Shown here in pieces: positions 1 through 29,783 of a stretch of DNA of 29,783 nucleotides. Source of the DNA: a virus (Duplodnaviria; Caudoviricetes); the IMG/VR virus record IMGVR_UViG_3300020059_000008, positions 1 through 29,783 of that record; one strand, 5' to 3'. Each line of letters starts with the position of its first letter. The first letter of the stretch is position 1. Under the pieces are notes generated by a model, which saw only the letters and a list, made by a program, of their open reading frames with translations, searched no databases and had not been told where the DNA came from. Made by a program: the position numbers and the translations under genes.

Positions 1-410
1 TTTGGCTTCGTTACGCTCTGAAGTTGAGTTATGTCAATCCCCAGATTGATTGCCGAGTTAAGACGAGCAGCTTCTGCTGCAATTGCTGTATGAGCCGCAT
101 TAGCTGCTTGATTGACTGCAACAACAGAAGAGGGTGATGATGTTGCGGCTGCTGTTACAGACTCTGTGATCTGCTTATCAATGAAAGCAGTTCTATTTGC
201 AGCAATCTCCTCTTCTGTCGGTTCAGTCTTTGGTTTCATCATCTCCTCTACCTTTGCTTTCAGGAGTGATGTTGCGGTTTGTGGTACTTGGGTACTTGCC
301 TGCTTACTTCCTGCTGCTTTCTGTTCCATGTTTTCTCTCTCCTGGTTAAGAACTTTCTCCTCTGTAACTTTAACTTGTGTCTTTTGTTGTCCACCTGTCT
401 CACCGGCCAT
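1..410 (-). CDS. Hypothetical protein downstream of the capsid gene (partial, runs off the window)
   Basis: Not in the ORF track. ATG at 410 with AGGAG SD (418-422); reads MAGETGGQQKTQVKVTEEKVLNQERENMEQK... with no stop to the window edge. Confidence 0.75.
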   Translation of the reverse strand, partial: MAGETGGQQKTQVKVTEEKVLNQERENMEQKAAGSKQASTQVPQTATSLLKAKVEEMMKPKTEPTEEEIAANRTAFIDKQITESVTAAATSSPSSVVAVNQAANAAHTAIAAEAARLNSAINLGIDITQLQSVTKP

Positions 411-428
411 GATAGATCTCCTAAGTTA

Positions 429-463
429 TTGAGTGTTGAGTGTTGAGTGTTGAGTGTTGAGTG
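429..463. repeat. Tandem repeat (TTGAGTG)x5
   Basis: Five exact 7-mers filling the gap between the capsid stop codon and the next SD. Confidence 0.95.
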
Positions 464-1666
464 CTACGCTGCTGCTGCTGTGAGATTCTCGATCACACAT
501 CCCGAGAAGGGATTGATGTACTCTACTGCAAACTCTGATGTGAGGGATCCACCTACAGAGTCTGCACCACCAGCATTGTTCTTCCCATCTCCCCCAAATT
601 CCTCTGACTTAGTATCTCTTCCATTCATGAAAGCAAGTTTGATGGCAGCAAGCTCAAGTACTACCATGAGCTTCGAGAGTGCAGCATTAGTGTTGAAGAG
701 TGGGTGTTCTACAATATTGATACTTCCTTTGTAGAACTTGAACTTAGTGAACTGCATACCAAAGGAGGTCTCAGACTGAGAAATCATGATTTGACCATAG
801 AGGTGACCAATGTCATTGAGTACTTTATTTGCAGTTGCACCAACGAATGCGATACGCTCTTTGGTGTTACCCTGATCTGTGGAGTAGAGGAAAGCAGGCT
901 CAACAAGAGCAACAAGCTGAGCGAATGTTGTTGTGCCACCTGCTGCATTCGTATTGGCTGGAGCATATTGATCAATTGCATCATATATACCTTGAGTAGC
1001 ATGTAGTGGTCCTGTTACACCTGTAGCTGGCGCAAGTGGCTGTCCAAAGAAGATCGCTGATTCACAATCTACAGAGTGCAGAATGGAGCAATCCTTTCTA
1101 TTCTCTTGAACGTTGCCAAACCCTTGTTCTGTAAGAGAAGCTCTCGCTGTGTCTGTTACAGCCCAAGCATTACGGAAGATTTGTGTGAAGTTTGGTACAT
1201 AGACTGTGGTCATCCCACGAGGTGTCGGACGAGCTGATCCCTCTTCAAATGCTCCACCAATAACGATCAGTGGATCACCTGCTACGGAATCAGAGGCAGC
1301 TACACGACCAAATGCTCTCGCTACTGTGATGTGAGTACCATCAACAATAGCTGTAATCCTCATATTCTCCCTGCTCCTCGGGTTATATAACACCATACCA
1401 GGAGTAAGGCCAGCAGAAGCAGCTACTACGTAGTTTGTTACAGCAGCAAGATTGATGCCGTTTGATGTAGTAGCAGCAAACTGCAAAGTCTTGCTGAAAT
1501 AGCCATGCGTAGAGGACTTAGCTGTAGACTTCGGCTGCTGTGACAACAAACCCCAGAGAGGAAATGAGCCATTGGGGAAGAGACGAAGCATAGTACCTGC
1601 GAAACTCCTCACGTTGAGTTCAGCAGGATTAGTAGTTGTGTTGAATACACCAGAGAAGAAACTCAT
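464..1666 (-). CDS. Major capsid protein (HK97 fold, SU10-MCP/DUF5309-like)
   Basis: ~400 aa, follows the scaffold-like gene; motifs NFTQIFRNAWAVTDT and E..IFFGQ resemble SU10-type capsids; GGAGG SD favours ATG 1666 over GTG 1672. Confidence 0.85.
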   Translation of the reverse strand: MSFFSGVFNTTTNPAELNVRSFAGTMLRLFPNGSFPLWGLLSQQPKSTAKSSTHGYFSKTLQFAATTSNGINLAAVTNYVVAASAGLTPGMVLYNPRSRENMRITAIVDGTHITVARAFGRVAASDSVAGDPLIVIGGAFEEGSARPTPRGMTTVYVPNFTQIFRNAWAVTDTARASLTEQGFGNVQENRKDCSILHSVDCESAIFFGQPLAPATGVTGPLHATQGIYDAIDQYAPANTNAAGGTTTFAQLVALVEPAFLYSTDQGNTKERIAFVGATANKVLNDIGHLYGQIMISQSETSFGMQFTKFKFYKGSINIVEHPLFNTNAALSKLMVVLELAAIKLAFMNGRDTKSEEFGGDGKNNAGGADSVGGSLTSEFAVEYINPFSGCVIENLTAAAA

Positions 1667-1720
1667 ACTCACTTACCTCCAACAAAATGATATTACAAAA
1701 CAACAAAGTTGGAGAAGATA

Positions 1721-2491
1721 TCAGTTTTTAGAGCCAGCAGTCATCCACTCTTCCCAGTTAATATCCTCCTCTGCATCTTTCCCGTCAGCTCCCTTTTGTT
1801 TTGGAGTGAGAGAAGGATCAAGCTGTTTAGCAACAGTAACGAAATAGTTCTTCGTCTGTTCTGCTATCCAGTCTGGAGTAGCGTCAGGATACTTGGAGGC
1901 TATCTTATCTCCAATCTCCGTGACGTGCTCTTTTAGAGTAGGATTCTGTTCTGCTAGTTTGGCGAGACTATTTGCTGTCAGTACTGAGTGTACTGATTGA
2001 CCTAGTCCCTTGCGGTCATGAGCCATCCTAGCTCCCACAAACTTATCAGTGAGAGTGGAGGAATGTGACATGGTAGTCTGGTATACTTGACGACCCAACT
2101 CATTAAAGGCTTCAGCTACTGCTGTAGCATCTCCACTCTGGAGCTTTTGTACAAGCTCTGGTGTTACATGAGAGGAGAAGTTAAGCTGTGATGCTGCGTT
2201 CTTAAGTAGAGTAGGATCAAGAGCGAAAACAGGTGGAGTTTCTTCCGCTGTTCTAACTTTATTATCGTACATTCCAGCGAAAGAGTCAAGAGGATTTTTA
2301 GTGTTTGAGTCACCAGCTTCAGCAAAGTCCTTAGATCCAGTATCTAGTGGATCATTAGGCTTTCTCTCCTTCGCTTGACGTATCTGCTGTTCTTGTTGTC
2401 CCTTTGAGAGTGGAGTCTGCTGATTTGTTGGTTTATTAGGGTCCGTAGGAGTGAGAGGTACTTTAGAGCGAAAGAAATCTGCAAGTGGCAT
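1721..2491 (-). CDS. Putative capsid scaffolding protein
   Basis: 256 aa, low-complexity N-terminus, helical body, directly upstream of the capsid gene (positional inference). Confidence 0.6.
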   Translation of the reverse strand: MPLADFFRSKVPLTPTDPNKPTNQQTPLSKGQQEQQIRQAKERKPNDPLDTGSKDFAEAGDSNTKNPLDSFAGMYDNKVRTAEETPPVFALDPTLLKNAASQLNFSSHVTPELVQKLQSGDATAVAEAFNELGRQVYQTTMSHSSTLTDKFVGARMAHDRKGLGQSVHSVLTANSLAKLAEQNPTLKEHVTEIGDKIASKYPDATPDWIAEQTKNYFVTVAKQLDPSLTPKQKGADGKDAEEDINWEEWMTAGSKN

Positions 2492-2497
2492 GTGATG

Positions 2498-2890
2498 TTA
2501 CTCCTTCTCAGTTAAGATACTTCTGACAACTGCACCAAAGATGTGATCTTTAGCCTTCTGATCTACTGGTAGTTCATCGTATGGAAGATAGCATGGATGC
2601 TCCTTCTTATTCACATCCTTCACTGCTCCCCACTTCCATCCTTCCTCTGTCTTTTGTTTCAACCAGGAATCATGAGAGGCTGATGGTGGAGCAGTTGGGT
2701 TGTCTATGATGAATAGTACTCCACTGATGGCTGAAGAACGTTGCCACTCTGGTGCATCTTCCCAGTGAGGTTGAGAGTTATCACCTAATGCTATACAGTA
2801 AGCACGATTTACCTCGTGACAGATACGAGCAATACGAACTACACGAACATCTGCTTCTGTAGATTCTGTTGCTGACTGCTTTTTAGCCAT
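2498..2890 (-). CDS. Stand-alone RyR-domain protein, candidate anti-defence
   Basis: IARICHE ... HDSW...K...GWKWG..KD..KKEHPC.LPYDELP..QKAKD is the RyR-repeat signature; GGAG SD. Confidence 0.85.
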   Translation of the reverse strand: MAKKQSATESTEADVRVVRIARICHEVNRAYCIALGDNSQPHWEDAPEWQRSSAISGVLFIIDNPTAPPSASHDSWLKQKTEEGWKWGAVKDVNKKEHPCYLPYDELPVDQKAKDHIFGAVVRSILTEKE

Positions 2891-2902
2891 GATACTATCT
2901 CC

Positions 2903-3127
2903 TCAAAAGAACTCTGGTTTAGCAACTGATCTTGTAAGAGCCATCAGACCCTCTTGAAGATGAATAGCACCAATAGAGACCCAACGTTGATCTAACACTT
3001 TATTCTCTTTCATTAGCGTTACTATATCTCCTAGCTCTTTCCCTTTTTGCTTTATTATGTTCATTAAATCTATCTCTTCTTGTGTCAGTTCACGATAACC
3101 TATGATCTTACGATGTTGATTCTCCAT
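2903..3127 (-). CDS. acb2: Anti-CBASS cyclic-oligonucleotide sponge, Acb2 family
   Basis: MENQHRKIIGYRELTQEEIDLMNIIK ... RWVSIG..HLQEGLMALTRSVAKPEFF closely matches Pseudomonas phage Acb2 as recalled; Y11 and K26 in register; AAGGAG SD. Confidence 0.88.
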   Translation of the reverse strand: MENQHRKIIGYRELTQEEIDLMNIIKQKGKELGDIVTLMKENKVLDQRWVSIGAIHLQEGLMALTRSVAKPEFF

Positions 3128-3133
3128 GATGTG

Positions 3134-3514
3134 TTATCTCCTTTGAGATTGATTGGTTGACGACGAACTGGACTGCTGATGATGTGGTATGTCATACGTT
3201 GAGAGAATGTTATGACATACCATGATGACACCTTTAAGCTTGTTGTATCTTGCAAGCAACTTAGTTTGATCACTGAACTCCGTAAAATCATTCATAAGTG
3301 TATCTCGTACAGCATTGTTAGCTAAAAGACGAAAGAAGCGAACGATTGTAGGATGGGAGAAACACTGTTTAAGTTCAACCTCCTCTTGTGATGTGAAGCT
3401 AGTGGGCAGTGGCAGGAGGTGGTGCATAGCCTGGAGTTCCTCCAACAGGTGGAGCTGCTCCTGTGTTTGGTGGGATTGGTGCTCCTCCTGTTGCTGCTGT
3501 AGTAGGTTGTCCAC
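3134..3514 (-). CDS. Hypothetical protein downstream of and overlapping the portal gene
   Basis: GTG start with AGGAG SD (alternative ATG 3427); typical small post-portal gene. Confidence 0.65.
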   Translation of the reverse strand: MDNLLQQQQEEHQSHQTQEQLHLLEELQAMHHLLPLPTSFTSQEEVELKQCFSHPTIVRFFRLLANNAVRDTLMNDFTEFSDQTKLLARYNKLKGVIMVCHNILSTYDIPHHQQSSSSSTNQSQRR

Positions 3515-5435
3515 TTGTTACTCCTGGTTGAGACTGCTGTTGAGGTTGAACTTCAGGTGAGTATTGATCAAGTCCTCTTACTCCACCAAGCTGAGCAAGA
3601 TGTGCTACCATGCGAGGTAGATAAGGACCATACTTCTCTTGTAGAATCTGACTCTGACCAACAAGCTGCATAAGTTGAACAATAAAGTCAGTAGATGCCA
3701 GCTTACTCTTTGGAGTATAGCCATCGGCAACTCTGAAGGAGAGGACTTTTTTGCGAAGAGAATCAATCACAGTGCGGTCTACATCTACTGTTTCACCTGT
3801 TCGCTGATTTGAGAATGCACCTTCTACTCCAAACTGAAAGATGTTAAACTTGATCTGTGTCTTGAAAGGTACCATGACTTGATACTCAATCATGAGAGCA
3901 GGAATCCTCATACGGTTATCGGCATTACCTGTAGTATCTCTCCACTCTTCCACTGATTTATTACCTTTCTGGAATTGTCCTCTTGCAGGCTTATTCATTC
4001 CAAGTGACTGATCTGACATCTCCCAGATACGTGCAGTATCTCCTATCACACCATCTGTACCTCGTGGATCATATGGGATTGGATAATACGCATCTGTCAA
4101 CTTCTTATCATTAAGACCTGTAAGACGTACAGGAATCTTTGGCGCGGAAGTAGGTGAATTAACATCTGCCTCATTGATGAGAGAAGAATCATAGAGTGCA
4201 CGATCTGACACTGAGCGTCGAGCAGAGGAGAAGCGTATATTCATGAGTGTAGAAGCTGCCTCTTGAAACTCAACCTGACTCTCACCAATGGAAGGTGTCT
4301 GAAGCTCAAAGCCATCCTCAAGAGGTTGACCTATGTGAATAGGAAGATAATCAAATGCTGTAATAAGACGTTTAGCGTACAAGAGCCACTGACCTGAAAG
4401 CATAACAAACTTCCAGATTTGTGGAGTGTTGGGAGATGGTACGTTAATGCCAAACTCAGAGGGAATGATGCGAGCATAGCATGTGAATCTCTCATATGTA
4501 CCAGCCATAAGAGACTTCTTCGAGACTGGAAGTGCTGCTCCTAACCATGTAGCCCAATCAAACTGGATTGTAGTCTTCTTGTTTGATGAAAGTTTATCAG
4601 TAATGACTGGGAGATCACGATAGTACATGAACATGTTGGTTTGATTAGTATCAATCTTACCGACGTTGTAAATATCACCAGACTGAGAGTACATGTTAAT
4701 GAACTTCTTAAGCTCAATGCGATTGATGGGATCAATCCAACCTGCAAATTCACCTTGAGCAGCTACACGAGAAGGTGATTTACGTATATCCCATACAGTG
4801 TTATACGGATCTAAGCGGGTGATACGGTTGTAGTTGGATGTTGTCTTCTCAGCTTTAGTAGAGGCAGTTGGAGTGAGATAGTTGTCTGAGAGTGAATATT
4901 GATCTATTGGCTCCCATGAGAGTTCAAGAGGCATGAAGTTATACTTAATACCATCACGAAATGCCATGAGAAACTCACGAGGATAGGCTGAAAGCGTAGC
5001 ATGATCATCGATGATAGCCTCTAAGGTTTCAGCCTCTTTGATGTTAGATGGCGTAGAAACTACAGGGAACATTGGATAACCACTCAAAAATACCTCAGAT
5101 AGGTAACCAACGTATGAATCTACCTGACTTATCACTACAGGTACGACAATTGCTCTGTCTGTATCAATGCCACATGAGACATTAGCAGAGTTCTGTGCTG
5201 CTCTTATGTCAACACCATCAACAAGCTTACTGGTATCAGAGAGAGCATTATAGCGATAGTATGCTGTATCAATAATCTCCATCTTATTACGCATATCTGT
5301 GAATTGATTGTGCATAGTGAGGATGTTACGAAGATAGTTCTGAAGAGCATCTACTGATGAGGAAGAGAGTCGAAGTGGATTACGTGAAGACTGGCCGGAG
5401 AGCTGAGAGACTGATGCTGTTGCTGTAGTTACCAT
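3399..5435 (-). CDS. Portal protein
   Basis: 678 aa directly downstream of TerL; podovirus-portal size and layout with a Q/P/G-rich C-terminal tail. Confidence 0.8.
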   Translation of the reverse strand: MVTTATASVSQLSGQSSRNPLRLSSSSVDALQNYLRNILTMHNQFTDMRNKMEIIDTAYYRYNALSDTSKLVDGVDIRAAQNSANVSCGIDTDRAIVVPVVISQVDSYVGYLSEVFLSGYPMFPVVSTPSNIKEAETLEAIIDDHATLSAYPREFLMAFRDGIKYNFMPLELSWEPIDQYSLSDNYLTPTASTKAEKTTSNYNRITRLDPYNTVWDIRKSPSRVAAQGEFAGWIDPINRIELKKFINMYSQSGDIYNVGKIDTNQTNMFMYYRDLPVITDKLSSNKKTTIQFDWATWLGAALPVSKKSLMAGTYERFTCYARIIPSEFGINVPSPNTPQIWKFVMLSGQWLLYAKRLITAFDYLPIHIGQPLEDGFELQTPSIGESQVEFQEAASTLMNIRFSSARRSVSDRALYDSSLINEADVNSPTSAPKIPVRLTGLNDKKLTDAYYPIPYDPRGTDGVIGDTARIWEMSDQSLGMNKPARGQFQKGNKSVEEWRDTTGNADNRMRIPALMIEYQVMVPFKTQIKFNIFQFGVEGAFSNQRTGETVDVDRTVIDSLRKKVLSFRVADGYTPKSKLASTDFIVQLMQLVGQSQILQEKYGPYLPRMVAHLAQLGGVRGLDQYSPEVQPQQQSQPGVTSGQPTTAATGGAPIPPNTGAAPPVGGTPGYAPPPATAH

Positions 5436-5463
5436 GGTATCATTATTCCTTATCTGTTAATTA

Positions 5464-5694
5464 TTACTGTGAATTAAATAAAATACTTGAGATACGACTA
5501 CAAGCTTTCGCTATGTCCTGGATATACATATCAAGATATTTCTTCTTTAATATAACATCTTGAGTAAAGTCTAATTCCTCTATCTTTTCTGATACACTTA
5601 GAATAGTTCTCAGTTCAGAAAATATAACAAGAGAAGAAGGATAACTCATAATGTTAAACTGCCTGTTAGAATGGTGTGTTATTTGCTTGTACAC
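5464..5694 (-). CDS. Small AT-rich hypothetical protein between TerL and portal
   Basis: ORF fills the gap on the operon strand; visibly more AT-rich than its neighbours; start uncertain. Confidence 0.45.
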   Translation of the reverse strand: MYKQITHHSNRQFNIMSYPSSLVIFSELRTILSVSEKIEELDFTQDVILKKKYLDMYIQDIAKACSRISSILFNSQ

Positions 5695-7174
5695 GAAACT
5701 GAGAGCCTAGTTGCTGATGCTCCCTGACAGACAAGAGTGGCCAGTATGTGTTTCTTACCTCAAGTCCCATCGATGGGGAGTCGAGCCAGTCATCTCTATT
5801 CTTCTTCTTCCCAAGACGGTATGCGGTAGCTTGCCAGGTAAATCGTTGCCTATCCGTATCCCTCAGGAAGTAATACTCTTCACCATAGATCTCTTTGATG
5901 AATAGTCGAATATGATATTCCTTTGCTTTAACTCCTCTGTTGAGAGGAACAACATTAATTCCCTCTATCTTCTCCTCTTTGAGTGTACGTGTCATCCAGT
6001 ATTGGAGAGACTGCTGATAACCTACATCCTCGATTGCGATGAGGTTAGCATTATGACGTAATGCGAGAGCGATAGTATTCTGACATGTTATTCCTGGATC
6101 CCATATACCACCATCCATCTCAGCTATATAGCCTTTACCATCTATGATGTAGTGAGCAGTAACTACATTGTCGTCTGACTGCTTACGAAAGCCTGCTGGA
6201 TCAAGTGTGATAAAGGAAGCTGTTGGCTCAGGAATAAAGGAATCGAAAGGAGAGAGTGGAAATGGTCCTCGTATAAAGCCATCTGCTGACTCTACTGGAT
6301 CATTCATGATCTCAGCAAACCAGATGTTAGCTTTGCCTAAGGACTCATCATGCTTAAAATCCTCATGTAAATCCGAGAGAGATTGAAGCTCGGGCCACAG
6401 TGGTTCACCAGTCTCAAGTATACCACCAGTAATCAGTGATATCCAGAAGGGATTCTGTTTCAAACGATACAAGATGCAGTGATCTGAGTACATATTACCA
6501 ACGTACATGATGATTGCACGATGTCGATTAATCGCCTTGAGGAGTGTACCAACAAACCAATCGAAGAGGACTTCACGATCTGTATCAGAATCATCATTCT
6601 CCTTCGTTTGCATATCATCGCAACAGACTACATCTGGCCTCTTGTTATCAATGTTGATCCCACGAGCAGCTGTTCCAGCTCCAATAGCTCTCAAGATGAT
6701 AACTCGCTTGTGGTAGAGGGCCTTCTTTAGTCCTCGATTATCTGTTACAAGGTTATCCTTCCACTTACCAAAGATAGCTTCAATGTTGGGAGAGGAGAGT
6801 ATGTTTGAGACATCATCGAGGAAGTTCTCAGCATGAGGCTCTGTTGCACAGACTATGAGAACAAAGTTGGTTTTATCAAACACTACAAGCCAAGAGATCA
6901 ACACTTTAAGGTATGTTGTTTTGATATAACCTCGTGGGAGACCTATAGCGTAACGAAGAACCTTGATGAGCTCTGTGTCTGTGATACCAGCGTGAAGTAC
7001 GGAGAAGAGGGCGATGTAGTATTCTGGAAATGCGTAAAGGAAAATGTCTGGAATACAGAGTCCAGCAAAGAAGTTAAAATCAGATGAGCAGCGAGATCTA
7101 GCAGCGTCAGAGGAGACTGCTACATCGTTGATCTCTGAGAGATCAGAGGAGAAGATGTCAGGACGAGAGGTCAT
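5666..7174 (-). CDS. terL: Terminase large subunit
   Basis: Walker A-like LPRGYIKTT, Walker B RPDVVCCDD, YVGN coupling motif, RNase H-like nuclease motifs LDPAG and RDDWLDS. Confidence 0.92.
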   Translation of the reverse strand: MTSRPDIFSSDLSEINDVAVSSDAARSRCSSDFNFFAGLCIPDIFLYAFPEYYIALFSVLHAGITDTELIKVLRYAIGLPRGYIKTTYLKVLISWLVVFDKTNFVLIVCATEPHAENFLDDVSNILSSPNIEAIFGKWKDNLVTDNRGLKKALYHKRVIILRAIGAGTAARGINIDNKRPDVVCCDDMQTKENDDSDTDREVLFDWFVGTLLKAINRHRAIIMYVGNMYSDHCILYRLKQNPFWISLITGGILETGEPLWPELQSLSDLHEDFKHDESLGKANIWFAEIMNDPVESADGFIRGPFPLSPFDSFIPEPTASFITLDPAGFRKQSDDNVVTAHYIIDGKGYIAEMDGGIWDPGITCQNTIALALRHNANLIAIEDVGYQQSLQYWMTRTLKEEKIEGINVVPLNRGVKAKEYHIRLFIKEIYGEEYYFLRDTDRQRFTWQATAYRLGKKKNRDDWLDSPSMGLEVRNTYWPLLSVREHQQLGSQFRVQANNTPF

Positions 7175-7199
7175 GTGCTATGATAAATTATCGTAATTG

Positions 7200-7208
7200 A
7201 TTGTAGCA
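7200..7208 (-). promoter_or_regulatory. Possible extended -10 promoter (TGcTACAAT) upstream of terL
   Basis: TGn plus 5/6 match to TATAAT, ~25 bp before the terL ATG; no clear -35. Confidence 0.3.
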
Positions 7209-7364
7209 AACTACTAAGGTCAAAAGCCACTACAACACCATAAAGGCGATGTGTACAAAACGGTGGGGGCGGCGGGCATAGTAAATGCAGTGGTTGGTTT
7301 AGTAAGGGTGCGGCCATTGTGCCTGCTTGCGCTCGTACCTCGCGCTTCGCATGCTGTGAACCCC

Positions 7365-7766
7365 TCAGCATGATCTGTTGAGTATATGATACTTGAACAT
7401 ACCTACTATCTTCTCTTTCTTCTTATCTGATGGTAAATAGTCTGGATATCTTCTATACTCTTCTTCTAATGACTTTATAAACCGTGTTTTCCAAGCATCA
7501 AAGAGTTGTGGTGACCTCTTTAGAAGATCATAAAGTGATGTGATCATATCGTTATATGATTGTGTACTTAGTTCACAGTACAATAAATGTAGATTACATA
7601 TCATACTCTTCTCGTCTGGAATTATCTTTGGTACTAACACTGTATCGAAATACTCTGAGATGCTCTCTATAGATGCCTTATGCGATGATGTCATAATATC
7701 CAATTTCTTAGATAATTCACTTACCATGTTCACATAATCTGGATCACCATCTTTAGTATAAAGCAT
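7365..7766 (-). CDS. Hypothetical protein (AT-rich) between terS and terL
   Basis: 133 aa ORF with AAGGA SD on the operon strand. Confidence 0.7.
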   Translation of the reverse strand: MLYTKDGDPDYVNMVSELSKKLDIMTSSHKASIESISEYFDTVLVPKIIPDEKSMICNLHLLYCELSTQSYNDMITSLYDLLKRSPQLFDAWKTRFIKSLEEEYRRYPDYLPSDKKKEKIVGMFKYHILNRSC

Positions 7767-7865
7767 GGTCAGAAATCCTTTGTGTGGTCGGTATCATAGA
7801 TGAATAGAGTAAAGAGTGGATTGGCGCGCCGTGGTGAGTGTACAAGTGTGTGAGTGCTAGCTTCG

Positions 7866-8471
7866 CTAGAAGTCTTCCGGTATTGTTGTTACATCTACTG
7901 CTCTTGGGATATACTGCTGCATCTGTTGAGTCTGCTGCTCACGTTTCGAGAGAAGAGCTTGCTCCTTCTTCTTCTGTATGGTATCAAAGAGTGAACGCAC
8001 TGCTCCTGCCTGCATGGGAGCCAGTGACTTGTTACCAATAGCAATCACTTCACGTTGAGAGTTTAGAGTAATCTCAGGGGCCGCCGCACGTGGAATTGAT
8101 AGTACCACTGTGTTAAATTGTGCGTTTCCGTTAACAACAAACGATGAGTGTTCGTGCATGGAGAGCTGCTGCTTCCTCCGAATGAGAGTCTCCATCGCTC
8201 GTGTCAGATCACGAAACTCAGCAAAGGGAAGAGATTCAGTAACCTGTCTGAGTATCCTCTTCTCCAACTGAGTGTAAGAGGACTCGAGCTCAGTGTCTGC
8301 TTTGAGCGTTGCGAATTTCTGCTGTTCAGTGAGGATGAGTGACTTGTACTGTGGATCCTGTAGAATCTGCTCGACATACTCTGGGGATGTATTCACCATA
8401 GAGGCGATGGCAGTTGAGGAAAAACCTTGAGAAGCGTATGAGACTATGCGATCAATCATGATAGCTGACAC
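7866..8471 (-). CDS. Putative terminase small subunit
   Basis: N-terminal HTH-like segment (GFSSTAIASMVNTSPEYVEQIL), helical middle, located upstream of terL. Confidence 0.55.
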   Translation of the reverse strand: MSAIMIDRIVSYASQGFSSTAIASMVNTSPEYVEQILQDPQYKSLILTEQQKFATLKADTELESSYTQLEKRILRQVTESLPFAEFRDLTRAMETLIRRKQQLSMHEHSSFVVNGNAQFNTVVLSIPRAAAPEITLNSQREVIAIGNKSLAPMQAGAVRSLFDTIQKKKEQALLSKREQQTQQMQQYIPRAVDVTTIPEDF

Positions 8472-8715
8472 TTGACACCTGTGACTCCAACCTCTTTATC
8501 CTCTCATACAACAATATTGATAATTCAGCAAAACCAAATCCGCCACGCTCATTAAGTCTTTCGAGTGTTTGTTGCTTACCGTACTGTGCAGAATATTCTT
8601 TGTAGGCTTCTTCTGCAACTTCATATGGGATACTGGTATTACTTTCACCATAGCCTTTTTGTATTGGAGATGTTTTACAATTCCACTTTCCATTGATACA
8701 CAGCCATTGTGACAT
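8452..8715 (-). CDS. Phage hypothetical protein, first gene of the late operon
   Basis: 87 aa; contains IPYEVAEEAY..Y...YG.QQTLERLNERGGF, a motif I recognise from small phage proteins. Confidence 0.7.
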   Translation of the reverse strand: MSQWLCINGKWNCKTSPIQKGYGESNTSIPYEVAEEAYKEYSAQYGKQQTLERLNERGGFGFAELSILLYERIKRLESQVSSVSYHD

Positions 8716-8905
8716 ATCAATCCCTAGATGTCTTAAGAGAAAGCTACGAAGTCGATTAAGTATATGCTACGCACGCTAGTAATACTAGGTAGGGTGTAAA
8801 ATATAGTGAGATTTTAGCGAGCAGCTGAGTTAAGAAGACGAAGCGACAGCATAAAAAAGGTCTCACCCCCTACCTATCAGATCAGTGTTGACCTTTCGTG
8901 TCTTT

Positions 8906-9044
8906 CGAGCGTAGCGAGCGGTGCGAGGAACGAGCACTCTTGAGCGAACGTAGTGAGCATACGAGCGTAGCGAGTTCGTTGAGCGAAGCGAAAGGTTAGC
9001 GAGCATAGCGAGCGTCTCTTGATCTGCTTTCCGAGCGAAGCGAG
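8906..9044 (+). repeat. Cluster of CGAGC-RNA-GCGAG mini-hairpin repeats
   Basis: Copies at 8906-8918, 8962-8974, 8981-8991 (core), 9000-9012 (ATA loop) and 9032-9044, plus related GTGC-GAG-GAA-CGA-GCAC at 8921-8937. Confidence 0.85.
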
Positions 9045-9156
9045 GCGTTTTTTTTGAGTGTAATCAGTGGGTTACACATGCTCACCCATCTCCGGTCTGG
9101 TTGTCATAGTCTAGTATCCTCAGTGTGCAGTGTGTGTGAGTGAGTGTGTGAGTGTG

Positions 9157-9205
9157 CAGCTTAGGTGCTAGTCCACTTTATTGGAATGGACTAGACCCTA
9201 AGTTG
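9157..9205 (-). terminator. Long stem-loop after the 230 aa gene (terminator or processing site)
   Basis: CAGCTTAGG-tg-CTAGTCCA ... TGGACTAG-ac-CCTAAGTTG, 15 nt past the stop; no U-tract, so not a classic intrinsic terminator. Confidence 0.5.
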
Positions 9206-9219
9206 TAGCTAGTCGGAGA

Positions 9220-9912
9220 CTAGAAGTCCTCCGCTGTTGTAGTCTGGCAAGCCTCTGCCACACTGATGAGGTACTTACTATAGCGTTCAGCGTCGGCCGG
9301 CTCAAGCTGTTCTGCAAACTGGCTTACATAGCCTGCCATCTTCTCCTTGATGTTAGCAGGTTGTAAGCCGAGAGCATCTTTCTTCCTAAACAGTGTTGTT
9401 GCCATTGCAGTAGCAGGAGCAGACTTTCCCTGTCCACTAAACCAAGAGGCGAAAGCATTACCTGCCTCTTTGAGCATCTGCATGAACACCTTATTACCGA
9501 TACGCTCTCCTGTAGCGATCAGTTCTTCAAACGAAGCAGCGATACTTTGACCTTCTTTCAAATCAGCGGTACCACTCACATATTTGTTACGTGCCTGTGC
9601 TTTACACGCAGCGACTCCGGCATCAAACAACCATTGCAGATTCTCATCAGCATACAATGGGAGTCCATCCTCATCCCCATCTTCTGCCGTTCTGCCGCGA
9701 AGCGTAGCAGGTGGAGCCGAGATTCCGAACGCTGCAAGTGTAGGAACAGGGATATTCATTTTCCCGATTGCTTCGTACTCATACTGAGCATTCGGGTCTG
9801 TCGCTTTGTACCCAGGTTTCAAAACCTTTTTGCTTAATGGGACTACAAGCATTACCCAATGTTCTGGGAGTTTGCTCTGCGGTGTTTCTACTACTGTCGT
9901 TGAGTCAACCAT
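9220..9912 (-). CDS. Hypothetical protein (230 aa, C-terminal EDF)
   Basis: Long ORF with AAGGA SD; last gene of the leftward early cluster. Confidence 0.85.
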   Translation of the reverse strand: MVDSTTVVETPQSKLPEHWVMLVVPLSKKVLKPGYKATDPNAQYEYEAIGKMNIPVPTLAAFGISAPPATLRGRTAEDGDEDGLPLYADENLQWLFDAGVAACKAQARNKYVSGTADLKEGQSIAASFEELIATGERIGNKVFMQMLKEAGNAFASWFSGQGKSAPATAMATTLFRKKDALGLQPANIKEKMAGYVSQFAEQLEPADAERYSKYLISVAEACQTTTAEDF

Positions 9913-9988
9913 TGCGGAATTTCCTTTCGTGGCATATTACGTTAAGCCTACTTACTACAATCCATGTTCAGGCATACATGGAGGGTTA

Positions 9989-10186
9989 CTAAATAGATTC
10001 CTCTACTCCTGCCTCAACAAGACAATCATATGTGGCTTCGTTGATCTCCCAATACTTCATCTCAATTGCCGGACCTGTCTCATTTGTCCACATCATAAGA
10101 GAAAGTCTATCGGGTATGGCACCGTCTCCTGCATGCAAAACAAGAGTTATCGTTGTCCACGAGCTTTCATTAGGTGCGTTAGGCAT
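9989..10186 (-). CDS. Hypothetical protein
   Basis: 65 aa, AAGGA SD, in the leftward gene series. Confidence 0.65.
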   Translation of the reverse strand: MPNAPNESSWTTITLVLHAGDGAIPDRLSLMMWTNETGPAIEMKYWEINEATYDCLVEAGVEESI

Positions 10187-10280
10187 GGTGCAATTTCCTT
10201 CATGGTTAATTCAGTCTAGTTGACAGGACGTTACCGTGCAAGGGTGAAAATTGCTAGACTATCTCCCTCTAAGTTATACG

Positions 10281-10550
10281 CTATTTGTGTTGATAGAAGC
10301 ATGTAGTCTCAAAATTTGCTTCAATCCAGTTAAGTACACTCAACAAATCAGGAATATCAGAATACACTTCCCTGATTTTATCAAGACTACTCCCAGTTGC
10401 AAGCATAAATCCGATACAGTTATACCAGTTACAATACCAGTATTCCATATCCGGTGCTGCATTAAAGTGTACACGCATTCTGTTATCTACCTCATTGAGA
10501 ATAGCGGGTTGATGCGTTGTCTTGTCGATCAGTTGAAAACATGCAGGCAT
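10281..10550 (-). CDS. Hypothetical protein
   Basis: 89 aa, AAGGA SD, WY..WY..IGF.LA.G motif. Confidence 0.75.
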   Translation of the reverse strand: MPACFQLIDKTTHQPAILNEVDNRMRVHFNAAPDMEYWYCNWYNCIGFMLATGSSLDKIREVYSDIPDLLSVLNWIEANFETTCFYQHK

Positions 10551-10564
10551 GATACAGTATCCTT

Positions 10565-10726
10565 TTAACTTTCAGGTGAGTTATATAACGTGATTGATAT
10601 TATCTCAACATAGTCTTGCCATTCGTCAATGACTGCATAACCAGCATTATCTGATGTGATAGCAGATACATTTACTGTATGTTCCATTCCATCAGTAGTG
10701 CGGAAAGTGACAACGTAGTTGTTCAT
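10565..10726 (-). CDS. Small hypothetical protein (53 aa)
   Basis: Below the ORF track cut-off; GAGGA SD; MNNYVVTFRTTDGMEHTVNVSAITSDNAGYAVIDEWQDYVEIISITLYNSPES. Confidence 0.65.
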   Translation of the reverse strand: MNNYVVTFRTTDGMEHTVNVSAITSDNAGYAVIDEWQDYVEIISITLYNSPES

Positions 10727-10914
10727 GGTGGTATCCTCAATGGTGGTAAATGTGTTACTGCTCGTTACTACTGTGTTACTACTGTGTTAGACTCTGAATA
10801 ACAAATAAGTTCACCGCTCGGTTGACATTAAATAACAAATACTTTTACACTATCTGGCATGATTTATGCTCCCAATCCCCAAATATGGGTCATTTTATAA
10901 TCAGATTGGATGAT

Positions 10915-10923
10915 AGTATAACA
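10915..10923 (-). promoter_or_regulatory. Possible leftward extended -10 promoter (TGtTATACT)
   Basis: TGn-TATACT on the minus strand upstream of the leftward early genes. Confidence 0.4.
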
Positions 10924-10953
10924 GACGAAACACTAAAACCGAAACACAAAATA

Positions 10954-11570
10954 CGACCTGATGTGATATCACTATTTGGATGCAAAATACGGAATGATAT
11001 AGTATCACAGATGGATATTATGTGTGATGGATGGATGGATTTCACGATTTAGGGTTTCACGATTTCAGGGAAAATAAAAGATACTTATTTTGATAAGTCG
11101 ATAGGGGGGTCCGTAATCTGGCGGTATAAAACCATGCATAGTGGAATATACTACGGGGTAAGCATACGAGCCGAGCGGGAGGGAGAGAGTATATGGTCTA
11201 AGGTAGGAGGATTATAGAGGGAGAGAGTATATAGTGTATAATATATGGTATAGTGTTATAGGGTATTTAAATATTATTTTTTAATGTTAAAACTTTGACG
11301 GCTAATGTATGCTGTGGAAAATAAGACTCTCTTACTCTATCCACACATGAATCCTCTCCCAACAGACTCCATACTCTCTCCTCACATCCCTCCTCACTGC
11401 ACTCCACACTCTCCCATACACTCCATACACTAAACTGCTATGCTATTACACTATGGGCACTTTTACCTGACCGAATTACGGACCCCCCCAAGCCTCTAAC
11501 GAAATAAAAAACTTTTTTTCTGCATTTTTCGTGCTATACTCAAATTCCAGACATCCAAAAAATCAGGTCG
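10954..11570. repeat. Large degenerate inverted repeat at the divergence point (candidate origin/control region)
   Basis: Nested inverted blocks: CGACCTGAT 10954-62 / 11562-70; TTTGGATG 10975-82 / 11552-59; GGGGGGTCCGTAAT 11104-17 / 11475-88; CATAGTG and GGAGAGAGTAT blocks further in; AT-rich centre near 11260-11295. Confidence 0.85.
11532..11540 (+). promoter_or_regulatory. Possible rightward extended -10 promoter (TGcTATACT)
   Basis: TGn-TATACT 80 bp upstream of the first rightward gene. Confidence 0.45.
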
Positions 11571-11619
11571 AAAAGTACACCTACGATACGATGCATACTA
11601 TATAAAGGAGAATAATATC

Positions 11620-12096
11620 ATGGCAGCATTCAAAGATATGACGAAAGAACAACAAGAGGCATACTTAAAAGCTATTGAGAGCACGAGTCCAATCCACACA
11701 CTTCCTGCTACCAATACACAAACTATTAAATCTGTTAAGCCTGCACCATTAACAGAAGAGGAAAAGGCTGCTATTCGTGAAAAGAAAAGAAAGGAAAGAC
11801 TTGCAGCAAGGCTAGAAGAGATAGAAATTATAGACGCATTGAAAGCAAAATTGAAGGCTAAAGCTAAAGCACAAGCACAAGCTGAGAAAGAAGCAAAAGA
11901 CAATGAGGAGAATGCAAAGTACCTTGATATGAACTACTATGCAAAATATGAAGAGGATTTTAAGAAGTTGTCTGCAATAGATCAGATAAGAGCAAAACTT
12001 GAATTACATAATAAACAAGAAGGAACAATCAAGGTTGATATTGACTCGATGGACCTAAGTAGATTGGTAAGAGGCTCAGACGAAGACATACACTAA
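11620..12096 (+). CDS. Hypothetical charged coiled-coil protein
   Basis: AAAGGAG SD; K/E/A-rich helix. Confidence 0.85.
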   Translation: MAAFKDMTKEQQEAYLKAIESTSPIHTLPATNTQTIKSVKPAPLTEEEKAAIREKKRKERLAARLEEIEIIDALKAKLKAKAKAQAQAEKEAKDNEENAKYLDMNYYAKYEEDFKKLSAIDQIRAKLELHNKQEGTIKVDIDSMDLSRLVRGSDEDIH

Positions 12097-12106
12097 AAAC
12101 AATAAT

Positions 12107-12325
12107 ATGACAACTTCAACAGAACTACTTAAGAGTATAAAAGCAAGATTAGCTACAGGCTCTAGTGTATTTGATCTAGCTAATGATATACTAGAAGTGA
12201 GTAGATTACTTGAAGAGGAGGAGAAACTAACACTGGTTCCATATAAGAGAATACAGAATAGAATGAAGAAAGCAAGACAACGTAGAAACAAAGCAATTAT
12301 CAAATTCTACTCTAGCAGATATTAA
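12107..12325 (+). CDS. Hypothetical basic protein
   Basis: 72 aa, in series, K/R-rich C-terminus. Confidence 0.6.
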   Translation: MTTSTELLKSIKARLATGSSVFDLANDILEVSRLLEEEEKLTLVPYKRIQNRMKKARQRRNKAIIKFYSSRY

Positions 12326-12362
12326 TATCTGTATGTCACTAACACTTAAAGGATATACTGAA

Positions 12363-13736
12363 ATGACTCTACAAACTCTTCAGGCCACACAAGATGCACA
12401 AGCTACTTCAACTGCTCTCGTAACACAATCACTTGCTACGCATCGTAACACTCTACAAATCTTTATCACATCAAATGTTATTCCATTTCGTCCATACACA
12501 TACTCTACTGCTCCTACTACTCTAATCACATATCGCTTGCGAGGTGAAGAGTATGTCCGCTACATGGAAGTAGAATCCGCAGACATTGCTAAAGTATTCA
12601 TGCATAACTTCTGCGATACATATGAATTTAGTAGTAGCATATTCACTCCAGACAATGGAAAGCAAACTGCACCTAAGCCATACTATATCTCAGAAGTCAC
12701 GGAAGATCAGATCGCAGCTAATAAGCAACGAGTACAAAATGAACTCAAGAGGAAAGCAGAGCATAATAACTACAAACGTATCTTCGCAGACTCAATACGA
12801 GATCAACGGAAGTACCACATCAAGTCACTGGATCAACATACCATCGTCTCATGCCCAGTGACAGGTATCTGCTTTGAAGTATCGATGCCTTCAATCCCAG
12901 TGTTTCTTCAACAGCACCACCCACTAGCAAACACTGGCAATGTGCTTAAAACACTTGAATGGTTCTTTGAAACAAGTGAAGTCCCTGATCGCATAAGTGA
13001 ACTCGATACTTCAGTACTTGCTGGTATCCTCCTTGTGCTACTTCGCATGAAGCACATACTAATTGAACAAGAAACAAGTGCTTTAGCAGAAAACGCACTA
13101 CTCCAACACATTCCAAGAGGTACACTCTGCCACTACATCAAGAGTATCTGGCACGGAAAAGAGCAGAATAAAGTATGGCAGAACATGCCAAAACTTCGCT
13201 TGAATGCTGAAGGTCAAAGTGTACTCGCTACGCTTGAATCATGGTTCAAGACTCTAAACGCTCACTTCATTGGGAAGACAATAGATACTGATACAGCAGC
13301 AAAGCTCTTTGAGTCCACACGTAACAAATCACCAGCACAAAAGACTCTCCGTATTTACTCCGCTGAAGTCTCTCAACACAAGAAACTAAATGGGAGCAAA
13401 GAGGCAGCACAATTCCTTTATAAGCAGTTAGCTTCCTCTATGAATCCAACTCTACGTGTATTGGTGAAGAGGACAATCGCCAACCTGATAGTGATTACAG
13501 CAGGACAAAAAGAAACACTATCAGAAGCAATATCACATCAATTCATTACGCATCCCACTCTCAAGGACAAAGCGAAACAGTTGATTGATGTATTGAGTGG
13601 AGTACATACGGAACACATCGCACAAGGACTTGAGAGAGTAAGTGATCTGTTTGGTAATGATTCCGTAACCACTACTCCAAAGCGTAGTATGGCTGAGATA
13701 CTTGCAGCCAAAGCAGCACAGCGTAACGTGCAGTAG
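12363..13736 (+). CDS. Large hypothetical early protein (CPVTG motif)
   Basis: ~457 aa; AAAGGA SD before ATG 12363; contains SCPVTGICF and HPL motifs; no family recognised. Confidence 0.85.
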   Translation: MTLQTLQATQDAQATSTALVTQSLATHRNTLQIFITSNVIPFRPYTYSTAPTTLITYRLRGEEYVRYMEVESADIAKVFMHNFCDTYEFSSSIFTPDNGKQTAPKPYYISEVTEDQIAANKQRVQNELKRKAEHNNYKRIFADSIRDQRKYHIKSLDQHTIVSCPVTGICFEVSMPSIPVFLQQHHPLANTGNVLKTLEWFFETSEVPDRISELDTSVLAGILLVLLRMKHILIEQETSALAENALLQHIPRGTLCHYIKSIWHGKEQNKVWQNMPKLRLNAEGQSVLATLESWFKTLNAHFIGKTIDTDTAAKLFESTRNKSPAQKTLRIYSAEVSQHKKLNGSKEAAQFLYKQLASSMNPTLRVLVKRTIANLIVITAGQKETLSEAISHQFITHPTLKDKAKQLIDVLSGVHTEHIAQGLERVSDLFGNDSVTTTPKRSMAEILAAKAAQRNVQ

Positions 13737-13770
13737 CACCTAACATCAAACTGAAAAGGAACGTAGTATC

Positions 13771-14094
13771 ATGGTACAATCAAGTACTGGAATAGCTTTG
13801 CCTATAACGTTTTACAGGTTTAGGAAGGATGGTACTCCAAATCCTGATATTAAGCGAGCATTCCTCCAAATCCTCAACATAACTCCGGAAGATGCTATCT
13901 CAGGCTATCTACTATCAGAAGATGGTAGCCAGTGGACTCTAATACTTGAAACTCCGGTGTATGAAGCACTGAAGCACTCTGCTGATGTGGACTGCATCGT
14001 AAGTTTTCAAGTAAGAAGGCAGGGAGCATATGCTGTAGCAAGACTCAACAAGAACAGCAAACAAATTGAAACTAACACAGAGGAACAATCATGA
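13771..14094 (+). CDS. Hypothetical protein
   Basis: AAGGA SD; ATGA overlap with the next gene. Confidence 0.75.
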   Translation: MVQSSTGIALPITFYRFRKDGTPNPDIKRAFLQILNITPEDAISGYLLSEDGSQWTLILETPVYEALKHSADVDCIVSFQVRRQGAYAVARLNKNSKQIETNTEEQS

Positions 14095-14345
14095 GCACAT
14101 CAAACAAAATTGATAAGATCAGCCCTCAAGCAATACGTGAACAGCAACAGAAAGAGATCAACAAACCATATCGTAATGAAATTACTACAACAGAACAAGA
14201 AGTAATAAATCATATACAGAGAAATATACATGATGCTATAGAGTTAATAGAAACTGCTACGGAATTGCGTGATGGATTAGAGTATAAGACTGAAGCTAGA
14301 AAAAGAGCTAATGAGGTGTTTCTCAAATTAGGAGATTGCTTATGA
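14091..14345 (+). CDS. Hypothetical protein
   Basis: GAGGA SD; ATGA overlaps at both ends. Confidence 0.7.
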   Translation: MSTSNKIDKISPQAIREQQQKEINKPYRNEITTTEQEVINHIQRNIHDAIELIETATELRDGLEYKTEARKRANEVFLKLGDCL

Positions 14346-16369
14346 GCCTCTCACTACAAGATATACTAAAAGCCAAGCGCGAGCAGCAGCAAACCACAAG
14401 AGCAATTCCACCTATCGTTGAGCAGTCAATCAATAACAGGTCAGCAGAGCACAAACCAACTGAGATAGAGGCAACAGACGCAGAGATAATCTCCGAAACA
14501 CCAAAGCCTGTAAAGATCAATGGAGAAGAGCATAGGACTTTTACTTTCGAGGGTGATCTTACTCCAATCCTCGGATTCTATGATACCCTCAACGCAGTCA
14601 AGTTAGATTCTACTCTATGGAATAGCCTTAACCTTACACAGAGGTTAAAGCTAGGCCACATGTATCGTCAACAGCTTGACTTAGCAGCTCAATCACTCTC
14701 TCGTACATATACTGAGACAGAACAAGCGATCAGACAAGCAGAAGCTCAAGCCTCAGACGAAGAAGCACACGTATCAGAAGAGGCTAAAGAGGAGAAAGCT
14801 AAAACATTCGCGCTCTCTATCGTACTTAACGAGAGACAGCAGTTTGGAGTTGATTTTGTTAAAGCAAGAAAGCCTTTTGTCTATACTGGAGCAGCGGGTA
14901 CAGGAAAGACAACAGGATGCAGAGAGATAGTAAAAGCAGCCCTCACAGAAGATGCAGACTGGCTAGGTTCTCACTCATTCAATGTAGGTGGAGGTGAGCA
15001 TACAACGGGTCCAGGTGTAGCAGTCTGCTCCTACACCAGAAGAGCAACAGCTAATATTAGACGAGCACTTCATGCAGACCCATTCCTCGAATCCTCTCTC
15101 CCACACAATATCATTACCATTCATAAACTCTTGGAGTATCAGCCTATCTTCTTCTTCAATACTGAGACAGGCAAGGATACCATGAGATTTGAACCACAAC
15201 GCACAGCATCTAATCCTCTAACAATCAAGCTACTAATCATCGAAGAAGCCTCTATGCTTGGTCTCGATCTCTGGGAGAAACTGTATGATGCATTACTCCC
15301 AGGTATAGTAATCATCTTCGTCGGTGACATCAATCAACTTCCTCCTGTGTTTGGTAAATCCATCATGAATTATGCTCTTGCTCAACTACCTATTGTGGAA
15401 CTCACTGAAGTCTACAGACAAGCACTAGACAGTGGGATCATAGTCAACGCTCATCGTATCCTAAAAGGTGAAACATTAGAAGCTAATAAGGATACTGAGA
15501 TCGTGGTAGGTAAGAGTATAACGAAAGCTGGACAGGATAAGACAGCTAGAGCACTAGGAGGAGCTTTCTTTCCTGCCCTCTTCGAACGTGGAGAGTATGA
15601 TCCAGAGCAGGATATCATCCTCTCACCATGGAATAAACAAGCACTAGGGACAAACAATCTCAACTGCTGGATTAGTCAGTTCTTAGGAGTTAAGAGAAAT
15701 GCGATGGTGTATGAAGTCTTCGCAGGAAGGCGCACCATGTATCTTGCAGTAGGTGATCGTGTGATGTATGAGAAGAGGGATGGAGTAATCAAGACAATCT
15801 CTCACAATGGAAGTTATCTGGGACGTATTCCTCAACCTGCTGGGAGTGACTTGTCACGATTTGGAGTGCGTATCATGGGGGCTGACGCAGCAAAGCATGA
15901 AGACTTTGATCAGATGGTAGCAGGCTACGCTAACTTTGATGCAGATGCTCCACTAGATGAGGAGAAGAAACTACAGTCCTCCCATGTAGTAACTCTTGAG
16001 TTAGATGATGGTGAAGAGGTTAGTTTATCAGCAGTGGGAGATTTCGCAGATCAAGTATTCTCTCTGGGATACGCTATCACAGTCCACAAAGCACAAGGCT
16101 GTGAATGGAGGAAAGTGTTCCTCATACTCCACGCTGATCACTCAATCGGATCATTCCTTACACGTGAACTCCTCTACACCGCTGTAACACGAGCTAAAGA
16201 AAAACTCATCGTGATAGCTAAGCCTGACATCATTGCAAAGTGTGTGAGAAATCAGAGTATCAAAGGTGCAACACTGGAGGAGAAGATACAAAGCATCAAC
16301 TCTGGAGCAAAGAACATTGGAGCATATCAGGTGACAAAGCCGATACAGACTAAACAACAACCACACTAA
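14342..16369 (+). CDS. RecD/Dda-like superfamily 1B helicase
   Basis: Walker A TGAAGTGKTT, TIHKLL, IIEEASM, VGDINQLPPV, LTEVYRQA, YAITVHKAQGCEW, LLYTAVTRAK. Confidence 0.95.
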   Translation: MSLSLQDILKAKREQQQTTRAIPPIVEQSINNRSAEHKPTEIEATDAEIISETPKPVKINGEEHRTFTFEGDLTPILGFYDTLNAVKLDSTLWNSLNLTQRLKLGHMYRQQLDLAAQSLSRTYTETEQAIRQAEAQASDEEAHVSEEAKEEKAKTFALSIVLNERQQFGVDFVKARKPFVYTGAAGTGKTTGCREIVKAALTEDADWLGSHSFNVGGGEHTTGPGVAVCSYTRRATANIRRALHADPFLESSLPHNIITIHKLLEYQPIFFFNTETGKDTMRFEPQRTASNPLTIKLLIIEEASMLGLDLWEKLYDALLPGIVIIFVGDINQLPPVFGKSIMNYALAQLPIVELTEVYRQALDSGIIVNAHRILKGETLEANKDTEIVVGKSITKAGQDKTARALGGAFFPALFERGEYDPEQDIILSPWNKQALGTNNLNCWISQFLGVKRNAMVYEVFAGRRTMYLAVGDRVMYEKRDGVIKTISHNGSYLGRIPQPAGSDLSRFGVRIMGADAAKHEDFDQMVAGYANFDADAPLDEEKKLQSSHVVTLELDDGEEVSLSAVGDFADQVFSLGYAITVHKAQGCEWRKVFLILHADHSIGSFLTRELLYTAVTRAKEKLIVIAKPDIIAKCVRNQSIKGATLEEKIQSINSGAKNIGAYQVTKPIQTKQQPH

Positions 16370-16381
16370 GGAGCACAGCAG

Positions 16382-16507
16382 ATGAAAGATATGTTTCGCC
16401 TTTTTGGAACAATGACACTAGTGTTCATTATAATGATACTAACACTACCATGGATAGCAAAATTCATTTGCTTCTATTTTAATTATGTAAAAGGATGGAC
16501 ATTATGA
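16382..16507 (+). CDS. Small membrane protein (41 aa)
   Basis: Below the track cut-off; AAGGAG SD; MKDMFRLFGTMTLVFIIMILTLPWIAKFICFYFNYVKGWTL; ATGA overlap with the next gene. Confidence 0.55.
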   Translation: MKDMFRLFGTMTLVFIIMILTLPWIAKFICFYFNYVKGWTL

Positions 16508-16812
16508 GCGACATGAACTTCAATGCAATAACAACACTAAAGGAACTAAAGGCTGCTGGATTCTCTGAGCCTCAAGCAGAGGCAGCAGCAATGGAATTGC
16601 TTAAGTTGAACAATATACTCCTCTCTATCATGCTGACAAAAGAAGAATTCAAGCAAGAGCTGAGAGTATCGAATTTAAGTATTGAGAGCAAGATTGGTGA
16701 TTTGGGACACAAGATAGATAAGCTGAAATATCAACTTCTCACACAGTTAGGAACTCTAATGATTATACTCTTTGGAGTAGCACCAAAGATTGTTGAATGG
16801 ATAATGAGGTGA
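16504..16812 (+). CDS. DUF1640/CCDC90-like coiled-coil membrane-anchored protein
   Basis: FNA....KELKAAGFSEPQAEA head, LTKEE neck, coiled coil, C-terminal hydrophobic helix. Confidence 0.75.
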   Translation: MSDMNFNAITTLKELKAAGFSEPQAEAAAMELLKLNNILLSIMLTKEEFKQELRVSNLSIESKIGDLGHKIDKLKYQLLTQLGTLMIILFGVAPKIVEWIMR

Positions 16813-16817
16813 ATGTC

Positions 16818-17051
16818 ATGATACTCTGCGACGACACCACAGGTAAACCAATCCTCTCTCACTCACAAGTTACACTCCTTGGGAGCAATGAGGTAGGAGA
16901 ACTCTATAGTTCACATCAGCCACACAAAATAGGAGATCCAGGTAGAGTGTACATCAAAACAAAGAGTGGAGCTGTAGTGTGTGTCTCACCAGCAGCAATT
17001 GGAGCTTCATTCATTGAGGAAGCAGACGAGCATGAGAGATGCGAATCATGA
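16818..17051 (+). CDS. Hypothetical protein
   Basis: GAGGTG SD before ATG 16818. Confidence 0.65.
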   Translation: MILCDDTTGKPILSHSQVTLLGSNEVGELYSSHQPHKIGDPGRVYIKTKSGAVVCVSPAAIGASFIEEADEHERCES

Positions 17052-17194
17052 ATAGCAACTGGCAATGTACTTGTGGTACACCACTCATCTTCAAGAAGAA
17101 AAAGACGATAGATGATGCAATTGAACGTTACTACTCTTGCAGTAACAAAGAGTGTAATCTCATATGGTGCTCTGCTGAGAGGATTGAATGGTAA
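17048..17194 (+). CDS. Small zinc-finger protein, Ogr/Delta-like
   Basis: Below the track cut-off; ATGA-coupled; MNSNWQCTCGTPLIFKKKKTIDDAIERYYSCSNKECNLIWCSAERIEW; ERYxxCxNxxC resembles P2 Ogr. Confidence 0.55.
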   Translation: MNSNWQCTCGTPLIFKKKKTIDDAIERYYSCSNKECNLIWCSAERIEW

Positions 17195-17268
17195 AAGCAT
17201 AGGGAAGAGTTGCTAAATTATCCTCATGGAACTAAAAGACAACACAGATCACAGGACAATAATACAGA

Positions 17269-17772
17269 ATGAGTGCTGTACCAATGAAGGAAGAGAGTTT
17301 CACAGAGTTGACTGAGATAGAGTATGACTCCACATGCATTCTTCCAGAACTCATACTCCTTACCTCGCTCATGCTACGCACTCCTCAACTCTTCCTCTTC
17401 TCATTCGCTTCTTCTGCTGAATACAAGAGCAGTATGAGAACAGAGCGTAATATCTGGCTACATCCTTTGATACCAAATCTCATAAGGGGCCGACGGGAGC
17501 TTCTATACACACACTTCCCTCTCACATCTTCACTCCTACCAGATGTATGTGCATCGTGTCTAACAGCCTTTCCACTTACCACTTCAGGTAGACTTCGTAC
17601 AAGATGTTATAGATGCGAGGAAGGAGAGAATGCTATTAGAGATTACTCGGTATTACAACAAGAATTAGCTACCTTCTGGGTACCTCACGTACTCTTTGAG
17701 ACACTTATCTCACAACTGATCTACAAGTACTATTCACCAAACGGAGACAAAACATGGGCACTGATGTTGTAG
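17269..17772 (+). CDS. Hypothetical protein with CxxC...CxxC zinc ribbon
   Basis: CASC ... CYRC; AGGA SD. Confidence 0.65.
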   Translation: MSAVPMKEESFTELTEIEYDSTCILPELILLTSLMLRTPQLFLFSFASSAEYKSSMRTERNIWLHPLIPNLIRGRRELLYTHFPLTSSLLPDVCASCLTAFPLTTSGRLRTRCYRCEEGENAIRDYSVLQQELATFWVPHVLFETLISQLIYKYYSPNGDKTWALML

Positions 17773-18167
17773 ACACTCTAAATGAAATGATTCCACTTCC
17801 ATACACAGAGGAAGAACAGGATGATATATTGATGCGAGCTGAGGGAGAAGGTCCAGACAATCAGACACTCTCAGACATCTTCAAGAATGTCACAATAAAC
17901 GAAGACATCATCCTCGTGATTGATGCAGGAGCAGAAGAATTTCTACGCAGAGGCTTAGCTACTATAAAGTATAAAGCTAACAAGGTAGCCAAAGAGGCTG
18001 GAATAGAGTACGACTCTAGAAGCCTAGAGTTTAGACTATTGCCCTGGACAGCAGAAGAGAAGAAACTCGATGCTGGATGGCAGAAGAAGAGTAAGATACA
18101 AGTATACCTGAAAGACAAGCAGAGTATCAGGGTACACAGAATGATGATAACTGACAAGGAGTTTTAA
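17754..18167 (+). CDS. Hypothetical protein
   Basis: GGAG SD; 137 aa ending DKEF. Confidence 0.8.
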   Translation: MGTDVVDTLNEMIPLPYTEEEQDDILMRAEGEGPDNQTLSDIFKNVTINEDIILVIDAGAEEFLRRGLATIKYKANKVAKEAGIEYDSRSLEFRLLPWTAEEKKLDAGWQKKSKIQVYLKDKQSIRVHRMMITDKEF

Positions 18168-18174
18168 AACAATC

Positions 18175-18570
18175 ATGGGAACATCAAGACAGCAACGCAG
18201 AATGGCAAAGTTTAGTGTAGGAGATTTTGTGTGTGTATCTGAGCCCATAGCTTATAACTATAATCTCTCGCGGGATACAGCCCAAGCGATTGGGAAGGTG
18301 ACAAGACAAGAGTCCAATGGGATCGTAGTAATAGAGTTTCCAAAGAGATTTACTGCGATTGGGACAACAAGGTTCTGGCCAGATGAAGTAAGGAAGGCTA
18401 ATGCATATGAAGGCATGATGGCTTTCTGGGATCCAGAGGAAGAGAACAGACGAATATTCTCACCAACAAATCAATCTCCTCTCCCAGCTCTCACATATCC
18501 AGAACAACGTAGGATTACAGCAGCAAGAGAGAAGCAAGAGCAAGCTAACCTTAAGATGGAGGACTTCTAA
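18175..18570 (+). CDS. Hypothetical protein, possible SH3/KOW-like fold
   Basis: KFSVGDFVCV...IGKVT...VVIEF pattern; ends MEDF. Confidence 0.7.
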   Translation: MGTSRQQRRMAKFSVGDFVCVSEPIAYNYNLSRDTAQAIGKVTRQESNGIVVIEFPKRFTAIGTTRFWPDEVRKANAYEGMMAFWDPEEENRRIFSPTNQSPLPALTYPEQRRITAAREKQEQANLKMEDF

Positions 18571-18574
18571 CACC

Positions 18575-18964
18575 ATGAGCACTATGAGCATCACAGATGA
18601 AGTTGCTATGACTCTTACATCCCTCCCAGACGATCCCACACCTACTTCTTCAAGCATACTCGGTACAGTGATCACCATCGAGGAGATACAAGAGAAGATT
18701 AAACTCCTAAGTACGTTGGAGACAGGAGAAGTGCTAAAAGATGCTATGGGAGAGCTTAAGCTAGCACTTCGACAGAATCCTGAAGCAGCTAATCTCTTGC
18801 TGCCTACTGAGATAGGTGAACTTGTGAAGCATCTGAGGAAGATCACTGCAACAGAAGTGACTCAAGCAGATGGGAAGGACAAAGAAAGAGCAGTAAAGAA
18901 AGCGATGAAGAGTGTAGACTTAAATGATCCTGAATTCCTCAATCAAGCTCTCAAGGACTTCTAA
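18575..18964 (+). CDS. Hypothetical protein
   Basis: GGAGG SD; helical; ends LKDF. Confidence 0.8.
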   Translation: MSTMSITDEVAMTLTSLPDDPTPTSSSILGTVITIEEIQEKIKLLSTLETGEVLKDAMGELKLALRQNPEAANLLLPTEIGELVKHLRKITATEVTQADGKDKERAVKKAMKSVDLNDPEFLNQALKDF

Positions 18965-18966
18965 TC

Positions 18967-19125
18967 ATGACACCACTGCTACACCCTGGACTATATCGTG
19001 TAGTTACCTCGTATCTCTGTGCTGGATTTGTAGTCGGAAAGAGTAGGAAGATTGAGAAGTGTGCACCAATCCTACGGAAGAAGATTGAGTACTGGTGTAC
19101 TATTGCAAAACATATAGGAGATTAG
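18967..19125 (+). CDS. Small hypothetical protein (52 aa)
   Basis: Below the track cut-off; fills the gap exactly; MTPLLHPGLYRVVTSYLCAGFVVGKSRKIEKCAPILRKKIEYWCTIAKHIGD. Confidence 0.7.
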   Translation: MTPLLHPGLYRVVTSYLCAGFVVGKSRKIEKCAPILRKKIEYWCTIAKHIGD

Positions 19126-19126
19126 A

Positions 19127-19417
19127 ATGATACCATCAGGAGTAAACACACCACCAGCCGCGAAGAACGAAGGGTACAAAGATGCACTCTGGAAGAGGCT
19201 TGATGAGTTACATGATTCCATCAAGAGCATCCGTAATGCATGGGCTAAAGAGTTTGTTAAGAGTGTACACAAACAAGCATTTGAAGGTGGAATACTTAGT
19301 CTGAGCGCAAAGCAAATAGCTAAAGTGGAGGAGCTGTATGACATTTACTGTGGAGAAGATGCACAGAAGAAGAGTGGAGATGAAAAAACAGGGGATATGT
19401 TTGAGAAGAAGATATAG
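19127..19417 (+). CDS. Hypothetical protein (W..EF..S...KQ...E.LY motif)
   Basis: AGGAG SD; tightly packed with neighbours. Confidence 0.75.
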   Translation: MIPSGVNTPPAAKNEGYKDALWKRLDELHDSIKSIRNAWAKEFVKSVHKQAFEGGILSLSAKQIAKVEELYDIYCGEDAQKKSGDEKTGDMFEKKI

Positions 19418-19418
19418 T

Positions 19419-20036
19419 ATGTCTGCTAGCAAGATAGGGGTAACTCTGCGCAGAGGCGAGGAACGAGCCTCAAGCACACACGTCGCCGCCAGCACCTCTC
19501 AGCACAGTGCTGCATCTACTACCAAAGCAGTCGGCCGCCCCTTATCAATCTTTCTTTGCAGGCAATGGGTTGCTTTTCACGACTTTGACTTTCACGATGT
19601 TTGCCAGCATCTAACAATGAGGAATACGATCTTGCTGCTCACAAAGTATGGTGAAGTTGACTATGTAGAGATGGTATGTCAACTGCGGAAAGCATTAGAG
19701 GGTAACATTGTTGATATCAAAACAGATAGAGAGATGGTTGATACATATATTGAACATTTCAGTATATGTATGGTTCCACAATTATGTGAGAAAGATGCAA
19801 AAGAGATCATAAGACTGCATTATTTCTACGGAGATAGTGCAAAGAGCATTGATACTAAGCGGAAGTTAGAGCAACTCCTCGCTTACAGGTCAATGACGAC
19901 TAATGAACTCGATGCATGGGGATTGGAATTTCTTATGAGCATGCAAAGTTTAATGGCTAAGTATATTAACTTCATGCCAACAAAGAAACAATCAGAGATT
20001 ATTGAAAAACTCTACACAAGATATAGGACATATTGA
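19419..20036 (+). CDS. Hypothetical protein ending in the same motif as the upstream gene
   Basis: ATG 19419 follows the upstream stop (track start 19338 overlaps it). Confidence 0.7.
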   Translation: MSASKIGVTLRRGEERASSTHVAASTSQHSAASTTKAVGRPLSIFLCRQWVAFHDFDFHDVCQHLTMRNTILLLTKYGEVDYVEMVCQLRKALEGNIVDIKTDREMVDTYIEHFSICMVPQLCEKDAKEIIRLHYFYGDSAKSIDTKRKLEQLLAYRSMTTNELDAWGLEFLMSMQSLMAKYINFMPTKKQSEIIEKLYTRYRTY

Positions 20037-20038
20037 TT

Positions 20039-20230
20039 ATGATTACACACCAACAACTTATAAACAAGATCAAAAGGGAAGTTGAGAGGAAGATAACGCT
20101 CGATGAAATACTTAAGGACCTCTTCGACAGAGTAGCTACACCTATTGGTTCGCTCATTGATCAGAAGAAGCTCTCACATGAAGATGGTAGAGAGTTACTA
20201 CATCAGATTCTGTCGAGATTAATATCATAA
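20039..20230 (+). CDS. Hypothetical protein
   Basis: In series; AGGA SD. Confidence 0.6.
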   Translation: MITHQQLINKIKREVERKITLDEILKDLFDRVATPIGSLIDQKKLSHEDGRELLHQILSRLIS

Positions 20231-20267
20231 CCACAGACGCTACCAACACTCAAAGGAGCAATACACA

Positions 20268-20513
20268 ATGGCTACTGTAACTGTAACGTTTGACACATTG
20301 CAAGCTGCACAGGATTTGATAGATGCGGGCTTTAGTGAGAAGCAAGCAAAGGCTGCTGTACGTGTAATCTCTGATGCTCAGGCACGCCTAGTAACAAAGG
20401 AAGACCTTAACATAGCTATACAAGGACTTCTTATAAAGCAGAGTGTAGTAGTTGCAACTATGCTTGGTCTCACAGTTGCTGTTCTCGGATTTCTGATACG
20501 TTTGCCACATTGA
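20268..20513 (+). CDS. DUF1640/CCDC90-like membrane-anchored protein (short copy)
   Basis: TFDTLQAAQDLIDAGFSEKQAKA head, LVTKEDL neck, C-terminal TM helix; AAAGGAG SD. Confidence 0.8.
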   Translation: MATVTVTFDTLQAAQDLIDAGFSEKQAKAAVRVISDAQARLVTKEDLNIAIQGLLIKQSVVVATMLGLTVAVLGFLIRLPH

Positions 20514-20517
20514 CATC

Positions 20518-21471
20518 ATGACCTCTCTTAGCAGTCTCAGCACTAATCCTCTTCGCCTCAGCTTCTCCTCACTCAATCTGCTTACAGGCTGTGATCGTAA
20601 GTTTCAGCTTCAACGCCTACTTGAGAGCAATGAAGAGGAACAAGATGAAGCACCACAGTTTCCTTTCGGTCACTGTTTTGGAGATGGTATAGCAGACTAT
20701 CTTCTCCATGGTGATATGGATCATGCCATGTTTGTTGGGTGGATGGCTTACTGGCCTGATATCTCTGATGCTAAACGCACAGTGTGGTATGCTCTCAATG
20801 CTGTACTCCAAGCACAAGAGACACTTGATGGGATCAGGGAAGAGTGGGAGGTTGCAATCTTTGAAGATAAACCTGCAACAGAACTCTCCTTCAAGCTTGT
20901 TGTCAACGATTGGTGTTACTTTGTAGGCTACATTGATGCAGTACTTCGCAACAAACGGGATGGTCATCTCGCAGTGTTCGAGTGTAAGCATTCAACCTCT
21001 ATCCTCAATGACCTTACACCAATGTACAAGAACTCAGGTCAAGCACTTGGTTACTCTATTGTGCTTGATGCAATAGCACGGCAGGAGCTTGGTAAGTATT
21101 CACTCTTCTACTTTGTTGGTCAGCTAAAGAGACCAAACACTCCAGTGTATCATGTGTTCGAGTGGAAGAAGACACTCCTCGATAGACTCAACTGGTTCCT
21201 CACTCTTGGATTAGATGTTGAGAGGTTACAGAGGAACATTGAGCTTGGTATTTTTCCAATGAGAGGAAATCATTGTCTCTCGTTCAACCGAGTATGTGAA
21301 TTCTTTGGTACATGTAATCTGCACAGCTTTGATAAGCCAAAGGTGAGAGAGGTTGATACAGTGGAGTATCAATTTGTGTATACACTAGATGAGTTGGTGA
21401 AGCAGCATCTCACATCAATCAAAACTAATGGAACAGCACAAACATCTACAACAAAGGAGACAACAACATGA
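20518..21471 (+). CDS. PD-(D/E)xK exonuclease, Cas4/AddB-like
   Basis: LSFSSL....GC.RKF, GYIDAV, VFECK, Q...Y, and C-terminal C......C.F...C (Fe-S-type cysteines). Confidence 0.85.
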   Translation: MTSLSSLSTNPLRLSFSSLNLLTGCDRKFQLQRLLESNEEEQDEAPQFPFGHCFGDGIADYLLHGDMDHAMFVGWMAYWPDISDAKRTVWYALNAVLQAQETLDGIREEWEVAIFEDKPATELSFKLVVNDWCYFVGYIDAVLRNKRDGHLAVFECKHSTSILNDLTPMYKNSGQALGYSIVLDAIARQELGKYSLFYFVGQLKRPNTPVYHVFEWKKTLLDRLNWFLTLGLDVERLQRNIELGIFPMRGNHCLSFNRVCEFFGTCNLHSFDKPKVREVDTVEYQFVYTLDELVKQHLTSIKTNGTAQTSTTKETTT

Positions 21472-21644
21472 GACTTGAACTCGATACGGAAGAAGTGAAG
21501 AGGATACTACTCAGTTGGGCTAAAGAGAAGTTCCCAGGGAGTTTTGATACTGTTGAACTTCAGAATGGATACTCTGTATTCAAAGGTACAGTGTTGACGA
21601 AAGATGCAGAGGTGGGAACGAGTGATGGAGTTGACCGTGGCTAA
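21468..21644 (+). CDS. Small hypothetical protein (58 aa)
   Basis: Below the track cut-off; AAAGGAG SD, ATGA overlap; MRLELDTEEVKRILLSWAKEKFPG... Confidence 0.65.
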   Translation: MRLELDTEEVKRILLSWAKEKFPGSFDTVELQNGYSVFKGTVLTKDAEVGTSDGVDRG

Positions 21645-22593
21645 TCTCGCAGAACTTGCCGCTGCTTCTCATGCTCTATCTATCCCCACAAACCATACTC
21701 TCCTCATCTATGGTGATCCCAAATCAGGCAAGACCAGACTAGCTGCTACTCTTGCTCGTATTCCTCAAGTCCGTAGAATCTACTTCTTCGACGGGGAGAA
21801 TGGGTCAGATACTCTACTCACAATGGCCCGCACCTCTATTATCTCCACTGAAGAAGCCTCTAAGATCATCCTTATCAAGGTATCAGACACTCCAGATCAT
21901 CCGTACTTCATTGAAACTATCCTTCGTGCGTTCTTTCCTCCACAAGGTAAGAGTGCAGTACGTATCTGTGCTGTACATGGGAGAGTTGAATGTCCACTTT
22001 GTATACAGAAGAAGATAACAGGTGAGGAATGGACACCATTTGACATATTCAGTTTGGGGCACGATGACTGGGTAGTGATTGATACAGGATCACAGTTAGC
22101 ACAGTCTGCAATTGAAAGTGTGAGTAAAGGATTCGCATATACTACAAAGTTTGGTTTCGATGAATATGGACCACAGGGGAGGATGTTAACTGATATACTT
22201 ACACTCATTCAAGCTGCTCCAACAAACTTCTGTATGCTCGCCCACCAAGTTGTGCTTAAGGGAGGACAGTATGAGGATGAGAGCTTAAACTCTAAGGGTG
22301 AGAGAGTATCAAAGAAAGCATATCTCGATAACGAACCGAAGTTCTATCCTCTCATTGGGACTAGAGCATTCAGTTTGAATGTTGCCAAGTTCTTTGGAAC
22401 AGTAATCTACACTGATATGAGACTGAGGAAGCATGTGGCCGGCTCCTCTTCCACTTACAATAGTGATATGATAACAGGCTCCCGCCTGGGGATAGCAATT
22501 GAGAAAGCATCAGAGGCTGATCTCTCAATCGTGCTACCACAGGCTGGACTGTATCCCCTCACACAAACTCAACACACTAACACTGACACGTAA
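21637..22593 (+). CDS. AAA_24/Sak4-like P-loop ATPase (recombinase)
   Basis: LIYGDPKSGKT, FDGENG, VVIDTGSQL, LAH; inserted C..H....CPLC zinc motif; lies between nuclease and SSB; GTG 21637 has a GGAG SD. Confidence 0.85.
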   Translation: MANLAELAAASHALSIPTNHTLLIYGDPKSGKTRLAATLARIPQVRRIYFFDGENGSDTLLTMARTSIISTEEASKIILIKVSDTPDHPYFIETILRAFFPPQGKSAVRICAVHGRVECPLCIQKKITGEEWTPFDIFSLGHDDWVVIDTGSQLAQSAIESVSKGFAYTTKFGFDEYGPQGRMLTDILTLIQAAPTNFCMLAHQVVLKGGQYEDESLNSKGERVSKKAYLDNEPKFYPLIGTRAFSLNVAKFFGTVIYTDMRLRKHVAGSSSTYNSDMITGSRLGIAIEKASEADLSIVLPQAGLYPLTQTQHTNTDT

Positions 22594-22655
22594 ACTAGGA
22601 TTGATACTGATATCACACCAACTTCGAAGTCTACTGCTTAGGAGTAACACACATC

Positions 22656-23255
22656 ATGTTTATGTTTAATGCTAGGCCACTGTATGCTGCAATGATTCCT
22701 CTGTTTGCTACAAGCCATGAAGGAGGAAATGGAGGAAGCTCTATGACACTACTCGATATGGACTCCATTCTGGGACAATCTCTGGATGATACCCCAGATG
22801 TACCAGAGTTCATAAACGATATCCCAGCTGGCTCTTATCTGCTTACAATCACAAAGGCTGGTGTGGAGAAGTACAAGAGTAAGGATGAAGACACTGGACT
22901 TGAGACTGAGAGAATGCGGATACGTGTAGTCTATTCCATTCAAAAGACTATCGAACTCGCTGATCCCACAGACATTCCTGTTCCTGATGGTTCACTGTTC
23001 TCCGAGAGCTTCATGGTCAACGAGAATGGGATGCAGTACTTCAAGAGACAGGCGAAGAAGACTCTTGGAACAGATAACATCCAGGGTGCAAGTGTGAAGG
23101 AGATACTTGCCGAGATGGAGAATGATCTCACATTGCAGGCTAAGGTGAAGACGAAGAGCACTAAGGCTGATAACGGAAAGGAGTACAAGAATGTGCAAGT
23201 CCACATCATCGGAACAGTTGATGATCCAGACTTTGTAACAGCAACAGGTTCATAG
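22656..23255 (+). CDS. Putative single-stranded DNA-binding protein (DUF669-like)
   Basis: Acidic, IPAGSYLLTI motif, follows the Sak4-like gene; second possible start at 22743. Confidence 0.6.
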   Translation: MFMFNARPLYAAMIPLFATSHEGGNGGSSMTLLDMDSILGQSLDDTPDVPEFINDIPAGSYLLTITKAGVEKYKSKDEDTGLETERMRIRVVYSIQKTIELADPTDIPVPDGSLFSESFMVNENGMQYFKRQAKKTLGTDNIQGASVKEILAEMENDLTLQAKVKTKSTKADNGKEYKNVQVHIIGTVDDPDFVTATGS

Positions 23256-23348
23256 CCACATTCTCACACGTTAGCACGTAGCACACCCAACTCTACCCTG
23301 CCTCTCACGAAGTTGGGTAGAGTCACCTTACAGAGGAAAGGAGAACAC

Positions 23349-23555
23349 GTGATCTTCCACTGGTTAGATGTAACTATGGATATTGAGTATGGAGATGATC
23401 TCTTAGACTTGAGGCATGAAGGAGAGCAACCCTTCGCAGTTACCCTAACTTTTGAGGAGATGAAGTATCTCATGCACAATCCACATTATATTCATGATGT
23501 CACCTATGCACTCTCAGAAGAGGTACCAACAAACTATCAGGAGGTAATACAATAA
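23349..23555 (+). CDS. Hypothetical acidic protein
   Basis: GTG 23349 with AAAGGAG SD, in frame with the track ORF. Confidence 0.65.
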   Translation: MIFHWLDVTMDIEYGDDLLDLRHEGEQPFAVTLTFEEMKYLMHNPHYIHDVTYALSEEVPTNYQEVIQ

Positions 23556-24001
23556 TGAATCATGCAGATTGGAGCATACTATTTCGCAATACTATAAACG
23601 AGATAGAGAGATTGAGTGTACAGAAAGGAGGAGAGTACGCTTCAGGAGGAGATAGGCTTGAGAACTTCAAACATAATGCTGCAAGCCTTGGCTTGAGACC
23701 AGAACAAGTGTGGGCTGTGTATGCGGGCAAACATTGGGATGCAATACAGACATATGTAAAAGACATCTCGTCTAATAGACTTAGGGAGAGGAGTGAGTCA
23801 ATTGAGGGAAGACTTGATGATCTAATTGTGTATTGTATATTGATGAAAGCAATCATACAAGAACAGAATGTGCAGCCAGGTACACAGATCAAAGATGAAG
23901 GAGGAATAGAGACTCCTCACTTCCTTTTGAAAGACTCTCTCCCACACGTACTGGACTACAACTCAAGAGGCTTTGATACTGGAAGTGGAGATCAGAAGTG
24001 A
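23555..24001 (+). CDS. Helical protein of the K..EYA...D.L.NF type (DUF1599/MazG-like, putative nucleotide metabolism)
   Basis: KGGEYASGGDRLENFK ... KH ... E.IEGRLDDLIVY; adjacent to the polymerase. Confidence 0.5.
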   Translation: MNHADWSILFRNTINEIERLSVQKGGEYASGGDRLENFKHNAASLGLRPEQVWAVYAGKHWDAIQTYVKDISSNRLRERSESIEGRLDDLIVYCILMKAIIQEQNVQPGTQIKDEGGIETPHFLLKDSLPHVLDYNSRGFDTGSGDQK

Positions 24002-26229
24002 GACTTCTTGTTAACCATTCAACAGAGGACAGACCATACCTACCCTCTCTGATTCCTCTATTGAAGGCTGAGGGGCTTACTGGTGTTGCTACTTCGAAAA
24101 TATACACGATAGGAGAACTTCAAGATGCAGCAAAGAAACAGAGGTGTCAGGCAGTGCTGCTATCTAATTCATCTACTCTTATCAACTGTCTTGGTGAGTC
24201 TGCTCGTCTATCAAACTTCCGTGGAACTCGCATTAATTACACTATACCAGTTATTGTGGTTAATCCTATGGAGCACACACACTCTGTAAATCATGGGAGG
24301 TGGCTGTTAGCACAGGATCTCGAGAAGTTTAGACATATACGTGAAGCAGTACAATCTTTCTCCTTTACTGTGCTTGAGACTCCAGAGCAGATGCAACAAG
24401 TACAGTTAAGATTGGAAACAGCAATCCTCATCAGCCTGGATATTGAAACCAATGATAAACTTCAAATCACGTGCATCAGTTACGCTGCTATCTTTAATGA
24501 TTCCTCTACTGCTTGCTACATTCTTCCTCTTGTGGACTTTGGGGAAGATCATTTTACGGATGATGAAATGTACGCAACAGCTATTACAACGATGCGAAGA
24601 ATCAATAAATCGGCAATACCGAAAGTAGCTTTCAACGGTCAATACGATAGTACTTATCTCCTGACATATGATGCTGAGCCTGTTAATTTTGTCTGTGATC
24701 CAATGGTACTAAGCTGGTGTGAGTACAGTGAACTTCCTCGTTCTCTTGATTTTGTTAGCTCGCTCTGCTGCTACGACTACTTCTACTGGAAAGGAGAAGC
24801 TGAAGAGGCTAAACAGAAAGGAGCTATCAGAGAGTACTGGGCATACTGTGCGAAAGACAGTTGGTATACTCTAAGATGCGCGCTGCATCAAATGTCAACA
24901 AAACCAGCCTATGCTTACACAAACTACTCTAAAATATTCCACCTTATTCATCCTGCAATCTACTGTGCATTCGAGGGATTCAGAGTAGATGAGGCGAAGC
25001 GAATCGAGAACAGGGCCAAGGCTGTATCAGTGAAGTTAGAGGCACTCAATAATCTACAGACTATGTCATGTGATCCTGAATTCAACCCTGGGAGCTGGCA
25101 ACAGGTCGCTCGCTTCTTATATGAAACAATAGGCGCTTCTCGTGTGAAAGGTGCTCCTAATGCGGGGACAGATGAGAAGACTCTAAACATGGTAGCAATT
25201 CAACACCCACTTCTTGCGAGGATCATTGATGAAATCCAAACGTACAGAGGACAAGCTAAACTTATCTCGACTTACTTTGACTTTGTTCAAAAACAAGGAC
25301 GGCTCCTCTACTCTCTCGACCCTAGTGGAACGGACACAGGAAGATCAGCTTCTCAAGCTTCTCCTTTCTGGCTCGGGACTCAAATACAAAATGTACCAAG
25401 AGGACATGACATTAAAGACTGGCTCGTTGCAGATGAAGGTTATACGCTATGCGAAGCGGACAAGAGTAAAAGTGAAGCTAGGTGTGTAGGATACATGGCA
25501 CAGTGTGAAGCATACATTACAGCCATTGAAGATAAGACAAAAGACTTCTACAAACAAGTAGCAACTTTGTTGTTTGGTATTCCATATGCTGAAGTCTCTG
25601 ACGAAATCAGGAATGATGTTACTAAACATATAACGCATGGTGCGAACTATGTCATGGGACCTATACCACTGATTGGAAGGGCCACACCTAAAAGACTATA
25701 CTCTGCAATGTCTAATCTGAAGGCCCCAACAAAGAACCTAACTGAATTTGCTAAGTGGTTACTTGCTATTTATCATAAACCCTTCCATGAAATAAAACAG
25801 AACTGGTATCCTGCAACTAAGTTGGAAATACAACGAACTCATAAACTTATAAGTCCTCTTGGATGGACTAGATACTTCTTTGGTGATATATCAAAACAGC
25901 ATGCTGTATTTCGTGCAGCTGTAGCACATGGGCCGCAGAATCTCTCAGTGGAACTTATCAACAAAGCATTCTGGAGAGTATACCGTGATCTCGTAATACC
26001 GTCCAATGGATCAGTAAGACTAAAAGCTCAAGTACATGACTCAATAATAATTCAATGTAAAGGAGAACAACTAAGAGAGGTAACAATGCAAATGAATAAG
26101 ATTATGAATATACCATGTGAGGTTCATGGGAGAGTAATGAGAATACCAACTGAGTTCAAAGTTAGTAAGATCAATGGATCATGGGGAGAGATGGATGAGT
26201 ACAATCCCACCATTACCCATATCCACTAA
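23998..26229 (+). CDS. polA: Family A DNA polymerase with 3'-5' exonuclease and an N-terminal UDG-like remnant
   Basis: ExoI LDIET, ExoII FNGQYD, ExoIII YCAKD; TDTGRSAS, QNVP, motif A DKSKSEAR, motif B R....KHITHGANY, motif C QVHDS. Confidence 0.95.
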   Translation: MRLLVNHSTEDRPYLPSLIPLLKAEGLTGVATSKIYTIGELQDAAKKQRCQAVLLSNSSTLINCLGESARLSNFRGTRINYTIPVIVVNPMEHTHSVNHGRWLLAQDLEKFRHIREAVQSFSFTVLETPEQMQQVQLRLETAILISLDIETNDKLQITCISYAAIFNDSSTACYILPLVDFGEDHFTDDEMYATAITTMRRINKSAIPKVAFNGQYDSTYLLTYDAEPVNFVCDPMVLSWCEYSELPRSLDFVSSLCCYDYFYWKGEAEEAKQKGAIREYWAYCAKDSWYTLRCALHQMSTKPAYAYTNYSKIFHLIHPAIYCAFEGFRVDEAKRIENRAKAVSVKLEALNNLQTMSCDPEFNPGSWQQVARFLYETIGASRVKGAPNAGTDEKTLNMVAIQHPLLARIIDEIQTYRGQAKLISTYFDFVQKQGRLLYSLDPSGTDTGRSASQASPFWLGTQIQNVPRGHDIKDWLVADEGYTLCEADKSKSEARCVGYMAQCEAYITAIEDKTKDFYKQVATLLFGIPYAEVSDEIRNDVTKHITHGANYVMGPIPLIGRATPKRLYSAMSNLKAPTKNLTEFAKWLLAIYHKPFHEIKQNWYPATKLEIQRTHKLISPLGWTRYFFGDISKQHAVFRAAVAHGPQNLSVELINKAFWRVYRDLVIPSNGSVRLKAQVHDSIIIQCKGEQLREVTMQMNKIMNIPCEVHGRVMRIPTEFKVSKINGSWGEMDEYNPTITHIH

Positions 26230-27520
26230 TTCACTTTCCACATTATCCTCAGTTCCAACATCAAATGTCATTCCCATCATCAAGTCTGGATCAACAGTAC
26301 GGGAGTTTTACGATCTGTACTTCAGTTATGTAGGCTCGACCGAAGCACCTCGTATCTTCCACAGATGGTGTGCCATATCAGGAATTGCAGCTTTATTGGA
26401 GAGACAATGCTGGCTTCCATTTGGTCACGGAAACATCTATCCTAACATGTATGTGATGCTCATGGGATCTCCTGGCACAAGAAAAGACACATCAATCAAC
26501 ATAATCAAACATTGCTTAGAGAGGCAGGGATTTAGCCGCTTCTCGGCTGACCGTACTTCCAAGGAGAGATTTCTCATGGACATGAGATCATCATGCTTTG
26601 GTGATGTAGATGATACAACAGAAGAAGAGTTTCTTGAACTTCCTCTCGACATTAACGCTGCACGTTACATCGTAGCGGGTGAATTCTTGGATTTTGCTGG
26701 AAAGGGTAACATTGAATTCATAACAATGTTAGGTAAGTTGTGGGATAATATTGCTGTGTACGATCATCCAAAATTACATGGCAGAAGTATTACCCTAAAC
26801 AATCCTACAGTAAACATGCTTGCTGGGAATACACCACAGAACTTCGCATTAGCTGTACCTGCTGAAGCTACTGGATCAGGCTTTATGTCACGCATACTTC
26901 TAATTCATGGTGAGACTACAGGAGTTAAGATCACCTTCCCAGAATCTCCAAGTGAATCATCTCAACATGCTCTCGATGCTCATATCACACAGATCATGAC
27001 AGAGGTAAGAGGTGCTTTCACACTTTCTCAAGCAGCACAAGATGTCTGTACTCGTCTCTACAAAGGGTATACTGATATCGAAGACCATCGCTTTGCACAT
27101 TATTCAACAAGACGGTTCACTCATCTACTTAAACTTGTCATGTGCTTCACAGCTGCACGGGTATCAACTGAGATTTCATATTCTGATGTAGTACAGGCAA
27201 ATACTCTCCTCTATTACACTGAAGCAAGAATGCCTAAAGCTCTGGGTGAGTATGGTAAGAGTAGAAACAGTGATGTGAGTAACACTGTGCTTGATATTGT
27301 AAGGAGAAGTAAAGTACCAATCAACGCAACAAGAATTTGGAAGAGTGTTGCACAGGATCTAAACAGACAAGAGGAGATGAGTGATATACTAAAGAGCTTA
27401 ACACAGGTGGGAAAAATCAAGAGTGCAAATGGAGGCTTCGTTCCTCATTATGAGAAAACAGTAGTGTGGGAGGAAAGCCTCCTTGATAAATCATTTTTAA
27501 CCTGGGAAGAGATGACATGA
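26195..27520 (+). CDS. DUF3987-like AAA+ ATPase (putative replicative helicase)
   Basis: YPNMYVMLMGSPGTRK, L..LWD, GFMSR arginine-finger-like motif, C-terminal winged-helix-like segment. Confidence 0.7.
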   Translation: MSTIPPLPISTNSLSTLSSVPTSNVIPIIKSGSTVREFYDLYFSYVGSTEAPRIFHRWCAISGIAALLERQCWLPFGHGNIYPNMYVMLMGSPGTRKDTSINIIKHCLERQGFSRFSADRTSKERFLMDMRSSCFGDVDDTTEEEFLELPLDINAARYIVAGEFLDFAGKGNIEFITMLGKLWDNIAVYDHPKLHGRSITLNNPTVNMLAGNTPQNFALAVPAEATGSGFMSRILLIHGETTGVKITFPESPSESSQHALDAHITQIMTEVRGAFTLSQAAQDVCTRLYKGYTDIEDHRFAHYSTRRFTHLLKLVMCFTAARVSTEISYSDVVQANTLLYYTEARMPKALGEYGKSRNSDVSNTVLDIVRRSKVPINATRIWKSVAQDLNRQEEMSDILKSLTQVGKIKSANGGFVPHYEKTVVWEESLLDKSFLTWEEMT

Positions 27521-28101
27521 CAACCGAGCAGAATCAATATATCAATGTGATGTGTGATCTGGAAACTCTGGGAACGAGGCCAGGATGCAAGTTGCTAAGT
27601 ATTGCAGCAGTGCCATTCTTGCTTGAGAAAGATGAAGATCAACTTGCATCATTCTACGAGAAGATAAGACGAGACAGTTATTACGTAGTATTTCATGAAG
27701 ATATTTCCACGCTCTTGTGGTGGGAAGATCAGAGTAAAGAAGCAAGAGTTGAAGCTTTTAGTGGTAACAAAGGAATAGCTCAAGTGCTAGGTGAATTTAC
27801 TACATGGTGCAGTAGTATCACCTATAATGGAAGAAAGATACTATTCTGGGGAAATGGAGCAGACTTTGATAATGCTATTCTGCAAGAAACTTATAAACTC
27901 TGCGGACTCAAAGCACCTTGGGAATACTTTAATAACAGATGCTATCGTACGTTAAAAGCACTGTTTCCTCAAATACCATATACTAAACCAAAAATAGCAC
28001 ATAATGCATTGGAAGATGCTAAGGCTCAGGCTGTTCATGCAGAGCACATACTCAGAACAGTAGAAGCTTGTGAAGATCACATACAGGAGATTACAGGATG
28101 A
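27517..28101 (+). CDS. DEDDh 3'-5' exonuclease (Rv2179c/DUF5051-like)
   Basis: MCDLETLG, WGNGADFD..IL, PW....RCYRT, HNALEDA..QA. Confidence 0.9.
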   Translation: MTTEQNQYINVMCDLETLGTRPGCKLLSIAAVPFLLEKDEDQLASFYEKIRRDSYYVVFHEDISTLLWWEDQSKEARVEAFSGNKGIAQVLGEFTTWCSSITYNGRKILFWGNGADFDNAILQETYKLCGLKAPWEYFNNRCYRTLKALFPQIPYTKPKIAHNALEDAKAQAVHAEHILRTVEACEDHIQEITG

Positions 28102-28442
28102 CACTCCAACTTAAAATGAATGAGTTTGATAATCGCACATCAGCAGAACTTGCAGCTGAAAGCTTTAGTGGAATACGCACTAATGATATAATGAGTCGAT
28201 TTGAGATTTGGATTGCAGGACAAATGGATAGAACACTCACGTATGAGAGATTCTGGAGAGAGCCTCACAGTCTAGAAACAGTGTACTGTGAAGCGTTTGG
28301 ACTAAAGAAGGTAACACTAAGTGGAGCTGTGGCGGAGGCTATCAGAGAGATAGCTGGGAGGAAGAGAGGGATTGCAGAGATGGAGGATACGGAAGAGGGG
28401 AGGAGGATACTTGATAACACAGGAAGGAAGATTGAGGACTAG
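28098..28442 (+). CDS. Hypothetical protein
   Basis: AGGAG SD, ATGA overlap; last gene of the rightward unit. Confidence 0.75.
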   Translation: MTLQLKMNEFDNRTSAELAAESFSGIRTNDIMSRFEIWIAGQMDRTLTYERFWREPHSLETVYCEAFGLKKVTLSGAVAEAIREIAGRKRGIAEMEDTEEGRRILDNTGRKIED

Positions 28443-29783
28443 AAGTTTGTTGTAATCATCTGTTGCAGAGGAGAATCAGCCTTTAACCTCTTCTGCAACT
28501 TGTGATCAATACCTGCCCCAGAGGTGGCTACTGCCTCATTAATAGCAGAAGACCAACCCGTAGCAGTCCCTGATCTGAGATATTCTCCAGCAATGTGATC
28601 CATCACACCATCGTCTGCAAGAGTACCAGAACGAATTGCAGTCTTGAGTGTCTCAGTAGCCTCCTTCTTATTTGCTGAATCAAGTGTAGCATGAAAAGAT
28701 GCAGTGTAGTCGATCTCACGCTTCACCTGCTCTTCTGTACTGCGAGAGGAGAGGATTCGACTCATTAATCCTGGAATGGACCAAACCTCTGAAGACGTAG
28801 CAACTGTATTACCTTCTCTGCTTAATGCTCCAACAGCACTAACTCCACTATCAGCTGAAGCATCAGGCAGTGGGATTATTTCAGCTATTCTTGCTATTGG
28901 CCTATTCATACTCTGCATGCTTAATCCCTCAAGTAATCCTCTAACCTTTGCACTCAATCCCTGACTCTCCATCACCTTTGTCATGGCATGTGCAGTAGCA
29001 CCATAGAACTGCTTTACCACATTTACTGCTGCAATCTGATCAAGAGGAGAATTTTGAGAGATGACAGGTATACGTGGTTGTAGATCACCTCTCGTATAGA
29101 GGCCAACTCCCATGCTTGCAGGTAAACCATATGTTACAAACTCAGCAAGAGCGTTAGGAAGAGCACGATATGTTCCGGTTGTTAAATCATAATGCTTATC
29201 GGAGAAATGTGATGCAATTGTCTTTGAAAAGAGATCATAACCAGGAAGTGAAGAGGTTCCGAATAATCCGGCTTGTATCAGCATCTGTGCAGCGAGAGGC
29301 CCTTTTGCTCCCTCTTCTATGCTACGATACATACTTTGACCCCAAGTTAACATATATGTCTGAAATAATCCCAAAGCCACACCAGCAGTCCCTTGAAATA
29401 ACGCAGGACGTTGAGCAGCATGATAGTTTCCAATCACACGATTCATAAAGCGTCTAGCAAAGATGTCTGCTGCTTCATCAGTGATCCCTGGATAAGCTAC
29501 ACGTGCAGCTTGAAAACCAATGCTGACAGCCAGCAGTCTAGTCTCACTCTCCATCTTATCTGACGGCTTCGAGAGTAGTGCAATGATTCCATCCTTCTTG
29601 TTCATTGCTGCATTGATCTTCCCAAATGTTCCTGTTCCTCCAAGGTCGATCATACTCTTCAGCTGGGATGCCTCACTTACGATTGGAGAAGTGATACCAT
29701 CTGCTGCCCACCTCTCACGCATAGCTTTAGAAGCGTCAGACCAGCGAAAGCGTACTCCATCATAGATTGCACGGACTGGAAAG
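28439..29783 (-). CDS. C-terminal part of a large putative internal virion (ejection) protein, partial
   Basis: Frame stays open from 29722 to the window edge (FPVRAIYDGVRFRWSDASKAM); RP..FQG..G....LFQTY and A/G-rich amphipathic segments resemble podovirus ejection proteins. Confidence 0.6.
   Translation of the reverse strand, partial: FPVRAIYDGVRFRWSDASKAMRERWAADGITSPIVSEASQLKSMIDLGGTGTFGKINAAMNKKDGIIALLSKPSDKMESETRLLAVSIGFQAARVAYPGITDEAADIFARRFMNRVIGNYHAAQRPALFQGTAGVALGLFQTYMLTWGQSMYRSIEEGAKGPLAAQMLIQAGLFGTSSLPGYDLFSKTIASHFSDKHYDLTTGTYRALPNALAEFVTYGLPASMGVGLYTRGDLQPRIPVISQNSPLDQIAAVNVVKQFYGATAHAMTKVMESQGLSAKVRGLLEGLSMQSMNRPIARIAEIIPLPDASADSGVSAVGALSREGNTVATSSEVWSIPGLMSRILSSRSTEEQVKREIDYTASFHATLDSANKKEATETLKTAIRSGTLADDGVMDHIAGEYLRSGTATGWSSAINEAVATSGAGIDHKLQKRLKADSPLQQMITTNF

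Follow-up and report, generated by a model that had tools for sequence, protein, structure and literature searches.

Why would a phage keep two predicted sponges for bacterial alarm molecules within the operon that encodes its head? The question is raised by IMG/VR record IMGVR_UViG_3300020059_000008, of which we analyzed the whole 29,783-nucleotide stretch (hereafter, the window). The original prediction described an acb2 gene and a stand-alone RyR-domain gene, 12 bp apart and co-oriented, as a late module that neutralizes both CBASS and Thoeris. The arrangement itself is as described: acb2 occupies positions 2903–3127 (74 aa) and the RyR gene positions 2498–2890 (130 aa), both on the minus strand. 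They are part of an operon in the order terS, terL, portal, small gene, acb2, RyR, putative scaffold, and SU10-type capsid. The features of the locus are as follows.

464–1666, minus strand: SU10-type major capsid (PF17236, phrog_1328; 49% to the PaMx41 capsid, alignment A1)
1721–2491, minus strand: putative scaffold, downstream border of the insertion (phrog_16263; position before the capsid gene)
2498–2890, minus strand: stand-alone RyR Tad / sponge-type RyDEP family protein (PF02026; alignment with CB1 gp68; fold model)
2903–3127, minus strand: acb2 (short form), predicted cyclic-dinucleotide sponge (PF24729; PDB 8h2j p26; alignment with PaP2 p26)
3134–3427, minus strand: conserved small gene of the head operon, upstream border of the insertion (local HMM, RBS)
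3399–5435, minus strand: portal (phrog_15554, E 2e-115; 36.5% to the PaMx41 portal)
5666–7174: terL

The pair was said to lie between the portal and the scaffold/capsid genes. It does reside in the head operon, but the small gene separates the portal from acb2, and the two sponge genes are therefore flanked by this small gene and the scaffold. The small gene (~85–97 aa; its start at 3427 is placed from the RBS and the length of homologues) has no match in Pfam, NCBIfam, or PHROG, and matches an HMM built from 45 relatives with E 7e-16. Essentially all relatives have a gene of ~85 aa between their portal and scaffold genes, and it is likely an uncharacterized head-assembly factor. The putative scaffold is named by position alone, PHROG 16263 being without a function; its homologues directly precede the capsid gene in relatives.

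The phage is a PaMx41/PaP2-like podophage. The named relatives of its portal are EBPR podovirus 3, Polaromonas phage Tiera, and the PaMx41/PaP2 group (Fredfastierviridae), and the contig is thus distantly related to the phages that led to the discovery of Acb2. The sequencing runs that contain it are soil metagenomes. Two contigs from run X1, which is possibly the source sample, span positions 2300–3500 with zero letter differences. The contig is probably partial. None of its 30 proteins matched NCBIfam, and the window has no Rfam match.

Several other regions drew our attention. In a non-coding stretch upstream of the packaging operon (8915–9050), a T run follows several imperfect repeats of short length; this stretch does not fold better than shuffled sequences (z +1.8) and has no Rfam match. 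The divergent arms are separated by an AT-rich non-coding region (10730–11600) that contains short tandem repeats as well as promoter-like boxes; it probably represents the genome ends or a control region. Two small replication-arm genes (16495–16812 and 20268–20513) have weak CCDC90-like (PF07798) matches below the cut-off.

Identity of the Acb2 and RyR proteins

The product of acb2 matches the Acb2/Tad1 hairpin family in Pfam (PF24729; E 7e-17, 61.8 bits against a cut-off of 27) and PDB entry 8h2j (p26; E 5e-14). It is 35% identical to PaP2 p26 and up to 73% identical to environmental homologues. Acb2 hexamers are reported to hold cyclic dinucleotides via Y11 and K26, and trinucleotides via R67 and T74 (PMC10312549). 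In an alignment of 57 of the 80 fetched homologues, all 57 have Y11 and 56 have K26, and the window protein keeps both. It thus shares with the Acb2 of PaMx33 and PaP2 (PMC10312549; bioRxiv 10.1101/2022.03.30.486325) its family, a related phage lineage, and the Y11, K26, and R67 positions, but differs in its length (74 vs. 93 aa), in having isoleucine at the position of T74, and in its modest identity to PaP2 p26 despite the relatedness of the phages.

The RyR protein likewise exceeds the curated Pfam cut-off (PF02026, E 1.4e-10), and both of the proposed protein identities therefore hold. The link between phage RyR proteins and Thoeris that the original prediction drew on is published (bioRxiv 10.64898/2026.06.04.730250; PMC13232231). 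Gp68 of Pectobacterium phage vB_PatP_CB1 (CB1) is a RyR Tad, described as a dimeric sponge for 1''-3' gcADPR with a KD of 43 nM, and its C-terminal domain by itself blocks type I Thoeris (bioRxiv 10.64898/2026.06.04.730250). The window protein is 53% identical to gp68 over 117 aa, an alignment that spans this active C-terminal part. All six of the mutationally tested binding residues of gp68 (H129, W132, K147, H154, K170, and D171) are kept in the alignment, as H73, W76, K91, H98, K114, and D115, and each is invariant in 61 of 61 dereplicated homologues. The two proteins share a four-helix RyR-repeat fold; the window model (pLDDT 93.5) gave 6uhi as its top Foldseek match (E 2.5e-4, TM 0.65), and all matches listed were RyR-type, but included neither a RyR Tad nor a RyDEP entry. 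Unlike gp68, the window protein stands alone, without the N-terminal domain, and its gene is in a head operon rather than beside the primase in an N4-like hotspot.

A second known system is RyDEP, gp78 of Mycobacterium phage DyoEdafos, which cleaves cADPR signals. Among eight other homologues of RyDEP, six bound these signals, two did not, and none cleaved them (PMC13232231); the sponge-type members H4 and H7 from that report are, alongside RyR Tad, the close known systems. Equivalents of RyDEP residues H75, W78, H100, and D117 are present in the window protein with identical spacing. Among the passages on RyR proteins that we covered, none reports binding of His-ADPR.

A related strain from a second study (run X3) is represented by a contig that bridges the scaffold-RyR junction at ~93% identity (33 differences in 506 letters) and ends before acb2. 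Its RyR gene differs at 24 listed sites, 15 of them third codon positions and none within residues 72–119; nine of the 20 changed codons are non-synonymous, Q50 included (one contig, depth about 4). Twenty-two of the 24 differences fall within 91 bp (2679–2769) and none in the binding-site region (2532–2678), and this patch, on one low-depth contig, has possibly been recombined.

Both proteins have relatives with another activity. Acb2 had been credited with binding di- and trinucleotides, and it might still bind trinucleotides as PaMx33 Acb2 does, given that the equivalents of R67 and I71 are kept (R48 and I52) and that a T74A mutant retains some cA3 binding (lowered but not abolished, KD about 291 nM; PMC10312549). 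However, the same mutant barely inhibits NucC, and CHI14 Acb2, in which R67 is the only one of the two residues kept, fails to bind cA3 (PMC10312549). The window protein has I55 at the T74 position, where 55 of the 57 aligned homologues carry threonine; its codon is one base from a threonine codon and is the same in the X1 contig. The residue pair of the broad-spectrum PaMx33 and JBD67 proteins (R67 plus T74) is consequently incomplete. Isoleucine at this position would likely make the protein a poor binder of cyclic trinucleotides, and we regard a PaMx33-like spectrum as unlikely. Since T74 is needed for tight cA3 binding, the trinucleotide part of the earlier claim was probably overstated, whereas the dinucleotide part agrees with the retained Y11 and K26. 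We infer a dinucleotide-focused sponge with weak or no cA3 binding. Family membership is unaffected: the T4 and CHI14 proteins each lack one trinucleotide-pocket residue and are still Acb2 (PMC10312549), so the missing threonine narrows only the subtype. As type II Panoptes is reported to use cA3 as a decoy that is tripped by PaMx33 Acb2 (PMC13577387; PMC13712596), it is conceivable, but speculative, that I55 is beneficial against this defense.

The corresponding alternative is that the RyR protein, like RyDEP, acts as a glycosidase and cleaves 2'/3'cADPR rather than sequestering it. The catalytic dyad of RyDEP (H75/D117) is indeed matched by H73/D115. The dyad is, however, also present in the sponge-type, non-catalytic members, and so cannot tell a sponge from an enzyme; moreover, no cleavage was seen with any of the eight other homologues, as noted above. 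Identity to DyoEdafos RyDEP is 25% overall (36% over 53 aa), as opposed to 53% to the sponge gp68. DyoEdafos gp78 sits between NARP1 enzymes, whereas the neighbors of the window gene are head genes, and no NARP1-type enzyme was found among the proteins scanned in what is probably a partial contig. A glycosidase is therefore very improbable, and the RyR protein is best read as a predicted sponge that traps Thoeris gcADPR.

Absence of the pair from relatives

Relatives were gathered by their portal and capsid proteins, and comprised three loci, the best 80 of 277 viral loci, five named genomes, and the best 80 of 457 metagenome loci, from which the window's own contig had been dropped. There were no RyR matches across these 165 family loci, most of which are fragments; the RyR protein is therefore not a constant structural component, the outcome that the original prediction had named as a refutation. 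Acb2 had two matches in the 165 loci, namely in PaP2 and PaMx41, where the gene ends the replication arm and is on the opposite strand, whereas the window acb2 is in the head operon. Neither gene was found in the seven genome-contig loci examined. Because most family loci are fragments, acb2 or RyR may sit elsewhere in those genomes.

The slot itself can be judged more directly. In all 82 clusters of relatives that carry both bordering genes (130 loci), no more than 42 bp separate the small gene from the scaffold, compared with 643 bp in the window. With the slot empty in every cluster of relatives, we conclude that the acb2/RyR pair is accessory. The GC3 and codon use of both genes match the phage. 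In 14 of 78 clusters, the wider interval from portal to scaffold is longer than 380 bp, and the extra DNA is always upstream of the small gene; passengers identified in this interval include a peptidase M15, a GIY-YIG nuclease, and a dNMP kinase-like gene, the last of these in PaMx41. In the window, the last gene of the replication arm (28098–28442), which corresponds to the acb2 slot of PaP2, gave no usable Atlas match.

One relative carries a 95 aa phrog_419 protein between the portal and the small gene (L059:4713–5000), and a homologue of this insert, Tiera gp24 (L006:24608–24883), fills the slot that holds acb2 in PaP2. Atlas matches of the insert are to domains fused to Tad2-like proteins (TM 0.94) and Acb2/Tad1-hairpin proteins (TM 0.73), making it and gp24 a candidate sponge-associated domain. 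An assignment of the insert as Tad2 itself was not confirmed: it has no Pfam or PDB match, and the Atlas alignment covers the non-Tad2 part of a Tad2 fusion.

Position in the head operon and pairing of sponges

The original prediction overrated the location, which is not special. We surveyed the best 80 of 307 RyR loci and the best 80 of 324 acb2 loci, labeling the largest neighbors by PHROGs and spreading the labels by BLAST, so that the counts are minimum values. At least 34 of 80 RyR genes and at least 30 of 80 acb2 genes (at least 18 of 57 and 26 of 59, respectively, after clustering at 90%) have a co-oriented head or packaging gene within 2 kb. Seven of the 80 RyR loci (3 of 57 clusters) have the gene between portal and capsid, and one of these (L160) has the same order as the window, namely portal, small gene, RyR, a 292 aa gene, and SU10-type capsid; acb2 is between portal and scaffold/capsid in at least 2 of 80 (L168 and L201). 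The arrangement is missing from the portal-scaffold slot of relatives and recurs elsewhere; rare within this family of phages, the position is common for each gene in others. Control genes for the head-module tally yielded only four and six loci and were left out of the comparison, and these scans being too small, an enrichment in head modules cannot be claimed. There is also precedent, as acb2 lies beside the capsid gene in JBD67; its position elsewhere was reported as variable, with no obligate link to the capsid gene (Huiting et al., 10.1101/2022.03.30.486325). No systematic survey of sponge position was found in the open-access literature, judged by titles and abstract openings.

Nor is the pair a conserved cassette, given that Acb2 proper was near RyR in 1 of the 160 surveyed loci (L103, 1.4 kb apart). 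Covering CBASS and Thoeris with other partners is nevertheless a common logic. Eight of the 80 RyR loci encode a fusion of RyR with Acb4 (PF13876), seven recognized by Pfam and L123 by a local HMM, and a separate Acb4 gene accompanies RyR in five further loci of the 80. The PF24729 hairpin is fused to RyR in L113, and adjacent, more distant hairpin genes occur in L097 and L144. The neighbor of acb2 is a Tad2-like gene in 5 of 80 loci and a Sequestin-family gene in 1 of 80. The identification of PF13876 as Acb4 (10.1101/2025.07.12.664507; 10.1101/2024.12.30.630793) and the Acb4-Tad2 and Acb4-Sequestin fusions (10.1101/2025.07.12.664507) are published. These fusions, and the Migulavirinae anti-signaling hotspot (10.64898/2026.06.04.730250), resemble the window in addressing both signal classes from one locus; the window differs from the fusions in having two separate genes, Acb2 proper and RyR. 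Both capsid-adjacent acb2 and paired CBASS/Thoeris sponges are, accordingly, already in print.

Expression timing, selection, and packaging

The spacers between small gene, acb2, RyR, and scaffold are 6, 12, and 6 bp (the last from the RyR stop), all on the same strand. The acb2 and RyR genes have Shine-Dalgarno sites like their neighbors, with energies of −8.7 and −9.3 kcal/mol vs. −10.7 kcal/mol for capsid. A scan for sigma-70 promoters and terminators found nothing resembling either on the minus strand of the acb2/RyR interval; it returned 30 sites against 23.9 ± 4.9 in shuffles, which is no excess, and phage-specific late promoters are invisible to it. This layout fits co-transcription with portal and capsid, and the gene order suggests late expression. 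The PaMx41 capsid gene is reported to be of the middle-late class and CBASS to block a late stage (10.64898/2026.02.24.707611), and capsid proteins are cited as type I Thoeris triggers (PMC13243611; bioRxiv 10.64898/2026.06.04.730250), so late sponge expression would be useful. It is not required, however, since PaMx41 acb2 works from a middle-expressed position; that phage is reported to escape CBASS via capsid mutations (10.1101/2022.03.30.486325). A literature search on PaMx41 transcription and its virion proteome returned nothing relevant.

Two rival explanations concern the position. The head operon may have been selected so that the sponges are dosed and timed with the very capsid proteins that trigger CBASS and Thoeris; the recurrence of the arrangement (RyR in L160 and the other portal-capsid loci, acb2 in L168 and L201) and the published capsid triggers are consistent with this. 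Yet by the counts given above, 46 of 80 RyR and 50 of 80 acb2 homologues are not near head genes, and, by a hand count of the PaMx41 record, 6 to 9 of 30 small genes lie near head genes anyway. The portal-scaffold interval also hosts the unrelated passengers, and Huiting et al. saw no obligate link. Selection of the position is thus possible, but we lean against it. We consider still less likely, and decidedly doubtful, a broader version in which selection has repeatedly favored the insertion of sponge genes into head and packaging operons of unrelated phages, expression being matched to the capsid trigger, and in which the Thr-to-Ile Acb2 would trap CBASS dinucleotides and spare the cA3 decoy of type II Panoptes.

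The other explanation gives one or both proteins a place in the virion, either as packaged cargo that it delivers or as structural parts. Besides the location among head genes, it draws on H66/F116-like phages, in which a RyR domain fused to a domain of ~150–190 aa has a fixed place behind the capsid gene:

L118:4016–4855 and H66 gp47 (L248:3039–3911): RyR fusions of the H66/F116-like type
L120, L124, L125, L129, L130, L137, L140, L142, L143, L148, L153, and L161: more RyR fusion loci

However, the H66 record marks the flanking gp45, gp46, and gp48 as virion-verified by mass spectrometry and leaves the RyR-bearing gp47 unmarked, although this is a record note on a fusion protein in another phage. 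In phage Y7, the slot holds a shorter gene (161 aa), nearly all of which matches the partner domain. Together with the absence of the pair from all relatives examined (0 of 82 clusters), this leaves the suggestion of packaging unsupported, and we judge a virion or structural role to be highly unlikely.

Proposed role of the locus

The preferred reading, which we hold to be quite probable, is an accessory head-operon insertion encoding two independent signal sponges, Acb2 for CBASS cyclic dinucleotides and a RyR Tad-type protein for Thoeris gcADPR, probably expressed mid-to-late. The observations behind it are family membership by sequence, binding-site residues, gene order, and absence from relatives. 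In this scheme, acb2 and RyR would have been inserted between the small gene and scaffold of a PaMx41-like head operon, and both sponges would probably be synthesized together with the head proteins during the middle to late stages of infection. By analogy with the characterized proteins, Acb2 would trap CBASS cyclic dinucleotides via Y11/K26, and a RyR Tad-type dimer would trap 1''-3' gcADPR and so block type I Thoeris. Both would be expected to act in the cytoplasm rather than in the virion. They would likely share a transcript, not a mechanism, and contact between the two proteins would not be required.

The locus is explained without a new family or mechanism, as two new members of known sponge families. 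As both genes belong to published families that soak up alarm molecules, the phage would likely use them to blunt CBASS and Thoeris late in infection. The locus also offers a natural test case for sponge timing, in the very lineage in which Acb2 was discovered: elsewhere in this lineage acb2 is a middle gene, whereas here a different acb2 and a putative anti-Thoeris sponge are found by the capsid gene. The Ile55 variant, in turn, may be readily used to probe the trinucleotide pocket and the triggering of type II Panoptes.
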